A stretch of 64,000 nucleotides of DNA, taken from IMG/VR virus record IMGVR_UViG_3300021431_000005, positions 32,001-96,000 of that record. One strand, given 5' to 3'. The notes under the pieces were generated by a model. The model did not search any database. It was given only the letters and a program-made list of their open reading frames with translations, and had not been told where the DNA came from. Of this stretch, positions 1 through 64,000 are shown in pieces. A program made the position numbers and the translations under genes. The stretch is from a virus (lineage: Duplodnaviria > Caudoviricetes). How positions within the stretch are numbered: the stretch's first letter is position 1; the number at the start of each line of letters is the position of its first letter.

Positions 1-1066
1 TTTTTATATCGACCCCTTTGCGAATCATCAAACTAGCAAACGTGTGTCTCAAAGTATGAAGTCCCTGTGGGTCGTCTATATTTGCTCTTTTACAGATTCC
101 TAGATATGAATTTCTAACAGCAGAAACCTCACGTTTTCCATTTGTTGTAATCACAAAATCATCATTATGAGGTTTGGTATTCTCTTTTAATTGAGTTATA
201 TAATAAATTGCCGATCCTGTTAGGTATACGATTCTACTTTTTCGAGTCTTAGTGCTGTCTTGTATTAAAACTTGTCTTTCATTATTTTTATGCGTGACCG
301 CAATATTACTATGAACTTTTATAAATTTATTGTTCAAATCTATATCTTTCCATTTTAGAGCTAACAATTCCCCAATTCGTAGCCCCGTATAAATGAGAAT
401 AATAAAAGCATATCCATTAGAATATTTAAATCTGCCATTTTTGTATTTTGATAGAGCAACCTCTTTAAATGCGTTAATCTCGTCATCATCAAAAAAACGT
501 ATTTCTTTAATTGGTCTACTGATAGATGTTTTAGATGGCTTAGCGACAAATTCACAAGGATTTTTTTCAATCAAGCCTTGATAACAAGCATATTTTAAGC
601 ATTCGTTTGTCAATACATATGCCTTATTGATTGTTGAAAAACTATAATTGGTTTCCTGTAACCTATTTACAAGTTGTAATTGTATAATACTTGTAGTCAA
701 TTCGCTGAGATCGTAGCCACCAATATATGGAACAATATTGTTATTTGCTGTTGTGGAGTCACGGTCATAACTCGCAGGCTTTAATTTGTTTTTCTTTACA
801 TTGTTCAGATAACTATTTAAAAAGTCTTTAAATTGAATATTATTTTTTACGTTGTTAGTATTGGTACTATTCACCAATGTTCCTTGATTCACAAATTCTT
901 TCATCTTATATATAACTTCATCTTGTGACGAGTTAAGGAAACGTTTGTATTTGACTCTACCATTGGAATATTTTCCATTCTCTACCTGACCTATCCACAC
1001 TTGTTTAGTATTGTCATAATACACCGAGCCTAAACCTTTGACGTGTCTAACTTTTTTGTTAGCCAT
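1..1066 (-). CDS. int: Phage integrase (tyrosine recombinase), C-terminus runs off the window edge
   Basis: Absent from the ORF track because it is truncated. ATG at 1066 with a GGAGG RBS. Hand translation gives MANKKVRHVKGLGSVYYD (arm-binding N-terminus) and, in the same frame, GLHTLRHTFASLMIRKGVDIK (HxxR box). Adjacent to a tRNA-derived att core. Confidence 0.92.
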   Translation of the reverse strand, partial: MANKKVRHVKGLGSVYYDNTKQVWIGQVENGKYSNGRVKYKRFLNSSQDEVIYKMKEFVNQGTLVNSTNTNNVKNNIQFKDFLNSYLNNVKKNKLKPASYDRDSTTANNNIVPYIGGYDLSELTTSIIQLQLVNRLQETNYSFSTINKAYVLTNECLKYACYQGLIEKNPCEFVAKPSKTSISRPIKEIRFFDDDEINAFKEVALSKYKNGRFKYSNGYAFIILIYTGLRIGELLALKWKDIDLNNKFIKVHSNIAVTHKNNERQVLIQDSTKTRKSRIVYLTGSAIYYITQLKENTKPHNDDFVITTNGKREVSAVRNSYLGICKRANIDDPQGLHTLRHTFASLMIRKGVDIK

Positions 1067-1138
1067 TGAGACCTCCTTTAGTTATAAAGATAGTTTTTAT
1101 TTGTCAAAAATACATCAAAGCAACGTCGTTCTATTATT

Positions 1139-1167
1139 AGTATAACAGAAAACTAGCAATTTGTCAA
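1139..1167 (-). promoter_or_regulatory. Sigma-A promoter of integrase
   Basis: TTGACA-17bp-TATACT with extended -10 TG on the minus strand. Confidence 0.7.
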
Positions 1168-1175
1168 GGCGATGA

Positions 1176-1199
1176 GGTGTGTAAAAAGTGTGTAGATTT
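1176..1199. repeat. Putative integrase arm-type binding sites (left of att core)
   Basis: GGTGTGTAAAAAGTGTGTAGATTT tandem GTGTGTA; near-identical copy at 1494-1517 on the other side of the core. Confidence 0.65.
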
Positions 1200-1353
1200 T
1201 CGGTACAGGCAGGGAAAAATGGGGACAAACAGTGAAACATCAAACTTCAATTTCAACCTGAATTTATATCAATATTGTTTTATACTGTTGTAATATTCTT
1301 GCATATACCATAGAAAAAACTACACAATACTGTACTTTTAAAAAAAGGCAAAA

Positions 1354-1387
1354 GAAAAAGGAGACATGAATTTCTTCATATCTCCTC
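1354..1387 (-). terminator. Rho-independent terminator after the tRNA 3' fragment
   Basis: GGAGATATGAAG/TTCATGTCTCC hairpin followed by a T-run on the minus strand. Confidence 0.65.
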
Positions 1388-1389
1388 AG

Positions 1390-1436
1390 AGGCGTCACCC
1401 AGATTTGAACTGGGGATCAGGGAGTTGCAGTCCCGT
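1390..1436 (-). other. attP core: 3' half of tRNA-Cys(GCA)
   Basis: ACGGGACTGCAACTCCCTGATCCCCAGTTCAAATCTGGGTGACGCCT gives anticodon arm (GCA), T-arm and acceptor 3' strand. D-arm and 5' strand are absent. Flanked by integrase and arm repeats. Confidence 0.85.
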
Positions 1437-1493
1437 ATTATATTATTATATAACCCTTGAAAATCAATGGTTTAAAAGATTTATTATTTTTAA

Positions 1494-1517
1494 GGTGTGT
1501 AAAAGTGTGTAAAATTT
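1494..1517. repeat. Putative integrase arm-type binding sites (right of att core)
   Basis: GGTGTGTAAAAGTGTGTAAAATTT; followed by TTGTCTGAGC x2 at 1530-1550. Confidence 0.65.
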
Positions 1518-1591
1518 CTGAAACCAATCTTGTCTGAGCTTTGTCTGAGCAAAATTGTAAAATTATTGTAACTTATATAATTAAGAATCGT

Positions 1592-1647
1592 AAAAAATTA
1601 GGGGCATACATTTAGCAATCAGCTATTTGTATGCCCCTGTTTTTTTT
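1592..1647. terminator. Bidirectional terminator
   Basis: AGGGGCATACA...TGTATGCCCCT stem with an A-run before and a T-run after. Confidence 0.75.
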
Positions 1648-1672
1648 GTATATCAGTTAGCAAAAACTAACA

Positions 1673-2743
1673 TTATAAATCATTTAATCCTTTCTGTTCG
1701 ACTTTCTTGATTCCTTCTTCTCCAAAATACTGTTCGAGCATTTCAGAGGTATCTCGATCATCATAGCAATTGACCATCTCGATACTATTCCATCCTAATA
1801 CTTGCTGAACAATACTCTCGGGTAATCCTTGTTTAAGTAAGTTCGTAGTAAAGGCATGACGAATTGAATGCCAATAGAACTTAGTCTCAATCCCCAACTT
1901 CTTCGATAATATTGTATTAAACGTATCGCCCCATGAATCAATTGTATTAGTTTCAACCTTTTCGTCAACGCATTTTCCCTCTCTGTCTATCTTCGGGAAT
2001 AGCCATTCGCTTTCAATGCCCAGTTCGTTTCTTTTGCCTAGCCATAATTCAAGGTAAGGACTAAAAGGTTTCGCAAGCGTGTAAAGGTCAAGAAGTTTAC
2101 CTCGTGAACCTCTGCCTTTTGTCACTACCTTTTCAGGTGTCTTATACAACGAACCCCCACAAATTAAATTGCTGTCGTCAAAATAACCCACCTTAAATCT
2201 CGGCAATTCAGCTTTGCGCCTGCCACTATACATAGCAAGTGCAAGTATGCAAGCCTTTTCAATACTCTGCCAATCGCCCTGTCCAACAAGATAATCAAGA
2301 AGCTGTTGGAGTTCTTCTTCTTTGAACACTGATTTGTCACGAACTGCCACATTCTCGGGTGATTCAATCTTGCGAACAATAGGTCTGTAATCTTCATACT
2401 CATCGTCTAAAATATTTTCAATATAGTTTGACCATGAAGAAATCGTTGCCTTTACTGTTCGCAATCTTTTAGGCGACCAACCCCACTCATTAAGAGCGTG
2501 TGACTGAAACTTTGCTATCTCTCTCTTAGTCAGATCAATGAAGAACTTGTTCTTGTTATACTCTAAGTTCCAACAGAGAAAAACTTTAAGGTTCGCTTCA
2601 TACTGTTTAATGGTACTCGCAGCTTTGTCAACCGAGCGCAGATATTCGAGAAAGTCATTCATCAAATCTATGTTCTCAGAATTGACCTGTACGAGTTTTT
2701 CGGGGGAGGTAATGCTGTTGTAAACTGTTTTTCTGTTTGCCAT
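1673..2743 (-). CDS. Tyrosine recombinase (XerC/D-like, with SAM-like core-binding domain)
   Basis: SGRRKAE (R), KGRG (K), WHSIRH (HxxR), LGW, C-terminal Y. Confidence 0.88.
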   Translation of the reverse strand: MANRKTVYNSITSPEKLVQVNSENIDLMNDFLEYLRSVDKAASTIKQYEANLKVFLCWNLEYNKNKFFIDLTKREIAKFQSHALNEWGWSPKRLRTVKATISSWSNYIENILDDEYEDYRPIVRKIESPENVAVRDKSVFKEEELQQLLDYLVGQGDWQSIEKACILALAMYSGRRKAELPRFKVGYFDDSNLICGGSLYKTPEKVVTKGRGSRGKLLDLYTLAKPFSPYLELWLGKRNELGIESEWLFPKIDREGKCVDEKVETNTIDSWGDTFNTILSKKLGIETKFYWHSIRHAFTTNLLKQGLPESIVQQVLGWNSIEMVNCYDDRDTSEMLEQYFGEEGIKKVEQKGLNDL

Positions 2744-2762
2744 TTATTTTCACCCCTCTCAT

Positions 2763-3398
2763 TTATGTAAACCTTTGAGCATCGACTGCACGATTCACTG
2801 TCATTTCGGTAGCAGAAAGAATCCTGTTATAGTAACGTCCGCTGTAAACATTGCCTTCAAGCACTCGATCACTCACCGAACCGCAGCCTAAATAGATATA
2901 ACCGCCTCTGTCTGTCATTCCGCTGGTATTATTAGGTATATTAGTAAAAGTATCAGCCAATTCGCCATTAACAAAAACATAAGCAATTCTGTTGGGAATG
3001 TCGACTACCACTGATATAGTGATAAGTTCTCCAACTAGCCACGAATAGGAACTATGATTATGATACCATTCGCCGTTGATTGCCATATCAATTTTTCCGT
3101 AATTCATTGATGCTATGACAGTTGCAGAACTTATGTCATAACCATATGGCGCAAATTCAAGAAAACGCATATACTCGTTGTTGGTTGATGTGATTTTTGC
3201 ACATACCTCAAACGTGTAACCGTTTGAAAAATCAAGTCCTTCGCCGATGAACGCCTGACTGCCGATCTTGCCGATGTCCCTGTCGGTGTAGTAGAACAAG
3301 CCGTTTTGAACATACTCAGGAAGTGTACTACCGCTGCCTTTTATAGCGATATTGGATATATCAATTGACTCTCCGTCTTTGTAATACTTTACGCTCAT
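2763..3398 (-). CDS. LamG/concanavalin-A-like jelly-roll protein (putative receptor-binding)
   Basis: YTFEV...YVFVNG...IYLG...LEGNVYSGRYYNRILSATE, the LamG C-terminal signature. Confidence 0.75.
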   Translation of the reverse strand: MSVKYYKDGESIDISNIAIKGSGSTLPEYVQNGLFYYTDRDIGKIGSQAFIGEGLDFSNGYTFEVCAKITSTNNEYMRFLEFAPYGYDISSATVIASMNYGKIDMAINGEWYHNHSSYSWLVGELITISVVVDIPNRIAYVFVNGELADTFTNIPNNTSGMTDRGGYIYLGCGSVSDRVLEGNVYSGRYYNRILSATEMTVNRAVDAQRFT

Positions 3399-3423
3399 TT
3401 TATCATCTCGCTTTCCTTATAAA

Positions 3424-3460
3424 TAAAAATCCTCCGCAGAGAGTTGATCTCCACGGAGAA
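3424..3460 (-). terminator. Rho-independent terminator
   Basis: TCCGTGGAGA/TCTCTGCGGA stem followed by TTTTTATTT. Confidence 0.6.
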
Positions 3461-3478
3461 TAAAATGCAATTTATTGA

Positions 3479-3526
3479 ACACTATATATTGTGTTCCATG
3501 CGTTGAAAATGTACAATATATAGGTA
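3479..3526. promoter_or_regulatory. Tandem NrdR boxes
   Basis: ACACTATATATTGTGT (3479-3494) matches consensus acaCwAtATaTwGtgt; second core CAATATATAG lies 32 bp further on. Confidence 0.7.
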
Positions 3527-3557
3527 TGTAGTGCCGATAAAAAGTTGGTTTTATTGG

Positions 3558-4460
3558 TTAGGCTTTGGTGTATTCGAGAATAAGTGTCATTAACTTATTA
3601 TGGTAACTGTTATCTGCTGTTGTAAAGTACCATCCTTTGGTATTTGGATTCCAGTTAAGAAAAATACTACTAGTGTTTGATTGATACGAGTTTATTCTTG
3701 TATTCCAACCACTGTTATTGATAAAACCGTCTAATAGAATTATAGTTCCTATAGTTTCTGTTCCTGCAATTGCAAAAGATCCATCCGTTGATGGAGAATT
3801 TTGAGTTATCACTTTCCTATAAATCTTCTTTCCATCAATCCAAACCTTACCAGTATCAACTTCATCGGTCGAATACCTATCGCCTTCTTGCTGAATGTCG
3901 GCTTCGTTGGAAACGACTTTGGCTTTGATTATGTAGTTGACGGATGTATTAGTTGGACGAATTGCATACATACTGTTACGAGTGTCATCAAATGTAGCTG
4001 GAAAACTTGTATATCTTCCTTTTGCGGTTGTATCATATTCAAAATCTGCATTAATTGAATCTTTATTAAATATTCCTCCATAATATGGAAATGTTGAATT
4101 ACCTGAAGGGTCTGTTCCAGCAATTGCTATTTTCGTAGCATCTTGATGCTCGCCCACAGTTCCACCATTACCCTGCCCAGTATGTGAGTTCGTTCCTGCA
4201 CCACGCAGAAACTCACCTCTCAAATCAGGAACATTAAAAGTCGTACTTCCATCACCCGCTCCAAAACTCGTCCCAATAACCGCAAACAATGCAGAATAAT
4301 CAGTTCTTGAAACCGCTGAACCATCACAAAGCAAAAACCCCTTTGGAGCAGTTACACCACCGAAAGAAAGAATTGTACCGATAGGGCAAAAGGCGTTTAT
4401 TGTGCCGCCTGCCGCCCAAACCCATTCGCCCGTTGTTTTATCTTTAATTGAAACTGACAT
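3558..4460 (-). CDS. Tail fibre protein with phage tail-collar domain
   Basis: PIGTILSFGG..APKGFLLCDGSAVSRTDYSALFAVIGT.FGAGDGSTTFNVPDLRGEFLRG; C-terminal YST.E..TG..WIDGKKIYRK module. Confidence 0.9.
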   Translation of the reverse strand: MSVSIKDKTTGEWVWAAGGTINAFCPIGTILSFGGVTAPKGFLLCDGSAVSRTDYSALFAVIGTSFGAGDGSTTFNVPDLRGEFLRGAGTNSHTGQGNGGTVGEHQDATKIAIAGTDPSGNSTFPYYGGIFNKDSINADFEYDTTAKGRYTSFPATFDDTRNSMYAIRPTNTSVNYIIKAKVVSNEADIQQEGDRYSTDEVDTGKVWIDGKKIYRKVITQNSPSTDGSFAIAGTETIGTIILLDGFINNSGWNTRINSYQSNTSSIFLNWNPNTKGWYFTTADNSYHNKLMTLILEYTKA

Positions 4461-4477
4461 ATTATTCCACCTCCATA

Positions 4478-5572
4478 TTAAGCCTTAGCATAAATTACAG
4501 TTAAGAACAAATATCCTTGTGTATCTTCGTGATTGCTCCAAACCTTACAAGCGCCACTTTCTTCAACCCAACAACGCAAAGAAGAACAGCCTACACTGGA
4601 ACTACCAGTTGCAAGAGCAGTTCCCTCTGCGGAATACTTAGGTTTATAACCTGTTGGTAAGGTAAAGATAGTAACATTACCCTTTTCACCAGCGGTATTA
4701 AAGATCAGCATTCCAGTACAGATTTGTAAATTTCCAATCGTTTGAATACGAATATTATTTGTTTCTGTGCTTACTACATCAGTGTTTAATGCGGAAGTAG
4801 GAAGTCGGTAATAGCCAACGGTTTCTAATGCTTCAACCCTATTTTCAAGTCCGCTACTTCCTTCATCGTCTGTAATAAGCCGTACCTCGATTTTCGCAGC
4901 TTTTTCAGGATAGTCTGATTCAAATTGTTCCCATTCTGCGGTAGTTCCGCTCCAACGCTTATTCGGTTCTCCTACAACAGTTGTACTTCCATCTGTACTA
5001 TCAACTGCATTAACGTTAGGCTTGTCTGTGAGAATGGCAACCTGATAGTCGGTTTTAGAAGTCTCGCTTTCCCACTCAGCGGAAGTTCCAATGAATACAG
5101 AACTTGCGTTTTTAATAGCATCGTATACGCCACCCGAGGTTACAAGGTTTGTAGAGTTCTCAGTAGGAGTAGAGTCGGGGTTGTTTACTTTATTTTGAAG
5201 TTCAGTATAGCCTTCAAGTTCCACAAGACGAATGGCATACCAATGAACCTGTAATCCTAACGGAGTATGCGAAAGATTACCTGTGTAAGTTACAAAAAAA
5301 GTAAAACCAGTTGTTGATTTTGTGCTTACATTTACATAGTTATAACTTTCTCCATGACCAGTAACAGGCTTATCAAAAACCACCATATAATCGGTATCTG
5401 GCATCGGAACATCAAACGTAACGTTGGCTTCTATACGAGTATCACCTGTTGCTGCGTCAACTTCTGTGTTAATCCATGTACCTTCTCTTATCTCAGAAGC
5501 AGTAGCATCAAGGATAACAGTAGAGCCAGCAATACGTCTTAATGCCCCGTTTTCTTTTATATTTAAGCTCAT
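4478..5572 (-). CDS. Tail fibre / receptor-binding protein
   Basis: gp53/H-type-lectin-like VTFDVPMPDTDY...KSTTGF...WYAI; PTENSTNLVTSGGV motif; C-terminal IFTLPTGYKP beta-sandwich. Confidence 0.65.
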   Translation of the reverse strand: MSLNIKENGALRRIAGSTVILDATASEIREGTWINTEVDAATGDTRIEANVTFDVPMPDTDYMVVFDKPVTGHGESYNYVNVSTKSTTGFTFFVTYTGNLSHTPLGLQVHWYAIRLVELEGYTELQNKVNNPDSTPTENSTNLVTSGGVYDAIKNASSVFIGTSAEWESETSKTDYQVAILTDKPNVNAVDSTDGSTTVVGEPNKRWSGTTAEWEQFESDYPEKAAKIEVRLITDDEGSSGLENRVEALETVGYYRLPTSALNTDVVSTETNNIRIQTIGNLQICTGMLIFNTAGEKGNVTIFTLPTGYKPKYSAEGTALATGSSSVGCSSLRCWVEESGACKVWSNHEDTQGYLFLTVIYAKA

Positions 5573-5592
5573 AGTCTTATTTCACCTCTGCT

Positions 5593-6519
5593 TTATGATA
5601 CAAACCATGATATAGGCTGAATTGTAACATTTTGAACGTACCAATTTTCACCATTGCCATCGCTGTTTATTGTAATTGAGTCTCCCGCCCTAACAAAAGC
5701 AATTAACACGCCAGTTGTAATTGGGTTTTCTACATCTGATGCTGGACCAGTATAATTAGGAACGCTATCAACTGCTCGTCCATTTACTACTAAAGTAATA
5801 GTGTTTCCGGAATATCGTTTAAGAAAATGAACTCTAAGAAGTCCAGTGTGAGTGGCGGTATATGATTTTGCTGTAGTCAAATCCCCTGCCTCATTTTTTA
5901 AAACTACCTGTGCTGATGGTGCTGTTGGCTTTAAATTATTTACAACTTTCGTGTATAATTCCTCATCAGCATTAGCCACCGCATTACTTGTAACAGGATT
6001 CATATTATCTTCTTCAACAACATCTACTAATTCATGCGTATCAATATCATCTAAAATGGAAACGTAAGTGCCATCTTCAATATTATCCTTTTGTGCTTCA
6101 TATTCAGCTCTCGTACCAGACCAATGCGGAACGTCCTCGTTCTTCTGAACCTCTTTCTCGACCCAGCTATAAGAACCGCTATCCTCAACGCATTCATAGA
6201 AGTAGCCATTAGTAAGTGTAGTAGTTGTAGCACCGATATACTGATAAATATTACCTACCTCACTTGTGCCCGCAGTAGGAAGTGTTTCAACCTGAATAGT
6301 ATCGCCGCCATCGGACACTTGCATTTTCTCCCAAGAATAGGCGGGAGTTACCCCGCCATCAGATACACACTTATAAAAATAACCATTGGTATAATTTGCA
6401 TTTGTAGCACCAACGTACTGAACTATCGCTCCTGAATTATCAGCGGTTGCGGTAGGCATAATAGAAACCTGTGTGGTTTCGCCTACGTTATAACCTTTAT
6501 AAACTATTTTGTTTCCCAT
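5593..6519 (-). CDS. Tail fibre-like protein with 2 copies of the YQYxG-TNGYFYxC repeat
   Basis: Start reassigned to ATG 6519 (GAGGTG RBS); repeat shared with neighbouring genes. Confidence 0.6.
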   Translation of the reverse strand: MGNKIVYKGYNVGETTQVSIMPTATADNSGAIVQYVGATNANYTNGYFYKCVSDGGVTPAYSWEKMQVSDGGDTIQVETLPTAGTSEVGNIYQYIGATTTTLTNGYFYECVEDSGSYSWVEKEVQKNEDVPHWSGTRAEYEAQKDNIEDGTYVSILDDIDTHELVDVVEEDNMNPVTSNAVANADEELYTKVVNNLKPTAPSAQVVLKNEAGDLTTAKSYTATHTGLLRVHFLKRYSGNTITLVVNGRAVDSVPNYTGPASDVENPITTGVLIAFVRAGDSITINSDGNGENWYVQNVTIQPISWFVS

Positions 6520-6532
6520 AATATCACCTCTC

Positions 6533-8410
6533 TTACAGAAGTTTAACCATAATTGATACGCCCTGATGATACAGATTGTAAGCAGTGGCTCTCTCGGTAG
6601 CATCATTCATTGAATACTCTTCTTCATTAATACAAACAGACGTTGCACCTGAACTAGTGTAAGCATAACCAGTAGACATACTATCCGTGCCTTTAAATAA
6701 GATTGTATTGATTCCTGCAAGTTCACACTTACCTAACGAAATGTTTAATCGCCAGTTTATATCAATAAAACCAAAACCATAGCCATCACAGTGCGTACCT
6801 GTAGCTGAACCATATGGAATCCTTATACTATAATCTTCACCGATAGAAACCTCATCGGGTATGATACAGATTAAAGTCGGACTTGACCCACCTGTGTCAT
6901 CATCAGAGAATCCGAAATTACACTGGTCAATTGTTATTATAGCCAGTCTGCCTTTGTTGTTGTGCATAAAAACAGCAAAATCATTCCATCGTGATTTTAA
7001 ATCTGCAAAGTCGCCAACAGAAAAGACATCCGAATCCCATTCAAAGGTATAGTCAGCGTTTCTTCTAACGTCTGATTTAGCGGTTTCAAATTCTGTCTTA
7101 TAGTCGGAAACATCAGGAGTTCCTGTAACCACCCATACAATATCGAGTGTATCTAATACAGTTTTATTATCGTTGTATAATACATAGTCGATCAGACAGG
7201 TATCAACTTCCTTGTTGCTGTCAGTAGCCGTACCATCGGCTATTTCCTTTAACTGATAAATCGGTGTAGCAGTAGAATCAATAAGTAAATAGAAACCGTC
7301 TGCAAGTCCCGAAAGAGATGTTACAGCGATAGCATTAACTTTGGCTTCACCATCAGTACTTTCCTGTACTTCCTGATTTACCCACTCATATTCCGTAGGG
7401 TCTGTATCGGGGATAGACACGCACCGATAAAAGAATCCTTTTATGAAATTGCTATCAGTCTCGCCTACATACTGAATAACCTTATTAAGATATTCTGCGC
7501 CCGCCGTGGGGACTACGCTGTACTGTATCTTCTCAACCTCTATTTCATCGCTAGAAATCTTATAGGTGGTTTCACGGTCAGAATCACCCACATAAAACTC
7601 ACGCTTGACTGTGCGATAATAGAATGTATCTGTACCGCTTACAAGAGGATATGTACCGTCAGCTTGTACAAGGTTGAAGTCGGGGTCAGCAAATGTTAGA
7701 GATATAAAGTCACTCCATGTTACTCCGTCTGTGCTTGACTGTATTTCTACTCCGTCAACAGCAGTGTATACATTATTGTTGTACTCAAAATTAGTATCGT
7801 CATCAAGGAATCCCTCACTTGTCAGTTTCGATACAACATTCGAGTAATTACGCAGACCGTAAATAACGTCCTCAATATTGTTTCCAGTAGGCAGAGTGTC
7901 AACATATTTCACGACTTCTCCAAAAGGCTGAACATCTTTTCTGACCCAAGCGTAGGTAGCAGGATCAGTCGTAGAATCTTCTACGCATTCATAGAAATAG
8001 CCGTTTGTATAGTTGGTATCGGTCGTGCCAATAAACTGATAAATCTTGCCGACTTCATCTTCGTTCGCTGTTGGTAACTCTGCTACCTGAAAGACATCCT
8101 GCTTCGCTTGAAGTGCAGTCCAGACACCGCCCGAATAAACAAGATTGGTTGAGTTTTCAGTAGGCAGATTGTCAACGTCAGGCTCATCGGTTATAATGAT
8201 TATTGAACCGTCCTCGATCTCTCCTGCTTCGATTGCCGCATCATATTCCTCTCTCGTACCTATCCAATGAGGAATCTCAGAGTCTTTTATTTCCTGAATC
8301 GCTTCGGCGATAGCACGGTTTTCAACAGGATTTGTGGAATCCAAAAGCAATTCCGTATCAACCGTTGGAACACCGCCATACACTTTGCCATTACGTATGA
8401 TAACAGGCAT
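6533..8410 (-). CDS. Tail fibre-like protein with 2 copies of the shared repeat
   Basis: ORF with RBS, shared repeat domain, position in tail cluster. Confidence 0.6.
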   Translation of the reverse strand: MPVIIRNGKVYGGVPTVDTELLLDSTNPVENRAIAEAIQEIKDSEIPHWIGTREEYDAAIEAGEIEDGSIIIITDEPDVDNLPTENSTNLVYSGGVWTALQAKQDVFQVAELPTANEDEVGKIYQFIGTTDTNYTNGYFYECVEDSTTDPATYAWVRKDVQPFGEVVKYVDTLPTGNNIEDVIYGLRNYSNVVSKLTSEGFLDDDTNFEYNNNVYTAVDGVEIQSSTDGVTWSDFISLTFADPDFNLVQADGTYPLVSGTDTFYYRTVKREFYVGDSDRETTYKISSDEIEVEKIQYSVVPTAGAEYLNKVIQYVGETDSNFIKGFFYRCVSIPDTDPTEYEWVNQEVQESTDGEAKVNAIAVTSLSGLADGFYLLIDSTATPIYQLKEIADGTATDSNKEVDTCLIDYVLYNDNKTVLDTLDIVWVVTGTPDVSDYKTEFETAKSDVRRNADYTFEWDSDVFSVGDFADLKSRWNDFAVFMHNNKGRLAIITIDQCNFGFSDDDTGGSSPTLICIIPDEVSIGEDYSIRIPYGSATGTHCDGYGFGFIDINWRLNISLGKCELAGINTILFKGTDSMSTGYAYTSSGATSVCINEEEYSMNDATERATAYNLYHQGVSIMVKLL

Positions 8411-8427
8411 CAGCTATCACTCCTTTC

Positions 8428-8577
8428 TTAATGTGTTATTCCCAATCTCCTGAGAATTTCTTCCTTTTCGTCCTCAGTTAATTTGGGATAATCTTCAAAA
8501 ATTTCTTCGATGGTTTCGCCTTTTGCAAGCCTGCGTTCAATAACTCTCACAAACAGCTTTATCATTGCTTCCGACAT
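8428..8577 (-). CDS. Small tail-associated protein (49 aa, MSEAMIKLFVRVIERRLAKGETIEEI...)
   Basis: Hand-translated; overlaps the stop of the upstream gene; resembles small XkdX/CD1375-type chaperone-locus proteins. Confidence 0.6.
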   Translation of the reverse strand: MSEAMIKLFVRVIERRLAKGETIEEIFEDYPKLTEDEKEEILRRLGITH

Positions 8578-8834
8578 TAGAAACCACCCCCTATCATGTC
8601 AGCCAAAATATCTTCGATGTCCGAAAGTCGATCGCTATTCTCTGAACTTGTGAGGAAGATAGCATAGTTCTCTTTCGGAATTTTCTGTTCTTCATATCTG
8701 TATGTGACGTGTTCATTTCCGAACTCATCAACCTCTGTTTTTGAAACTACATTTCTGCGAATATACACCCACTTCTTTGAAGAAAGTGAGTCTATCATAA
8801 TAGGTGATACCATTGATTCAACTTTATACCACAT
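8577..8834 (-). CDS. Tail fibre assembly-like hypothetical protein
   Basis: ORF with GGAGG RBS directly after a fibre gene; C-terminal LSDIEDILADM helix. Confidence 0.55.
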   Translation of the reverse strand: MWYKVESMVSPIMIDSLSSKKWVYIRRNVVSKTEVDEFGNEHVTYRYEEQKIPKENYAIFLTSSENSDRLSDIEDILADMIGGGF

Positions 8835-8849
8835 ACTCTTTTCCTCCTT

Positions 8850-10865
8850 TTAGAAACGTGAAGCGAGCGGTTTACACGAAAGTGTTGTCGATACACTCCA
8901 ATCTGACGAACCAAATAAACCATACGCACCAAGAGCAGAGCAACCCGCATTATAAACAGTCATTGCTCCACATATAGCACAGTTAGCCTGAGAATCACTA
9001 CGATACTGGTCGGTATAATAAGTCGAGCTAGAACCTCCTGTTGCAACTGGAATACAGCCAAAATCTCCCACCATCATTTTGGTTATCCAACCTACTGTTG
9101 GTTTGCTTACAACTATTTCTGTGTAACCTGTACCAGCATGATTATATGGCGCAGTCATTTTATACAAATAACCATTAGCAGTCGGCATGAATCCAGCAAT
9201 ACGTCTCCAAGCTGTACCCCACCAATTCTCCATTCCAAAAGTTTTAACGCCCATATCTCCATTAGACAATTTACCAAAGAACAGTCCTCTATTGTTTAAT
9301 GAACCAGAAACATATTGGTCTTTTAAATCTTTTAATTCGCTGATACTGCTCATTTCGTTATTGCCTACTAAACCCATTCCAAATTTGCTTTGAGAATCAA
9401 ACGAATGAGAAATAAGGAAATGGAGTGCGTTTATCAGCATTCTGTCACACCATACATCTACATACCACTCAATATCAGATGTTGTATTATTTGCGACCGC
9501 TCGTTCAAGCTCTTCAAAACCAGTAGTATTTCCGCAACCACTATCATCATTCAAAGTTACACCTGAAAGCGATCTGAGTTTTGTAGTCCCTGTACCATTA
9601 TAAATGGCTGTATAGAAATGAGGGATAATATCCCCGTTCACATCTTTATTACAGGGACAGTCATACGTGCTGTCGACCTGCTTATTGGCAACATAAAAAC
9701 TCCATTCGCCGTCAACAGTTCCTGCTTCAAACTTAAACCAAATCAATCCCCACTCCATCATAGCATTACCGTCATAAGCAGTATTGTTAATATCAGAGGG
9801 AGTACCGTCTATTTTTTTACTGTAATCATTAGGATTCAGATAATAGTCTACCGTACCATTTGATTTAAGCATACAAGGTTTCGGCATAAAGAAAGCATTT
9901 TTCCATGAACCATAATTGAATGTAGCAGCCCCCATACCAGCAGGAGTCATGCCAATAGCACTTTCCAAATATGTAATTTTTTCGTAAGGATCGCTTTCGT
10001 CCGGGTCAACACTAAATCCGTAAACAATTTCAGGCTCGACATCTTCACCGTCTGTAATAAAATAAACTTTATCGTCAGTGAACTTACTATCAGGTAACGC
10101 TTCGTATTCGTCCATTGTTAAGTCGATGTGTTCGGGGTCATTCTCCTGCACTTGTATTTCTATCCACTCATACCCATTTTCACCCTCGACACATTTATAG
10201 AAATATCCGTTAGTATAAGTATCATCTGTGTCACCTATAAACTGATATATCTTATTGGCATAATATTCAGCGGCTTCGGGTATTGTTTCAATCTGTGTAG
10301 CCTTGACGTATAATCCATCGTCAATATACACCTCTATTGCATTGTCGGGATAATTAGCAATAGGAATACTCTGAACGCCAATCTCTTTCCAATTGTAGCT
10401 AACCACACCCGTGTCAGGGTCAGTCAACTTGTAATTGCGATAAAAGTGTCCCGTTAGTAGAAGTCCTGTAGTATCACCGATGTACTGATAAATGATTCCC
10501 TCATTATCCTCAGTTGGTTCGGGAAGCTGTTCGATCTGTACCGTCCTAGAATAAATGCCGTCAGACAGTTCAACGATTGAGTTATCCCCTTTCTCAGAAA
10601 TGTGTGTGGAGTTTTGTATCTCAACAGGAATCCATTTATAAATAGCATCACCAGTGTCCTCGTCAATTTCCGACACACACTTATAGAAATAAGCGTTGGT
10701 GTAATCGGTATCGGTGTCACCAATATACTGACTAACCTCTCCTAGCAAATCAACCGAAGCGGTCGGCATTACCGTATAGTGAGTAATCTTTTTCACAAGT
10801 CTTGCATGGATGGTGTTGATGAGATTTTGTAAAGTATTCTTATTAGTCCAATCAATATTAGGCAT
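8850..10865 (-). CDS. Receptor-binding protein: 3 shared repeats plus C-terminal Mtd/CLec(FGE-sulfatase)-like domain
   Basis: VKTFGMENWWGTAW...GGSSSTYYTD...LSCKP C-terminus typical of CLec-fold phage RBPs. Confidence 0.65.
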   Translation of the reverse strand: MPNIDWTNKNTLQNLINTIHARLVKKITHYTVMPTASVDLLGEVSQYIGDTDTDYTNAYFYKCVSEIDEDTGDAIYKWIPVEIQNSTHISEKGDNSIVELSDGIYSRTVQIEQLPEPTEDNEGIIYQYIGDTTGLLLTGHFYRNYKLTDPDTGVVSYNWKEIGVQSIPIANYPDNAIEVYIDDGLYVKATQIETIPEAAEYYANKIYQFIGDTDDTYTNGYFYKCVEGENGYEWIEIQVQENDPEHIDLTMDEYEALPDSKFTDDKVYFITDGEDVEPEIVYGFSVDPDESDPYEKITYLESAIGMTPAGMGAATFNYGSWKNAFFMPKPCMLKSNGTVDYYLNPNDYSKKIDGTPSDINNTAYDGNAMMEWGLIWFKFEAGTVDGEWSFYVANKQVDSTYDCPCNKDVNGDIIPHFYTAIYNGTGTTKLRSLSGVTLNDDSGCGNTTGFEELERAVANNTTSDIEWYVDVWCDRMLINALHFLISHSFDSQSKFGMGLVGNNEMSSISELKDLKDQYVSGSLNNRGLFFGKLSNGDMGVKTFGMENWWGTAWRRIAGFMPTANGYLYKMTAPYNHAGTGYTEIVVSKPTVGWITKMMVGDFGCIPVATGGSSSTYYTDQYRSDSQANCAICGAMTVYNAGCSALGAYGLFGSSDWSVSTTLSCKPLASRF

Positions 10866-10870
10866 TTATA

Positions 10871-12373
10871 TCACACTCCTTCTGCGTTAGCCCACATAGC
10901 GTTAATCTCAGCTAACGTTATTTCAGTCAAGTCCTCATACTTTATATATCCTGAGAGGTCAAGCTCAGTGTCGCCAATTTTTTCCCAACCCGAAGTTGTA
11001 CCATCGAGGTTAATATATTCGGTTTTGATATTTTGGTTTTCTCTACTAACTGCGTTTACAGTTACAGCGGAATATGTATCATCGTCAATATACCCCTTAA
11101 TGGTTTCTGCATCGGCTCCTGTAACGTTCTCAGCGAATATATAATATCCCGCAGTAGAGTCATAGGTGTACTTGTCATATGCGGGAGTAGTATCGTCACC
11201 AGCAGAAACATACACATCACTATTTGCTGTACCATTGTAATAGCCATTTACAGCATTCAACTTAGGCACAAGATAAATAGCGTTAGTTTTAATATCCGTT
11301 GTTGGCAGAGTTGGCACAACGATAAAGTGTCCCGCAAGTTCGATAAGTTCATCAATCTCTTCTTTATTGTAAGTTAGCTTAGTCCAAGCTGCACCAGTAG
11401 TAGAATCATAAGTTCCAATGTAGTAGTCGCCTTGAACATAATCAACGGTTGTTGCGCCAGTGTACATTAAAATTTTCCCTGTATATGCCACATCGGGTAT
11501 CGGCATTACACTTGCCTGAGAAGCAGGAACATACAAGCCATCTGCCACTTCAACAAGAGCATTGAAGTCATCCGCTGAAATATGTGTCGAGTTCTGAACT
11601 TCTACGGGTTTCCACGAATAAGTAGTTATACCGCCCTCACTTTCGGCTACGCATTTATAAAAATAACCATTGGTAAGACTTGCCGTTGTAGCCCCTGTGT
11701 ACTGTACGATCGTTCCAACCATACCCAAGTTTGCTATCGGGAGCGTATCAGACTGTATACTGAACGAATATAACTTTCCGTCCCTGTATACCAAAGAATT
11801 AAACACATCGTCCGAAAGTTCCAGTGGGTCAGCAATTTCTTTTTCAACCCATGAGTATGTACCACTATCGGAATCGTAAACATTCTGATAGAATTTACCG
11901 TTTGTATACTCAGCCGTTGTTGCGCCAACGTACTGATAAATTCTACCAATGTTAGTAGCCATTGGTGTAGGGAGAACTGAAACCTGAACCTCGTGTTCTT
12001 TCAAGGTAACATACAAACCGTTGCTTGTCACAGCATTTAAACTATCAGCGGTAGGCTCGCTGTCCATATTCATGATAGTAGTCGTACCATCGTTATTAGT
12101 AAATGTCCATGTGCCAGTCGTAGCATTCTTTTCAGCCTTTACAATAAAGTCTGTATTAGCTATTTTCCAATATGTACTGTTTTCGACAGTTTCATCACCA
12201 TTGATGATTTCAATATTTTCAGTATTGGTATTTACTCGTCCAAACAGAGTATCGAGATCGTAACTCTCAATATCACCCATGAGTTCTTTAAGTTCTTCAA
12301 TTATACGGTCGACCTCAGATAAACCACCAACTGCTTTAAGTCCTAAGATTCTCGCAAAATTATCCGCTGCCAT
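10871..12373 (-). CDS. Tail fibre-like protein with 3 copies of the shared repeat
   Basis: Repeat domain plus VPTLPTTDIKTNAIYLVP...WEKIGDTELDLSGY fibre module. Confidence 0.6.
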   Translation of the reverse strand: MAADNFARILGLKAVGGLSEVDRIIEELKELMGDIESYDLDTLFGRVNTNTENIEIINGDETVENSTYWKIANTDFIVKAEKNATTGTWTFTNNDGTTTIMNMDSEPTADSLNAVTSNGLYVTLKEHEVQVSVLPTPMATNIGRIYQYVGATTAEYTNGKFYQNVYDSDSGTYSWVEKEIADPLELSDDVFNSLVYRDGKLYSFSIQSDTLPIANLGMVGTIVQYTGATTASLTNGYFYKCVAESEGGITTYSWKPVEVQNSTHISADDFNALVEVADGLYVPASQASVMPIPDVAYTGKILMYTGATTVDYVQGDYYIGTYDSTTGAAWTKLTYNKEEIDELIELAGHFIVVPTLPTTDIKTNAIYLVPKLNAVNGYYNGTANSDVYVSAGDDTTPAYDKYTYDSTAGYYIFAENVTGADAETIKGYIDDDTYSAVTVNAVSRENQNIKTEYINLDGTTSGWEKIGDTELDLSGYIKYEDLTEITLAEINAMWANAEGV

Positions 12374-12406
12374 TTACAATCACCTCGCTTTTCGTTTATC
12401 AATTGA

Positions 12407-12619
12407 TTATCCTCTCTTGTGCCATATCTGATTTTCAATATCGAATATGTAAAAATGTCCAGTATCGACCTCGTAGAAAATAGAAAACTGAGGGACAAGA
12501 CATCCGCCCCATTTGAGTGGTTTTTCATCTGTCGAAAGTCCAGTCAGAAACAACTCTTTCTGATTTTTGTCGTCGCCCTGTGCGTTAAGCTGTACCATAT
12601 TATTCATACCACCTTTCAT
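12407..12619 (-). CDS. Small hypothetical virion-associated protein
   Basis: GLSTDEKP...FYEVDTG..Y.FD....W motif; real start probably an internal ATG. Confidence 0.55.
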   Translation of the reverse strand: MKGGMNNMVQLNAQGDDKNQKELFLTGLSTDEKPLKWGGCLVPQFSIFYEVDTGHFYIFDIENQIWHKRG

Positions 12620-12622
12620 AAC

Positions 12623-12652
12623 AAAAGGCTCTCATAGTTTCCCATGAGAGCC
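12623..12652 (-). terminator. Terminator after lysin
   Basis: GGCTCTCAT/ATGAGAGCC stem followed by TTTT. Confidence 0.6.
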
Positions 12653-12667
12653 ATAGCTTTTGATTTG

Positions 12668-14035
12668 TTACTTTAATTCTTTGTATATCTTATTGATAAA
12701 GTTCGTGCCTGCAATACCAGTCTGCTTATACCCCCACTTTTTAAGCAGAGCATTTATTACCTTGATACAACCATTGCCAATACCACTTGTATCGTCCATC
12801 TTGCCTTCAACTATTTTTCGATCGACCGCAAGTTTAAGCAGAGATTTGAGAGCAAGCGCCTGATAACCCTTGTCCCCTTTCTTGACTCCTGCGCTATCAA
12901 GAGTTTTGAGTTCTTCGGTTGCACTTGTACTATTCGTAGTTGTAGTAGTCGCTGGTTTAGCGTAGCCGTTAAGTCCTGCGTTTTTAATAATTGTTGGATA
13001 ATCGACATAGCAATAATCCACGTCAACATCTCCACTAATACCACTGACTCTGCCACTTGAACTATATTGCCACATACCATAATCACCTTTATAGTTACAA
13101 GACGGAGCGTATTCAGCAAGCCAAAGAGCGTATCTCGATGCTACATCTTTAGTAAGATAAGACTGAGCAGGGGAGCGTGAAATGTAAATGCCTGCAAAAT
13201 ATCCTGCCTTTTCAATAACATCACAAAACGCTTTGCATTTTCCTGACACATCTCCCGACAAAGCAGAACCTTCAATATCAAAGTAAATCGGATATTCAAA
13301 CTGTTTTCCTTTAATTACTTCAAGGCAGGCCTTAGCTTCTCTCTTGGCATCCTCAACTGATGATGCGTAACTAAACCAGTAAACCGAGCATTTTATTCCA
13401 TGTTTCTTGCATTCAGCATAGTTGCGTTCAAACGAACTGTCCACCTGATTGGTATATCTACCATAGCCTGCCTGCATAATAACGAAATCAACATCTTTCT
13501 TTACTTTTGCAAAATCGGGATTTCCCTGATAACGAGAAATGTCGACACCTTTAGTCGTACTCATTTTCCTGTCTCCTTTTGTTTCTGTGGTTTTCTTCGT
13601 CTTAATCATCGACTGGTCTTTTGGTCTGAGAACGCCGAGGACATGATTATAGTTGTGTCTAACCCTTTCAGTTGGGTGACACATCCCGTCCCAATTTTCT
13701 TCAAAGCTATAAAAATATGTAGTGTCGCCAACACCATCACAAATAGCTACATGACCAGCCTTTCCGTTGAGCGACTTCGCCCAAACAATAATATCGCCTT
13801 TCTGTGGGATAAATTCGGGTGTATTTGGTATGCGTGTAAAAAGATTTTTACTAGGCTGATTTTCAAAGTTTTCGTAAATCTCCCATGCGTACATACCTAC
13901 AAATGCCTTACCGCCAAGTACATTTACGCAATAATGGTTTGCAAGGTCAAAACATTGATAAGACCATTTTTTGTCATAGTCTATTCCGACACCATTGTAC
14001 TTCTTAAAATATTCATCAAATGTCATAAGTGCCAT
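12668..14035 (-). CDS. Endolysin: CHAP domain, GH25 muramidase and C-terminal cell-wall-binding domain
   Basis: YQCFDLA...GDIIVW...GHVAI (CHAP Cys/His); GVDISRYQG...YFDIE...MWQYSS (GH25). Start at ATG 14035 with GAGGTG RBS. Confidence 0.9.
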   Translation of the reverse strand: MALMTFDEYFKKYNGVGIDYDKKWSYQCFDLANHYCVNVLGGKAFVGMYAWEIYENFENQPSKNLFTRIPNTPEFIPQKGDIIVWAKSLNGKAGHVAICDGVGDTTYFYSFEENWDGMCHPTERVRHNYNHVLGVLRPKDQSMIKTKKTTETKGDRKMSTTKGVDISRYQGNPDFAKVKKDVDFVIMQAGYGRYTNQVDSSFERNYAECKKHGIKCSVYWFSYASSVEDAKREAKACLEVIKGKQFEYPIYFDIEGSALSGDVSGKCKAFCDVIEKAGYFAGIYISRSPAQSYLTKDVASRYALWLAEYAPSCNYKGDYGMWQYSSSGRVSGISGDVDVDYCYVDYPTIIKNAGLNGYAKPATTTTTNSTSATEELKTLDSAGVKKGDKGYQALALKSLLKLAVDRKIVEGKMDDTSGIGNGCIKVINALLKKWGYKQTGIAGTNFINKIYKELK

Positions 14036-14045
14036 AATCATCACC

Positions 14046-14465
14046 TCATTTTCCAAATATAGTCGGAGCGATTGTTCCAAGAATGAACGCTGCGATTCCT
14101 GTAATAATCAGTCCGACCACTTTGTTCTTTATGTCGTCATAGGTCTTAGCTTTTGAAAGAATGCTTTCGTTTTTTACCTCTGATAATTCTGTTTTCATCT
14201 CCGAACGCACTTCCGATAATTCAGTTCTCATTTCCGACTGTGACGTTTTCATTTCCGACTGCGATGCTTTCATATCATTTATATCATTTTTAAAATGTGT
14301 CATGTCCTGTGCAATGAGTTCTACCGAAGTTGCGATTTTGTTAAGAGCTTTGTTCTCTTCCTTCAATCCTTTTATATCTTCCTTGATTTCTTCTATCTGA
14401 TGAGTGTTGCTTTTTGAGCGTTCACTAGCTTCTGTAATCATCTGTACGTACTGTTCTTCCATCAC
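14046..14465 (-). CDS. XhlA/hemolysin-like lysis accessory membrane protein
   Basis: ERSKSNTHQIEE coiled coil plus single C-terminal TM helix, between holin and lysin. Confidence 0.7.
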   Translation of the reverse strand: MMEEQYVQMITEASERSKSNTHQIEEIKEDIKGLKEENKALNKIATSVELIAQDMTHFKNDINDMKASQSEMKTSQSEMRTELSEVRSEMKTELSEVKNESILSKAKTYDDIKNKVVGLIITGIAAFILGTIAPTIFGK

Positions 14466-14794
14466 TCGTCACCGCCTTTATCCTTTAAGGCGTTGTTGAG
14501 TTCGTATACCGCCGATTCAATGAGTGTTCTCAATTCGTCAGCATCAAGATAAATTCCTTTTTCTTCCAAAATCTTTGACACCTGTAATTCTGCTGTTGCA
14601 AGCTTGTCCTCACCATGAATATCTTTACAAGTCTGTTCGACAAACTTAACAGTGTCAGTTACAAATTTTCTTATCTCATCATTCTTTACACTCCGCTTTA
14701 TAGCAGAAGTAATTACACCAACACAGATTACCAGCATGAAATTGAGTAACGATGGTGCGAGAACTTTTGCTATTTCAATAATTATATCTTTCAT
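14462..14794 (-). CDS. Holin (LL-H family-like)
   Basis: N-terminal TM; VKFVEQ...GEDKL...LIESAVYELN. Confidence 0.8.
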   Translation of the reverse strand: MKDIIIEIAKVLAPSLLNFMLVICVGVITSAIKRSVKNDEIRKFVTDTVKFVEQTCKDIHGEDKLATAELQVSKILEEKGIYLDADELRTLIESAVYELNNALKDKGGDE

Positions 14795-15516
14795 TTGATA
14801 ATGCTCCTTTCCAAATTTTGAGTGACTATCTTTTTGTTATTGGTTTTTCCGAATGGATTATTTTTTATAAGTATGGTTTGTTCAGGAGGACTGCTGTACT
14901 TAAATCCCAATTGAATCCAATGTGAACCTGATGTGAGTGGTTTATATATTGGAACAACATTTGCAATCAATATCGAATGAGGCGGTTCAGTTTGAAAAAT
15001 GTCAATTAAACCCATTGATGCAGAATTATCATAAGGAGTTATTATAGACGTTCCTGAAACTTGTAATGCCAAATTATTCAACCCTAATTGCTGTGGCGGA
15101 TCATTGACACGATACTCCTGATATGCTGACCTCCCGTCATCATAACTGGTGCGCTTAATCCAATAAATAATATATTCGCCTGTTTGATAAGGGTCGATCT
15201 CCAATGATATTCTAACCGTGGCATACCCCCCACTACTGGCAGAATCATCATAAATATTATACTCATATGGTTCAAATATCCTATACTCTAATTCCTGATA
15301 TGCTCCCACATCTTCAATATAATACGGAGATATGTTATAATACAACATATCGTCCAAACCATACAACATTACAGTATGTCCAGAAACACTCGGTAATACA
15401 TTCCTTTCTGCTGTAACAGCACTATCTTCAACAGAGTACGTATATTTGATTTTATATTCATGTTCATTCTCTTTTAAAAGATAGGAGCGTTCAATGTCTA
15501 TCGGTAAATAATTCAT
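14791..15516 (-). CDS. Hypothetical protein
   Basis: ORF with GGAG RBS, coupled to neighbours. Confidence 0.6.
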   Translation of the reverse strand: MNYLPIDIERSYLLKENEHEYKIKYTYSVEDSAVTAERNVLPSVSGHTVMLYGLDDMLYYNISPYYIEDVGAYQELEYRIFEPYEYNIYDDSASSGGYATVRISLEIDPYQTGEYIIYWIKRTSYDDGRSAYQEYRVNDPPQQLGLNNLALQVSGTSIITPYDNSASMGLIDIFQTEPPHSILIANVVPIYKPLTSGSHWIQLGFKYSSPPEQTILIKNNPFGKTNNKKIVTQNLERSIIK

Positions 15517-15532
15517 ATAAATCGCTCCTATC

Positions 15533-16525
15533 TCATGTTGGATTTAATTCCGATTTCGTCAACGTAGTGATCGCGTAATTGTATTCCGCTTCATTCTTAA
15601 ATGGTATGTTAAACGTTCTTTGAGAAATTACGGAAACCGCAGGCTGAGAACCTTCATTGTCATTTCGAGCCACGCCAACCGCTCTACATACAACATATCC
15701 ATACGGATAGTATGTTGTAGGAGCGCATATTTGCTTTGTTAAAAGCGCAACGCCCAAATCATCAAAAGTAGTAAAATACGCCTTGTCACCGTTTGCCTTA
15801 CGCAATGTATACTGATCCGCACTTGTCGAGCCGCTTAAACATATATTATATATTTCATTGCCCTGTATCGGATCAGTATCTGCTTGCATTGTTATCTTAG
15901 TACACAACAAAACGTCTGCTCCCCAATTCCAGTTGACACCGCTTGGAGAATAAGTTGTATCACAAGTTCCAATAACAGCAGTATAAACACTTTGACTTCC
16001 CCATTTCCTTTCTGTACTAAGCAGGGAAGTAGGAATAGCAGTAACCCAATCATAAATATCAGAAACGCTATAGGTATTGTCATACGCTGTAACAAGTATT
16101 GGAATCTCGCTTGCTATGATAATATTCTTGGGATCGCCATATTTTACTTTAATGCTATTTTCAACATCAACATCGAACACCTCGGTTGACACCGTAAAAA
16201 TATCACTTTGATTTTCAAGCATTGCAACAGCATTAGTTATACTAAGCTGTCCCCTCTTAACATTCGGCAAACCATTTCGGATAGCAATATATCCGTTAGC
16301 AAGATTCGTCCAATAGTGAACCCACACCGAATCGCCCTCATACAAGTTCTCGCCAGTTTTATTCAACAGCGTAAGTGAACGCCCCATGCACTCGACAACC
16401 GCTTTGCCTCCGTCACCGATCACACTCGTTACTTTACCCGAGCATCTTTTAAGACTGTCTATTTCAGAAGTCTTGTCGCCAATCATAGAGGATAGGTAGT
16501 CGGTAAAATTTTTTATATCACTCAT
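15533..16525 (-). CDS. Putative tail tip/spike protein
   Basis: N-terminal OB-fold-like GKVTSV...LLNKTGENLYEGDSVWV; follows hub gene. Confidence 0.5.
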   Translation of the reverse strand: MSDIKNFTDYLSSMIGDKTSEIDSLKRCSGKVTSVIGDGGKAVVECMGRSLTLLNKTGENLYEGDSVWVHYWTNLANGYIAIRNGLPNVKRGQLSITNAVAMLENQSDIFTVSTEVFDVDVENSIKVKYGDPKNIIIASEIPILVTAYDNTYSVSDIYDWVTAIPTSLLSTERKWGSQSVYTAVIGTCDTTYSPSGVNWNWGADVLLCTKITMQADTDPIQGNEIYNICLSGSTSADQYTLRKANGDKAYFTTFDDLGVALLTKQICAPTTYYPYGYVVCRAVGVARNDNEGSQPAVSVISQRTFNIPFKNEAEYNYAITTLTKSELNPT

Positions 16526-19362
16526 AAATCATCGACTCCCTCAATTTCAGCTTCTGTAAGAGCAACAAACTGTATGCCCAATCTTTCAGCAAGAGCCTGA
16601 ACTGCTCCGTCAGCGACCCCATGTATTTTTAAATTCGCATTATTTCCGACAAATAATTTGTCAATGTAAGTATCGTCACTAATTGTAATATTGTCAGAGT
16701 AGAAATAAATATCTGTCAAAGAAGCATTACCGCATATAAAATTTGTATTATTTGTAGGAGCAATATATACAAAATCTGTAACCCTTAAAATTCTTAAATC
16801 TGCATTGCCACAAATTGTATAAGATGCCTGTGCGTTATGAACCAAGAAACCTTTTATAACAATTTCCTCAGTGCCGCTGATTCCCGCCCCGAAACCGCCG
16901 CTGTTGATAAGAGTTCCGATTTTCAAAACGCTACCAACAGACGAACCATTAAACATACTTGCGTTGTTGACCGTCTGTCCTGTGATCTCAACAGATTTTG
17001 CGGAGCTGGTAGAAAACATACTGCCAGTATTTTCAACACTTCCAATTTTTACAATTGTATTGGGAGAAGTTGTACCACAATAGAAGCTGTCTCTTGCCGT
17101 CTGAGTAGTAAGTTTACCGCTGACATCAATCGTGTTTTCATCTTCACTGTCATTCACAAACGAACTATAAACGTAACAGTTATTCATCGTGAAGTCGCCA
17201 TTGATAATTATAGTTGCGTGAATATTACTCATAACCATATATCCATTACTTGAAGCGGTATTGTTAATAGTTAAATTATGTTTAAACCAAACCTTTTCAA
17301 GACTTTCACAATGATAAATAAAGTACGCACGATTAGACGCATTATTAGACGATGGGCTATACGCACTTACAGTTAATGGAATTTCACCGAACACAATTTG
17401 CTTACAATCAGGAAGATTATAAAACGCATTCGCACTGTTGCCTGTTCCGACCCTTGTAAGAAAAGAAGCCAAATATTTCGGATAGTAAATATAATTAAGA
17501 CCATTTTTGTTTGACATAGCAGAATAATATAGATTTATTTCGTTGATGACATTCGGGTAGCTTAAACTATAAACATATCCGCTATAAACATTTGTGAGGT
17601 AAGTGTCTAAGTAAGCAGAATACGTTCCCTCAGTGGTGTAATTTTCTACCTCAAAATCTCCCTCGACAGTCTGGTTTACACTGAGCATAGAAGCGTTGTA
17701 ACCTTTTCCCATCGTGTAATATGTTTTGCCATCAATTACTGTTTTATCAACAGCTAATGGTGAATAGTTTTGAATAATTCTTTGTACATAATACAGTCTT
17801 TTACTCGGACAATTCCTAATACTCATTTTAAAAACTCTGTTTGCAGTACTCGCCCAATTAGCTTTTAGTTTTAGATTACCATGAGGATTCTCATGTGTAG
17901 AGTTGGCATAATAAATATTATCATCTTTGTCAGTCCAATAAGTGAACTCGTAACCCTCTTTTGAAAAATCGTCCAGTCGGTTTCCTTCGTCATATCCTCT
18001 TGATACCACAAAATTTTCGTCATTAGAAGAAACTAGGGTCGAGGGTACGAATCCAGTTCCACCGTTAGTATCATAACTTACAGAATACACAATCTCCCTC
18101 TTTTCTGTATACAGTGAATCTATGTAAATATCAGTATTCAGATATTTTAAGTTGGTTGCTTCTATGCTTATCTCACCAGTGTCCAGCGGATAAGTTATAG
18201 AATCAATAATAAATCCGTCACCATCCAAATTAAACTGTGGATCAGTAATCACGATGACATCACCACGGTTGAGATGTAGATACGGAATAGTGTTGAAGTG
18301 AACCTTTAAAGCCAAACAGGTTTCTTTCAACATTCTGTATTCGGCATAATCCTTACACCTTTTTTCAACCGAACCCTCACTGGGGTCGCCTGCATTTATG
18401 GTGATTACACCGCCATTTTCGGGAAGTGTTCTCGCACCTATTTTATCGTAACAAAGCGGAGAACGAGGATTGTGATTTATTGCCGTATATTGGGCGTTTT
18501 CGGTTTCCGTGTTATCCGTTGAAACAATTATTTTATTGACACCTTTCATGTCTGTCGATAAGCTGGGAGCAATGTAACCATGAATGTTACTGTCAAATTT
18601 ATGAGCAGGAGATTTAAAAGCATACCAATAAGGTATATCATCATTAAACACTCTTGTGATAACCAATCTTCCAAGAGCATCATAGAAAATATCGCAGCCG
18701 AAGCAAGTAGCAATTTCCGTAAAGAAGTCTCCGAAATAACTTCCTGCGCTCATAGTAAATTCTTTATATAAACATTGTTTTGCTATGTCAGGGTCAATAA
18801 GCGGTTCAATCGGGTCGAGAACAAATCCGTTTCCCAAGTCAAGCATCAGAATACTCTTGACACATTCTTCTATGTTTGTACCGATTTCAAAAACCGTGTC
18901 CATTTCGTCAGCCTGTAATACGTTTAAGTCACCGTTAAGCTGTGCATACTTATCAACTCCGCTTATGTCAACCGTGTGTGCCACACTGTCACAGCTTGCA
19001 GAAGAAGTGATGAACACACCTTTTGTAAACCAAAAAGTATTGGTATAATCAGTCAATCCAAGATACAATTTGAATTTTCGGTTGAACCAAAAGAAATTAT
19101 TTTCATCAATAGTGTATTTTTCGTTAACATTAATTAAAGTAAAAGAGCAGGATCGCTGACAACCCTGCTCATTATTTACAACTATACTGCCTGCGCTGCT
19201 GGAATCAATGTCTTGCTCTATCGAATCAATACAGTTCTCGAAATGGTCTAGTAATTCAATCTTCATTCTCATTGAGCGCACAGGCTTTTCAACCATATCA
19301 TAGTAACTCACGTTGCCATCGTTAGTAGTATCGTAGTATTCCAATAGACCACTTCCTTTCAA
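16522..19362 (-). CDS. Baseplate hub/Tal-like protein with InlB B-repeat and BspA/LRR-like C-terminus
   Basis: RSCSFTL...FYDALGRL...PYLHLNRGDVI hub fold; VSYDTNGGTG...F.YW...LKANW B-repeat; IHG..GAVQALAE end motif. Confidence 0.65.
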   Translation of the reverse strand: MKGSGLLEYYDTTNDGNVSYYDMVEKPVRSMRMKIELLDHFENCIDSIEQDIDSSSAGSIVVNNEQGCQRSCSFTLINVNEKYTIDENNFFWFNRKFKLYLGLTDYTNTFWFTKGVFITSSASCDSVAHTVDISGVDKYAQLNGDLNVLQADEMDTVFEIGTNIEECVKSILMLDLGNGFVLDPIEPLIDPDIAKQCLYKEFTMSAGSYFGDFFTEIATCFGCDIFYDALGRLVITRVFNDDIPYWYAFKSPAHKFDSNIHGYIAPSLSTDMKGVNKIIVSTDNTETENAQYTAINHNPRSPLCYDKIGARTLPENGGVITINAGDPSEGSVEKRCKDYAEYRMLKETCLALKVHFNTIPYLHLNRGDVIVITDPQFNLDGDGFIIDSITYPLDTGEISIEATNLKYLNTDIYIDSLYTEKREIVYSVSYDTNGGTGFVPSTLVSSNDENFVVSRGYDEGNRLDDFSKEGYEFTYWTDKDDNIYYANSTHENPHGNLKLKANWASTANRVFKMSIRNCPSKRLYYVQRIIQNYSPLAVDKTVIDGKTYYTMGKGYNASMLSVNQTVEGDFEVENYTTEGTYSAYLDTYLTNVYSGYVYSLSYPNVINEINLYYSAMSNKNGLNYIYYPKYLASFLTRVGTGNSANAFYNLPDCKQIVFGEIPLTVSAYSPSSNNASNRAYFIYHCESLEKVWFKHNLTINNTASSNGYMVMSNIHATIIINGDFTMNNCYVYSSFVNDSEDENTIDVSGKLTTQTARDSFYCGTTSPNTIVKIGSVENTGSMFSTSSAKSVEITGQTVNNASMFNGSSVGSVLKIGTLINSGGFGAGISGTEEIVIKGFLVHNAQASYTICGNADLRILRVTDFVYIAPTNNTNFICGNASLTDIYFYSDNITISDDTYIDKLFVGNNANLKIHGVADGAVQALAERLGIQFVALTEAEIEGVDDL

Positions 19363-21498
19363 TTATTTAATTTTGTATTGTATAATGTCTATATCTTCGG
19401 GCTTCATGATTTCTACCCAAGAATACGATGCAGTTGTTAGTATCGGATTAAACGTTTCATCATACGAACGTGAAGGATTGTCTGAAATAGCAACGATCCA
19501 AACATCGCCCTTGTCAGAACGCAGAATAAACGCGTTGTCACCCGTGATAAACTTGTTCCACCTGTCAACCTTTTCAATGTCATCGTATATCTCACCCGAA
19601 GGACATTCAAGCGACAAAAGCCTTGTTCTGAAAGTTCCCGACTGATAAATATTATTAGTGCGTGTAACAGTGGGGTATGCAGAAGTCCCGACATGAATGT
19701 TGAGTCCAAGATTATGAGCGATGTCTCCCGAATCAATTTCAGAAATAAAATGCCATGTTTCGCCAACTACATACGGTTCTTTAGCGAATACAAAAGAGTA
19801 TGCGCTTATATCCGAAGCGGTTCTAACCTTTTCCTTGGATAAGTGCCTAACATACTTACCGAACGCCATTTCTGCCCTACCATACTTTTCAAGGTAGCCC
19901 GTGTAGGGGTGAATAGAAGTTATCGTCCACCCATCCCACGCAGTCTTGACAGGAGTTATTGTGTAAGGTTTGTAATTATCTTCGGGAACGTAAGTTGGAA
20001 CTTCTTTGATGGTTCTCGAAATTAGATATTCATATTCCCGATTGTTTCCCGCAGTATAATCAATATACTGCATTACTGTTCCAATTGGTATAAACCCTAA
20101 TCGTCCCCAAAGATAATCTCCAACCTCTCGTCTAAAAACATTATAACCATCAGTGTCAAAATGCACTAAGCTACTTTGTCCGGTAAGTCCAATAACAACA
20201 TTCTGATTCTCTCCGTCAACAATAACATTATGTCCAGTAATAGGAGAATCCTGTGTAGGCATATCAACCTTGATATGCTTAGTGACTGTCAACTGTTGCT
20301 TTTCATAGGTTGTTAGGGTTGTTTCAACATTTATATCCTCACCAAGAACATACTGAGGGAAATTATATCCTAAGTCATAGCTGTATATTTCACAGCTGTC
20401 ACCAATCAAAGTATCTTCGCCAAGATAAATCGAATATTTTGCTCCTGTTTCGGGAACAACAGGCAATGGGTAGGCAAGTGCTGCAATTCCGTATTCACTG
20501 TTATAATTGATAATTGTAGAACTATATCCCTCGTCAACAGTACCCGAATGAGAACCAACGATTCTTTCTATGATGATTTTCTTACCTACAATATTCTGTT
20601 CGATCTCAGTACCGATAAGAATATTTTTGGAATCAACATACGCTTCTGTGTCGGAAGTTTTCGCCTGAATCGTTCCACTCATAGTAGTATTGCCCTCAGT
20701 CTGATACAATCTCATACGATAGTTTTCAAGTCCCACACTATTGGGGTGGAAGTAAGTGTTTGTTACTCTTAGCCCAAGAGGACAAGGGATTGTTTCAGTT
20801 GCTGTCTGCACTTCATCTCGAATGTAAAAATCATAAGAACCCTCGGTTTCAGAACCACTTGTACTTATGAAATTGCAGTTCAGAAAATACTGAGCATTGT
20901 TTATGTTGTCAGCAACGTCTGTCGAAAAATCTGCTTCAACTGTCACCATTCCAGTAGCAGAATCATAGTCAACAACCATGCGCTCCTCGTCACCGATTCT
21001 CATTTTGGTACAACCGATTATATCACCCGTGTCCCCCCATTCCGAGGGTGCTTCGAGTTTAGGTATTCCAGTTGCGATTTTAAATTGATGATAGTTTTGC
21101 GCCCACTCAATTTTACCCGAAGCATAAGGCACACAACAGTTTGGAATGTTTTGAAATGCTCCTGTAATATCAGCCATATTTGCATACAGTGTCAGACTAA
21201 GTTTATAATGCTTACCTGTGTACAATACTGCGCCATCATCATCGCCCGAAGCATTTATAAATATCTTCGGCACACTGCCTTTTTGCCATGCGTATTTTCC
21301 GTCATTGAACCAACGGTAAACAGTTTTTTTGACTAGCTTATTATTAGTGCAATTAAAAATACTCACAGTACAATACGCCAGCGTGTCACACCAGTTCGTA
21401 AACGATAATACGATCTGATTATCCGAATCTATCGACACAACTTTACCATTTCTCAGATTTACGTCTGTTGGTGTTGCCAGTGCTGTTCTTCCTGCCAT
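19363..21498 (-). CDS. Distal tail/baseplate protein with FN3-like segment
   Basis: Directly downstream of TMP; YNVFRRE...YIDYTAGNNREYEY; start at ATG 21498. Confidence 0.55.
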   Translation of the reverse strand: MAGRTALATPTDVNLRNGKVVSIDSDNQIVLSFTNWCDTLAYCTVSIFNCTNNKLVKKTVYRWFNDGKYAWQKGSVPKIFINASGDDDGAVLYTGKHYKLSLTLYANMADITGAFQNIPNCCVPYASGKIEWAQNYHQFKIATGIPKLEAPSEWGDTGDIIGCTKMRIGDEERMVVDYDSATGMVTVEADFSTDVADNINNAQYFLNCNFISTSGSETEGSYDFYIRDEVQTATETIPCPLGLRVTNTYFHPNSVGLENYRMRLYQTEGNTTMSGTIQAKTSDTEAYVDSKNILIGTEIEQNIVGKKIIIERIVGSHSGTVDEGYSSTIINYNSEYGIAALAYPLPVVPETGAKYSIYLGEDTLIGDSCEIYSYDLGYNFPQYVLGEDINVETTLTTYEKQQLTVTKHIKVDMPTQDSPITGHNVIVDGENQNVVIGLTGQSSLVHFDTDGYNVFRREVGDYLWGRLGFIPIGTVMQYIDYTAGNNREYEYLISRTIKEVPTYVPEDNYKPYTITPVKTAWDGWTITSIHPYTGYLEKYGRAEMAFGKYVRHLSKEKVRTASDISAYSFVFAKEPYVVGETWHFISEIDSGDIAHNLGLNIHVGTSAYPTVTRTNNIYQSGTFRTRLLSLECPSGEIYDDIEKVDRWNKFITGDNAFILRSDKGDVWIVAISDNPSRSYDETFNPILTTASYSWVEIMKPEDIDIIQYKIK

Positions 21499-21524
21499 GA
21501 GGTCATCTCCTTTCATATTATAAT

Positions 21525-21550
21525 TAAGAGGGGTTGTTACACCCCTCTAT
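21525..21550. terminator. Hairpin after TMP
   Basis: AGAGGGG/CCCCTCT stem. Confidence 0.45.
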
Positions 21551-21560
21551 ATTAATAGTA

Positions 21561-24500
21561 TCATTTCTTGCCAACCAAACGATTCATGTTGGCTTCACGG
21601 ATATACCTATCCATATATCCCCTGAACTCATCATAATTCTTCGCTCTGATGTCGTTACCAGTAAATACAATAGTTGTAGAATTATCTATGCTTCCAGTAG
21701 TTCGCTCGGTAATTCTATCTATGGTTTTGTTATTCATGTAATTCGGAGTTCCGTTAAAGGCACTTGGGTAATTCATAGAACCCGAGAATACACTTGGCGC
21801 ACTATTCATAAACCTGTTCATCTGTTCTGTTTGTCCTGTACTCAATAATTTCCACAGCGTTGAAATCTGCTTATTGTTGAGAACCATTTCAGGATTAGAC
21901 GGTGTTCCATGAAGCATCGCAGGCCCCGTAAAGTCTACAATGCCGCCCTTAGAAAATCCTCTGAATGCCTTTAAAACACCTTCAAACAGAGAACCGATTA
22001 CACCAGATTCTCCACCTTCCCTCAATGCAGAGGTAAATGCTTTTAATGCAAGAGTTTGTTTCTCGGTTGCATTAGCAAATCTTACAGAGTATTCTTCGTA
22101 GAAATCAAGGTATCCCTCTTGTTCCTTCTTTAGCTTTTCATACTGGTCGATTTGCTTGTCATACTCTTTGATTACGCTCTGTGCATCTTCGATTTGAGGT
22201 TCGATAATATAGTGTAACTGATTCTGGAATCCTGCATAATTCAGTGCAAAGGAGTTAATAAGTCCAGTGTCTTTTGCCATAACAGCATCACGCCAGCCAT
22301 AACCAAGTATAGCTGCGGCATTGATTTCGTCCTGTGCATTTTTATACGAGTCGATTGCTTCTTGCCATGCTTCCTTATACTTTTCGTATGCCTCGATCTT
22401 CTCGTCAATCAAAGCAGTTTCTGCATCCCGCTGGCTTTCAAGTTCAGCTATACGATTATTATTGAGCGCATCATCATATTCTCGCTGTGCCTGTTCGAGT
22501 ACCGATTTGTCGCTTTCTATTCTGAATCCGCCACGTTCTTTATCGTAAACTCTGACTTGGGTGTTCCTTGCTTTTGCGAGTGCCAGTTCTTTTTCTCGGA
22601 GTTCGTTAGCACGATCACGTTCTTCATTTTCAGATTTAAGAGCGTCGATCTCGGTGTTGTATCTATCTTCAATTAACTTCTTCTCGTCTTCGAGAGACTT
22701 GATTTCTCGGTCGATTGCGTTCGATACCGCACTTGCCGCACTTTCATAATTAGAGATGATTGTTTCAAGAGCTTCTTTTTGCTCATTGAGGGATTCAAGA
22801 ATTTCATTCTGCTTATCTTTCTCTTCTTCAATAGCCTTGATTTTATCATCGTACAACTTAATTTGATTTTTGAGTTTAATAATAACATCGTTATACCCCG
22901 TGATAGATTCGGGTAACTCTTGTAATCTTGCTATAAGATTGTCAATGGCTTTGATTTGAGATTTATCAGTAAGCGTAGTCCTAATACTTCGCAGAGTTTC
23001 AACCAAATTGTCAGGCGCATTATCTCTAAGTTCAACAAGTTTTCCACGGAGTTTATCTGTATCGTCTATAACAGATATAAGCTCAGGATGGGCAGTAACT
23101 AATCCCCACGCTTCGTCATTATATGTACCTTCGTCAATTGAGTCGATGATCTGTTGTATAGATTCTACATCGCTCTTAATTGCATCTGCCTCATCAGAAT
23201 ACGAAGAGTAATCAAAAGACCCAGACGCAGCCTCCCAAAACTTCTTCGTCAGTTCGTTTATTTTGCTCGCAGCATTTTTAGCCGCTTCTTCTGCACCTTC
23301 GCCGGTAAATTCAAAACCGACCCTAAGTTTGAGATAGTCTTCTCCACCGCTAAGTACCTTTTGTGCATAATCTCTGACTTCTTCGTCACTAAGGAATCTA
23401 GGTGTGCCGTCCTTATCGTATGTTCGAGAAGAAAAGTTTGCCGCACCATTTCCTGAATTAGAAACGATAGTGGTAACTTTACCACCATTTTTAAGCCAAG
23501 CGTTGCCGCCTTTTTCGTATTCTTTAAGGGTATCAAAATACTCCTTGACCTTTTCAGCAGGACTTCTCGTGTCAACATTAACAGGTTGGTTAAACAATAT
23601 ATCAAGCAGGGTTTTCCAACTTGCCGTATTTTCTTTCGCTTTAAGAATATCGTCGTTGAGTGCCTTGACTTTCTTAGTATAATCTGCATACTCAGCCGCA
23701 TCACTCGGAGAACTGATATTATCAGGGGAAGTCACAGTATAGCTTTCTTTGATTGTATCAAGCTGTTTCTCTTTATCTTCCGCCCATTTCTCATTCGCTT
23801 CAATTTCTTTCTGTATGGTTTCTTTGGTTGACTTAAAGAAATTGTTTCTTGCTGTTTCAATATCAGAAAGCGCAATGGTGTAGCCGTCTGCGGTTTTAGT
23901 AAACTTGTCGGCGAGACTAGCATCAATATCAATAAGTTCTTTAACGTCAGCCGCTGAAAGACTCTCGCCTTGTAATAGAGCAGAGCGAGCGGAATCAAGT
24001 CTCGAAAGGCTTTCATTGGTTTTACTGTATGTTTCGTCCTTGAACTTTTTGAGATTCTGATTATAACCATCAAGCAGACTGTTGATTCCCACGGTCTTTT
24101 CAGCAATCATCGACTCAATATCATTGAATGTGGATTCTACGGTGTCCTTTGTAGCCGTATCATTATCGTCAATGCTTTTAAGAGCTACGTCCTTTAACGT
24201 TTTGATTGTTTCAGACCATGTATAAATCTCGGCGCTGTTGGATGAGCCGACGATGTTTTGAGCGTAATTGTAAGCGTTGTTTAGAATCTGCTGAATATCC
24301 TCGGGAATTTCACCCTCGTTGGATTCTCCACCGTCAATCAATTTCTGCATTTCCTCAAACGAAGAAATCAATTCTTTGTCGCGAGATATTTTTTCTTTGA
24401 GTTCTTTGCGCTTTTTATCAATCGCAGTTAACCACGCCATCTCGTTCTTGTTGCTCTTATCTATTGCGCCATCCAAGTCTTTCCAGAGTTTATCAAGAGT

Positions 24501-25613
24501 ATCTGCCTGTTCTTCAAGAGTACCAAATATACCGATATAATTGTAATTTTTGCTACCTTCTATTCCTTGGCGATACCCAATGTTTTGGTACTTCTCAATA
24601 GTTTCTTTATATTTTTCCCAATTTCCCCAACCACTTGCCTTTATTTCTGTTATACCTTTTGTTCCAAAAGAAAGATAAGTGCCGCCGTTGGACATTGTAA
24701 AATCTTTGCCAGCAAATTGACTCTCCTGTTTTAATTCATCTTTGGCATTATCATACCCTGTTTGATTCTCGTTAATAAATTCCTTGGCTCTTTCATAACG
24801 AGCCTTCTGTATCAGGTTAAGATTCTCAACATATTTGCCGTTGACTAAATCAACAGCCTTAGCTTCGTCACCCAGTTTTTCAACCAGCTTATCCTGAATA
24901 GAAGTCAGTTCTTCCTTCGACTTAGTTAAGTCTTCGCCGCTTAAAGCAAGTTTGTCATAAGTGTCAATCAGTTCTTCAATGGCTTCCTGTTCGTTTTTAT
25001 ACTCTTCGACATTTTCTTTGAGCTTTTCAATAGTCTCTTCTATATCAGCTTGTGCTTCTTTTTCTTTGTTGATAAACGTGGTTATTCCAGCGATTATACT
25101 AGAAATTGCCATAGAGACACCAAATGTTAATACTGCATTGAGTGCTACGTTCGCCGCTGTATAAGCCACAGTCTTAGCCGTTGCTCCGACAAGCTGTTTA
25201 GCGCAATCTCCAAATCCCATCTTTGCGCCGTTAAGCCCCTTAATAGTTCCGCCGAGTTTTCCATCAAGGTCTGAAAGAGCATTGGTGTATGCAGTTACCT
25301 GTTCGGGTGCGCCATGTTTTACTAGGTCATTATACTGCTTGATAGCTTTAAAACGCCCTACGATGCCGTTAGACAAATCAATCTGGGACTTATAGAAACT
25401 CTCCATGCTTACATTGGCGGCGTCAGTGTTTTTAGCAAACTCAATAAGGTCTTTGTTTACGTGTTTTAGAGAGTCGAGATTGCCACCCCGATATATTGCA
25501 GTATCTATTTCTTTAAAATCATCAACAGAATATTGAGAAAGTTTATTATATTTTAACCCTTTTAAAAATTCTATCCTTTTTTTATTTGTTGTTTTGTCGT
25601 TTATATTTACTAT
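21561..25613 (-). CDS. Tape measure protein, exon 2
   Basis: Coiled-coil; C-terminal FSKGGIVDFTGPAMLHGTPSNPEMVLN TMP motif. No usable RBS of its own. In frame with exon 1 after predicted splicing (about 2945 aa total). Confidence 0.88.
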   Translation of the reverse strand: MVNINDKTTNKKRIEFLKGLKYNKLSQYSVDDFKEIDTAIYRGGNLDSLKHVNKDLIEFAKNTDAANVSMESFYKSQIDLSNGIVGRFKAIKQYNDLVKHGAPEQVTAYTNALSDLDGKLGGTIKGLNGAKMGFGDCAKQLVGATAKTVAYTAANVALNAVLTFGVSMAISSIIAGITTFINKEKEAQADIEETIEKLKENVEEYKNEQEAIEELIDTYDKLALSGEDLTKSKEELTSIQDKLVEKLGDEAKAVDLVNGKYVENLNLIQKARYERAKEFINENQTGYDNAKDELKQESQFAGKDFTMSNGGTYLSFGTKGITEIKASGWGNWEKYKETIEKYQNIGYRQGIEGSKNYNYIGIFGTLEEQADTLDKLWKDLDGAIDKSNKNEMAWLTAIDKKRKELKEKISRDKELISSFEEMQKLIDGGESNEGEIPEDIQQILNNAYNYAQNIVGSSNSAEIYTWSETIKTLKDVALKSIDDNDTATKDTVESTFNDIESMIAEKTVGINSLLDGYNQNLKKFKDETYSKTNESLSRLDSARSALLQGESLSAADVKELIDIDASLADKFTKTADGYTIALSDIETARNNFFKSTKETIQKEIEANEKWAEDKEKQLDTIKESYTVTSPDNISSPSDAAEYADYTKKVKALNDDILKAKENTASWKTLLDILFNQPVNVDTRSPAEKVKEYFDTLKEYEKGGNAWLKNGGKVTTIVSNSGNGAANFSSRTYDKDGTPRFLSDEEVRDYAQKVLSGGEDYLKLRVGFEFTGEGAEEAAKNAASKINELTKKFWEAASGSFDYSSYSDEADAIKSDVESIQQIIDSIDEGTYNDEAWGLVTAHPELISVIDDTDKLRGKLVELRDNAPDNLVETLRSIRTTLTDKSQIKAIDNLIARLQELPESITGYNDVIIKLKNQIKLYDDKIKAIEEEKDKQNEILESLNEQKEALETIISNYESAASAVSNAIDREIKSLEDEKKLIEDRYNTEIDALKSENEERDRANELREKELALAKARNTQVRVYDKERGGFRIESDKSVLEQAQREYDDALNNNRIAELESQRDAETALIDEKIEAYEKYKEAWQEAIDSYKNAQDEINAAAILGYGWRDAVMAKDTGLINSFALNYAGFQNQLHYIIEPQIEDAQSVIKEYDKQIDQYEKLKKEQEGYLDFYEEYSVRFANATEKQTLALKAFTSALREGGESGVIGSLFEGVLKAFRGFSKGGIVDFTGPAMLHGTPSNPEMVLNNKQISTLWKLLSTGQTEQMNRFMNSAPSVFSGSMNYPSAFNGTPNYMNNKTIDRITERTTGSIDNSTTIVFTGNDIRAKNYDEFRGYMDRYIREANMNRLVGKK

Positions 25614-25641
25614 CGGACTTATAAATATATGTGGGAATATA

Positions 25642-25670
25642 TTGACAAAAATATAATTGCATGATATAAT
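25642..25670 (+). promoter_or_regulatory. Consensus sigma-A promoter of intron cargo gene
   Basis: TTGACA-17bp-TATAAT with extended -10 TG; AAGGAG RBS at 25676-25681. Confidence 0.85.
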
Positions 25671-25681
25671 AATCAAAGGAG

Positions 25682-26149
25682 ATGATGAGAATGTCAGAGA
25701 AATATGTATTTATATGCCCAAAGTGTGGTCAAGTGGAGGGAATTACTTATCCTCATGGAACCATCGTTAATTGTTGTTTCTGTGAAACTCAATTATTAGA
25801 AACCAGTCTTACATTACATGAATCGGCTGAAGCAATAAGAAATGGTACGATTGAAATTATTGACCGCAAACTGTTCGAGCAGTATGTAAAAAACAATCCC
25901 TTGTATGACCAAAATGAGGCAGAACTTTCAAAGCTTAAAAGAGAAACTAATAAGATAGCGAACGAGATGCGGTACGCCGCCGAACGTGCTGTCAAAGAAG
26001 CAAACAAACCGCATTGTCCAGTATGCAACTCAACCAATGTTGAGCGGATCGGCGCAGTCCGCAAAGGTGTTTCAATTGCCGTTTTCGGATTGTTCAGCGG
26101 TGATATTGGAAAGACGATGGTTTGCAATAATTGCGGATATAAGTTCTAA
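25682..26149 (+). CDS. Zinc-ribbon protein encoded antisense inside the TMP intron
   Basis: CPKC/CCFC and CPVC/CNNC knuckle pairs; hydrophobic GVSIAVFGLFS segment; no HNH, GIY-YIG or LAGLIDADG motif seen. Confidence 0.85.
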   Translation: MMRMSEKYVFICPKCGQVEGITYPHGTIVNCCFCETQLLETSLTLHESAEAIRNGTIEIIDRKLFEQYVKNNPLYDQNEAELSKLKRETNKIANEMRYAAERAVKEANKPHCPVCNSTNVERIGAVRKGVSIAVFGLFSGDIGKTMVCNNCGYKF

Positions 26150-26503
26150 AAACATTGTATTGATTTCGCCCTTTTCCCACTATGGCGGCGTGACCATATA
26201 TGATTTTTCAGTATTAAATACTGTTGTCCAGAGTACCCCATCACGATTTTCTACATATCGTTGTAGTTGACCGTGCTACCATTATACTCGTTGAACCTTC
26301 CTTTTCCAAGGCTTGGCTGCGGATTCGATAGCATTTCAGCTATCCTCCCCGAGCGAGAATCATAAAACTCGCTGTGCTATGCACCATGTTCGGTAGTTTT
26401 TCCAAAGCTCTCTTGTTGATATTACGAATACAATATCAACTCGTTCCGTGTTACCACCAGAGCTTACTCGGGCATATTCGCTGAGGGCAAACATTTTAGC
26501 CCT

Positions 26504-29500
26504 ACCCGAGCCTGTTTTCATTTGCAGTCCAGTTAAACCGAACGCAGTCGCTATTCCTGCGCCTGCCGCCGCACCATTCTTGGCGATTCCGTCTAATAAT
26601 TCAAGAAGTGTCTTTGCGCCGTCAATGAGAAATTTGACGGCTTCGCTGTTTACGGTATCAACTGATAACTGCTGCCATGTGGACTTCAACTGATTAAGTT
26701 TTCCGTCTATAGAATCAAGAGAAGATTCTAACTCCTTAGAAGCCGAACCTTCTGCAAGTCCCTCGTTCAAATCTTCAACAACTTTTTCTGCTGTCTCGAA
26801 GTTTCCAAGGATCGCCTGAACTGTATTAAGACCAACTTTACCACCAAGCATTTCGGCAATATCTGCTTGCTGCGAATCAGTTAACGTGTCATACACCCCA
26901 GAGATTTCTTTGAGTATCTGGTATGTAGATTTAAAAGTATTTTCGTCTTGCATAATGTCAATTCTTGTAATACTTTTTATCTTATCACGCAGTTCAGCAG
27001 TAGTAATTGTCATTTCTTCTGCATCTTCGCCAAGCTGATCCGTTGTGCCTCGGATTCTTGCAGAAATAGATTTAAGTGCCGTGCCAACAGTTTCCGTATT
27101 CTGTACGATAGTATTGGCAGAAGTAATAAGACCTATGGATTCGTTGAGATCGTTGCCTGCCGCATTCAAGGATGCCGCCGACCTCTGTAACGCATCGCCT
27201 ACTCCCTTGCTTGTGATTGCGAAGTTGTTGCCAGTATAATTGAACTTATCAACAATTTCTTCTGCGGTTACGCCGATTTTCTCATAAGCCTGCATTGTCG
27301 AAATAATGCTTTGGCTCGCTGTCTGAATATCTAAATCGTCGCCGACGGTTTTATAAACCGTTGCAAGTTTACCAAGATTTTCAGCTTCATTCAACGATTT
27401 ACCTAATCGACTGAACTCAGAGGTTGCATCAACATAATCCGTGAGTGTAGCACCTATATCCACAGAACGACCGCCTGCTGTATCTAAATACTGTTTGAGC
27501 TGTCTCTCGTTTGCATCTGTAACCTTTCTAAGATTCGTCATTGCAGTATCAACTTCATGAACCTGAGTAACCATATCTTTGAGCAATCTCACAGTATAGT
27601 TCAAACTCTTGGTAACAAACGCCCAACCGCCGTACTTCTTATACAATTCTCCAAGTACGTTACCGAAAGTCTTGCCGGACACGCCAGCTTCTTTAACGGT
27701 TCTGTCAAGTGCCGACATATCCGCTCTTAATTTATTCAGGTCTTTATCACTTTGAATTGCGCCCATGCTTATCCTATTAGTTAGTTCTTCATAGGCTTTT
27801 GCGAAATAAGGGTCTTTAAGCGCCTTAGAGTTATCGTCACCCCATTTTCCGAGTCGCTTTACTGTTTCTTCGTATTTTTTCTGAAAAGCAATTGCTGCGT
27901 TATCTGCCTGCTCCTGCTCTTTCATCGCTTTATTACTTTCTTTTTGAGCAGTTGTAAAATTATTTACGGCTTCGGTAACTTCGTCAAGTCTGTTAATATA
28001 TTCTATTAAAGGCTGAATTGAATTACCAAAGTATTGTTCTTTAAGAAAATCAGCGTCTTTTCCCTGAGCAGATGCCGCATTCACGATATATTCATTCTTT
28101 CGGCTCTCAAAATTGTTTGATAACGCTTCGAGCTGATTATTGTCAAGATTACCGATATTTGCCAGAATCTTTTGCGTTTCCCCACCGCTATCTCTGAGTT
28201 GTTTTAATAGCTTTTTAAGTTTTTGAACCTTTTTAGAGAAGTCGTCTATCTCGATATTACTACCATCGAAATTAAACATTGTTAGTCTTGCATCGTCATA
28301 ATCCTCGTATGCTTTGTGAATCTCGGATTCGTATACTTCAGGTTCTTCGGCTAAATATGGATTCTTTGAATAATTGCTTATTACCCCAAGTCTATATTCG
28401 AGAACTTTGAGTTTTTCTGTGTTACCGCCTGCAGCTTCAACCATTTTAATTGTACTACGCAATGTCTCTAACTTCTCATTTGCTTTCTCAGATTCAGAAA
28501 TGATCTCTCTGAGTGAAATAGCTAAGTCAGAAACGGTTTGAATATCATGAGATTCTTTTTGTAAATAATCAGTAAATCCCTGATCTTGACTATACAAATC
28601 TTCTTTGATTTGATTAACTGTATTACCAGATAAATTGGGTCGTTGAACCTTTTTGAGCATACTTTCGGCATTTGTATAAAAAGTAAGTATTTCATTAAAC
28701 TTATGTTCAAAATCATCTATTGGTTGAGATGTGGCATTAGGATGATTATCAAAATACCGTTTTATGTATTCAAATGAATCAAATACTTTTTTTACCGAGT
28801 CAAAATAAGTTGTAATATCTTGCCCAAGAGTCGCAGCTCTTTTAACAATTGCAGGATTGCCATTGGTAGTTATGGGAAGAGTTTGGGAATACGACAAGAG
28901 AGTATTTATGTCACTAATGTTTTTTTTCTGCCAATTCCCGAAGGATCTATTGTGTTCTTCCAACTCCTCCATTAATTCTTTGCGTTTTTCTTCAGATAAG
29001 TTTGCCTTGTTTATCTTCTTCACAACGTCTTCAATGTTTGAATAGATAACACGCATCTGTTCATATAATTCATTAAAGCCAGCTGTTGTGTGTGGCAATT
29101 GAGAATTGGTTTCTTTTAAAGATTTATCGAGAAATTCAAATAAATCATAATTCTCTTTTACTGTTGAAGATATTTCAAACGCTCTCTGTCTATCAGAGGC
29201 GGCGTTTTCAATTCCGCCAACGGTATTATCCTGAGTTTTAGAAGCGCCGCTGTTAACTATAGTTGGTTGATTTTTTTGTAACAGCTGCATAAGCTGTGCG
29301 AGCTGCGCTTGTGTCAGAAGACCACCGCTTGAATTTACTAATGCACTAAAATTAGTAACCTCAGTTTTAAACGTCTTGCCAAGTTGCGCTATTATATTAT
29401 CCAACTTCTTGCCAACGACATCAGCGTAATTGTCTTTGTTGTTAGCATTAGCAATCGACTTGTTGATTGAATCCGCCAAGGTTGCAATCTGTGTTTTGTA

Positions 29501-31288
29501 GAACACCTCGTTCACAGACTGTTCGTTGTCAACAGATTCAACTTGTATAGGCGAGTCAAACTTAGAAATCAGATTGTTGATAGCTTCTATTATTGTGTTA
29601 AGAAGATTGTTTACTTCGGGGGTCGTAGTATCATTCTGCTCTGTGTTTTCTTTTGTCTCAATAGCTTCGCTGATAAAGTCGTTTGTCCATTCGAGCCTGT
29701 TTTGTATATCCACGATACGCTCTGTTAACGATTCTTCATAAATGGGTTCTACACTTTCATCATTGTGCATTAACTGAGACTTTAAAAGACTATCTTCTGC
29801 AAAATCAACATTGATAGTTTGATTAAGTTTTTCGTAAATCGAATTAAGTTTTGTGCCAATAGAAGCAAGATTATTTATAATGTCAGGATCCACTGGTGTC
29901 TCAGGGGGAGGAGGTGAAGTTGTTGTGTCAGGATTTGATTCTTTTGGTTTATTGTTTTGCTTAATTTCGATATGTTTTGACAAAACATCACTCTCGACGC
30001 TCTCTATCTTTTTGAGTCCGTCAGCAATCATCTTTATAGATTTTGCGATTGTATCAAGTTTATTTGGAACTACAAAATCAATGTTGATTTCATGAGTCTT
30101 ATTGTCTATTTCATTGAGTATATCAGACAAAACTTTTAGTCCATTATCTTGTATATCAACTTTAATCTTAACGTCCTTGGATTCTACATTTGACAACTGT
30201 CCAATTGTTTGATCCAATTTGCCGACTTCTTTATTTACGTTCCCAACATTGCTTTCCAATGCTCTGATTGTATTATTGGTTGCATGAATATATTCTTGTA
30301 AAACAGAAACAGTTTGGCTCATTGGCGAAAGCGTAGTTTCGTTTACCGAATCAAAAGTATCCTTAAATATTTTTACAACCTGTATCATTCGTTTTATAAC
30401 ATCTTCAAGATTTTGAAAAGGAGAAGCCATTCCTTTTCCCGCATTTTCAATCGCATCAGTTGTTTTAGTTAGTTGTTTTATTTCTTTTGGTACAGGGAGT
30501 ATATCGCTTGCTTTTATTGTGTCTTGGGTTAGTTTAAAATTATTATTCCATGCCCTTCCAAAGCTTGATGCTGAAACCCCTATTTCAGTATACAGGGCTT
30601 TAAAGTCATCTTTATATTGTTTAGTTTCATCCGAAAAAGATTCGAGAGTTTTAATACTACCCTTAATATTTGAATTGAAGTCTAAACTGGGATCAATTTT
30701 TAATAGTGTTTGAAGTTTATTTAATACACCATAGGCTTTATTTGCAGTATCAGACAGCATTCCAATTTCATCAACCATCGCTTCGTATGCTTCCTTTGTT
30801 GTCTTGCTGTCTTTTCTGCCGGATTGCATGGCGCGTTGTAGATTACCGAAACTTTCTACCGCCTCTGGATCGCCAAGAGTTTCGTACATATTGGTTATTT
30901 CACTATTTAAATTAAGAAACTCGCTTTTTAAATTATCAAATGTTTTTTGAAGCGTTGCCTGATCCGTCATAATATCAGGTCTAATTTTCGAGAGAGTCCT
31001 AAGTCCTTCGAGAACTTCTTTGCGAAGTCCCTCGGAATCAAACTTGACTTTAAAAGTCTTGTTTATTATTTCGCTTCTGCCACCCATATTGAGTATGCGT
31101 CCAATAGCTTCGTTTACTTTGTTTAATTTTGAAGCTTCAACTGGACTATCGTTTTCTTTGATTATATAATTTGCCGTAATATTTACGCCTTTGGACTCAA
31201 GCTTTTGTATCTTTTTTTCTAAATCATCCAGTTCTCCGTTGTTGACTTTTGTATCAAACACTATATCAAAATTGCTATTTTCATCCAT
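26504..31288 (-). CDS. Tape measure protein, exon 1
   Basis: ATG 31288 with GAGGTG RBS; TP901-type core VDTAMTNLRKVT...VDKFNYTGNNFAIT...GTALKSISARIRG...FKSTYQILKEIS. Confidence 0.9.
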
Positions 31289-31298
31289 TTGTCTCACC

Positions 31299-31799
31299 TC
31301 ACTTCAATGTTTTCTTTATTGATTTTGCTACGGCTTCTTTTAATTTATGATCGGAGTGCAATTCGTTATATACCTTTTCGGTCAACCCCATACGCGCCCT
31401 TCTCCAAGAATAATGGTTTATCTGAGGTATTGTAGGAATCATACCAATACGTCCTTTATCCATCCATTCATATAAAAGCCCTTTTTTATTTTCTGATATA
31501 ATAGGCGTACCAATTAGACTCTCGTTAGGTTCGGCTATGTTTCCTGCAATTATTTTATTACCATCAAAGTTAACTTCGGTATTTTCTCTATCTATCAATC
31601 CGTCATTGTCACCACGTCTTTCATACATAGTTGGAGAATAACTGTCGTATACATTTTCTTTGATTATATTATACATTGCATCCTTTATAATTTCTGTTGC
31701 TTTGTTACGAAATTCCGAATCCCGAGACAGCTTTTGTGTTGCATCATCTACTGTTTCTTGAAGTATTTTACGAACTTCTTTTGCAGAAAACTTAGCCAT
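31299..31799 (-). CDS. Tail completion/neck protein (putative)
   Basis: VYDSYSPTMYERRG motif; upstream of TMP. Confidence 0.55.
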   Translation of the reverse strand: MAKFSAKEVRKILQETVDDATQKLSRDSEFRNKATEIIKDAMYNIIKENVYDSYSPTMYERRGDNDGLIDRENTEVNFDGNKIIAGNIAEPNESLIGTPIISENKKGLLYEWMDKGRIGMIPTIPQINHYSWRRARMGLTEKVYNELHSDHKLKEAVAKSIKKTLK

Positions 31800-31806
31800 T
31801 TATAAA

Positions 31807-32301
31807 TCACTCCTTTGTATCTTCGTTTTCTTCAAGCGCTTCTATGGGTATCTTGTTGAGCATTTCGATAAATGCTTCATTGGAGAAAAGCGTATAGAGC
31901 GTGTCGATTACCTGTGTATTTATATCCTTTATACCCTTGCGCACCTTATAAAGTTCATCGTCAATATACTCATTGATAGTTGCACAAAGTTCATTATAGT
32001 CGTAATCAAGTTTCGGGACTACCTCATTATTAAATCTGTCCATAAAATCCCTGCTCATAATAACACCGAAGACATCTTCAAGGTCGTAATCTGTGCCAAG
32101 GTCGATACCAAAAATATGTCTGAGGATTGTCAATCTAATTCCAAACCTTCTGAACAGCGGTCGGAAGTTGCCATTTTCTGTATTAAAAAGTATCAATGCA
32201 GCACCCTTAGAAATCTCAACAAGATCTTTTACTGACAGTGTTGTGTTTATTTCAAATTCGCTAAAGCGATTCTTATTATCAATAAATTCTTTGATTGTCA
32301 T
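31807..32301 (-). CDS. Putative tail assembly chaperone
   Basis: Position between tail tube and TMP. Confidence 0.45.
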   Translation of the reverse strand: MTIKEFIDNKNRFSEFEINTTLSVKDLVEISKGAALILFNTENGNFRPLFRRFGIRLTILRHIFGIDLGTDYDLEDVFGVIMSRDFMDRFNNEVVPKLDYDYNELCATINEYIDDELYKVRKGIKDINTQVIDTLYTLFSNEAFIEMLNKIPIEALEENEDTKE

Positions 32302-32374
32302 AATAAATTCCTCTCTTTCAAAAACAGTAAAATATAGGTAGTGTCAATATCGTTATCATTAACCTACCTTTCAT

Positions 32375-32767
32375 TCAATCAGCTTTTCTTTTACGCTTAC
32401 GTTTGTTTCTATTATCAATCTCTTCATTGATTTCTTCGATGGCATCGGCAATGCTTTCGCCATTCGCAATATAATCTTTTATATCTTCTTTTGTTTCCGC
32501 TGCTACTTCGTCAACGGTTTTGTTGTAAAGTTCTTTAACTTCTTCTTCCGACTTATCGGTTCTTTCAGGTAAAGTGTTTATGCTTTTATTCTTCGCTCTC
32601 GCATCAAGTACCTCTCGAACATAGAGTTCATAATGTTCTGTACAGCAGGCAACTGCTCGCCATGAATTTGTTCTATCGCAATAATCACAGGCATAATAAT
32701 GTTTTCTGCCGCCGTCCTCGCCCAGTGTGCATCCACTATATTTACAAACATGATTTGTTTTCTTCAT
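32375..32767 (-). CDS. Hypothetical Cys-rich protein
   Basis: CKYSGC...CDYC...CCTEH zinc-finger-like N-terminus; basic tail. Confidence 0.6.
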   Translation of the reverse strand: MKKTNHVCKYSGCTLGEDGGRKHYYACDYCDRTNSWRAVACCTEHYELYVREVLDARAKNKSINTLPERTDKSEEEVKELYNKTVDEVAAETKEDIKDYIANGESIADAIEEINEEIDNRNKRKRKRKAD

Positions 32768-32796
32768 CGGAATCTCCCTCCTTTATATATAAATAA

Positions 32797-32834
32797 TAGG
32801 TGTCCCGAGTTTATTCAGGACACCTATATTTTTA
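32797..32834 (-). terminator. Terminator after major tail gene
   Basis: ATAGGTGTCC/GGACACCTAT stem. Confidence 0.6.
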
Positions 32835-33686
32835 TTAGTCGTCAAGAGCCTCGTATTCGGTCTTGGTCTTAATTACCTCGTCCTCATCGTAGATTACCAT
32901 ATCCCACAGAAGAGTGGAAGCGCCCTTTGCACAACCACCGGACAGAGCCTCGATTTCAATATTATGAGTCGAGAAATCAGAGCCGAAGTTCAGGCTGAAT
33001 GTACCAGACATCTTAGCCTTGTAGTATGTAATCTTAGCGTGGTAGCTCTTATCGTTACAAATATCCTTGACAAAAATATCAAAGATTGCCTTACCGGTCT
33101 CAGAGAACTTGTTGTTTTCATTCACGATTCTCTTACCAATCTTCGCCTTAGTGTCATAGAATGCAACGATTTCGTCATTCGCAGCGAACACGCCAGTAGG
33201 CAGAGTAATAGTCTTGGTTTCGGGATCATATGCGAAAGCAGCCTCCGAAGCCGCCGCAGCAATAGGATACTTGTCACCAAGAGAACCATCGGGATTCTTC
33301 TTGTAAATATAAGCAATCTCAGCACCAGTTGCGCCGACAGCGTAGAACTCGGTGACTGCGGTAGTGCCGTTAGTAGTAGTCATAATATCCATGTAGTTAT
33401 TAACGGTCTGAACACCCTTCTCGACCTCAGAACCCACCTGAACCGCAAGCGCACCGTCAACGATAGTACCGTTGGTTGCAGTAAAAGTCGAAGTCTTGTT
33501 TCTATCGGTAGCACCGATACGAGTACCATTCTTGCCCTCTGCATAGATAGTTTCCGAATCGACACTCATTTCTGCTTCCTGAAGATCGTCAAAGATAAAC
33601 TTGCAGACGTTATTTGCAAGGTCGAACCATGTGATAGTTTCAATACCCTGAACAAGATACTTATCCGAAATAATCATAAGTTTCAT
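32835..33686 (-). CDS. Major tail tube protein
   Basis: High-expression codon bias, beta-rich, position after neck genes. Confidence 0.7.
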   Translation of the reverse strand: MKLMIISDKYLVQGIETITWFDLANNVCKFIFDDLQEAEMSVDSETIYAEGKNGTRIGATDRNKTSTFTATNGTIVDGALAVQVGSEVEKGVQTVNNYMDIMTTTNGTTAVTEFYAVGATGAEIAYIYKKNPDGSLGDKYPIAAAASEAAFAYDPETKTITLPTGVFAANDEIVAFYDTKAKIGKRIVNENNKFSETGKAIFDIFVKDICNDKSYHAKITYYKAKMSGTFSLNFGSDFSTHNIEIEALSGGCAKGASTLLWDMVIYDEDEVIKTKTEYEALDD

Positions 33687-34453
33687 CTCTCCTTTTCTTT
33701 ATTGTTTTGTTTTGCTATTGAACCATACCATTCAAGAGAAGAGCTGTCAATGTCTTTTGAACTAACAACTCCGCCGTAAATGGCATGATTTATATTCTTA
33801 CAAGCATCACGCTTTAAGACTCTATAAAAGCTATCATACATTTGACTTATATGACAGTCTTTAATATTATCGTAACCTATTGCAGTATTCTCGGTATTGC
33901 ATAAAGCGGATGCAATGTTGGCAATATTTTGTTTGAGTGGTTTCTTTGCATTAAACTCTTGTTTCTTTTTCATTCTTTTGATAAGGTATTTTTTTACTGA
34001 TTCAGAACCCGGTTTAATTTCGTTTACTATTTCGCTGTCGATATAATGAATAAACCGCACGAAGTCAACTATCTGATAATAGATGTTTTTGTCGATGATA
34101 CACTTTCCGTCGAATAAAACCACTTCGTCGTTTTGAGGATTTATTGTTACCTCAAACTTCCGAAAGTCGATAGAGGGAAAAAGTATCTCCGTCATTTTTG
34201 GCACCATTTCCGGACTCTTCATGTTTCTAATAAACAAGTCGTAGTCTGTCACTGTTTCATAATCAATACCCTGTTCCCATAAATTAACCATGTCGTCATA
34301 TGGACGCATAACAACGCTGTTTATCAGAGCCATATAATTAAACTCGCCAAAGGCTGCGATCTCACCTATCGTTGGGTTGTGTATTCTTAGCTTGTCATTG
34401 ATTATATAGTCCTCGCCAAACACCAAATATTTGAGTTCGTCTAGCTGCCGCAA
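33683..34453 (-). CDS. Virion morphogenesis protein (SPbeta-type neck/tail cluster)
   Basis: IHNPTIGEI motif; synteny. Confidence 0.55.
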   Translation of the reverse strand: MRQLDELKYLVFGEDYIINDKLRIHNPTIGEIAAFGEFNYMALINSVVMRPYDDMVNLWEQGIDYETVTDYDLFIRNMKSPEMVPKMTEILFPSIDFRKFEVTINPQNDEVVLFDGKCIIDKNIYYQIVDFVRFIHYIDSEIVNEIKPGSESVKKYLIKRMKKKQEFNAKKPLKQNIANIASALCNTENTAIGYDNIKDCHISQMYDSFYRVLKRDACKNINHAIYGGVVSSKDIDSSSLEWYGSIAKQNNKEKER

Positions 34454-34938
34454 GCGTCTACATCCTCCGCTTCAAATCTAAGAATTCTACACCTATGATT
34501 GCTACCACAACCATCTTCTTCGTTCGATATAAGTTCAATCGGTTTCTTTCCGAGTCCAGTATAACCGTTAAAAAGTTGTTCTACTTCTTCTGCAAGTAGA
34601 TCAATTCTGGTTGCACCCTCATCAGTTTTCATTTCGCCCTGATGCGAGATAACATAAAATTCAACAACCAACCTTTGAAATAGCGTACTTCCCGAATAGA
34701 CCTTTGGAACATATATCCTATAACAGATATAATTAAGCTGTTCGTCCGGAGCCTCGGGGACCCTGATAAAGGGGTAAAGATTTGTGTACATCATATCCTC
34801 TGCGCTCTTTAACTCATCGTTGTTGACGAGTTCAAATATTCTTTCGTCATTGATTAGCATAGATGCGATTTGTCTTTTAAACTTTATAATCGTCTTGCTA
34901 CTATTAGAACGTTTGGATTTATAATAACTCGTAGCCAT
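34441..34938 (-). CDS. Putative tail terminator
   Basis: FYVISHQ...RIDLLAEEVEQLFNG; synteny. Confidence 0.55.
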   Translation of the reverse strand: MATSYYKSKRSNSSKTIIKFKRQIASMLINDERIFELVNNDELKSAEDMMYTNLYPFIRVPEAPDEQLNYICYRIYVPKVYSGSTLFQRLVVEFYVISHQGEMKTDEGATRIDLLAEEVEQLFNGYTGLGKKPIELISNEEDGCGSNHRCRILRFEAEDVDACGS

Positions 34939-35945
34939 TATAGTACATACACCACCTTTGCATAGAGTATACAATCGGAAACCGCCCCGACCGCAGATAA
35001 TGCAATCCTTACCTGAGACTGTATTATCGAGGGTTCATTCTGAGCCTTTATCCGCAGTGTGTCACCAACACATTCGTATTCGTAATACTTTTCAGTATCG
35101 GGCATAAACGTTATATCCCAGTTTGGAGTAACGCCTGTCATCACATTACCGTCGGCATCATAGAATACAGCAGTATAAGTTTTATAGCTGCCGCCTGCCT
35201 TGATATGCGGATCCTTTCCATCGTATTTGATTTCACAGTTAAGTCCCTTTATTATCTCTTTGGGTTCTTCATAGTCTGCTATTTGTAAATCAAGATTGTC
35301 ATGGTCTTGACTGCGCTCGTCCTGAGAAAGCACGAGCATGACAACACCGTGTATCAATTCGGGATCGTAAACAGAACTGATTACATTGCGATTTGTCACC
35401 ACATATGTATCGGGGTCTTCTAAATCAACATCCATAATAAATCTCTGATACCTTCTGATTTTCATAGTATCCTCGTCAAGAGGCAAATACAAAGTGTATA
35501 CAGTTTTTACCTTATCAATAATGCTATTGTAATTCAAGCCTTGGGTATACGAAGCCTTTTCGTCGGTAGCGCACCATCTTTCAATAATATCTCCATCGGC
35601 GTTTTGCCACCTCAGTAAACGGTTACACTCTCTGATAGTGCCTCGATAATATATTTCATTCTCAGAGTCCATATCGCTGACAAGCCAATAACGGTCTTGC
35701 CAATAAACATAGTCACCAGCGAAGAACTGCTCGTTCGGCATCGAGGTCATAGTTTTAACATGAAGCGTAGCTCCAGATAGAATCATGACTTCTCTTTCTT
35801 CGTCATTGATTACAACAGTCTTTTTAGATAGTGAACCCTCGCTATCGGAAATATAATCTCTTTTAGCGTGATTCTTTGTCCTATCCCTCATGGTTTTACC
35901 TTCTGCTGTAATCAAACTATCGTACAGTTCCCAACTTCTTCTCAT
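34938..35945 (-). CDS. Putative head-closure/neck protein
   Basis: GDYVYW...WLV...ECNRLLRWQN..G; synteny. Confidence 0.55.
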   Translation of the reverse strand: MRRSWELYDSLITAEGKTMRDRTKNHAKRDYISDSEGSLSKKTVVINDEEREVMILSGATLHVKTMTSMPNEQFFAGDYVYWQDRYWLVSDMDSENEIYYRGTIRECNRLLRWQNADGDIIERWCATDEKASYTQGLNYNSIIDKVKTVYTLYLPLDEDTMKIRRYQRFIMDVDLEDPDTYVVTNRNVISSVYDPELIHGVVMLVLSQDERSQDHDNLDLQIADYEEPKEIIKGLNCEIKYDGKDPHIKAGGSYKTYTAVFYDADGNVMTGVTPNWDITFMPDTEKYYEYECVGDTLRIKAQNEPSIIQSQVRIALSAVGAVSDCILYAKVVYVL

Positions 35946-35948
35946 GAC

Positions 35949-36272
35949 TTATCCGCCCGAGACAACGATCTCACACAACTGATTCGTGAGCGTTATACAT
36001 TTAAAAATCGCACGACGATATTCTGCGTGTGACATATCTTCGTTTTTAATGGACTGTAAAATAGAAACAATATCAATAACCCGAGAATCATCGTTTGACA
36101 GAAAGAATACATCATCGTTCCCGACAAGTTCGTATATCAAGTCTTGAATATAAACTTCTACCGTGTCTGCGTTTTCCTCTTTCAGCGGAATTATCTTAAA
36201 TAGTTTATCAACTAACTTTTTATAATAATTCTCACAGGTCTTATCGGGAATCCACCCATACTGACTATTCAT
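35949..36272 (-). CDS. Hypothetical virion morphogenesis protein
   Basis: LFKIIPLKEE...YRRAIFKCI; coupled ORF. Confidence 0.6.
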   Translation of the reverse strand: MNSQYGWIPDKTCENYYKKLVDKLFKIIPLKEENADTVEVYIQDLIYELVGNDDVFFLSNDDSRVIDIVSILQSIKNEDMSHAEYRRAIFKCITLTNQLCEIVVSGG

Positions 36273-36718
36273 GACGAAATCGCATCCTTTAACTTTTCCT
36301 TGTAATCCCTGTTGGAATAAGTATAGTTGACCGCCAAAAGCCGTGAAGCCTTTGTAGTATCGTTGTATACTGTATTGATTTTATCAATGAGATTAGCAGG
36401 GGAGTACTCGTTATAATCTTTGGTAGACAGTCTTTCTCTTAGCAACTCGGAAGAATATAAATAGGGTTTAAGCCATTCGCAAATCATATAGTTACAGATA
36501 ATATCAATCTCTTCATCTGTAAGTTCTGCTACAAACCCATCGTCCTCTTGTGTTCTTTTCTTTAGATTCTGCCTGCAAGTCTTGCCAAACTTTGCACAGG
36601 CAACATTCATTAATGCAATTATCCACTCGTCCCGCTCATCTTCGAGCAGAACAGTTAACTTGTATTCAAATATTTTCTTTGAAAAAATATCAACAATCGT
36701 TGTATAAGAAGTGCCCAT
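36269..36718 (-). CDS. Head-tail adaptor (putative)
   Basis: MGTSY..I...F..KI...LTDEEIDII..YM..EWL...SPANL. Confidence 0.6.
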   Translation of the reverse strand: MGTSYTTIVDIFSKKIFEYKLTVLLEDERDEWIIALMNVACAKFGKTCRQNLKKRTQEDDGFVAELTDEEIDIICNYMICEWLKPYLYSSELLRERLSTKDYNEYSPANLIDKINTVYNDTTKASRLLAVNYTYSNRDYKEKLKDAISS

Positions 36719-36730
36719 ATAAACACCTCA

Positions 36731-37279
36731 TCATTCGTCAACGGTCAGATCAAAAGCCTCACACAGATACTTGATAGTCTTCATGGAGTCAATAGTGCCG
36801 TTGTTTATAAGGTCAGTAGCTTTAATGCCAATATGTTCTCTGACACCCTTTGGAAGCTTAGAGATTGCGAGTTTCATTTCCTCGAAAGGCAGAGTGAGAA
36901 TATTTTCATAATCCTCAAATGAAGGAACACCCTCGTAATACTTTTCTACGCCGAGATATTTAAGAATCTCAGGGTCTTCAATACCAATCCAATTCTCGGT
37001 AAAAAATCTCGGCTGAGAATTTCGCATCGACATAAGCTCTTTAAGTTCAATGTCCTCAACGTCTCCCGGTTCACTCCATATGATCTTGTAACCAAGCTGT
37101 CTGTTGCTAATGTAAATCAGCCTGCCCATAGTAATATTCTTGCATTCAACAAGCATATCATCAGGAAGCTTCTGACGCTTCTTCGGCGCAGAAACTCTTG
37201 TGGGCTTTACTTCCTCAGCCACCGCTTCTGTAATATCTGTCTGTGCTTTAACATTCTTGTTAGAATTTCTTGTTGCCAT
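36731..37279 (-). CDS. Hypothetical protein downstream of capsid gene
   Basis: ORF with RBS, conserved position after MCP. Confidence 0.6.
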   Translation of the reverse strand: MATRNSNKNVKAQTDITEAVAEEVKPTRVSAPKKRQKLPDDMLVECKNITMGRLIYISNRQLGYKIIWSEPGDVEDIELKELMSMRNSQPRFFTENWIGIEDPEILKYLGVEKYYEGVPSFEDYENILTLPFEEMKLAISKLPKGVREHIGIKATDLINNGTIDSMKTIKYLCEAFDLTVDE

Positions 37280-37298
37280 AATTATTTCTCCTTTTATT

Positions 37299-37333
37299 CA
37301 AAAAATGGGGGACGCACTAAAACATCCCCCCAA
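37299..37333 (-). terminator. Terminator after major capsid gene
   Basis: GGGGGATG/CGTCCCCC stem followed by TTTTTT. Confidence 0.65.
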
Positions 37334-37346
37334 TAAAACATATTTT

Positions 37347-38357
37347 TTATGCAATGGAATAAATAGCCATTCTGCCAGTCTGGGCGATACCAACACCATA
37401 TCTGTCAATGTAGGTGTACTCCTGAGACAGATCAGCATTGTCAAGAGGATTGCCAAGATATACAAAGGGTTCGCCCTCGTTGATAACCTTAATGGGTCTG
37501 TCGCCGCCTGCAATTATGTAAACCTTCTTGTCATCAAATGCAAAGTCGGTTGTACCGGGCTTGTAAACCTGTCTGATAAATGCAGTATTGGTGCCATAGA
37601 ACTTACCGTAATAGCCGAGGTTGTAAAGGTCGCTCTTTGCCTCTTCGCCAATTTCCTTAATGTCGAGCTTCGCAAGAGCAGACTTTGTGCCGAAGATAGT
37701 TGCAGGCTTGCCTGTCTCTGCTTCAACACGGTTCACAAGAGTGCGAAGTTCCTCAGCATCGTAAGTGCCAGCGGTGGGGTTATAGATAGAACCAGCTTCA
37801 ACAACCTTACTCAGAGCATTATAGCATTCGCCAAGAATTGCCTGCTTGAACGACTCTGCTACCTTATTAATAAAGTAGTTCAGATCAACCTTGCCCGAAA
37901 GAACTCTATCAAGTTCATCATAAATCTTGATAACCTTGGGCGAAGTCTTAATACGAATGTGTTCACCGTTAATAAACCTCTGTCTGCGAATACCCTGTGT
38001 ACCGCGAGCAACTTCGGAAACAAAGAACAGAGAATCGTCTTCGATATAGAAATCATTTTCATCGCCAAGAGCAGTAGACTTAAATTCAACAAGCTGCATA
38101 AAGAACTCGTCGTTCTGGAATCCCTCGATTACTGTCTTCTGAAGTATAGTCTCCACAAGACTAAACATACCAGTACACTTGCCATCACGAATAGCCTTAA
38201 TATCAATCTTGGTAGAATTGTTATTTGCTTCAACGAGTGCCTTTCTAAGCACCTCCATCGAATCCTTTACGGAATAATTAGCAGCGGGAACGCCCTTATA
38301 TGCGTCAACCGCAAGCTGTACAATATCGTCAAAAGTATATTCAATAGCCATTTTCAT
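37347..38357 (-). CDS. Major capsid protein
   Basis: 336 aa, strong codon bias, follows protease and decoration genes (SPbeta YonB-like position). Confidence 0.8.
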   Translation of the reverse strand: MKMAIEYTFDDIVQLAVDAYKGVPAANYSVKDSMEVLRKALVEANNNSTKIDIKAIRDGKCTGMFSLVETILQKTVIEGFQNDEFFMQLVEFKSTALGDENDFYIEDDSLFFVSEVARGTQGIRRQRFINGEHIRIKTSPKVIKIYDELDRVLSGKVDLNYFINKVAESFKQAILGECYNALSKVVEAGSIYNPTAGTYDAEELRTLVNRVEAETGKPATIFGTKSALAKLDIKEIGEEAKSDLYNLGYYGKFYGTNTAFIRQVYKPGTTDFAFDDKKVYIIAGGDRPIKVINEGEPFVYLGNPLDNADLSQEYTYIDRYGVGIAQTGRMAIYSIA

Positions 38358-38381
38358 TTCTCCTTTCTTTTATTTTTATAA

Positions 38382-38885
38382 TCACTTGGTCTTGATAACA
38401 AAGAAGGTCTTACCCTTAACAATTTCCTTATCAATAATAGTACCGATAGCATTAGTATCGGTTGCCGAGTAAACCCACTTGGGAGTCGTGCCAAGTTTTA
38501 CATAGCCACCCTTTGCGGCTTCGCCCTCGATAGCTTCGGGGGTAATAGAAAATACCGAACCAGTTTCGAGGCGATATACTCTCTGAGGTTCGCCGTCGGC
38601 CTTATTGATAAAATCTTCAAGTCCAGTTATAAGAACCTGACACTCCTTGTCAATTTCAACCGAAGCAACGAGACCGATTGTGTTCTTGTTGTCTGATGCT
38701 GTGGGGGCAGTAGTCTTGTAAACTTCCCTGTCAAGAAGTGTGTCTGTGATATGTACCACCATGCCGTTTTCAATATCGGCAGGGTTATCGTTTTCGTCGT
38801 AGTATCTTGCCGAGACGAGCTTGGAACCGTCATAAGTACCAGTCATAATATCAAGGCGTACTACAGGATGCTTAGTATTTGCCAT
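38382..38885 (-). CDS. Head decoration/stabilisation protein
   Basis: DIENG...REV...F.NKA.....RVYRL..G motif; between protease and MCP. Confidence 0.6.
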   Translation of the reverse strand: MANTKHPVVRLDIMTGTYDGSKLVSARYYDENDNPADIENGMVVHITDTLLDREVYKTTAPTASDNKNTIGLVASVEIDKECQVLITGLEDFINKADGEPQRVYRLETGSVFSITPEAIEGEAAKGGYVKLGTTPKWVYSATDTNAIGTIIDKEIVKGKTFFVIKTK

Positions 38886-38905
38886 AGTTGTTTCCTCCTT
38901 TATTT

Positions 38906-40471
38906 TTAATTCTTTCCAAATGCTTCAAATAAGCCACCATAAGGTTTCCTTTCAACATTGTCGCCATGATAACTGAACGATACTCTGTTTATGACCACAT
39001 CGTTCTTGTCGGCTGCGAATGTCGAATGAATCCTTCCAAGCATTGCATAACACTTTTCCTCGATCTCATCAACAGAGTAATTAGAGTTATCTGTTTTAAG
39101 AGTCGAATACTCTTCACATTCTGCAAGCTTATCATCGAACTTTGCAAACAGACTTTCAAGGGCAGCGTTTCTATTTGCAGTCTCAATGTCGGTCTTGTAG
39201 TTTCTGAGTTCGCCTACTTCTGTTTCAAGTGCGCTATAATTCGCTCTCATATTATCAAGTTCAGTCTTTTCTTCTGCTGTAACGAAGACGCTGTAAACCT
39301 CGACAAAATTGGGGTCGATAGTTACACCGTTTTCATTCTTAGAATACTTCACCTTGTAGAACTTACTTTCCATCCACGACTGTACGATTGCATAATCATC
39401 AAAAGTCTGACAAATCCAATACTCGTCGTCGCTTGTATCAGTGAGCGCACGATAAATTGCTTCGCGCTTATCTTCGTCACTCATTGCAAAAGTAATGCTT
39501 CTGTTTTCAGCCGAATAGTACGAGGTGTTCTGGGCAGGAGCCTCAATAGGCTCATTAACAGAATTACATACAGTTCCCTCGGGTACAGTATCAGAAACAG
39601 TTGTGGGTTCCTGTGGGGTTTCCTGTACAGGTTCGCTCACAGAATTTTCCTCGCCTTTCTTTTTGAGATAATTCTCAACGGCGGTTCTTAGTTCACCCTC
39701 GGTCATATCTTCGGTAATCTTGAAATCAAGTTCGCCCTCGGTTACGCCAAGTTCGTCAAGAATCTTCTTGATAGTATCTGAATCCATGTTTATCTCTCCT
39801 TTCTCATAATTTGAATCTGCAACGCCAATAGCTTTGGAAACCTCGTTACACATTTCCTCAACAGTAACGATTCCGAGATTGTCGCTATTAGAATAGCCCA
39901 CTATTGTCGCCCCAGAGTTTTGCATCGCTGGACGATGTTCGCCACCGAGCAGAGTTATTCCTGTGTACTTAAAATCAGAAATAACATAGCAGTCGTCAAA
40001 ACGACTATAATGATAATCCAGAAATTCTACTTCCATCGACAGTTTTATCCTGTCGCTGTTCTCAATAATATCAATACAGTAATTGGAATAGCCTTTCCAA
40101 ATATATCCATCACAATACACATAATGCAACCCATCTTCTTCAACAACTTCATAATTGTTGGTTTCGGGGATTAGTCCAACAGGTTGCTCTAGATAAATTT
40201 GTCTATTCTTGTCAGAATCAAATTTATCTTCTTCAATTACAATATCGTGTCCGCCGATTTCCAACTCTCCCTCATCGTTTTCTAAAACGTGTGCGAGAAT
40301 TGGCACATTCGCTATTGTAGCTTCTGCACTGTTAAGCGAATCGGTCTTAAACTTCGTATTATGTAAACTACGCGCATCGTGACAAATTTTGAGTCTCAGT
40401 TTTAAAAATTTATCATTGTCAAAATTTTTGTCAACCGAAAAACTCGTAGGAATCTTGTCACGTTCAAACAT
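38906..40471 (-). CDS. Prohead protease with C-terminal scaffold region
   Basis: ICHD...NVPILAH...GGHD...LSMEV...FKYTGITLLG...PAM; acidic coiled-coil C-terminal half; start ATG 40471 with GGAGG. Confidence 0.75.
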   Translation of the reverse strand: MFERDKIPTSFSVDKNFDNDKFLKLRLKICHDARSLHNTKFKTDSLNSAEATIANVPILAHVLENDEGELEIGGHDIVIEEDKFDSDKNRQIYLEQPVGLIPETNNYEVVEEDGLHYVYCDGYIWKGYSNYCIDIIENSDRIKLSMEVEFLDYHYSRFDDCYVISDFKYTGITLLGGEHRPAMQNSGATIVGYSNSDNLGIVTVEEMCNEVSKAIGVADSNYEKGEINMDSDTIKKILDELGVTEGELDFKITEDMTEGELRTAVENYLKKKGEENSVSEPVQETPQEPTTVSDTVPEGTVCNSVNEPIEAPAQNTSYYSAENRSITFAMSDEDKREAIYRALTDTSDDEYWICQTFDDYAIVQSWMESKFYKVKYSKNENGVTIDPNFVEVYSVFVTAEEKTELDNMRANYSALETEVGELRNYKTDIETANRNAALESLFAKFDDKLAECEEYSTLKTDNSNYSVDEIEEKCYAMLGRIHSTFAADKNDVVINRVSFSYHGDNVERKPYGGLFEAFGKN

Positions 40472-40492
40472 AATAAACCTCCCTTCCAAACA

Positions 40493-40699
40493 TTACAAGA
40501 ATACTTTGTTTGTAAAAACAACCCCTTTTATTCCAGTTTCGGAAAAATGATTATCAGGTTTATTCTCAAAAAAGTACATCTTGTTGTGTTCGGAAAAAAG
40601 AACATAACCCGACTGTTTGAGTTTATCGGCAACATCTTTATCCATAGTCATAATAAAACGAGGACACCCATTCATCTCAATCAACCTCCCGATATTCAT
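40493..40699 (-). CDS. Small hypothetical protein
   Basis: FIMT.DK..ADKL...GY.L....MYFFEN; between portal and protease. Confidence 0.6.
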   Translation of the reverse strand: MNIGRLIEMNGCPRFIMTMDKDVADKLKQSGYVLFSEHNKMYFFENKPDNHFSETGIKGVVFTNKVFL

Positions 40700-42122
40700 T
40701 TCCGACTTCGCTTTCTCGTGTTAATTCTCCTGCATCGCTTAATTCACTTTCTTCAATCTTTTTATCGGACTCGTCATCAGAAGACTTTGTAAAGGAAGTA
40801 GAAAGAGCTGTAAGCCTTTCGGGTAGATGAAGAATATCATTTTCGAGAAAGTTAATTCCGATCATATCAAGCGGCTCTGTACCTATGGTCGCACAAGCCA
40901 TCATTGTAGTCGGCAGACTTGACTGTGCGCCGTTGAGATACATTTTGTAAAGTTCGTCCTTGTTGTACAATGTTGCATCAAGGAATTGAATTTTAAATTT
41001 GTATCGTCCCGCCCTCAGTTTTAAAAGCCTATTGATATTACGTTCGACCTGTCTTGAAAGATCGAATACCATTTGCATATCAGCTTTAATAGAAACACTT
41101 AGAGTAGCCGATGTTTTATTCTCGTCACCGAATATAAGAGAACTTACGCCTGCATCATTCCAAAAAGTCTTAATAGCATTATTAACATTGTTGTTATCCG
41201 CAGTTCCAGCGTTCTCGAAATCAAAATCTTTTGTGTCCATAGGGGTGAGGAAGGCGCCAATATTTTCAGGCAGCACATCAAGTAATGCGCTGTAATATTC
41301 AAGCAAAATATCACGGTCAATCAAGAAGTGTCCCTCGTTGTCTGTTGGAACTTTTAATGCAATAACTTTATAATTGTCGATCTCTGCTTTTGCTTTCTTT
41401 AATGATTTGTAATCATCAATATCATAAATACCCTCAAATACTCCAAGAAATGGAACAACGGGAAAAGGAACATCGTCAAGTAATTTGATACAAAATTGTC
41501 TCTTGGCATCCAATGTCTGCCACCTTATTCCTTCTTCTTTAAATAGGTTGTAGCGTTCGACAAATTCTTCCCCAAACCTTTCTAAATCCGAGGGATACTT
41601 TAAGAAGTATGTGAAATCAAAATCATATAAAAAACAACCGTCCTCAATACAACTGATCTTACAGTATTCAGGCGGAAGCGTCCTAATATAAAAAGAGTCC
41701 TGCGATTCATAAATGTAACCGTAGAACACATCTTCTTTAAAACATATTTTAAATATTTTAGTCATCTCGTGCCGTATATTCATTTTGTCGAGATAATGCA
41801 GAGCCTTAAAATAGCTTTCAGAATATTTCTCCTTATCTTCCTTTACCACTTCGAGTTTAAGCTTATAAGGAACGACTATATAAGAGAATAAGTGCATAGT
41901 TGCAAAATAATTTATCAAGCGTTTATAATGTGGGCTAACCAAATAAAGGTGACGCGACATTCGCCTAAGTTCGTCCTGATACAACTCTGGATGATGAATC
42001 CATCGTGCAACCGTATCTTTGGGATATTTGCACATAAAATGTAACGGATTGTTCCTTCGGATATATGGATCCTTATTGAGATCGCGGAGAATAAGTCTGC
42101 TCAACTGAGAATACTTTTTCAT
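40677..42122 (-). CDS. Portal protein
   Basis: Follows terminase; LRRMSRHLY..SPHYKRLINYFA...EDVFYGY; about 480 aa. Confidence 0.8.
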   Translation of the reverse strand: MKKYSQLSRLILRDLNKDPYIRRNNPLHFMCKYPKDTVARWIHHPELYQDELRRMSRHLYLVSPHYKRLINYFATMHLFSYIVVPYKLKLEVVKEDKEKYSESYFKALHYLDKMNIRHEMTKIFKICFKEDVFYGYIYESQDSFYIRTLPPEYCKISCIEDGCFLYDFDFTYFLKYPSDLERFGEEFVERYNLFKEEGIRWQTLDAKRQFCIKLLDDVPFPVVPFLGVFEGIYDIDDYKSLKKAKAEIDNYKVIALKVPTDNEGHFLIDRDILLEYYSALLDVLPENIGAFLTPMDTKDFDFENAGTADNNNVNNAIKTFWNDAGVSSLIFGDENKTSATLSVSIKADMQMVFDLSRQVERNINRLLKLRAGRYKFKIQFLDATLYNKDELYKMYLNGAQSSLPTTMMACATIGTEPLDMIGINFLENDILHLPERLTALSTSFTKSSDDESDKKIEESELSDAGELTRESEVGNEYREVD

Positions 42123-42189
42123 TTCAGGCGTTATTATTTCAAAACCGCCACTGTTTATTTCGTTTGTTTCTATGATACCTCACCACCAA

Positions 42190-43926
42190 TCATTTTCGTA
42201 TTTTCGGCTTCCTGTAAAAGAAGTCGCAAGTGTTGCGTATGGATTCTCTTTGCTTCTTGCTTATATCTCTTTCAAGTTCACAAGCGATATAGTTTGCATA
42301 AGCAAGAGAAGAATATCTGTCTTTTCTGTCATTGCCTTTTTCACTAAGTTTAACCTTTGCTCCAACGACCTCGTATTTAAGATTTATTATTTCGTTAATC
42401 ATAAGCGAGGTCTGAATGTAAGGCATCATTAACTCTGTTTTCTTTTCGGGAGACAGATTCTTAAATCCTTTGAGAGTATTAAGATAAGCGTCAGCCTCTT
42501 GCTCTGTAATAAGCAGCCTGAGTTTACCACGCTTAATATTATCTTTGAGTAATGATGCACAATCACTATTGAATTGTGCCGAACCCTTTATACAATAAAG
42601 TATTTTAGGCGGGTTAGAAGAATTGCCTTTATAGTGTTCTGCCATTTCATCATTATTCTTACAGGTCACAGCAGGATATGTTTCGCCAGTATCAGGATCA
42701 ATCAAATCTTTCATTAATTCGTCCACTACGCCCATACCAACGCCTTGCGCATCTATGCCCATATAGTCACAATTTAATTCCTCAAATATCTGTCTGATTC
42801 TTATTGCCTGCGTTTCAGAATGACCACCCTCGAAGTTTTCAAGGTAAAGAATATTTCTTATATACTGATCGTTCTTTGTAGGCAACAATTGCATAACAGT
42901 TATCGAAGTAGCATCATTCTTTCTTTTCTTGCTGCCCATAACAGCAATGTCGGCAACTACAATTCTTATTTCGCCATTCTGTTTAATAGGAAGTCTTAGT
43001 TCTTTTGTTGGCAAATTATCTGTAGTTGTTGGTAAATAAAATGCGTTTTGAACTTTTCTTGCGTAAACAAGTTCTTCATAATTGAAATACGCATCTTCAC
43101 TTTCGCCATACCACAAACATTCGTTTTCCATTGCAAAGGAAACAGAGTTAAAGCTTGCCTCAGACATTTCATCCTCGATTTCCTCGCGCATAAGTATTCC
43201 CTCCTTTATCGAAAGCTGATAAGGAAGTCCACAGACAAAATATGATTTCTTATCATTAAGCATATTGCCTGCGTATGATTTGACGTGTTCCCACGCCCAA
43301 TGCTTTTTAAACCATGCAGAACTTAAAAAGATTTGCTTATTTCTTTCTTTAAGGTGTGCATATTCCGGCTTGTTTAAATATCCTGCTTCCCTTGATGAAG
43401 TCAGGAACTTTTTCAGAACGGTATCAACAATATGTTTCTTGACCATTCTGAATTCATCTACTATCAGTATATTAGCACGATTGTGTCTGCCATTATCACT
43501 TGCAGTTACCGTCTTAACATAAGACCCATTCCTAAAAATGATAAAAGCACCACTGGTATTATTTTTGTACTCCAATATCTCGTTTCTTAACAACGCTGAT
43601 CTTGGCATTAGTGTTAGAATAATTTTGCTTATTATTTCAGCCGACTGTTCTCGGCTTCCTGCCGAAATACAAATCTGTGTATTTGGGTAAAGAATACAAC
43701 GTACACAACAAAAGATTGCAGTCAACAAGGATTTACCCTGTCCGCGACTGGCGATATATGTAAACTTCGCACATATATTCATCATTACAAGAAGAATACA
43801 TTGAAAAGTTTTTAATCTTACGCCTAGATAATCTTCTGCGAATCTGTGTGGGTTAGCTCTATAATAACCACACCATTTATTTACAGCTTTCATTTGGCGT
43901 TCTTTGTCTTTAGACCAATTTCTCAA
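42190..43926 (-). CDS. terL: Terminase large subunit
   Basis: YYRANPHRF; ASRGQGKS (Walker A); LIVDEFR (Walker B); ADIA, IDAQGVG and KDRYSS nuclease aspartates. Confidence 0.92.
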   Translation of the reverse strand: MRNWSKDKERQMKAVNKWCGYYRANPHRFAEDYLGVRLKTFQCILLVMMNICAKFTYIASRGQGKSLLTAIFCCVRCILYPNTQICISAGSREQSAEIISKIILTLMPRSALLRNEILEYKNNTSGAFIIFRNGSYVKTVTASDNGRHNRANILIVDEFRMVKKHIVDTVLKKFLTSSREAGYLNKPEYAHLKERNKQIFLSSAWFKKHWAWEHVKSYAGNMLNDKKSYFVCGLPYQLSIKEGILMREEIEDEMSEASFNSVSFAMENECLWYGESEDAYFNYEELVYARKVQNAFYLPTTTDNLPTKELRLPIKQNGEIRIVVADIAVMGSKKRKNDATSITVMQLLPTKNDQYIRNILYLENFEGGHSETQAIRIRQIFEELNCDYMGIDAQGVGMGVVDELMKDLIDPDTGETYPAVTCKNNDEMAEHYKGNSSNPPKILYCIKGSAQFNSDCASLLKDNIKRGKLRLLITEQEADAYLNTLKGFKNLSPEKKTELMMPYIQTSLMINEIINLKYEVVGAKVKLSEKGNDRKDRYSSLAYANYIACELERDISKKQRESIRNTCDFFYRKPKIRK

Positions 43927-45002
43927 GACTCATCACCGCCAAATATATTTTCAATATCATAGCCCAGTTCGTCATCGTCTTCGTAACTCGGAGGTTCAAC
44001 GGTGTACTTAGAAATCTCTGAATTGTATTCCGCTTCAAATGCTTCTGTATACTTATTCTTGATTCCAAACATTTTGCAGAAACAACCCAAAAACCAAACT
44101 ATAATATATCTCTTGATACCATCAACATCTCTAAATCGTTCGTCGGGTTCGTCAATTGGTTCCTCGTCCTCCCATTCTTTGATTTTTAAACCAAAGCATT
44201 GATTGTCGGTCAACATCTCATTGTCTGATTTCTGTTTGGGTTGTAAGTTCGCCGAGGATAAACTTGCATTAAACTGATTGACCAATTTAGAAATATCATT
44301 TCCTTCTTCAAGAGCCTTTTGCATTTGTAATTGAATTAGACATATATTCTTAATAATTGTTTTTTGAGTAATCTCTTCACACTCAACGTCTTGCGACCAT
44401 TCTTTGTATTTTGTGTCTAAGAAATGATACCCCTTGTCGTCAAGTCCGAAACCCCAAAAATCTCTGGTTTCCTGAGATACATCATACACCTCGACATCGG
44501 GCGCCATCTTGTATATCTCGGTAGCAGATTTTTCAATGTCTTCAAGCACATTGTCTGAATAAGTTTTATCAGCTAACGCCGCTCTATTGTTTAGCAAAGT
44601 GATATACTTTGTAACACGGTTTCCGTCATTAGAATCTTGGAATGCCTGTTCTGCCAAATAGTCATTGTAATAAATATCAAGAATCTGACATATGCGCCGA
44701 TAAGTGTCGTGATAATCCGGAAACGCAATTTTAGTCACGTTGAATAAAGCATTGCAACAGTCATTGCAATACGGCATTCTCATATGATTGTTTGCGTGTA
44801 GAAAGTGATTGCTCTTTGGGAACAATCCCGCATTGTCGCTGTCCTTGCCACAAGAACAACAATGAAATGTATTTTGTGCAGCGTCGCCCGCCTGAATACG
44901 CAATATGTCTTCATTCATTTGCTTGACACTTTTACGCACATAAGATCCCTTAGACCCCTTGGGTCTACCAACGGGCTTCTTGGTTAAATCCTGTTTGGGC
45001 AT
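43923..45002 (-). CDS. Conserved pre-terminase protein (small-terminase candidate)
   Basis: Start at ATG 45002 (track ORF extends over tRNA-Tyr); CCSC/CNDC zinc knuckles; FWGFG, DVDGI motifs; overlaps terL start. Confidence 0.6.
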   Translation of the reverse strand: MPKQDLTKKPVGRPKGSKGSYVRKSVKQMNEDILRIQAGDAAQNTFHCCSCGKDSDNAGLFPKSNHFLHANNHMRMPYCNDCCNALFNVTKIAFPDYHDTYRRICQILDIYYNDYLAEQAFQDSNDGNRVTKYITLLNNRAALADKTYSDNVLEDIEKSATEIYKMAPDVEVYDVSQETRDFWGFGLDDKGYHFLDTKYKEWSQDVECEEITQKTIIKNICLIQLQMQKALEEGNDISKLVNQFNASLSSANLQPKQKSDNEMLTDNQCFGLKIKEWEDEEPIDEPDERFRDVDGIKRYIIVWFLGCFCKMFGIKNKYTEAFEAEYNSEISKYTVEPPSYEDDDELGYDIENIFGGDES

Positions 45003-45029
45003 AACGCCACCACCTTTCTTTCGTAATAA

Positions 45030-45113
45030 TGGGGAGGGTTGGACTCGAACCAACAACGTTTCTAATGTCACGGTTTTACAGACCGCTTGCTTCACCAATT
45101 TGCATACCGCCCC
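45030..45113 (-). tRNA. tRNA-Tyr(GTA)
   Basis: GGGGCGGTATGCAAATTGGTGAAGCAAGCGGTCTGTAAAACCG...GGTTCGAGTCCAACCCTCCCCA cloverleaf with long variable arm. Confidence 0.88.
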
Positions 45114-45234
45114 AAAAATAAAGAGCCAGCACAACGCTGACTCAGCTATATAGCTTATTAAAAACCTTTCGAGTTTGCCACCTAATAGTGAGATAGTTAC
45201 TGTCGAAAGATTGCTGTCATGAGTAAATTAGTAT

Positions 45235-46014
45235 TTAATCCTGCTCAATCACAGGGAGAATGTTTTGTTCCTTTAGTTTTTCATATAGAAATAATCTTCC
45301 CTTTTGTGTCCAATAAGTATGCACCCAAGAACGCTCTCCATTTTGACCCGTCTTAGTTTTTGTGTATCCTTTATCGGCATACTTCTGATACAATACCCAA
45401 GTATCACCGACTTTGTACTGTATGCCATTATCATGCAACCACTTGTTTAACCAGTTCGCAGATTCACCATAGTCTTTTGCAATCTGAGTTACCGAAAGAA
45501 CATCTTTTGTTTGAAGCACAAGATCGTAGTATGTAACCTTGGGTTCATACTCTGCAATCTGTTGTGCCTGAATTGCATTTTCGGCTTCAAGCTCCTTGCG
45601 TCTTTGACGTTCTTCTTTTAGTGCAGTCAAAGCCTCGATTGCAAGGTCTGGATTATTTATTATTTCATCAATTGCAAATAGTCCATGCCTGCGAATGGAC
45701 GGAAGAACCTCACTTGTTACCCAATGCTTGAATTTTTTGGCATCGGGCAATTTGCTTGAAAGGATAAGACTATACAGACCGCTTTCGTTAATAAGCCAAC
45801 CGCCACGCTGTCCGAGATTAAGATTGCAACTCAATAGCGTTTTGCTATTGAGTTTATCTTCTATATCAACATGATCTCCTATTGCTTCATTAGGATTACT
45901 ATACCCAAGAATAGCAGCTACATCTTTTCCAACAAACCACGGTTCGCTGTCAACACTTATCGTTCTTACACTACCAAATTCTTCATTCTCAAATACTTTT
46001 ACAATTTCATTCAT
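45235..46014 (-). CDS. BRO-N / KilAC antirepressor
   Basis: FENEEFGSVRT...PWFVGKDVA...INESGLYSLI...FKHWVTSEVLPSIR; SVTQIAKDYG...WTQKGRLF. Confidence 0.92.
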   Translation of the reverse strand: MNEIVKVFENEEFGSVRTISVDSEPWFVGKDVAAILGYSNPNEAIGDHVDIEDKLNSKTLLSCNLNLGQRGGWLINESGLYSLILSSKLPDAKKFKHWVTSEVLPSIRRHGLFAIDEIINNPDLAIEALTALKEERQRRKELEAENAIQAQQIAEYEPKVTYYDLVLQTKDVLSVTQIAKDYGESANWLNKWLHDNGIQYKVGDTWVLYQKYADKGYTKTKTGQNGERSWVHTYWTQKGRLFLYEKLKEQNILPVIEQD

Positions 46015-46106
46015 AATCATTTCTCCTTTAATAATATATATATCAAAGGTGGATGAGAAAGTTCCCCGTAATTCCATTACTGACACACAGTCAGCCTATG
46101 ATTATT

Positions 46107-46817
46107 TTACATTTTATCTGCCCACGCCGATAGTTCGCCCCTGTAATTCTTAGATAAGTGACACACCCTTGCCCACTCTTTATCCTTAAAGTGGTCGATA
46201 CATTTAACAAGTCCAGAATCCTCGGGCTTGATTCCTTGAATTTGTAAGGTTGAACCAATAACACACACATAACAATCATCATGACAGCGAGTGAGAACTG
46301 CCTTTAATTGCTCTTTGGTCATGCACTGCGCTTCGTCAATGATTATAAACTTCTTAGAAAAATCGCTACCAAGAATATACACATCGGTCATTGTTGTAAA
46401 AATTCCCGTTCCCATTTTCTGATTTATGTAAGTATCATCATTGATAACCGCCACCGGGTTCTCTCCTAAATTGATTAAGGTGTGTACTAACGGAGCCATG
46501 TAGGGTGCTTCCTTGTTTTGCTTTTCGCCCGGAAGGAAGCCTAGTCTGCCTTCGGAACTCGGTGTTCTTATATAATAAGCTTCATTACATATACCATACT
46601 TTACATACATCAATGCAACCGCAACCGCAAGAGTTGTTTTACCTGAACCGGCCACTGCGTCAGCCACAACTAACCTCACGTTTCTATCCCAAAGGCTGTC
46701 TCGATAGTATAACTGTTCGGGATCAGAACAGTCGAGACCGTAAAAGGGATGGTCTTTAAGTGTTAAAGGGGGATTGCCGTAAAGACTCTGTGCATTTTTC
46801 TTTGTATTCTTTGCCAT
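46107..46817 (-). CDS. phoH: PhoH-family ATPase
   Basis: AVAGSGKT, LGFLPG, IIDEAQ, LTR, NYRG motifs. Confidence 0.88.
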   Translation of the reverse strand: MAKNTKKNAQSLYGNPPLTLKDHPFYGLDCSDPEQLYYRDSLWDRNVRLVVADAVAGSGKTTLAVAVALMYVKYGICNEAYYIRTPSSEGRLGFLPGEKQNKEAPYMAPLVHTLINLGENPVAVINDDTYINQKMGTGIFTTMTDVYILGSDFSKKFIIIDEAQCMTKEQLKAVLTRCHDDCYVCVIGSTLQIQGIKPEDSGLVKCIDHFKDKEWARVCHLSKNYRGELSAWADKM

Positions 46818-46832
46818 ATTATAACTCCAAAT

Positions 46833-47456
46833 TTATAGTATTTCATCAAGGTCTTCAAGTATCGTATTGACACATTTGTATTTGAGCTGTTCTTCGGTGG
46901 TAAGGAACCAATCCGTCTTTGACTTTCTCGAAAGAATGTTCTTGGGTATCTCTGACCTTTCAAGAATATAGGCGTATGTTTCATCTATCATTTTTTTGTA
47001 AGACTTTGTTCCTTCTTTTACTTCTTCATAGCTGCCTACCACACCGCCAGAACCACTGTGAATAAGCATCTGTGATCTTGGCATACAATATCTTTCATGT
47101 CCAGCAAGAAGCAAAAGTCCTGCCGCACTATATGCCATATTCATATTTACGGTGATAACAGGAGTTTTTGACCTTTCAATTATCGCAATAGTTGCAAGCA
47201 TAGAAACAAGACTTCCACCCTCGCTATTTATAAGAATTACAATCTTCTTTCTGCCTGCAATCGGAATGCCTTTGTCCTGTCGATTATATTCAAGTATCTG
47301 TGTTCCGACCTCATTCAAAAACATCTCGTTAATTTCATAATCCACAACAATTATTCTATTGCTAAGATTGTTATAATAGTTTACAAGATCGGGATCGGGC
47401 AGCTTGTAATCTGCGGTTTCCTTTGATATGGGGATTGTGATAGTAAAATCTTCCAT
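46833..47456 (-). CDS. clpP: ClpP-like protease
   Basis: INSEGG, AYSAAG (Ser), LIHSG (His), TDWFL (Asp). Confidence 0.88.
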   Translation of the reverse strand: MEDFTITIPISKETADYKLPDPDLVNYYNNLSNRIIVVDYEINEMFLNEVGTQILEYNRQDKGIPIAGRKKIVILINSEGGSLVSMLATIAIIERSKTPVITVNMNMAYSAAGLLLLAGHERYCMPRSQMLIHSGSGGVVGSYEEVKEGTKSYKKMIDETYAYILERSEIPKNILSRKSKTDWFLTTEEQLKYKCVNTILEDLDEIL

Positions 47457-47517
47457 TCTTTACATTTCTCCTTGTGTGGTTTAAAAAATTATTAAGCCCT
47501 GCTATCAGAACTTGTGA

Positions 47518-47591
47518 TACGCTCGACAGGAATCGAACCTGTGACCTACACTTTATCAGAGTGTCGCTCTAGCCGACTGAGCTACAAGCGC
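47518..47591 (-). tRNA. tRNA-Ile(GAT)
   Basis: GCGCTTGTAGCTCAGTCGGCTAGAGCGACACTCTGATAAAGTGT...GGTTCGATTCC. Confidence 0.88.
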
Positions 47592-47599
47592 ATATATAA

Positions 47600-47670
47600 T
47601 GGCGAGTTTGGGAGTTGAACCCAAAGCCACGGAATATGAATCCGTAATGTTACCTTTACACCAACTCGCA
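47600..47670 (-). tRNA. tRNA with CAT anticodon (Met/fMet/Ile2 identity unclear)
   Basis: Cloverleaf with ACGGA-TTCATAT-TCCGT anticodon arm; U1-C72 mismatch. Confidence 0.75.
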
Positions 47671-47767
47671 ATAATCGGTTTACCCCTTTCAGACACATCT
47701 TACTCAGGGCTATTATCCGTCCGAGAACGATAACTACAATAGTTGCAACCGAAAACTACTTGACGCA

Positions 47768-47840
47768 TGATCGAGAGGGGATTTGAACCCACTGTTACCA
47801 ACGTGAAAGGCTGGTGTCTTTACCACTTGACTACTCGACC
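47768..47840 (-). tRNA. tRNA-Glu(TTC)
   Basis: GGTCGAGTAGTCAAGTGGTAAAGACACCAGCCTTTCACGTTGG...GGTTCAAATCC. Confidence 0.85.
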
Positions 47841-47871
47841 AAAAAGGGGACGCTGAATAACCAACGTCCCT
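47841..47871 (-). terminator. Terminator-like hairpin just upstream of tRNA-Glu
   Basis: GGGACGTTG/CAGCGTCCC followed by CTTTTT. Confidence 0.5.
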
Positions 47872-48042
47872 AAGAAACATGGGGCAGCAACGAGTTATGA
47901 CCTCCGTATAAAATGCCATGCAATCATGGGCGTACTTATTTGCCGCCATATAAGTGCAACGGTTATTACCATTGCACCAACAATCATTATGTAATCACGT
48001 CGCCTGATTGAATTTGTTGCGATGTTACCTAACGATTGGATT

Positions 48043-48324
48043 TTACTTATTTACATCTTCTGCAAGATTAGGCGAAATCTTAAATGTATACTTTACTCTC
48101 TCGGGAACAGAAATCATCTCGCCCTTCTTCTGAGGGTTGTTACACATTCTCGCAGCTCTAATCGTGCGCTTAAAAGTACCGAGACCCTTAATAACAATCT
48201 TGTCTTCCTGTGCAGTCATTGCCTCCTGCATAACTTCAATAAAAGCATTCAGCGCAGTCTCAGTGTTCTCTCTTGTAAAATTTGTCTTCTTAGAAATAGC
48301 AGATACAATCTCTTTCTTATTCAT
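48043..48324 (-). CDS. hup: HU family DNA-binding protein
   Basis: MNKKEIV..IS...IKGLGTFK...AAR..NNPQ....ISVP....FK. Confidence 0.92.
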   Translation of the reverse strand: MNKKEIVSAISKKTNFTRENTETALNAFIEVMQEAMTAQEDKIVIKGLGTFKRTIRAARMCNNPQKKGEMISVPERVKYTFKISPNLAEDVNK

Positions 48325-48339
48325 TTTAATCTTCTCCTT

Positions 48340-49572
48340 TTAGTCCAATATAATTTTGTGTGTTTCATTCAAGCCCTTGCTCTTATCAAATCCGAGGATC
48401 ATACAAGCTGGCTTGCTACATTTCAATAGTGATTCGGCGTATGGGTCTCCGCCAATAAACGAGGGAGTAACTATAACTTCGGTGTCATACATGGTCGCAC
48501 AATTCCCCGAAGTAACATCGTGATTGTGTCGATGACCTACAAGAACATAGTCAATAAATTCTCTGCGATATGTTGTAAGTTCTTGAAGCAGAGTATTGGT
48601 ATTCTTTACAGTATGTCCGTGAGTTGCCACAATTTTATAGTCGAATACAGGAATGTCTATATAATATCCCTCTTTGCCTACAAACACTTCTATATTCCCA
48701 TTAGCAGAAAGAATATCCTTAATGTAATTGTTAATCACAAAAGATATGTCCTCGCCTGCCAGTTCATTTGCCTTACTACCCAAAGGTCTTATCTGAGTAT
48801 GATTGGAACGGGGGACACTGTAATATTTTACCCGACAACTCATACTAAGTTCATTAAGGAAGTTGGCAATCAGTCTCGATACTCCAACCACGGCTTTTAC
48901 AACGCTTGTTTCATTCAACTGTACATCCGACATTCTTAACAATCCCTGAATCTCGTCGCCAAGATTTACTACTGTTAACTCTTTCACGGAGTTCTTCTTA
49001 ACAAAAGTCACGGACTCATTAAGCAATGTCTCGAATCTACGTTCGCACTCGGCAATGTTATAAATGTTATTATCAGTTACAAAGTTAGAACCATAGTGAA
49101 CATCCGCAATAGTAAGTATGTATTTCTTTTCGGTATCGGCATCAGCATTTGCAGCGTATTTCAATAGACACGGCGGCTCGGGAAATCTTCCTATATCCTT
49201 TGCAAGATTCTCATAAAACAATTCCAGTCTTGCACGTTGCCGATTATATCTACTGAGTTCAATTTTCTCAGCGTTGATTTTCTGACGTTCAATCTGAAGT
49301 TCGTTGATTCGCATGGCTATCTTTTCGGACTCATCATTGATGCCCTCTTTAACAAAAACATTTTTATAGAACTGACGAGCGGCTTGGTATCTTTTCCGGA
49401 ACGCACTTTCGCCCTTATAACAAGAAGTATCATCGCCATAGAGTTGATGGTTTATGATTGATACAACTGACTCCCAGTTAGTTATATAGCCGTCGTCAAC
49501 CATGCCACCAATTCTCCAAAGGTATTGGCATTCGTTCTCAGAAGCATTCTTGTTTAAGTTAACAACGCTCAT
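48340..49572 (-). CDS. Calcineurin-like metallophosphoesterase
   Basis: ADVHYG, LGDEIQG, SNH, THGH, GHRH motifs. Confidence 0.85.
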   Translation of the reverse strand: MSVVNLNKNASENECQYLWRIGGMVDDGYITNWESVVSIINHQLYGDDTSCYKGESAFRKRYQAARQFYKNVFVKEGINDESEKIAMRINELQIERQKINAEKIELSRYNRQRARLELFYENLAKDIGRFPEPPCLLKYAANADADTEKKYILTIADVHYGSNFVTDNNIYNIAECERRFETLLNESVTFVKKNSVKELTVVNLGDEIQGLLRMSDVQLNETSVVKAVVGVSRLIANFLNELSMSCRVKYYSVPRSNHTQIRPLGSKANELAGEDISFVINNYIKDILSANGNIEVFVGKEGYYIDIPVFDYKIVATHGHTVKNTNTLLQELTTYRREFIDYVLVGHRHNHDVTSGNCATMYDTEVIVTPSFIGGDPYAESLLKCSKPACMILGFDKSKGLNETHKIILD

Positions 49573-49745
49573 GTTATAACCTCTCTGCTTCTAATCTCCT
49601 CGATAGCCTGCTCTATTGCTTTGCCCTCTTCACACCAATAAGTCTTGCTACCCTTGCCTTTTTTGCGTTTTGAACAAACCTTGATTGAAATATTTGGAAA
49701 TCGTCTCCTGAGTTCAAAACTTTCGTCCTGTGTAATTCTATACAC
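49569..49745 (-). CDS. Small basic hypothetical protein (58 aa, MYRITQDESFELRRRF...)
   Basis: GTG start with AAGGAG RBS; ATGA overlap with next gene. Confidence 0.6.
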   Translation of the reverse strand: MYRITQDESFELRRRFPNISIKVCSKRKKGKGSKTYWCEEGKAIEQAIEEIRSREVIT

Positions 49746-49897
49746 GTTTCATTTCTCCTTTATTTCTCTTTGTGGAAGAAAGGCTCGTTTATCTTCCTCC
49801 CCTAATGGGCAAGTTAGCAATTTTCTAAAACCCCCACCATTACTGGGTTTGCGTTAACCTTAATAATGATGGGGGATACTTTTTTGCCTATTTTTTA

Positions 49898-50886
49898 CTA
49901 CTTTTTTATTTCTATATAATTAACACCATATAAATGAATGATGCCGCTATCGTCCTGTCTAAGATACCCGACAGGCTCTTTGCTCCTTAACACCATGTCA
50001 AAGAACGCTCCGTTTCTTGAACTAAATAATATATGGAACAGAGACATACTCAAATCCTTGTTCTCATCCTTTTCAAGTTCTTTGAGTAAGAAGAACATCG
50101 TGCTGTTACTTATTTTCATATCAGTAATCGCATTAGAACAGCGCTCTCGGATTTCGTTCATTGCTTTAAACTTTTCTTCATTCGTCGAGTTAGAGGCAGA
50201 GTAAACCATGTTAACATCGGCTTTCATTTCTCTGACCATTTCAAGAATGCGAATAATCTGATCTCGCTTCTGCGCTCCCTTTTTGTATAATGAGCTATCT
50301 ATTATATCAATGAATGCAACCTGATTTTTTCTGCCGTCCCACCTATATCGTGGTATATGGAATCTGCGAATAACAGACTGAACGTAGTCCATCGTTGTAT
50401 TATGCTGTTTGTAATTCTTTCGCTTTGAATTATAATACCCCTTAGACCTTGCAAGATGTCCAAAGAAGTTTGGTTTTATGTAACGTTGTTTGTTGTCCAA
50501 CCGCAGGTATTTGTCTTTGAGGATCCCGATTTCTTTTGCGCTATCTAACTGGTATTCTTTCTTTGCTTTATCAATCTCTACATTAGATAATATTGCCAGT
50601 TTCACAATATCATCGTACAACTCTTTGTTGTCCTCAAACGTTTCACCGCTGTTGATTTTATCCCAGAATAATGTATTAAGCTCTTGTGACAGGTTAACAA
50701 TCTCTCCAATCTTATTAACACTTGTCCTTATATCAAGGTCGCATTTGTCGGCATTATTGTAATAACGTTTTCTTTTGCTTGCTGATACTCTTGAAGTCGG
50801 TATAGCAAAGTTATTATAATTTTTCTCAGCAGCATCAATAAGTAGTTTGTTGTTTGTAAGTAGCATTGTATCGCTATCAAAGTCGC
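49898..50886 (-). CDS. YonO-like single-subunit RNA polymerase, exon 2
   Basis: After splicing reads (C)DFDSDTMLLTNN; IGEIVNLSQ...EIDKAKK...KPNFF...TTMDY motifs. Confidence 0.88.
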
Positions 50887-51196
50887 CATTGAACCCTCGG
50901 TTTCCCGATATTTCAGTAGGGGATTAGACTATTTCTTTATCTCAAAGAGATACTCGGCACTTCCACCGCAGAATTACACTGCAAGTGTATAGATTTCATC
51001 GACCAAATTGGTCGGTATATCTTAGTCGTTACATCTTCAAAGCCGTTACCGGCAATGCTTGACACGACATTATCATGTGGAACTAAATTATAATTTAGTT
51101 CTATTTAGATTCCGTCGTTAGCAGCTTTCGCTACACCCTGTATGTACAGGTTCACCGAGTTTGCTACCACACGTCGCCGCATGGTGGGGCGCATTC
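50887..51196 (-). ncRNA. Group I intron (310 nt, ORF-less) in RNAP active-site codon
   Basis: P1 GGGT|/GCCC; P3 ACTCGGT/GCCGAGT; P7 GACTA/TAGTC (R GTAACGACTAA, S AAGAAATAGTC); P9 CGG-GAAA-CCG; terminal G at 50887. Confidence 0.92.
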
Positions 51197-52991
51197 ACCC
51201 GTTCAACTTTTCAAGCAAATTCTCTCCAATACTATTTACACAAACTATCTCTTCCGAAAGATGAAAATATCTATCAATCCTCTCATCCGCCACATTATTG
51301 GCAAGCAGAATATTCCCTGCACAGATATGCGGACTTCTCGAACCTAATAATCTTGTTCCATAATCAAATCTAATATTATGTATATTCCCGACACCGAGTT
51401 CAGACTCGCCAGTAAATCTCCCAATTGAATGGAGTAACATCTCGTAAGGGTTGCCGAACAATGTAGAATAGTTGCCGTTGACAAGCACATGACCCGATTG
51501 AAGGTTTTTCTTAAACGATATAAGCAAGTCTCTAAGAAAATCGTGATACAGCTTTGTCTCAACGAAGCGATCATTAAGACCGAGCATCTGATAAATAACA
51601 TCGTTCTTGTTGTTTATTTCCTCAAATGTTATTTCCTGATTTTCGGGATATTTGATATGGTTTCTAACTACCGCAGGATTATAGCGCAGGCTTGTCATGT
51701 ATTCAAACGACTGAGCAAGTAACCGTTCTACTTCTTCGTATGACAACTGTAATGTATTCAATAATTGATAGTGAGTCTGCACAAGTCGCCCCTCGAAATA
51801 ATGAGTTGGCTTCTCATGCTTGACAATTCCAAATGACGTTTCCAAATTATCAAGCCACTGATCCAATGTTCCAAATTTAAGATATTTAATACTGCTGGGG
51901 GTTGTTATAAGCTTTATCTCGTCAATACTTTTCGCCCATGTGTAGCCATTAAGCTGCGATACATCGGTAATGCCATTGTCGGCAAAAAACTCTTGAATGT
52001 GTGTAGAGAACGCCGCAGTTTTAAAGAAGCGGTTTCGTAATAATAGCATTCCGTACTTCTGATATTTGCCAAACAGAGAATAGTCCATGAGGGTTTGACC
52101 GTCCCAAATACTGTTGTCTATTTCTACTTCTTCATTGTTGGTAACGAGTGTTTCACCGTCAAAAGAAACTGCGGCCGCTTTTGATTTAAATACGCTGTGA
52201 TAGTCGTCAATGACCAGTATATTCTCGGGCTGTATTTCAACCGTATCAATTATACTACTAAGAGTAAGCGATATATATGCTTCGTATGCGGCAAGGTCTA
52301 TCTCGGCATTGTTCTTTATTCTGAGTCCACAGCATTCCCACTTGTGCATCCTGCTGTACAACTTCTCGTCAATAAACAAGCATTTACCGACACGACTGCT
52401 ACCACTACTGCGTTTAAAACGTATGTATTTTATTCCGTCACACAAGAATCCGTTAGTGTAAAGTTCTTGTCTCAAATCCGCAACTGTATTCAAGACCTCT
52501 ATGTTGTCCTTGGCTTTGTATTTATTGTCCTCATAATAAAAGAACCGCCCGAGTTGTTCGTCATCAACAGGGGCGGTTACAGTCGTATTTACTTTTATGG
52601 CTATCAGTTCATTGTCTTTTAAACAAACGCAATCATCAAGTTCTATATCATTTATATCATAACCGAACTTGACGTATGTATCGGCGGTGACTCGATTGTA
52701 TTCTTTGTTGCTGTAATTAAACGTAACGTTTATGACTCGCTGTGAATATTCCTTGCCTGAGTCCATAAACGAAAAGCGTTTATTGTGGTAGACCTTTTGA
52801 TAAACCTCACGAAGTTTAAAAAGGTCAAGACAGTAGTCGAGATCGCCCGAGAACTTTTTCAGACTGATAGTTCCGTCACGGCGGCGGATATTATATCCAA
52901 TAGGGTTGGGTTTGTTATAATGGTTCGCTATGAATATATCTTTGGCATCGAGGTTAAGGATTTTAATTGACTTTGGTGTACTCATTCGCAT
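51197..52991 (-). CDS. YonO-like single-subunit RNA polymerase, exon 1
   Basis: FKRSSGSSRVGKCLFI, WDGQ, LLRNRFFK, RSPH motifs of the RdRP-like phage RNAP family; about 927 aa spliced. Confidence 0.88.
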
Positions 52992-53001
52992 CTCTCCTTT
53001 A

Positions 53002-53751
53002 TTACTCAAAAGCATGGTCTATAATATCGTTTTTCTTTTCGTATACTGTGAATTGAATATTCTGAACTTTACCTTTTGTGTAAACCTTGTCATACTTAAC
53101 TTGAATATCAGTTTTGGCATTGATTTCTTCAATTACCGGCATGAGTATTTTTTGGTTCATCTTTTGAAAGTTGCTCGTATAGTAATGCGATGATATGCGA
53201 AAAATATCTTTATTTAGTGTTGTTAAATCAATCATCCAATTTCGCCTAAAAGAATTATCTTTTAAATATTGATAGAGCAAGATGCTATACGAGCTTTTCA
53301 TCATTATTGTATTTTTTAAACTGTACTTGACATATCCCATTGATTCAATATTAAAGAATAAGCACTTGGCAAGTTCACTGCATTTTAATCTTATCTTGAC
53401 AATGCCAGTTTCTTCATCTGTGAATAAAGCAGCGCCATCAAACAAATTACAAACAAGAATACCGTTTTCATTGTTGTATGGAACCGTTGTTTGAATCTTT
53501 ATAATTTCCGAAAGACTTTTGATTAATGAAGGTTTGTTAATCCTTTGTACCCCAAGTAATTGTTCATACTCGTTAATATCAAATTCAACCACTGTGGATT
53601 CGGGATCGTGCGAGTTGATACGACTCAAATATGTGTCTAAAATTTTGAGTTGTCCTAATGTGTATGGCACCTCTGATGCCATTACCAAGGGGTGACTTTT
53701 TTGGACTATGTGGCTACCAGAGATTCCGTTTAATACTTTTTCATCATTCAT
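53002..53751 (-). CDS. Plasmid-type replication initiator (Rep_3/RepB family)
   Basis: VQKSHPL...LKILD.YLSRI...KSSYSILLYQYLK...IL.PVIEEINAKTDI.V.Y...KV..IQF winged-helix motifs. Confidence 0.85.
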   Translation of the reverse strand: MNDEKVLNGISGSHIVQKSHPLVMASEVPYTLGQLKILDTYLSRINSHDPESTVVEFDINEYEQLLGVQRINKPSLIKSLSEIIKIQTTVPYNNENGILVCNLFDGAALFTDEETGIVKIRLKCSELAKCLFFNIESMGYVKYSLKNTIMMKSSYSILLYQYLKDNSFRRNWMIDLTTLNKDIFRISSHYYTSNFQKMNQKILMPVIEEINAKTDIQVKYDKVYTKGKVQNIQFTVYEKKNDIIDHAFE

Positions 53752-53804
53752 TTAATTATCTCCTTTGTATACTGTACATATTTTTGTACTGATTTTCTTC
53801 TCTG

Positions 53805-53867
53805 TGATTTTCATGGGTACATCGCTGATTTTCATGGGTACATCACTGATTTTCATGGGTACATCAC
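53805..53867. repeat. Iterons: 3 x 21-bp direct repeat
   Basis: TGATTTTCATGGGTACATC(G/A)C at 53805, 53826 and 53847, just upstream of rep. Confidence 0.85.
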
Positions 53868-53909
53868 CCCTATTTATTTTCAAGTATTTATTGGTTTTAG
53901 ACACCGCCG

Positions 53910-53942
53910 TAATCAAGTATATAATCAAGTATATAATCAAGT
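53910..53942. repeat. AT-rich 12-bp tandem repeat (candidate unwinding element)
   Basis: TAATCAAGTATA x2 plus TAATCAAGT. Confidence 0.7.
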
Positions 53943-54207
53943 CTTTCTTGAGCACCAAATACATTTTCAAGACCATGACAATTTCTGTTATGAGCCTATA
54001 GGCTTCGAGCCGTAAACGTCTCTCGCTTTTGGCGAACACCCTACAAGTAAGTAACGTTAAATAAAGTGTTCGCCAAAAAATAAACGCCACGAGAAAAATA
54101 TGGCGTTGAATTAAGCGAAAGGCGGAAAGAGGTATCATCTTTCTTTTGTTTGGTATCTGCCCTTTCGGGTAGATTCATATTCAGTTTTCAAATTACACAG
54201 GCATCAA

Positions 54208-54933
54208 TTAAAGCAGATCAGAGATCGCATCGTAATATCTGTCTTGTCTTTCACGGTCGAGTCCACAGTACCTCAGCGTAGTCCTGCTTGAACTGTGATT
54301 AAACATTTCCTGTACATCTGCGAGCGTGAGGACATCGTTAGGGTTTGAGCGTATCGTGTGGTAGCCAAACGTCTTTCGCATAGTATGTGTGCTAAGATGC
54401 TCTTCAAGTCCAAGGGCTTCCTGCGGTGCGTGGACTATCCTATAGAGTTGGCTCTTATCTAACTTGCCACCACGTTCAGACTGAATCAGGTAGTCATCGA
54501 ATGTCAGCTTTTTCTTGGTGACGAACAGGTAGTCTCTGATTGCTTCTGCGGCACGAGCGCTAAGTTTGGGATCGTTCCTTTTATTGGTCTTTTGTTCTCT
54601 GATTATTATGTGATGCTTAAACGAGCCGTCCTCGTTAATCACATCTCCGATTCTAAGATTGAGAACATCGCTTGCTCTAAGCCCTGTACTGGTTCCGAGG
54701 ATGAATGCCATTAAATTGCGGCGACCGTACCACTCTGTTTTGGCGTTGCTCAAGATATACTCTTCGATCTGTTTGAGAACTTCGGGGTCTCGGATAGGCT
54801 CGGCGGCGGTTGCCTTTTTGATGTTTTTCGAGGTGTACCGTGAGGTCTTGTCTGACTTCTTCGGCTGTACGAACTGCGAGATTTCAATGCTTGTTGCCGT
54901 GGATTCGGGCGAGATTTTTCTTGCTGTGTTCAT
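54208..54933 (-). CDS. Catalytic-domain-only tyrosine recombinase (resolvase-like)
   Basis: TGLRASD, EQKT, STHTMRKTFGY, FNHSS...TLRY. Confidence 0.9.
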   Translation of the reverse strand: MNTARKISPESTATSIEISQFVQPKKSDKTSRYTSKNIKKATAAEPIRDPEVLKQIEEYILSNAKTEWYGRRNLMAFILGTSTGLRASDVLNLRIGDVINEDGSFKHHIIIREQKTNKRNDPKLSARAAEAIRDYLFVTKKKLTFDDYLIQSERGGKLDKSQLYRIVHAPQEALGLEEHLSTHTMRKTFGYHTIRSNPNDVLTLADVQEMFNHSSSRTTLRYCGLDRERQDRYYDAISDLL

Positions 54934-54992
54934 TTGAAAACTTCCTTTCGTTATCTGGGACTTGCAACTTTTCTATCCCTTTCGGTAATACA

Positions 54993-55021
54993 ATTATACC
55001 ATACTTTTCACTATTTGTCAA
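54993..55021 (-). promoter_or_regulatory. Consensus sigma-A promoter of recombinase (and possibly rep/RNAP operon)
   Basis: TTGACA-17bp-TATAAT with TG. Confidence 0.8.
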
Positions 55022-55427
55022 GCTGATTTTCCAAATTATACCCAAGGAATATTTTCCTGCGTTGAAGCTGGAACGACTAGGATTGGGCGGATTGACGAGG
55101 GGCTGTTTGAAGCCTGAGACGCAGTTGACGAGCTAAGAGTGGTGTTGTAGTGCGTCTATTCATGCGTTATTGCGCTTCCTATTATTAATATATGCGATTT
55201 GAAATTGTTGCTCAAGTTCACGAAAATTTTACAATTTAATTTGGGCGACTTGAAAGTGTGCAAGTGGAATAGGGGATGGGGTGGAAATTGGGAAGGATGG
55301 GGCGGTTGAATTTGGGGTGGGGATAGAAGAGGGTGACTGACACGCCCGACATTATTATAAAAATAAAGAAATTTTTCTCAACCCCCTACTTGCACACTAT
55401 GTCAAAAAGTGTGTAAGTGGCTAGGGC

Positions 55428-55456
55428 TTGCATAGTTGGGGTATTTGTGATAGTAT
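55428..55456 (+). promoter_or_regulatory. Rightward early promoter
   Basis: TTGCAT-17bp-TAGTAT with TG; followed by hairpin-rich leader. Confidence 0.55.
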
Positions 55457-55769
55457 GTTGTTGCGGTCAACGAATGACCGCCCCCGAAAGGGGTTAAAAG
55501 AAAATAGAACATCAACGACATGAACCAACTTGCCACAATAGCACGTGCCGAACTTCCGGGGCGTTGAATGGTAAGGGTTGAAGATGTTCGGGGTTATAGT
55601 TCTTCCCTTGTTACTTCCCTTGTTATAACGGAAGATGCGCCCGATGCAACTTGAAAATTGAATAGACTTTACAACGATAACCCAAAAGGGTCATGTAATG
55701 TAAAGCCAGGCCGTTTAAAACTATGCACATTCGATAAATGTGTAAAATTATGAAAAGAGGTATTTTTAT

Positions 55770-56481
55770 TATGGAACTCAAACTTTTTAACGGTATTTTC
55801 GATGTAACGCCCGAAAATAAGAACAACAAAACTCCTAGGGAAGTTTTTGTGGAAGAGTGCAAAAGTGTTTGTGAAACACCTTTTGACCTTTACCGCAAAT
55901 TAAGTGTAAACGGTTTTAAGTATAAGCTATCACTTAAACTTCTTAAAGATGTTTTTGGGGAATATCGCGCCAATAGAGTGAATAACGGTATTTCAAGAGA
56001 TGTTTCAGCCCTTGTTTATGCCGTTATTGCGTACCATGTAGATATGAGAAACGTTGATAAGACAGTGAATGGTGCTAGACGTGCCGCAATTCGTGACGGA
56101 ATTAAAAGCGTTTTGTTCGCTTTTGGTATACCCACGGAAGACATCAAGGATATAAGCAATGCTAAAATAGCGGAACTTGCTTATCGCCTGACAGAATTCA
56201 AAACGGCAAAAGGTAAACGTATACTTGACACGGCAAGCACCTATAAAGCATTACAAGTTATTCTTGATATGTTTGTTTCTTCCGATAATCTCGGCGATGC
56301 CGGTATGAGGGCGTACAAGAAAATGAATAAAGCTCTTGACAAAAGTTTTGAAAAGGGGAATGAACGTACTTTAAACAAACTTCCGGAACAGACAGAAGAA
56401 CAGACAGAACAGACAGAAGAACTTCCGGAACAGACAGAAGAACAGACAGAACAGACAGAAGAACAGACAGAACAGGCATAA
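55770..56481 (+). CDS. First early gene; hypothetical with acidic EQT-repeat tail
   Basis: GAGGT RBS before ATG 55770; C-terminal (LPEQTEEQTEQTEE)x2. Confidence 0.7.
56380..56475 (+). repeat. Coding tandem repeat (42-bp unit built of GAACAGACA)
   Basis: Directly visible. Confidence 0.85.
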
Positions 56482-56593
56482 AAACACAGCCTCCACGGAG
56501 GCCCCTTCGGGGGTCTCCCCTTTTATTACACGCGCGTTTTTTTTACGCGCAATAATACAACGCCTGTTTTTTTTCGGGCGCAAAATCCTGTTA

Positions 56594-56770
56594 TACGCGC
56601 AACAGGTCTGAAATTCCGAACTCTTTTTTTACGCGCGACAGGTCTGAAATTCCTGTCTGTTGGCAAAAATTAGAGTGAATTTCATCTTTACGCGCAACAG
56701 GTCTGAAATTCCCGACTATTGGCAAAATCAGGTGACAATTGTGCCTTTACGTGCCAAAAGTCTGAGTTTC
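56594..56770. repeat. Non-coding direct repeats TACGCGC(A/G)ACAGGTCTGAAATTCC
   Basis: Copies at 56594, 56630 and 56689, degenerate at 56748; last three have a 59-bp period. Confidence 0.8.
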
Positions 56771-56838
56771 AGTGGTTCTTGCGCTTTCTGAGAGATTTGT
56801 GCGCTCAAACAAGTCTCTATCCATTCCCGAACGGGATT

Positions 56839-56879
56839 ACTACGCTATCCCCAGCGTTACAGGGGAGGAAGGCAAGTTT
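56839..56879 (+). ncRNA. Repeat element A, copy 1 (5'-UTR pseudoknot candidate)
   Basis: ACTACGCTATCCCCAGCGTTACAGGGGA identical to 57604-57631. Confidence 0.6.
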
Positions 56880-56880
56880 T

Positions 56881-57129
56881 ATGGATATGGAGAAGGCAAG
56901 GTTTGCCATAAAGTATTTCGTGGAGGAAGTCAGGGAATATGACGATCTACCCCAAATAATAAAAGACGAGGTAGATGCAGTTATTCTTCTGGTCAAGACG
57001 GGGCTCATTGATGAGGATGAACCGCTTGCGATATGGGCGGTTGCTCTAAACGGGGGGGAAGAACGTAGGCAGGGCAACAAGAACGTTGGCGGCATAACCC
57101 GTGTAAAATCAAAAGAAAGGGAGGTGTAA
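56881..57129 (+). CDS. Hypothetical early protein
   Basis: ATG immediately after element A; track ORF start is probably too far upstream. Confidence 0.6.
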   Translation: MDMEKARFAIKYFVEEVREYDDLPQIIKDEVDAVILLVKTGLIDEDEPLAIWAVALNGGEERRQGNKNVGGITRVKSKEREV

Positions 57130-57131
57130 TT

Positions 57132-57554
57132 ATGCCACACGGAGGTATCCAAGTGAGGGAGTGTAAATACGACACTCTTCAATGGCACGGGTTCACCGTC
57201 AAGCAGGGAATGCTTTTCGGTGAGCACAACGGTACTCTGTTCGTATGGACGGGCAGAGTGCGCCCAAGAAAAACACCCGAGGGCGTAATAGTAGGCAAAG
57301 AAGTGAAAATCTTCACTTCGATTAAGAAAAGGTCGGATAACCCCGACCAGACACCAAACCCGTGGGGCGAAAAGTGGATTTTCTGCGGTAACGGCATGGG
57401 TAAGAAAATTCTCGAAAAGTCGTTGTTGCGGGAATACAAGATAATACCGCCCCCGAAATTCGAGGGTAAAGGTGGACGCGCCTTGTTTACCTCAAACAAG
57501 AGTAATCACAATATCGCCGCTGAAAAGGCATATTATTGGGATTGTCGTCAGTAA
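57132..57554 (+). CDS. Hypothetical early protein (basic)
   Basis: GGAGGTG RBS. Confidence 0.65.
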   Translation: MPHGGIQVRECKYDTLQWHGFTVKQGMLFGEHNGTLFVWTGRVRPRKTPEGVIVGKEVKIFTSIKKRSDNPDQTPNPWGEKWIFCGNGMGKKILEKSLLREYKIIPPPKFEGKGGRALFTSNKSNHNIAAEKAYYWDCRQ

Positions 57555-57559
57555 AGCCC

Positions 57560-57598
57560 GCTCGTCTAATGGGTTGCGAGCATAAATAAAACTCATTA
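57560..57598 (+). ncRNA. Repeat element B, copy 1 (H-type pseudoknot candidate)
   Basis: GCTCG/CGAGC stem; loop TAATGGGTT pairs with downstream AACTCATTA. Confidence 0.6.
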
Positions 57599-57603
57599 CC
57601 ACA

Positions 57604-57644
57604 ACTACGCTATCCCCAGCGTTACAGGGGAGAAAGGCAAGTTT
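57604..57644 (+). ncRNA. Repeat element A, copy 2
   Basis: Identical 28-nt core, then GAAAGGCAAGTTT-ATG. Confidence 0.6.
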
Positions 57645-57818
57645 ATGAAGATGTTCAAAATAAAGTATTGGGAATTCGGGTTAACACCCGTTTTTGACGA
57701 TAACGGAGAGGAGGTACAGATCGCCGCTAATTCTACGGCAGAGGCGCTCGACAAGTTCTTTGCTGAGTATCCTGTTCCTTATGAGGACATGGACGCCATG
57801 TGCGCCGTGCCCGCATAA
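57645..57818 (+). CDS. Small acidic hypothetical protein (57 aa, MKMFKIKYWEFG...)
   Basis: Hand-translated; below ORF-track cutoff; bracketed by elements A and B. Confidence 0.65.
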   Translation: MKMFKIKYWEFGLTPVFDDNGEEVQIAANSTAEALDKFFAEYPVPYEDMDAMCAVPA

Positions 57819-57824
57819 AGGAGT

Positions 57825-57862
57825 CTCGTCTAATGGGTTGCGAGCCTAAACAAAACCCATTG
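57825..57862 (+). ncRNA. Repeat element B, copy 2
   Basis: CTCGTCTAATGGGTTGCGAG...AAAACCCATTG. Confidence 0.6.
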
Positions 57863-57867
57863 TTAAC

Positions 57868-57956
57868 GCTGACATAGCCGAATTGGTTAAAGGCGCGGAC
57901 TCAAAGTCCGTTTCCGAAGTACAAGGAATCTGTTGGTTCGAGTCCAACTGTCAGCA
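57868..57956 (+). tRNA. tRNA-Leu(CAA)
   Basis: GCTGACA/TGTCAGC acceptor, GCGGA-CTCAAAG-TCCGT anticodon arm, long variable arm, GGTTCGAGTCC. Confidence 0.85.
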
Positions 57957-58032
57957 TCGCCGTCACAAATGTGGCGGTTTTTTTATGCCCAAATTTCAAA
58001 GGGGCAAATATTATTGTTTGGAGGAAATTAAC

Positions 58033-58350
58033 ATGAAACTCATCAATCTCACGCCGCATGACATCACGATCGTGCGCCCCGACAGGAATATCCTTATCCT
58101 TGCGAGCGGCAGTCTTGCAAGGGTTTCCGCCAAAACCGAGACTATCGGCGAACTTGACGGCATTCCTGTAACCGAAACTGTTTTCGGCGAAGTCGAAGGT
58201 CTGCCTGCACCTAAGGACGGCGTTGCCTACATTGTTTCCTCGCTTGTGGCAGGACGTGTCCCCGAACGTTCAGATGTTTTCATTCCGAACGAGAGCATAA
58301 GGGATGAAAACGGCGGGATTGTCGGGTGCAAGTCGCTCGGCAGAATATGA
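58033..58350 (+). CDS. Conserved phage hypothetical protein (NLTPH family)
   Basis: MKLINLTPHDI...GLPAP..G..YIVS.LV...R.DV..P....RDE.G.IVGC; GGAGG RBS. Confidence 0.75.
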   Translation: MKLINLTPHDITIVRPDRNILILASGSLARVSAKTETIGELDGIPVTETVFGEVEGLPAPKDGVAYIVSSLVAGRVPERSDVFIPNESIRDENGGIVGCKSLGRI

Positions 58351-58364
58351 AAGGAGAAATACGA

Positions 58365-58574
58365 ATGAAAGCAGGAGAAATTATCGCAAGAGCAAATACA
58401 TTCCTTGCACTGTCAAGAGATAACTCGGTCGCCGAATCCGAGCAAAAGTCGGCGTACCGAACAGCTCAGGAGTATCTGAGCAAGCTCGACGCAATGGGTA
58501 TTGAGTATTTTTATAGCATGAGGTCGGCGACATACGTCATTGATTACTCGGCTATGAGAACAATCACAGCATGA
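58365..58574 (+). CDS. Hypothetical protein
   Basis: AAGGAG RBS before ATG. Confidence 0.65.
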   Translation: MKAGEIIARANTFLALSRDNSVAESEQKSAYRTAQEYLSKLDAMGIEYFYSMRSATYVIDYSAMRTITA

Positions 58575-58588
58575 AAGGAGAGAACGAA

Positions 58589-58834
58589 ATGAGCGAAAAA
58601 TGCTATGGCAGAAAGAGAGTTCACTCTTCTGACGGCAAGCGTATTGCCGACGTAGAATGTTGGGAACTCGACGGAAAGGTCATATACCGCACAATGGTTT
58701 ATGATTCCAATATGTTCTTGACAAACTGTTCCGTTTTGGAAAACGAGGACGATGCCATGACTATTGCGGCTGATTATTTCTACCCCGCTGAGTTGGTCTA
58801 TGGCGACATGATTTCTAAAATGCGGAATCTATAA
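58589..58834 (+). CDS. Hypothetical protein
   Basis: AAGGAG RBS before ATG. Confidence 0.65.
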   Translation: MSEKCYGRKRVHSSDGKRIADVECWELDGKVIYRTMVYDSNMFLTNCSVLENEDDAMTIAADYFYPAELVYGDMISKMRNL

Positions 58835-58868
58835 GGGTTTCGCAGACACTTTTAAGGAGGAAAGTAAA

Positions 58869-59075
58869 ATGGGAAACGGAGTTAACTATATCATCGAGGG
58901 TTCTTATCCCATCACAATCCACAAGCGCACGGTGGAAATAAAAGGAAGGAGGTGGGCGATGTGTAGGACGTATATCAATCAGGGTGTGCGCCACTTCGTT
59001 GCCGCAGCTTTGGTCGGCGAAGAGAAGATTGATTTCGTCTTAAAAGGCAGAAATGCCTTAATATGCGAACACTGA
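58869..59075 (+). CDS. Hypothetical protein
   Basis: AAGGAGG RBS. Confidence 0.65.
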   Translation: MGNGVNYIIEGSYPITIHKRTVEIKGRRWAMCRTYINQGVRHFVAAALVGEEKIDFVLKGRNALICEH

Positions 59076-59352
59076 GAGGAGGCGAGTCTTTTGAATAATA
59101 TCGCACAGAAAGAGGTGATGCATATGACCTAATGTAAGCGTACCTACTCTGTCGAACAGCAAAAATCACGCTGGCTGTATCGCAGAGCAAGGGCGCTTTT
59201 AATATTAGGAAAGATTGGGTGGCCGGCTACCACAAGAAAAGAGGTGACGATATATATGATTGTTCGCTAATGGCTTCTGAAGGATTGTGCCACAAACAGT
59301 CCTATCCCAACGCACAGATTGTGCGAATTATTTTTAAGGAGGCTCTTTTGTT

Positions 59353-59625
59353 ATGGAAAAAGAGAGTTATATAATACTTGAAAACGGCAGGGTAGAAAGG
59401 GTGCCGTGGTGTGCATACACCAACCCTGAATACCCGAGGGTGATTGACAATGACGCTCTGAGGGTATACGCACCTAACAACGCAAGCTTAAAGGGTGTAT
59501 TTCTCGCACTTAGAAGCAAGCTTGGAGAAGACGTGGACTTCGAGTACATATTCGAGTCGATGGCAAAGACGGGTGTCTACGGCGACAAGAGCGAAATGAT
59601 TTCGCAGTTGTTGGAGGTGGCTTAA
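59353..59625 (+). CDS. Hypothetical protein
   Basis: AAGGAGG RBS. Confidence 0.65.
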   Translation: MEKESYIILENGRVERVPWCAYTNPEYPRVIDNDALRVYAPNNASLKGVFLALRSKLGEDVDFEYIFESMAKTGVYGDKSEMISQLLEVA

Positions 59626-59733
59626 GTGGCAGTATATCTCACCCTTGCAGCTTTGGTTTTGACTGGCTTCATTCATACGGCTTTGACAATAAGTCGTGAA
59701 AACAAACCAAGATTATCCGACGAATTCATCTAA
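59626..59733 (+). CDS. 35-aa hydrophobic peptide (MAVYLTLAALVLTGFIHTALTISRENKPRLSDEFI)
   Basis: GGAGGTG RBS, GTG start, fills the gap between genes. Confidence 0.5.
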   Translation: MAVYLTLAALVLTGFIHTALTISRENKPRLSDEFI

Positions 59734-59741
59734 AGGAAGGA

Positions 59742-60263
59742 GTGATGGTAATGCCGTACAAGGTTGGCGACAAAGTGAGGATCAATATCTTAAACAAAGA
59801 ACTCAGCACTGTAGGGGTGATTCCCCCAATGTGCGAGTTAGACGGGGTGGTTGCTACAATCAGCGAGGTGCTTGACTGGTATTCACCACCTCATTATCGC
59901 CTTAAAGAAGTCGAGTTCTATTGGGACGACCTTATTTTAGAGCCGTTTCTAGAACAGGAGTTAAGTGAGGGAGACTTATGTATGGGTAGCGTCTTCTTCG
60001 GGACAAGTCATGTAAAAGTCTTGTGTCGAATGATACAAGGGAAATGCACAGCGCTCGGCTTCAACGTTGAAGCTATATACCCCATTCCCGTTTTTGCTGA
60101 AACCATAAGAGTAACAGCTTCAAATGCTCTTGGTGTCTGTGGGGAAATACAAGGAGTGGTGTGGAAAGAATGCGCATACGTCCCCAGTAAACCGCCATTT
60201 GTAGGAAGACTTGATCCTGACGAGTTTGAAAGGCTGAAAGGGGGCGATAAAAATGGAATTTGA
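59742..60263 (+). CDS. Hypothetical protein, KOW/SH3-like N-terminus (paralogue 1)
   Basis: YKVGDKVRI...; C-terminal CAYVPSKPPFVGRL. Confidence 0.65.
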   Translation: MMVMPYKVGDKVRINILNKELSTVGVIPPMCELDGVVATISEVLDWYSPPHYRLKEVEFYWDDLILEPFLEQELSEGDLCMGSVFFGTSHVKVLCRMIQGKCTALGFNVEAIYPIPVFAETIRVTASNALGVCGEIQGVVWKECAYVPSKPPFVGRLDPDEFERLKGGDKNGI

Positions 60264-60777
60264 AGTGGGAGATATTGTAAAAGTAAAGAACATTGATCAG
60301 ATGAAGGCTGAGGGTCTTCAGGTTAATTTTCTTTCTCAGTTCGTGATTGATCGAGCGGGACGGAAGGCAGTTGTTTCCGAGGTATTTCCCGCTTCCGAGC
60401 TACTTCCCGGGAACGCATATTCACTTTCAGGTTTTAGGTTTCACCTGATTTGTCCGGAGTACCTAGAATTAATAGATAAAAAAACCGAAGCTAACATGAT
60501 TGGATTAGGTCGAATTGTGTTGGGCAATTTTGTATCTTACTCAATGGTTCGTTATTGCAATGGACATTCTTTACCCATTAATGCTGAGGAATATGCGACA
60601 GACGATTTTCCCATTGTTTTGGGTACACAAAATATAATGATAACCAAGAACATTCAGTCTTTGGGTTTAGAAGTCGGAGATGTATTAGAGGGTATCATAA
60701 AAAATGGGTACTGCTACGTTCCGAACAAATTGCCATTTATTGGTATGTTGGCGGAAGAGGAATACAAAATAATATAA
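60253..60777 (+). CDS. Hypothetical protein, KOW/SH3-like N-terminus (paralogue 2)
   Basis: FEVGDIVKV...; C-terminal YCYVPNKLPFIGML. Confidence 0.65.
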   Translation: MEFEVGDIVKVKNIDQMKAEGLQVNFLSQFVIDRAGRKAVVSEVFPASELLPGNAYSLSGFRFHLICPEYLELIDKKTEANMIGLGRIVLGNFVSYSMVRYCNGHSLPINAEEYATDDFPIVLGTQNIMITKNIQSLGLEVGDVLEGIIKNGYCYVPNKLPFIGMLAEEEYKII

Positions 60778-60791
60778 GGAGGAAAAAACAG

Positions 60792-63233
60792 ATGGAAATC
60801 AAACAGAATTGGGTGTATGCTATACCTAGATTAAAGACCGTGGCAAGGGTGATGGAGATAGACGGCGACAATATCAAGTTTAATACAGGCATCACCGTAA
60901 ACAAGGACGACGTGTGTTCTTTGTTGCCTGTCGGCACAATTCTTAATGATGCTAACGGCAATTCCTTCACGGTCAAAAGCGAATTAGAATCGTGTTTTAA
61001 CCACGAAAATTCGTTGTGCGAAACAGACGAGAGGTTTATTAGCTTTATTGACTCCTACGAGAGACCAGCGTATTCAATAATAAAATACCCAGAAGCGGTT
61101 CTCACTCATGTCGCAGACGAAATGGAAAATATGGTGACAAACTTTTTCAAGAGTACCATATATAGCACAACTCCCTTGGCAATAAACAAAATACTGTCAA
61201 CGTGGAAGAACAGCAAAGAGAGACTGCGCACAATACTCTCAAAACATCCTTTATGGAACGAGGACGAACTTGCAATAGATTGGGAAATTGAAGTCCCCAA
61301 CAAAGAGCAAAGAGACCTCGCAGAGTCTAGATACCGCAGTATTGTCGCCCAGTATAGGGAAGAATATCGAAATGACTACGACAGACTTATACCTTTGCTT
61401 GAACAAGTTAGGTTCAATTCGTTTATCGAGGGAAGCGAAATCTTCAAATTATTTGGCTTGCATATCGCCAAAGGTATGAAGCCAACCAGAGCCTTAAGGA
61501 AATTTTTCGATGAGACAATGATGTCTAGGGTCGAAAATTTTGAGAAAATGTTTGCTGAACTGGCGGACGCTCTTTCAACGAAACCGCTCAAAAGGCGTAT
61601 AACACTCTCGATCCACCCTATGGATTTCCTACGCATGAGCTACGGAAACTCGTGGAGTTCCTGTCACCATATAGGCAAGAGAGGATGCTATAGCAACGGT
61701 ACACTATCATACCTCATGGACGAGCAGGCTATGGTAGTATCTCTGCTCGATCCTAACAGCAAAGATAAGACATACGAGCAGCCCAAGATCAACAGAATGA
61801 TGTTCTTCTTAAACGAGTCGAACGACATACTCCAAAGCAGGCTGTACCCACAGGTGCGCATCCAAGAATTAGAAGATATTTTAGCCAAGGAGGTGGCTCA
61901 AAAAATATCTGAGTGTCTGAATATTGAACAGACATTCAAAGCTGTTGTAAGTGATGTAACTTGTGATCGCTACGTTACATCAGCTGGCACTCACTACCGA
62001 GATTACGCTTGTACTAACTTTGGTCAGAGAATCTGGTCAACAAAAGACACACTGGGCCAGTTTAAAATAGGACACGATTGTTATTGTGTCAGCTGTGGCG
62101 AGCCGAACTCTCACAATGGTAGTTTAAACTGCGGTTGCGCAGAAAACGAGGCGTGGCGTATATTTGTCGACTTTGTTTGTCCTAACAGTGGGCGCAGATT
62201 CTATAATATCGCCGACAGTAAATACAACCCCAAGGACGGAAGATACTACATAAAGTATTCCGTCTGCAAAGAATGCGGAGAAGTATTCTTCGATTCGCAT
62301 ATATATTGCGAAGAATGCAGAAGAAAAATACCGCTGTTCTGTGAGGGAACTGGTGAGTTAATAGAGGGCATACCAGTTTTAATCGACGACAAGCCATATT
62401 CGCAAGAATACGTCGACGACAACTTTATGTTATGCCCTGAATGCGGAGAATACCATCCAAATGAAGACATGGAAGAAGTGGATGGTGTCATGTATTGCAG
62501 GGAATGCGTAGAAGAAAACGATGTATTCTTTTGGTGTGAAGATTGTCAATCTTATCACCACAAAGACCACACGGAATACTATTACATAGAAGACTATGGC
62601 TACGTCTGCCAAGACTGTTATGACGAAGGTGACTATTGTTACTGTTATCACTGTGAAGAGTATTTCCAAGGTCGGGATTTACAGTACGTCGATGGACACG
62701 ATGTCTGCGAAAACTGCCTATCGAGGTATTATAGGTACTGCGACAGGTGTGAAGAATATCATGACGAAGAAAGCGGCGACTGGTTATCCGATGGTGATAC
62801 ATGGTGGTGTGAATACTGCATTGAAAATTATGCTACACGCTGCGACCACTGTGGTGAATATTATCCAGATAACACTGGCGAGACAGTTGACGAGGATGCA
62901 AACTGGTGTGATGAATGTGTTGCAAATGCGGCATTCTGCTGTCCTGAATGCGAGGAATATTGTTCAAACGACTTAGGACGTTACGACGATGAAACTGGTG
63001 AGACTTGCTGTCAGGCTTGTTACGAACAGTTAATTGCTGAAAGAGAGCAAGAAGAGCCGCAGAGCGAGTTTGTGCCATATACAGCGACCTTGCACACAGC
63101 CATCGACGGCTTTGAAGAAGGGAGGACGGTAGAAGTTTTGGCAATCGACGGCGAAAGAGCCACGATTAAAATAAATGATGGTGTTCATGAACACTATAGA
63201 TTCGTAGGCACCAATGTAATAAATGCTATATAA
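60792..63233 (+). CDS. Large protein with conserved LSIHP.D..MS...W.SC domain and tandem C4 zinc-knuckle repeats
   Basis: About 15 CxxC motifs, six tandem units in the C-terminal third. Confidence 0.75.
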   Translation: MEIKQNWVYAIPRLKTVARVMEIDGDNIKFNTGITVNKDDVCSLLPVGTILNDANGNSFTVKSELESCFNHENSLCETDERFISFIDSYERPAYSIIKYPEAVLTHVADEMENMVTNFFKSTIYSTTPLAINKILSTWKNSKERLRTILSKHPLWNEDELAIDWEIEVPNKEQRDLAESRYRSIVAQYREEYRNDYDRLIPLLEQVRFNSFIEGSEIFKLFGLHIAKGMKPTRALRKFFDETMMSRVENFEKMFAELADALSTKPLKRRITLSIHPMDFLRMSYGNSWSSCHHIGKRGCYSNGTLSYLMDEQAMVVSLLDPNSKDKTYEQPKINRMMFFLNESNDILQSRLYPQVRIQELEDILAKEVAQKISECLNIEQTFKAVVSDVTCDRYVTSAGTHYRDYACTNFGQRIWSTKDTLGQFKIGHDCYCVSCGEPNSHNGSLNCGCAENEAWRIFVDFVCPNSGRRFYNIADSKYNPKDGRYYIKYSVCKECGEVFFDSHIYCEECRRKIPLFCEGTGELIEGIPVLIDDKPYSQEYVDDNFMLCPECGEYHPNEDMEEVDGVMYCRECVEENDVFFWCEDCQSYHHKDHTEYYYIEDYGYVCQDCYDEGDYCYCYHCEEYFQGRDLQYVDGHDVCENCLSRYYRYCDRCEEYHDEESGDWLSDGDTWWCEYCIENYATRCDHCGEYYPDNTGETVDEDANWCDECVANAAFCCPECEEYCSNDLGRYDDETGETCCQACYEQLIAEREQEEPQSEFVPYTATLHTAIDGFEEGRTVEVLAIDGERATIKINDGVHEHYRFVGTNVINAI

Positions 63234-63245
63234 GGAGGAAAACTA

Positions 63246-64000
63246 ATGGACTTTTTTGAAATCTGTAAACTTGAAAAGGGCGAACTTAAGAAAACGCTCG
63301 AAAAGGAACTCACAAACATGGGATACGCCGTCACAAACGCTGACGGCTTTCTTTATGCCGAGGGAACTGTCCCTGTGTTGCTGCTTGCTCACATGGACAC
63401 AGTACATAAAGAGAAGTGCAGTATTATATGCACAGACGGCAACTATGTAATGTCGCCACAGGGTATCGGCGGTGACGATAGGTGTGGCATATTCATGGTG
63501 TTGGAGACCATCAAGGAACTCCGTTGCTCTGTACTCTTCACGGAGGACGAAGAGATAGGGTGTGTCGGGGCGAAAAAATTCTGCGACTCTGGAATTACCC
63601 CGACTGTGCCTATCAATTACTTGATAGAGTACGACAGAAAGAACGCAGATGACGCAGTATTTTATAGTTGCGACAACCCTGACTTTGAGAAGTTTATAAC
63701 CGATGAAAACATCGGATTTAAAACTGCTCATGGTTCGTGTTCCGACATCAGCTACGTCGCACCGTATCTCAAAACTGCGGCGGTCAATCTTAGTTGTGGG
63801 TACTACAATCAGCACACTCTACATGAGTATGTTATTATGTCAGAGATGACGAATAATATCGAGCGAGGAAAGGCGCTCATTAGAAAACCTTGTGATCACT
63901 TTGAATACATAGAAAAGAAGTATGATTACAAGTCAAGCTACTCCAATTATGGTTACGGCGGAAAGTGGGGACGTTCTTATGACTTGACTGGCTATTATAG
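63246..64000 (+). CDS. M28/M20-clan zinc peptidase-like protein (runs off window)
   Basis: AHMDTV, GIGGDDRCG, FTEDEEIG, YDRK, SDI, VNLSCGYYNQHT; AAGGAGG RBS. Confidence 0.88.
   Translation, partial: MDFFEICKLEKGELKKTLEKELTNMGYAVTNADGFLYAEGTVPVLLLAHMDTVHKEKCSIICTDGNYVMSPQGIGGDDRCGIFMVLETIKELRCSVLFTEDEEIGCVGAKKFCDSGITPTVPINYLIEYDRKNADDAVFYSCDNPDFEKFITDENIGFKTAHGSCSDISYVAPYLKTAAVNLSCGYYNQHTLHEYVIMSEMTNNIERGKALIRKPCDHFEYIEKKYDYKSSYSNYGYGGKWGRSYDLTGYY

Follow-up and report, generated by a model that had tools for sequence, protein, structure and literature searches.

We consider it likely that a group I intron in the tape measure protein (TMP) gene of an SPβ-like phage carries an independent antisense cargo unit, that the product of this unit is a non-nuclease zinc-ribbon factor, and that the intron serves as a safe-harbour slot for accessory genes. 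The window analyzed here is a 64,000-nucleotide stretch of viral DNA. Comparative evidence establishes the fold of the RNA, both splice sites, the agreement of the promoter with its consensus, and how the antisense gene is conserved and placed.

The host record of the window is a complete virus genome of 117,052 bp with direct terminal repeats. SPβ-type virion gene families, namely, YonD, YonB, YomW, YomV, YomU, and YomN, were found in its relatives, and the 117-kb genome is that of a complete SPβ-like phage. A temperate lifestyle is plausible because the genome contains three tyrosine recombinase (Phage_integrase) genes (window positions 1–1066, 1673–2743, and 54208–54933) and because one relative is integrated within a 1.36-Mb Anaerovorax (bacterial) contig.

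Two large TMP ORFs on the minus strand (31297..26360 and 25676..21561) flank a plus-strand ORF (25682..26149). The TMP profile phrog_4211 is collinear over both, with profile positions 549–951 in the first and 958–1640 in the second, which agrees with the claim of an earlier note, made from the sequence of the window, that the TMP gene is split in two. The same note had claimed that removal of 890 nt joins the halves in frame, and the conceptual joint 26504/25613 does so, connecting exon 1 (26504–31297, minus strand; 1598 codons, with the PhageMin_Tail domain at residues 1280–1486) to exon 2 (21561–25613, minus strand; 1350 codons plus the stop codon, beginning Ile-Val-Asn). Many uninterrupted TMPs align straight over this joint: the residues K-T-G-S-G before and I-V-N after it correspond in a gap-free alignment to K-x-G-(S/G) and I-(V/A/L) in intron-less homologues, so ligation of the exons would give an intact host gene. 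These results indicate that both ORFs are halves of one TMP gene.

The sequence between the exons can be modelled as a group I intron of 890 nt (25614–26503, minus strand), running from the first base after U26504 to ωG 25614; all coordinates of its elements refer to the minus strand. The 5′ part of the ribozyme (26174–26511) extends from P1 to the 5′ strand of a helix that closes a large loop. P1 (26511–26504/26473–26466) consists of eight pairs, including U26504·G26473, and has an extension hairpin in its loop (26503–26484); the P10 partner lies at 26479–26474. These elements are followed by P2 (26465–26459/26411–26405), P2.1 (26440–26415), P3 (26396–26392/26280–26276), two extra hairpins between P3 and P4 (26384–26353), P4 (26351–26348/26323–26320), P5 (26343–26328), P6 (26318–26315/26297–26294), P6a (26311–26300), P7 (26289–26284/26236–26231), P8 (26275–26242), P9.0 (26229–26226/25618–25615; GGAC/GUCC), P9 (26223–26209), and P9.1 (26198–26181). 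The loop-closing helix (26180–26174/25637–25631) encloses the terminal loop of the last peripheral helix (25638–26173), a cargo bay that contains the promoter and the antisense gene, and the 3′ tail of the intron (25614–25637) comprises the 3′ strand of this helix (25637–25631), the 3′ strand of P9.0, and ωG 25614.

The same insertion at the same codon boundary was found in the closest relatives (loci L001/L010, L004/L005, L002/L003, L006/L007, L008, and L009), in which the 5′ segment of the intron is 315 to 345 nt long and ~81 to 90% identical. RNAalifold recovered P1 with its U·G pair, the P1-loop hairpin, P2, P2.1, P4, P5, P6, P6a, P7, P9, and P9.1, with compensatory changes in 26 of the 75 predicted pairs. 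The full helix model, which consists of this fold with the P3/P7 pseudoknot and P8 added manually, was counted on an alignment of seven related introns: 97.4% of the cells were paired, compared with 30 to 43% in slid-partner controls, and 35 of the 86 modelled pairs showed changes on both sides, a count reached in none of 500 shuffles and set against at most six pairs in the slid controls. The group I core that the earlier note had described on the coding strand was thus present with all of its listed elements. Compensatory changes occurred in P3 (three of five pairs), P5, P6, P7, and P8, and P4 was invariant. RNAalifold had paired the 5′ strand of P3 with the 5′ strand of the loop-closing helix instead; since six copies have CUACC/GGUAG at P3 whereas L008 has CCGAC/GUCGG, so that the 5′ strand changes together with the partner after P7 but not with the segment chosen by RNAalifold, the P3 partner was settled and the RNAalifold alternative was rejected.

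The elements that define the splice sites also covary. The U·G pair of P1 at the 5′ splice site was kept in all six copies, with one pair of the helix changing from C-G to U-A, and other intron types at the TMP site show covariation between exon and guide sequence. Four complete introns (890, 1172, 838, and 1510 nt), all of which end in G followed by an Ile codon, fix the 3′ splice site. In these four introns, P9.0 is GGAC/GUCC (window), AGAC/GUCU (L001 and L006), or GGAC/GUUC (L004). The P1 pair at 26504, P7, P9.0, and ωG reported by the earlier note were all recovered, with covariation in P9.0. P10 comprises three pairs in the window intron and five to seven in L001, L004, and L006, with a compensatory change from U-A to C-G between L001 and L006. 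In L001, A-U replaces G-C in the loop-closing helix. The presence of compensatory changes in nearly every helix, including the splice-site-defining P1, P10, and P9.0, points to continuing selection on the fold, and we hold it to be highly probable that the group I intron and its splice sites are real.

The earlier note had named the Rfam model RF00028 as a check on the intron, and here its expectation failed: the window intron, searched as slices of 326 to 1501 nt, gave no match at the gathering score or even at E ≤ 10. RF00028 also missed every TMP-site intron of the relatives searched. The core departs from the RF00028 consensus in having two covarying P3–P4 hairpins in place of a short three-base joiner. 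The Q-P6-R core motif of the TMP-site introns occurs in 49 viral contigs, and RF00028 matches were found at the motif in those contigs tested, indicating that the motif itself is common to Rfam-recognized introns. Judged from its alignment with relatives, the insertion is an intron of a type overlooked by the Rfam model, located at a conserved Gly/Ile codon boundary of the TMP gene. A blastn search of the region against GenBank phages and close-relative scans of viral contigs with a piece of exon 1 and with the cargo protein gave no match. P0007, which had appeared to be uninterrupted at the TMP site, was discarded as a blastp alignment artefact; L004 has an intron at the same site.

The missing Rfam match would also fit a locus at which no splicing occurs, with two separate TMP polypeptides made and the gap being an ordinary intergenic moron site that retains a decayed ribozyme, and in-frame TTG and ATG-like starts are indeed present upstream of exon 2. 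However, exon 1 would then read on through 47 codons of ribozyme sequence before its end, all lineages keep the exact in-frame junction, and the compensatory changes described above show continuing selection on the fold. We regard this explanation as very improbable.

Within the intron, a σ70-type promoter on the plus strand (25642–25670) consists of TTGACA, a 17-nt spacer, and a TG-extended TATAAT; all 12 consensus positions match, and its description as perfect in the earlier note was borne out. It lies 5 nt in from the closing helix, at a distance of 28 nt from the 3′ splice site. The antisense double zinc-ribbon gene follows at 25682–26149 (plus strand), encoding 155 amino acids from the first ATG with four CxxC pairs. 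The ORF is present as previously described, but the start codon is more likely to be the third ATG at 25691, which has the best spacing to a GGAG Shine–Dalgarno sequence and gives 152 amino acids, the length of the form on record (P0124). No terminator-like site was found after the gene in the window. In the protein, a helical linker joins an N-terminal CxxC...CxxC ribbon to a C-terminal ribbon that is highly conserved; family members share 27 to 81% identity, and all eight Cys residues are invariant. Profile searches of Pfam, PHROGs, PADLOC, and the PDB returned only generic zinc-ribbon or zinc-finger matches, with no nuclease family signature, in line with the reading of the gene as cargo in the earlier note. 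A language-model atlas placed the protein with viral and Bacillota clusters, none of them named, and no fused longer forms of the C-terminal ribbon were found. Among 20 family members, no Pfam match to HNH, His-Me, GIY-YIG, LAGLIDADG, or PD-(D/E)xK was detected at E ≤ 1, nor any catalytic motif of the His-Cys box or EDxHD type. Their alignment has no invariant Asp, Glu, or His, with His111 being replaced in the member from L013, and this speaks against a nuclease that is complete in itself. With respect to the features of a moron, the window unit has a promoter, no terminator was found, the content of the slot varies among relatives, and the zinc-ribbon family is conserved. A lysogeny-expressed moron acting in superinfection exclusion or defence, as the earlier note proposed, is a hypothetical reading of the gene.

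A profile built from the 200 residues that precede the TMP site was used to fetch 80 viral loci of 20 kb. The TMP gene was interrupted at the site in 59 loci, uninterrupted in 17, and cut off in 4. One to three members of the zinc-ribbon family were present in 57 of the 59 interrupted loci, all of them antisense and the last one adjoining exon 2, although these 57 loci are not independent events because the interrupted loci fall into about five ribozyme lineages. In 55 of the 57 loci, no more than about 90 nt separated the last member from the beginning of the exon-2 frame; in L136 and L143 the distance was 482 nt. TMP gaps accounted for all 86 family ORFs of the surveyed loci; the remainder of the 20-kb loci contained none, and none was found in the 17 uninterrupted or the 4 cut-off loci. 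L013 contains a full-length homologue, antisense and adjoining exon 2, in a same-site intron with a ribozyme of another sequence type, and full-length homologues are placed in the same way in the large TMP inserts of L070 and L073. L012 and L016 also hold antisense members; that of L012 is a C-terminal ribbon behind an N-terminal membrane segment. As far as the surveyed sequences go, these results indicate that the zinc-ribbon gene is a conserved resident of introns at the TMP site rather than interchangeable cargo.

Such a near-universal link between gene and intron would be expected if the protein served mobility or regulation, rather than if the gene were a random moron, and the residence pattern is compatible with a role connected with the intron itself. 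The zinc-ribbon protein could be the mobility factor of the intron, either a homing endonuclease of a new kind or a specificity subunit that binds DNA and brings in a nuclease, with the antisense orientation making it independent of the late transcript. It is the only ORF conserved over the TMP-site introns, through at least four ribozyme sequence types; it occupies the usual position of a homing endonuclease gene; and it is absent where the TMP gene is uninterrupted. Moreover, the presence of the intron differs among close TMP relatives, as gain and loss by homing would give, and there are precedents for antisense homing endonuclease genes, such as that of I-DirII, among the group I introns of nuclear rDNA (PMC3073962). 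Against this stand the lack of a nuclease domain or an invariant catalytic-type residue noted above and the occurrence of up to three zinc-ribbon copies in one intron. In addition, type-1 introns with near-identical ribozymes in L001, L004, and L006 lack the gene and have membrane proteins in the same slot, and the family is also represented away from TMP genes, in a chromosomal island that carries a TnsB-like transposase and DUF2513. We consider a mobility function unlikely. The island itself (L071/L072, 4392–8237) is of the TnsB/Mu transposase type and is inserted in a histidine biosynthesis operon, and its pair of zinc-ribbon and DUF2513 genes recurs in the TMP insert of L073.

The cargo that accompanies or replaces the zinc-ribbon gene differs among relatives, as a comparison of the same TMP site in homologous phages, suggested in the earlier note, confirmed. 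The L001/L010 intron carries an antisense gene for a 215-aa membrane-anchored protein, the L004/L005 intron an antisense gene for a 94-aa protein with two transmembrane segments, and the L006/L007 intron a sense 141-aa and an antisense 201-aa gene that converge on a common hairpin. Terminator-like hairpins lie directly after the antisense genes in L001 and L006, and the motif TTGAC(A/T)-17-TGATATAAT is common to the antisense promoters of the related introns. The inserts of L002 and L008 begin with a sense promoter and ORF. That of L009 contains genes for RNase H-RnlA and RnlB followed by an antisense 424-aa gene. RnlAB was not accepted as proven intron cargo, since the L009 contig ends before exon 2 and a close RnlA homologue in L074 lies outside the TMP gene; its location inside the intron in L009 is probable.

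The largest lineage comprises 52 loci, whose 5′ cores are 91.5 to 100% identical but whose inserts have 46 distinct lengths, from 1.85 to 6.13 kb. The inserts contain a sense unit with its own promoter and an antisense unit, which are convergent. In all 52 loci, an in-frame G precedes an Ile, Val, or Met codon at the start of exon 2, and the first eight bases of exon 2 pair at seven or eight positions with the eight bases just 5′ of the P1 guide. The exon-2 start is also homologous to that in the window. The pairing at the G/exon-2 boundary and this homology suggest that the whole insert behaves as one intron. Among the ORFs sampled from these inserts were SocA/Panacea antitoxin domains, retropepsin-like proteases, and DUF3800, and none matched an endonuclease family; PemK and RnlA/RnlB are also among the cargo genes of related TMP inserts, RnlA/RnlB being only probable within an intron. 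Taken together, the inserts compared here clearly mark the intron loop as an insertion-tolerant slot for independently transcribed genes, a variable cargo hotspot. The idea of a hotspot, put forward in the earlier note, therefore holds for the 46 insert lengths in 52 loci but not for the zinc-ribbon gene, which is itself conserved in 57 of the 59 interrupted loci. In L070 (6843–14190, 7.3 kb) and L073 (6949–12750, 5.8 kb), the TMP gene is split by still larger inserts that are candidate introns. These contain Bro-N/ANT, IS256 transposase, DUF723/CapR-like, PemK, HTH regulator, and DUF2513 ORFs, with the zinc-ribbon gene last and antisense; the IS256-type transposase is in the L070 insert, and L070 is split at a different TMP site.

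The position of the zinc-ribbon gene relative to the 3′ splice site raises the possibility that the antisense unit regulates TMP, its transcript and perhaps its protein hindering late transcription or ribozyme folding until the promoter is off. The zinc-ribbon gene is the gene nearest to the 3′ splice site in 57 of the 59 interrupted loci. In the 52-locus lineage its start codon is only about 25 to 45 nt from that site, so the promoter must lie in exon 2 and the mRNA would cross the splice site. In the window, where no terminator was found, transcription would cross the ribozyme core in antisense into exon 1, and the transcript may thus be more than a neutral passenger. The location of the promoter differs between introns, however: that of the window is inside the intron, and its mRNA would not cover the 3′ splice site. 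In addition, the hairpins in L001 and L006 lie right behind the antisense genes, in L001, L004, and L006 the slot houses unrelated proteins instead, and the strong conservation of the zinc-ribbon protein implies that the product matters and not the act of transcription alone. We judge such regulation to be improbable, somewhat more so than a mobility function, and retain the reading of a non-nuclease factor encoded by an independent cargo unit.

Group I introns in TMP genes have themselves been described. Tourasse and Kolsto reported TMP-IVS1, IVS2, and IVS3 in prophage TMP genes of the Bacillus cereus group in 2008 (PMC2504315); these were assigned to IA1 or IA2 and lie at three conserved TMP sites, with several different introns able to share a single site, and TMP-IVS3b and a tube intron were named as being without a complete homing endonuclease gene (PMC2504315). 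Like the window intron, they are self-splicing-type group I introns in Bacillota prophage TMP genes (PMC2504315). Compared by description, however, they are ribozymes with or without endonuclease remnants, and the accessible part of that report mentions no antisense cargo with its own promoter and no multi-gene cargo (PMC2504315).

The introns of T4 td, nrdB, and sunY, of the SPO1 and Moonbeam DNA polymerase genes, and of SPβ bnrdE/bnrdF are likewise ribozymes that interrupt an essential phage gene and carry an ORF in one of their peripheral loops. Some of the sense-strand ORFs in phage introns have their own promoters. Those ORFs are homing endonucleases on the sense strand, whereas the window ORF is on the opposite strand, has a consensus σ70 promoter, and shows no nuclease family or motif. 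IStrons (CdISt1 and BcISt1) are the known case of a ribozyme with non-endonuclease cargo (PMC4227781, bioRxiv 10.1101/2023.11.20.567912). As proposed for the window intron, splicing by a group I ribozyme makes the insertion harmless to the host gene, and the cargo, an insertion sequence, is no classical homing endonuclease gene. IStron cargo, however, is an IS200/IS605-type transposase or TnpB, which moves the element to many sites, whereas the window intron has a fixed site, no transposase, and accessory and zinc-ribbon genes; transposase domains were absent from the cargo of the window and of the surveyed type-1, type-2, and type-4 introns. The antisense arrangement of an endonuclease gene is known only in introns of nuclear rDNA, as with I-DirII of Didymium, which is an antisense intron ORF with its own promoter like that of the window (PMC3073962). 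By contrast, I-DirII is eukaryotic, has a Pol II promoter, and is a bona fide His-Cys box endonuclease, whereas the window ORF belongs to a phage, has a σ70 promoter, and lacks a nuclease motif. Phage morons are also independently promoted genes among late genes, vary among close relatives, and are often of the toxin–antitoxin or defence type; classical morons sit between genes, whereas the hotspot of the window type is inside a coding sequence and is made harmless by predicted RNA splicing.

No description of antisense cargo with its own promoter, or of multi-gene accessory cargo, in phage group I introns was found in a literature search of incomplete coverage. The suggestion in the earlier note of an undescribed system must accordingly be divided: group I introns in TMP genes have been known since 2008 (PMC2504315), and non-endonuclease, antisense, multi-gene cargo with its own promoter, which was not found in the searchable literature, may be new.

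Other selfish elements populate the same structural modules, among them a free-standing GIY-YIG/NUMOD endonuclease gene among the tail genes of L012 (2817–3491) and an RF00028-positive intron in another gene upstream of TMP in L152 (2385–2716). Further candidate elements were seen in the window and the related loci. Window positions 50887–51196 (minus strand), between ORFs 51195..53015 and 49898..50866, contain R- and S-like motifs, a canonical GACUA/UAGUC P7, and a plausible 5′ site directly after GGGT, with no Rfam match there. In L007, positions 1925–1745 (minus strand) resemble the 3′ part of another structured insertion upstream in the same TMP gene, and this candidate ends just before the PhageMin_Tail coding sequence resumes. 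In L004 (15499–16312), a 255-aa gene with an abiF RNA motif behind it (RF03085, scoring 38.4 bits where the cut-off is 37 bits) lies right after a shortened TMP C-terminal ORF and may be a second TMP insertion. Nine RF00028 matches occur within about 4 kb (L027, 1857–5753) of a 356-kb viral contig, an unusually dense array.

In the mechanism that we propose, the late pre-mRNA would fold so that the internal guide pairs with both the end of exon 1 (P1, with its U·G pair) and the start of exon 2 (P10), and guanosine-dependent splicing, an activity that we infer from the conserved structure, would then rejoin a TMP of about 2948 amino acids. The terminal loop of the last peripheral helix tolerates insertions. 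In the window, this loop contains a single transcription unit on the opposite strand, with an extended −10 promoter, a Shine–Dalgarno sequence, and a two-ribbon protein of 152 to 155 amino acids, and in related phages further genes, including those for membrane proteins, toxin–antitoxin-type modules, DUF3800, and a retropepsin-like protease, have accumulated between the zinc-ribbon gene and the ribozyme core. With regard to timing and function, our best guess is that the zinc-ribbon protein has an accessory or regulatory role rather than that of a nuclease, that its own promoter makes its synthesis independent of late transcription, and that the intron acts as a safe-harbour slot for such genes within an essential gene. 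A stronger version, in which group I introns at one TMP site are self-splicing safe harbours for a hypervariable island of up to 6 kb of independently transcribed accessory genes, toxin–antitoxin and defence-type modules among them, and the zinc-ribbon protein has a function tied to the intron (mobility, control of splicing, or exclusion of intron-less competitors), is a possibility to which we give somewhat less than even weight.

Annotation pipelines cut these TMP genes in two and overlook the intron, because the standard RNA model does not detect it. If the multi-kilobase inserts are spliced, they would represent an unappreciated route by which phages store and exchange accessory genes within essential genes at no cost to the protein, and introns of 2 to 6 kb with convergent internal transcription units would stretch current assumptions on how ribozymes fold in bacteria. 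With its conserved sequence and antisense placement, the zinc-ribbon family may represent a new type of intron-associated protein, and a function tied to the intron, if true, would make it a new class of intron-encoded protein.

Follow-up and report, generated by a model that had tools for sequence, protein, structure and literature searches.

The gene for the tape measure protein (TMP) of the phage IMGVR_UViG_3300021431_000005 is split into two large ORFs, and the 890-nt gap between them holds a gene on the opposite strand. This raises the question of whether the gap is an intron and, if so, what an antisense gene does within it. Phage group I introns are usually treated as selfish homing elements. 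Here, the locus appears to belong to a widespread intron family in SPbeta-like gut phages of Clostridia that is kept without a homing nuclease as an accessory-gene island of up to 8 kb. Coordinates are positions in the window, the 64,000-nt stretch of this record that was analysed, and L-numbers denote the loci of relatives.

The window lies in a complete genome of 117,052 bp with terminal repeats. Its tail module is classed as SPbeta-like because relatives encode the YomN/U/V/W and YonB/D families. The loci of these relatives were found in Clostridia and bacterial genome contigs; with the TMP exon as query, none were confirmed in viral contigs. A temperate life style is suggested by three tyrosine recombinases (~1750-2330, 54250-54760, and one just left of the window). 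No CI-type repressor scored above the cut-off in the genome, with an HTH_3 repressor falling below it, and a genome scan found no serine resolvase. The window also contains five tRNA genes (45030-47840 and 57868-57956).

The initial annotation read the gap as a group I intron whose removal restores a TMP of about 2945 aa. All the core elements that it named were found where it had placed them, and P2, P3, P4-P6, P8, and a weak P10 were identified in the follow-up. The predicted features of the TMP gene are as follows.

26504-31297, minus strand: TMP 5' exon, 1598 codons with a PhageMin_Tail domain (PF10145, E 1e-19; phrog_4211, E 4e-71)
21561-25613, minus strand: TMP 3' exon, 1350 codons, matching phrog_4211 positions 957-1640
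26503-25614, minus strand: group I intron, 890 nt, identified by in-frame joining and covariation; its core occurs once in the genome
26467-26510, minus strand: P1, P1a hairpin, and P10 guide region (P10 guide, 26479-26474)
26510-26504 (exon) and 26473-26467 (IGS), minus strand: P1, 7 bp, with U-G at 26504/26473 marking the splice site
26226-26466, minus strand: ribozyme core P2-P8, with two hairpins between P3 and P4 and with P4-P6 present
26396-26392 and 26280-26276, minus strand: P3, 5 bp
26325-26312, minus strand: Q motif
26289-26285 and 26235-26231, minus strand: P7, with a G-C guanosine pocket pair
26229-26226 (5' strand) and 25618-25615 (3' strand), minus strand: P9.0, 4/4 paired
25614, minus strand: omega-G, the terminal intron base
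26360-26362, minus strand: stop codon reached 47 codons into the intron if it is left unspliced

Joining 31297-26504 to 25613-21561 in silico gives 2948 codons in one frame without an internal stop, or 2945 if counted from an ATG three codons into that frame, and the spliced junction reads MKTGSG/IVNIND as the initial annotation had it. Both parts match phrog_4211 in colinear order. They also align with an intronless full-length TMP, P0025 (2862 aa), which has no core at its locus and shares 32-33% identity with the 3' exon over its C-terminal half. A distant alternative 3' exon was considered and rejected, as only one acceptor opens into a long frame and the genome holds no second C-terminal half. 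The 3' exon itself contains sharply divergent blocks (~24450-24800 and 25350-25610) in comparison with relatives that are otherwise 95-100% identical, giving a mosaic tape measure.

The fold has the hallmarks of a group I ribozyme. A P4-P5-P6 domain with P/Q/R/S elements is present, with compensated changes in P5, P6, and P6a, alongside a P3-P7 pseudoknot with the G-C guanosine-binding pair and a bulged base. P7, drawn with 6 bp, contains two compensated pairs; its next-but-one pair from the pocket is G-C rather than the usual C-G, and the bulged base varies between A and C together with a flanking pair. Such covariation of the bulged base with a P7 pair is also seen in known group I introns. 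Subgroup IA, as in the TMP-IVS1-3 introns, is defined by one or more extra stems, P7.1/P7.2, between P7 and P3. This assignment was rejected: the P3 3' strand begins just 4 nt after the P7 5' strand, and a P7.1 extension is lacking. P10 is paired at only 4/6 positions in this copy compared with 5-6/6 in relatives. The search with Rfam RF00028 that had been proposed as a check returned no match in the stretch, either at the gathering threshold or at E<=10, a match to this model being a detector of group I introns rather than their definition. Similarly, blastn of the core against 50,697 GenBank phages gave only 45-nt matches, and no cultured phage with the core. A core model made for this analysis also finds canonical cores in two single viral contigs, where five to six lie within a few kb (L005:9300-14700 and L006:2400-6900).

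Further evidence for the intron comes from its closest relatives, which were gathered through homologs of the TMP and of the cargo gene. In a hand-drawn structure of 72 pairs across six aligned cores, 97.4% of positions are paired and 22 pairs have changed on both sides, compared with 90.1% and 11.7 double changes in shuffled controls and 32-44% pairing with slid partners; as the set is six related sequences, these counts are not to be read as probabilities. The double-sided changes include P1, P5, P6, and two P7 pairs, and P1 is 100% paired in the six relatives with one double change. The non-coding core is also better conserved (74-79% nucleotide identity) than the flanking coding exon (60-62%).

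A search with a nucleotide pattern drawn from the 5' splice region extended the family to 41 contigs from viruses, 6 from genomes, and 74 from metagenomes, nearly all with the match at the same TMP position (>100, redundancy not removed in either count). Six matches that appear unrelated to TMP (L056, L072, L081, L087, L096, L101) were left out. Both ends could be read in 28 introns at this site, which range from 459 to 8038 nt. All 28 join the TMP in frame, end in G, and have P1 paired at 6/6 with an invariant U-G. The two strands of P9.0, which lie up to 7.7 kb apart, are 92% paired over 13 distinct combinations compared with 78.5% when shuffled (2 of 20,000), in a test that is partly circular because the P9.0 score helped to pick the 3' site in ~8 of the 28. 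Shuffling of P1 and P10 is uninformative in this set because both hardly vary; in the 4622-nt intron of L003, the guide and exon strands of P10 and P1 have changed together. Additionally, family junctions of the form KNVG/IFK resemble the KNLG/IFD of intronless TMPs. No RNA sequencing run was listed as containing the stretch, and contigs of two DNA-type and two RNA runs displayed neither an exon junction nor RNA coverage, a result that has no bearing on splicing. The conclusion that the 890-nt gap is a group I intron of the TMP gene, predicted to be spliced, is well supported by these comparisons.

Variants of this arrangement were observed among the relatives. The large KNVG subfamily (L010, L012, L033, L036, L091, L114) has an extra unpaired base after the guanosine-pocket G of P7, the flanking pairs still covarying, while the pocket of the window intron is normal. 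A second subfamily (L135:13592-14648), likewise inserted at this TMP site, differs in its P1a, has a canonical P7, and carries a sense-strand gene with its own promoter. In three loci the TMP gene has, further upstream, an additional intron of the conventional kind (L001:3775-5395, L003:14900-16870, L136:11150-12438) bearing sense HNH-like or CapR/DUF4379 ORFs. Judged by these ORFs, homing-type and cargo-type introns coexist within one TMP gene.

Within the window intron, the P9 region holds the cargo gene and its upstream signals.

25682-26149, plus strand: antisense cargo gene, 152-155 aa with four CxxC motifs
25642-25681, plus strand: predicted sigma-A/70 promoter (25642-25670, matching at 12/12 positions, with an extended -10 TG) and SD

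Both the double zinc-ribbon gene and its TTGACA-17-TGnTATAAT promoter had been recognised in the initial annotation and were recovered here, with the amendment that the SD best suits an ATG at 25691, giving 152 rather than 155 aa. Perfect promoter sites with a 17-nt spacer occur only three times in the 117-kb genome, and sites with 11-12/12 matches lie at the same place in L001, L002, L009, L042, and L132. The dN/dS of the cargo against L001/L002 is 0.17-0.20 at a dS of 0.6-0.9, which is the signature of a real gene under purifying selection. Its predicted structure (pLDDT 82) consists of two C4 zinc ribbons linked by a long helix, with the second ribbon bearing a hydrophobic, poorly modelled loop. 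Fold searches returned generic matches only, namely zinc ribbons and helices (best Foldseek E 0.44; best VIA Z 3.4 with rmsd 5.4 over 68 residues), and the Atlas led to unnamed zinc-ribbon clusters in Bacillota and their phages. PADLOC and family searches assigned the protein to no defence system or family.

Homologs of the zinc-ribbon protein form the joint largest cargo cluster, with 11 members. Those in L001, L002, L003, L136, and L138 are all antisense and adjoin a TMP-like 3' half. One such homolog, P0014, has a TMP-like fragment as its neighbour and belongs to a decayed, transposase-bearing element that sits within a histidine operon (L137/L138:3400-8700). Like phage morons, the gene has its own promoter and is sporadic among close relatives. 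As the genes of relatives in the same slot include toxin-antitoxin and defence genes, the best guess is a lysogen-expressed, putative host-interaction or phage-exclusion factor, which is given an even chance of being right. The initial annotation had likewise proposed a lysogeny-expressed moron for superinfection exclusion or defence, in a slot that would be phenotypically silent.

The contents of the slot vary widely. Two of the 28 complete introns are empty and lack the promoter, and 26 carry cargo. In each of the 26, an antisense ORF lies closest to the 3' splice site, with its start no more than 160 nt away. Near-identical cores are found with four unrelated cargoes: the zinc ribbon of the window, a 215-aa gene in L009, a 94-aa gene in L132, and RnlA/RnlB in L131, whose contig stops short of the 3' splice site, so that these genes come after the core and may be enclosed. 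Across the relatives, cargo families include ToxN/AbiQ, PemK (twice), RnlA/RnlB, GmrSD_N, NYN, DUF3800, DUF3990, and Bro-N; most cargo ORFs match no family, and the defence families occur only in other members. A same-site candidate intron of ~5 kb with a weak-looking P1 in Anaerovorax sp. IOR16 (GCA_017168145.1; L136:5895-10916) carries the zinc-ribbon gene, a Bro-N antirepressor, and a transposase. L107 contains a sense-strand ORF of 486 aa that combines DUF4379 repeats with a Vsr/EDxHD-like tail and is probably a true homing nuclease (HEG). The retention of this ORF fits an origin of the family as a mobile intron.

Compared with L001/L002, the window is 98-100% identical in the core, 66-80% in the cargo, and 51-63% over the 200 nt that open the 3' exon, and identity is back at 94-98% soon beyond them. 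This profile indicates that recombination moved the cargo together with the beginning of the 3' exon, as one block. The earlier suggestion that the intron may be a variable cargo hotspot across related phages is supported by this comparison of same-site cargo, which uncovered sets of unrelated genes.

Taken together, these data favour, at a probability of roughly 80%, a group I intron that would be spliced out of the TMP message and that carries an independently promoted, exchangeable antisense cargo. During lytic growth, the late transcript would be made from the minus strand and the core would fold within the first ~290 nt. Guanosine would then attack at the U-G pair, with P9.0 and P10 drawing the distant omega-G into the pocket. 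Exon joining would yield a message for the ~2945-aa TMP and, going by the structure, remove the contents of the P9 loop. Independently of this, a host sigma-A promoter lying within ~60 nt of the intron's 3' end would drive the cargo on the opposite strand, most probably while the phage is a prophage and its late operon is silent. The mosaic identity suggests that homologous recombination, acting between the conserved core on one side and the TMP sequence downstream on the other, swaps the cargo. Some observations count against this reading: P10 is weak in this copy, the cargo has no evident terminator, no CI-type repressor passed the cut-off, and unspliced translation would proceed for 47 codons in the window intron and for 107-110 codons in L009/L132, through the whole core, and so might interfere with folding. 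In phage introns described so far, ribosomes usually meet a stop within 27 nt (PMC2504315).

An alternative is that antisense transcription is itself the point, with cargo RNA that extends into the complement of the core blocking, through pairing or polymerase collision, the splicing or synthesis of the TMP message in the lysogen or in a superinfecting relative. The strong promoter always lies at the 3' end facing the core, and the near identity of the core among relatives means that antisense RNA could pair across phages. A scan here found no intrinsic terminator for the cargo, only a weak hairpin, and some antisense control of splicing is conceivable because no terminator is evident. Conversely, L009 has a clear terminator-like hairpin 3' of its cargo, the promoter is far from the core in multi-kb introns, and the empty introns have no promoter at all. 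As the main purpose of the arrangement, antisense blocking is therefore considered unlikely.

A related proposal combines both functions in a domesticated, splice-hidden defence island with a switch, in which the antisense promoter expresses accessory genes in the lysogen while read-through controls production of full-length TMP, resulting in exclusion at the RNA level. Control may be exerted by read-through RNA from the cargo or by long ribosome read-through into the core, and exclusion may be aimed at related phages sharing that core. This proposal is also given a low probability.

Alternatively, the intron could splice but serve as a neutral sink, its loop tolerating inserts and its cargo bringing no benefit tied to position. 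Any spliced loop would accept DNA, two introns are empty, and the transposase in L136 shows that insertion sequences also land there. The low dN/dS argues against this, as do the intact 12/12 promoter amid diverging surroundings, the constant orientation and placement of the last gene (26/26), and the zinc-ribbon homologs, which at all five loci checked adjoin a TMP-like 3' half. Neutrality is thus quite unlikely to account for the locus.

A weak rival dispenses with splicing: two separate proteins would make up the TMP, and the gap between their genes would be a moron slot containing a decayed intron or other structured RNA. Aeh1 nrdA, which is split by mobE, is the model for such a two-protein gene. 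In its favour, each half is a long ORF, 15 of the 28 introns close with an ATG in frame with the 3' half, P10 is weak in this copy, and Rfam returned no match. However, the other 13 end in ACG, CTG, TCG, TTG, or CCG (CCG in the window), and the codon ending at omega-G tracks its P9.0 partner with no SD ahead of it. The 3' half has no conserved start or SD, with its first in-frame ATG at codon 70, again without an SD. The preserved frame and terminal G in 28/28 and the compensated long-range changes in P9.0 and P10 likewise speak for splicing, making separate proteins very unlikely.

Finally, an ordinary mobile intron, in which the antisense ORF encodes an unrecognised mobility factor or homing nuclease directed at TMP alleles that lack the intron, is barely plausible. 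In its favour, homing nucleases are the normal product of intron ORFs (PMC3984707), alleles without the intron do occur, and L107 has its probable HEG. Against it, the cargo ORF contains no HNH, GIY-YIG, LAGLIDADG, or EDxHD motif in Pfam, PHROGs, and motif scans, its invariant residues are almost solely cysteines in a model of two zinc ribbons and helices, and near-identical introns hold unrelated cargo.

If the favoured reading of a spliced intron with exchangeable antisense cargo is true, it would account for many cases in which the TMP of these phages is annotated as truncated or split. It would also define a new guilt-by-location hotspot for anti-phage genes, as ToxN, RnlAB, PemK, and dozens of unmatched ORFs are located there. 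Furthermore, it would mean that group I introns in bacteria can splice with kilobases of coding RNA inside them, and would point to ribozyme cores undetected by Rfam.

Several known systems share parts of this arrangement. Phage morons such as HK97 gp15 are sporadic genes with their own promoter inside a morphogenesis operon and are presumed to be expressed in the lysogen. Morons lie between genes, whereas the cargo here is inside an essential reading frame and would need RNA splicing. Group I introns are known in TMP genes from TMP-IVS1/2/3 of Bacillus cereus-group prophages and from Lactobacillus phage JCL1032 (PMC2504315). As here, these are in-frame introns of prophage TMP genes with P1/P10 guides adapted to their site. 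They belong to subgroups IA1/IA2 and contain a homing nuclease, a remnant, or nothing, with no antisense or accessory genes mentioned (PMC2504315). The present core differs from TMP-IVS1-3 in lacking P7.1, in its two P3-P4 hairpins, in being missed by Rfam and blastn, and in carrying 0-8 kb of accessory genes.

IStrons such as CdISt1 and BcISt1 join a group I ribozyme to IS genes in the 3' part and were given as the exception in a review in which intron ORFs are otherwise homing nucleases (PMC4227781, PMC3984707). They resemble the present intron in their extra 3' genes and in splicing that renders the insertion harmless (PMC4227781, PMC3984707). An IS (TnpA/TnpB) forms the cargo of IStrons and carries them to numerous sites, while the present intron has one fixed site and a single copy, and its variable cargo has for the most part nothing to do with mobility. 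No IS605/IS607 transposase or TnpB was matched by Pfam, and the relatives are all at the same TMP site, in a search that was site-specific. The ND5-717 intron of hexacoral mitochondria is a further parallel, as a group I intron that interrupts an essential gene, contains independently functional genes, and reaches a length of up to many kb (PMC6545197). It differs in residing in animal mitochondria, with core respiratory genes as P8 cargo and back-splicing in giant forms, compared with rapidly swapped accessory genes in P9 of a phage intron. The initial annotation had proposed an undescribed system. This holds for the accessory-gene slot, as no published description of cargo-carrying TMP introns was found in a search that mostly did not cover subscription journals, and does not hold for introns in TMP genes or for introns carrying non-homing genes, both of which are already known. 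No paper in that search describes a fixed-site phage intron that, as on this reading, serves as a variable accessory-gene island.
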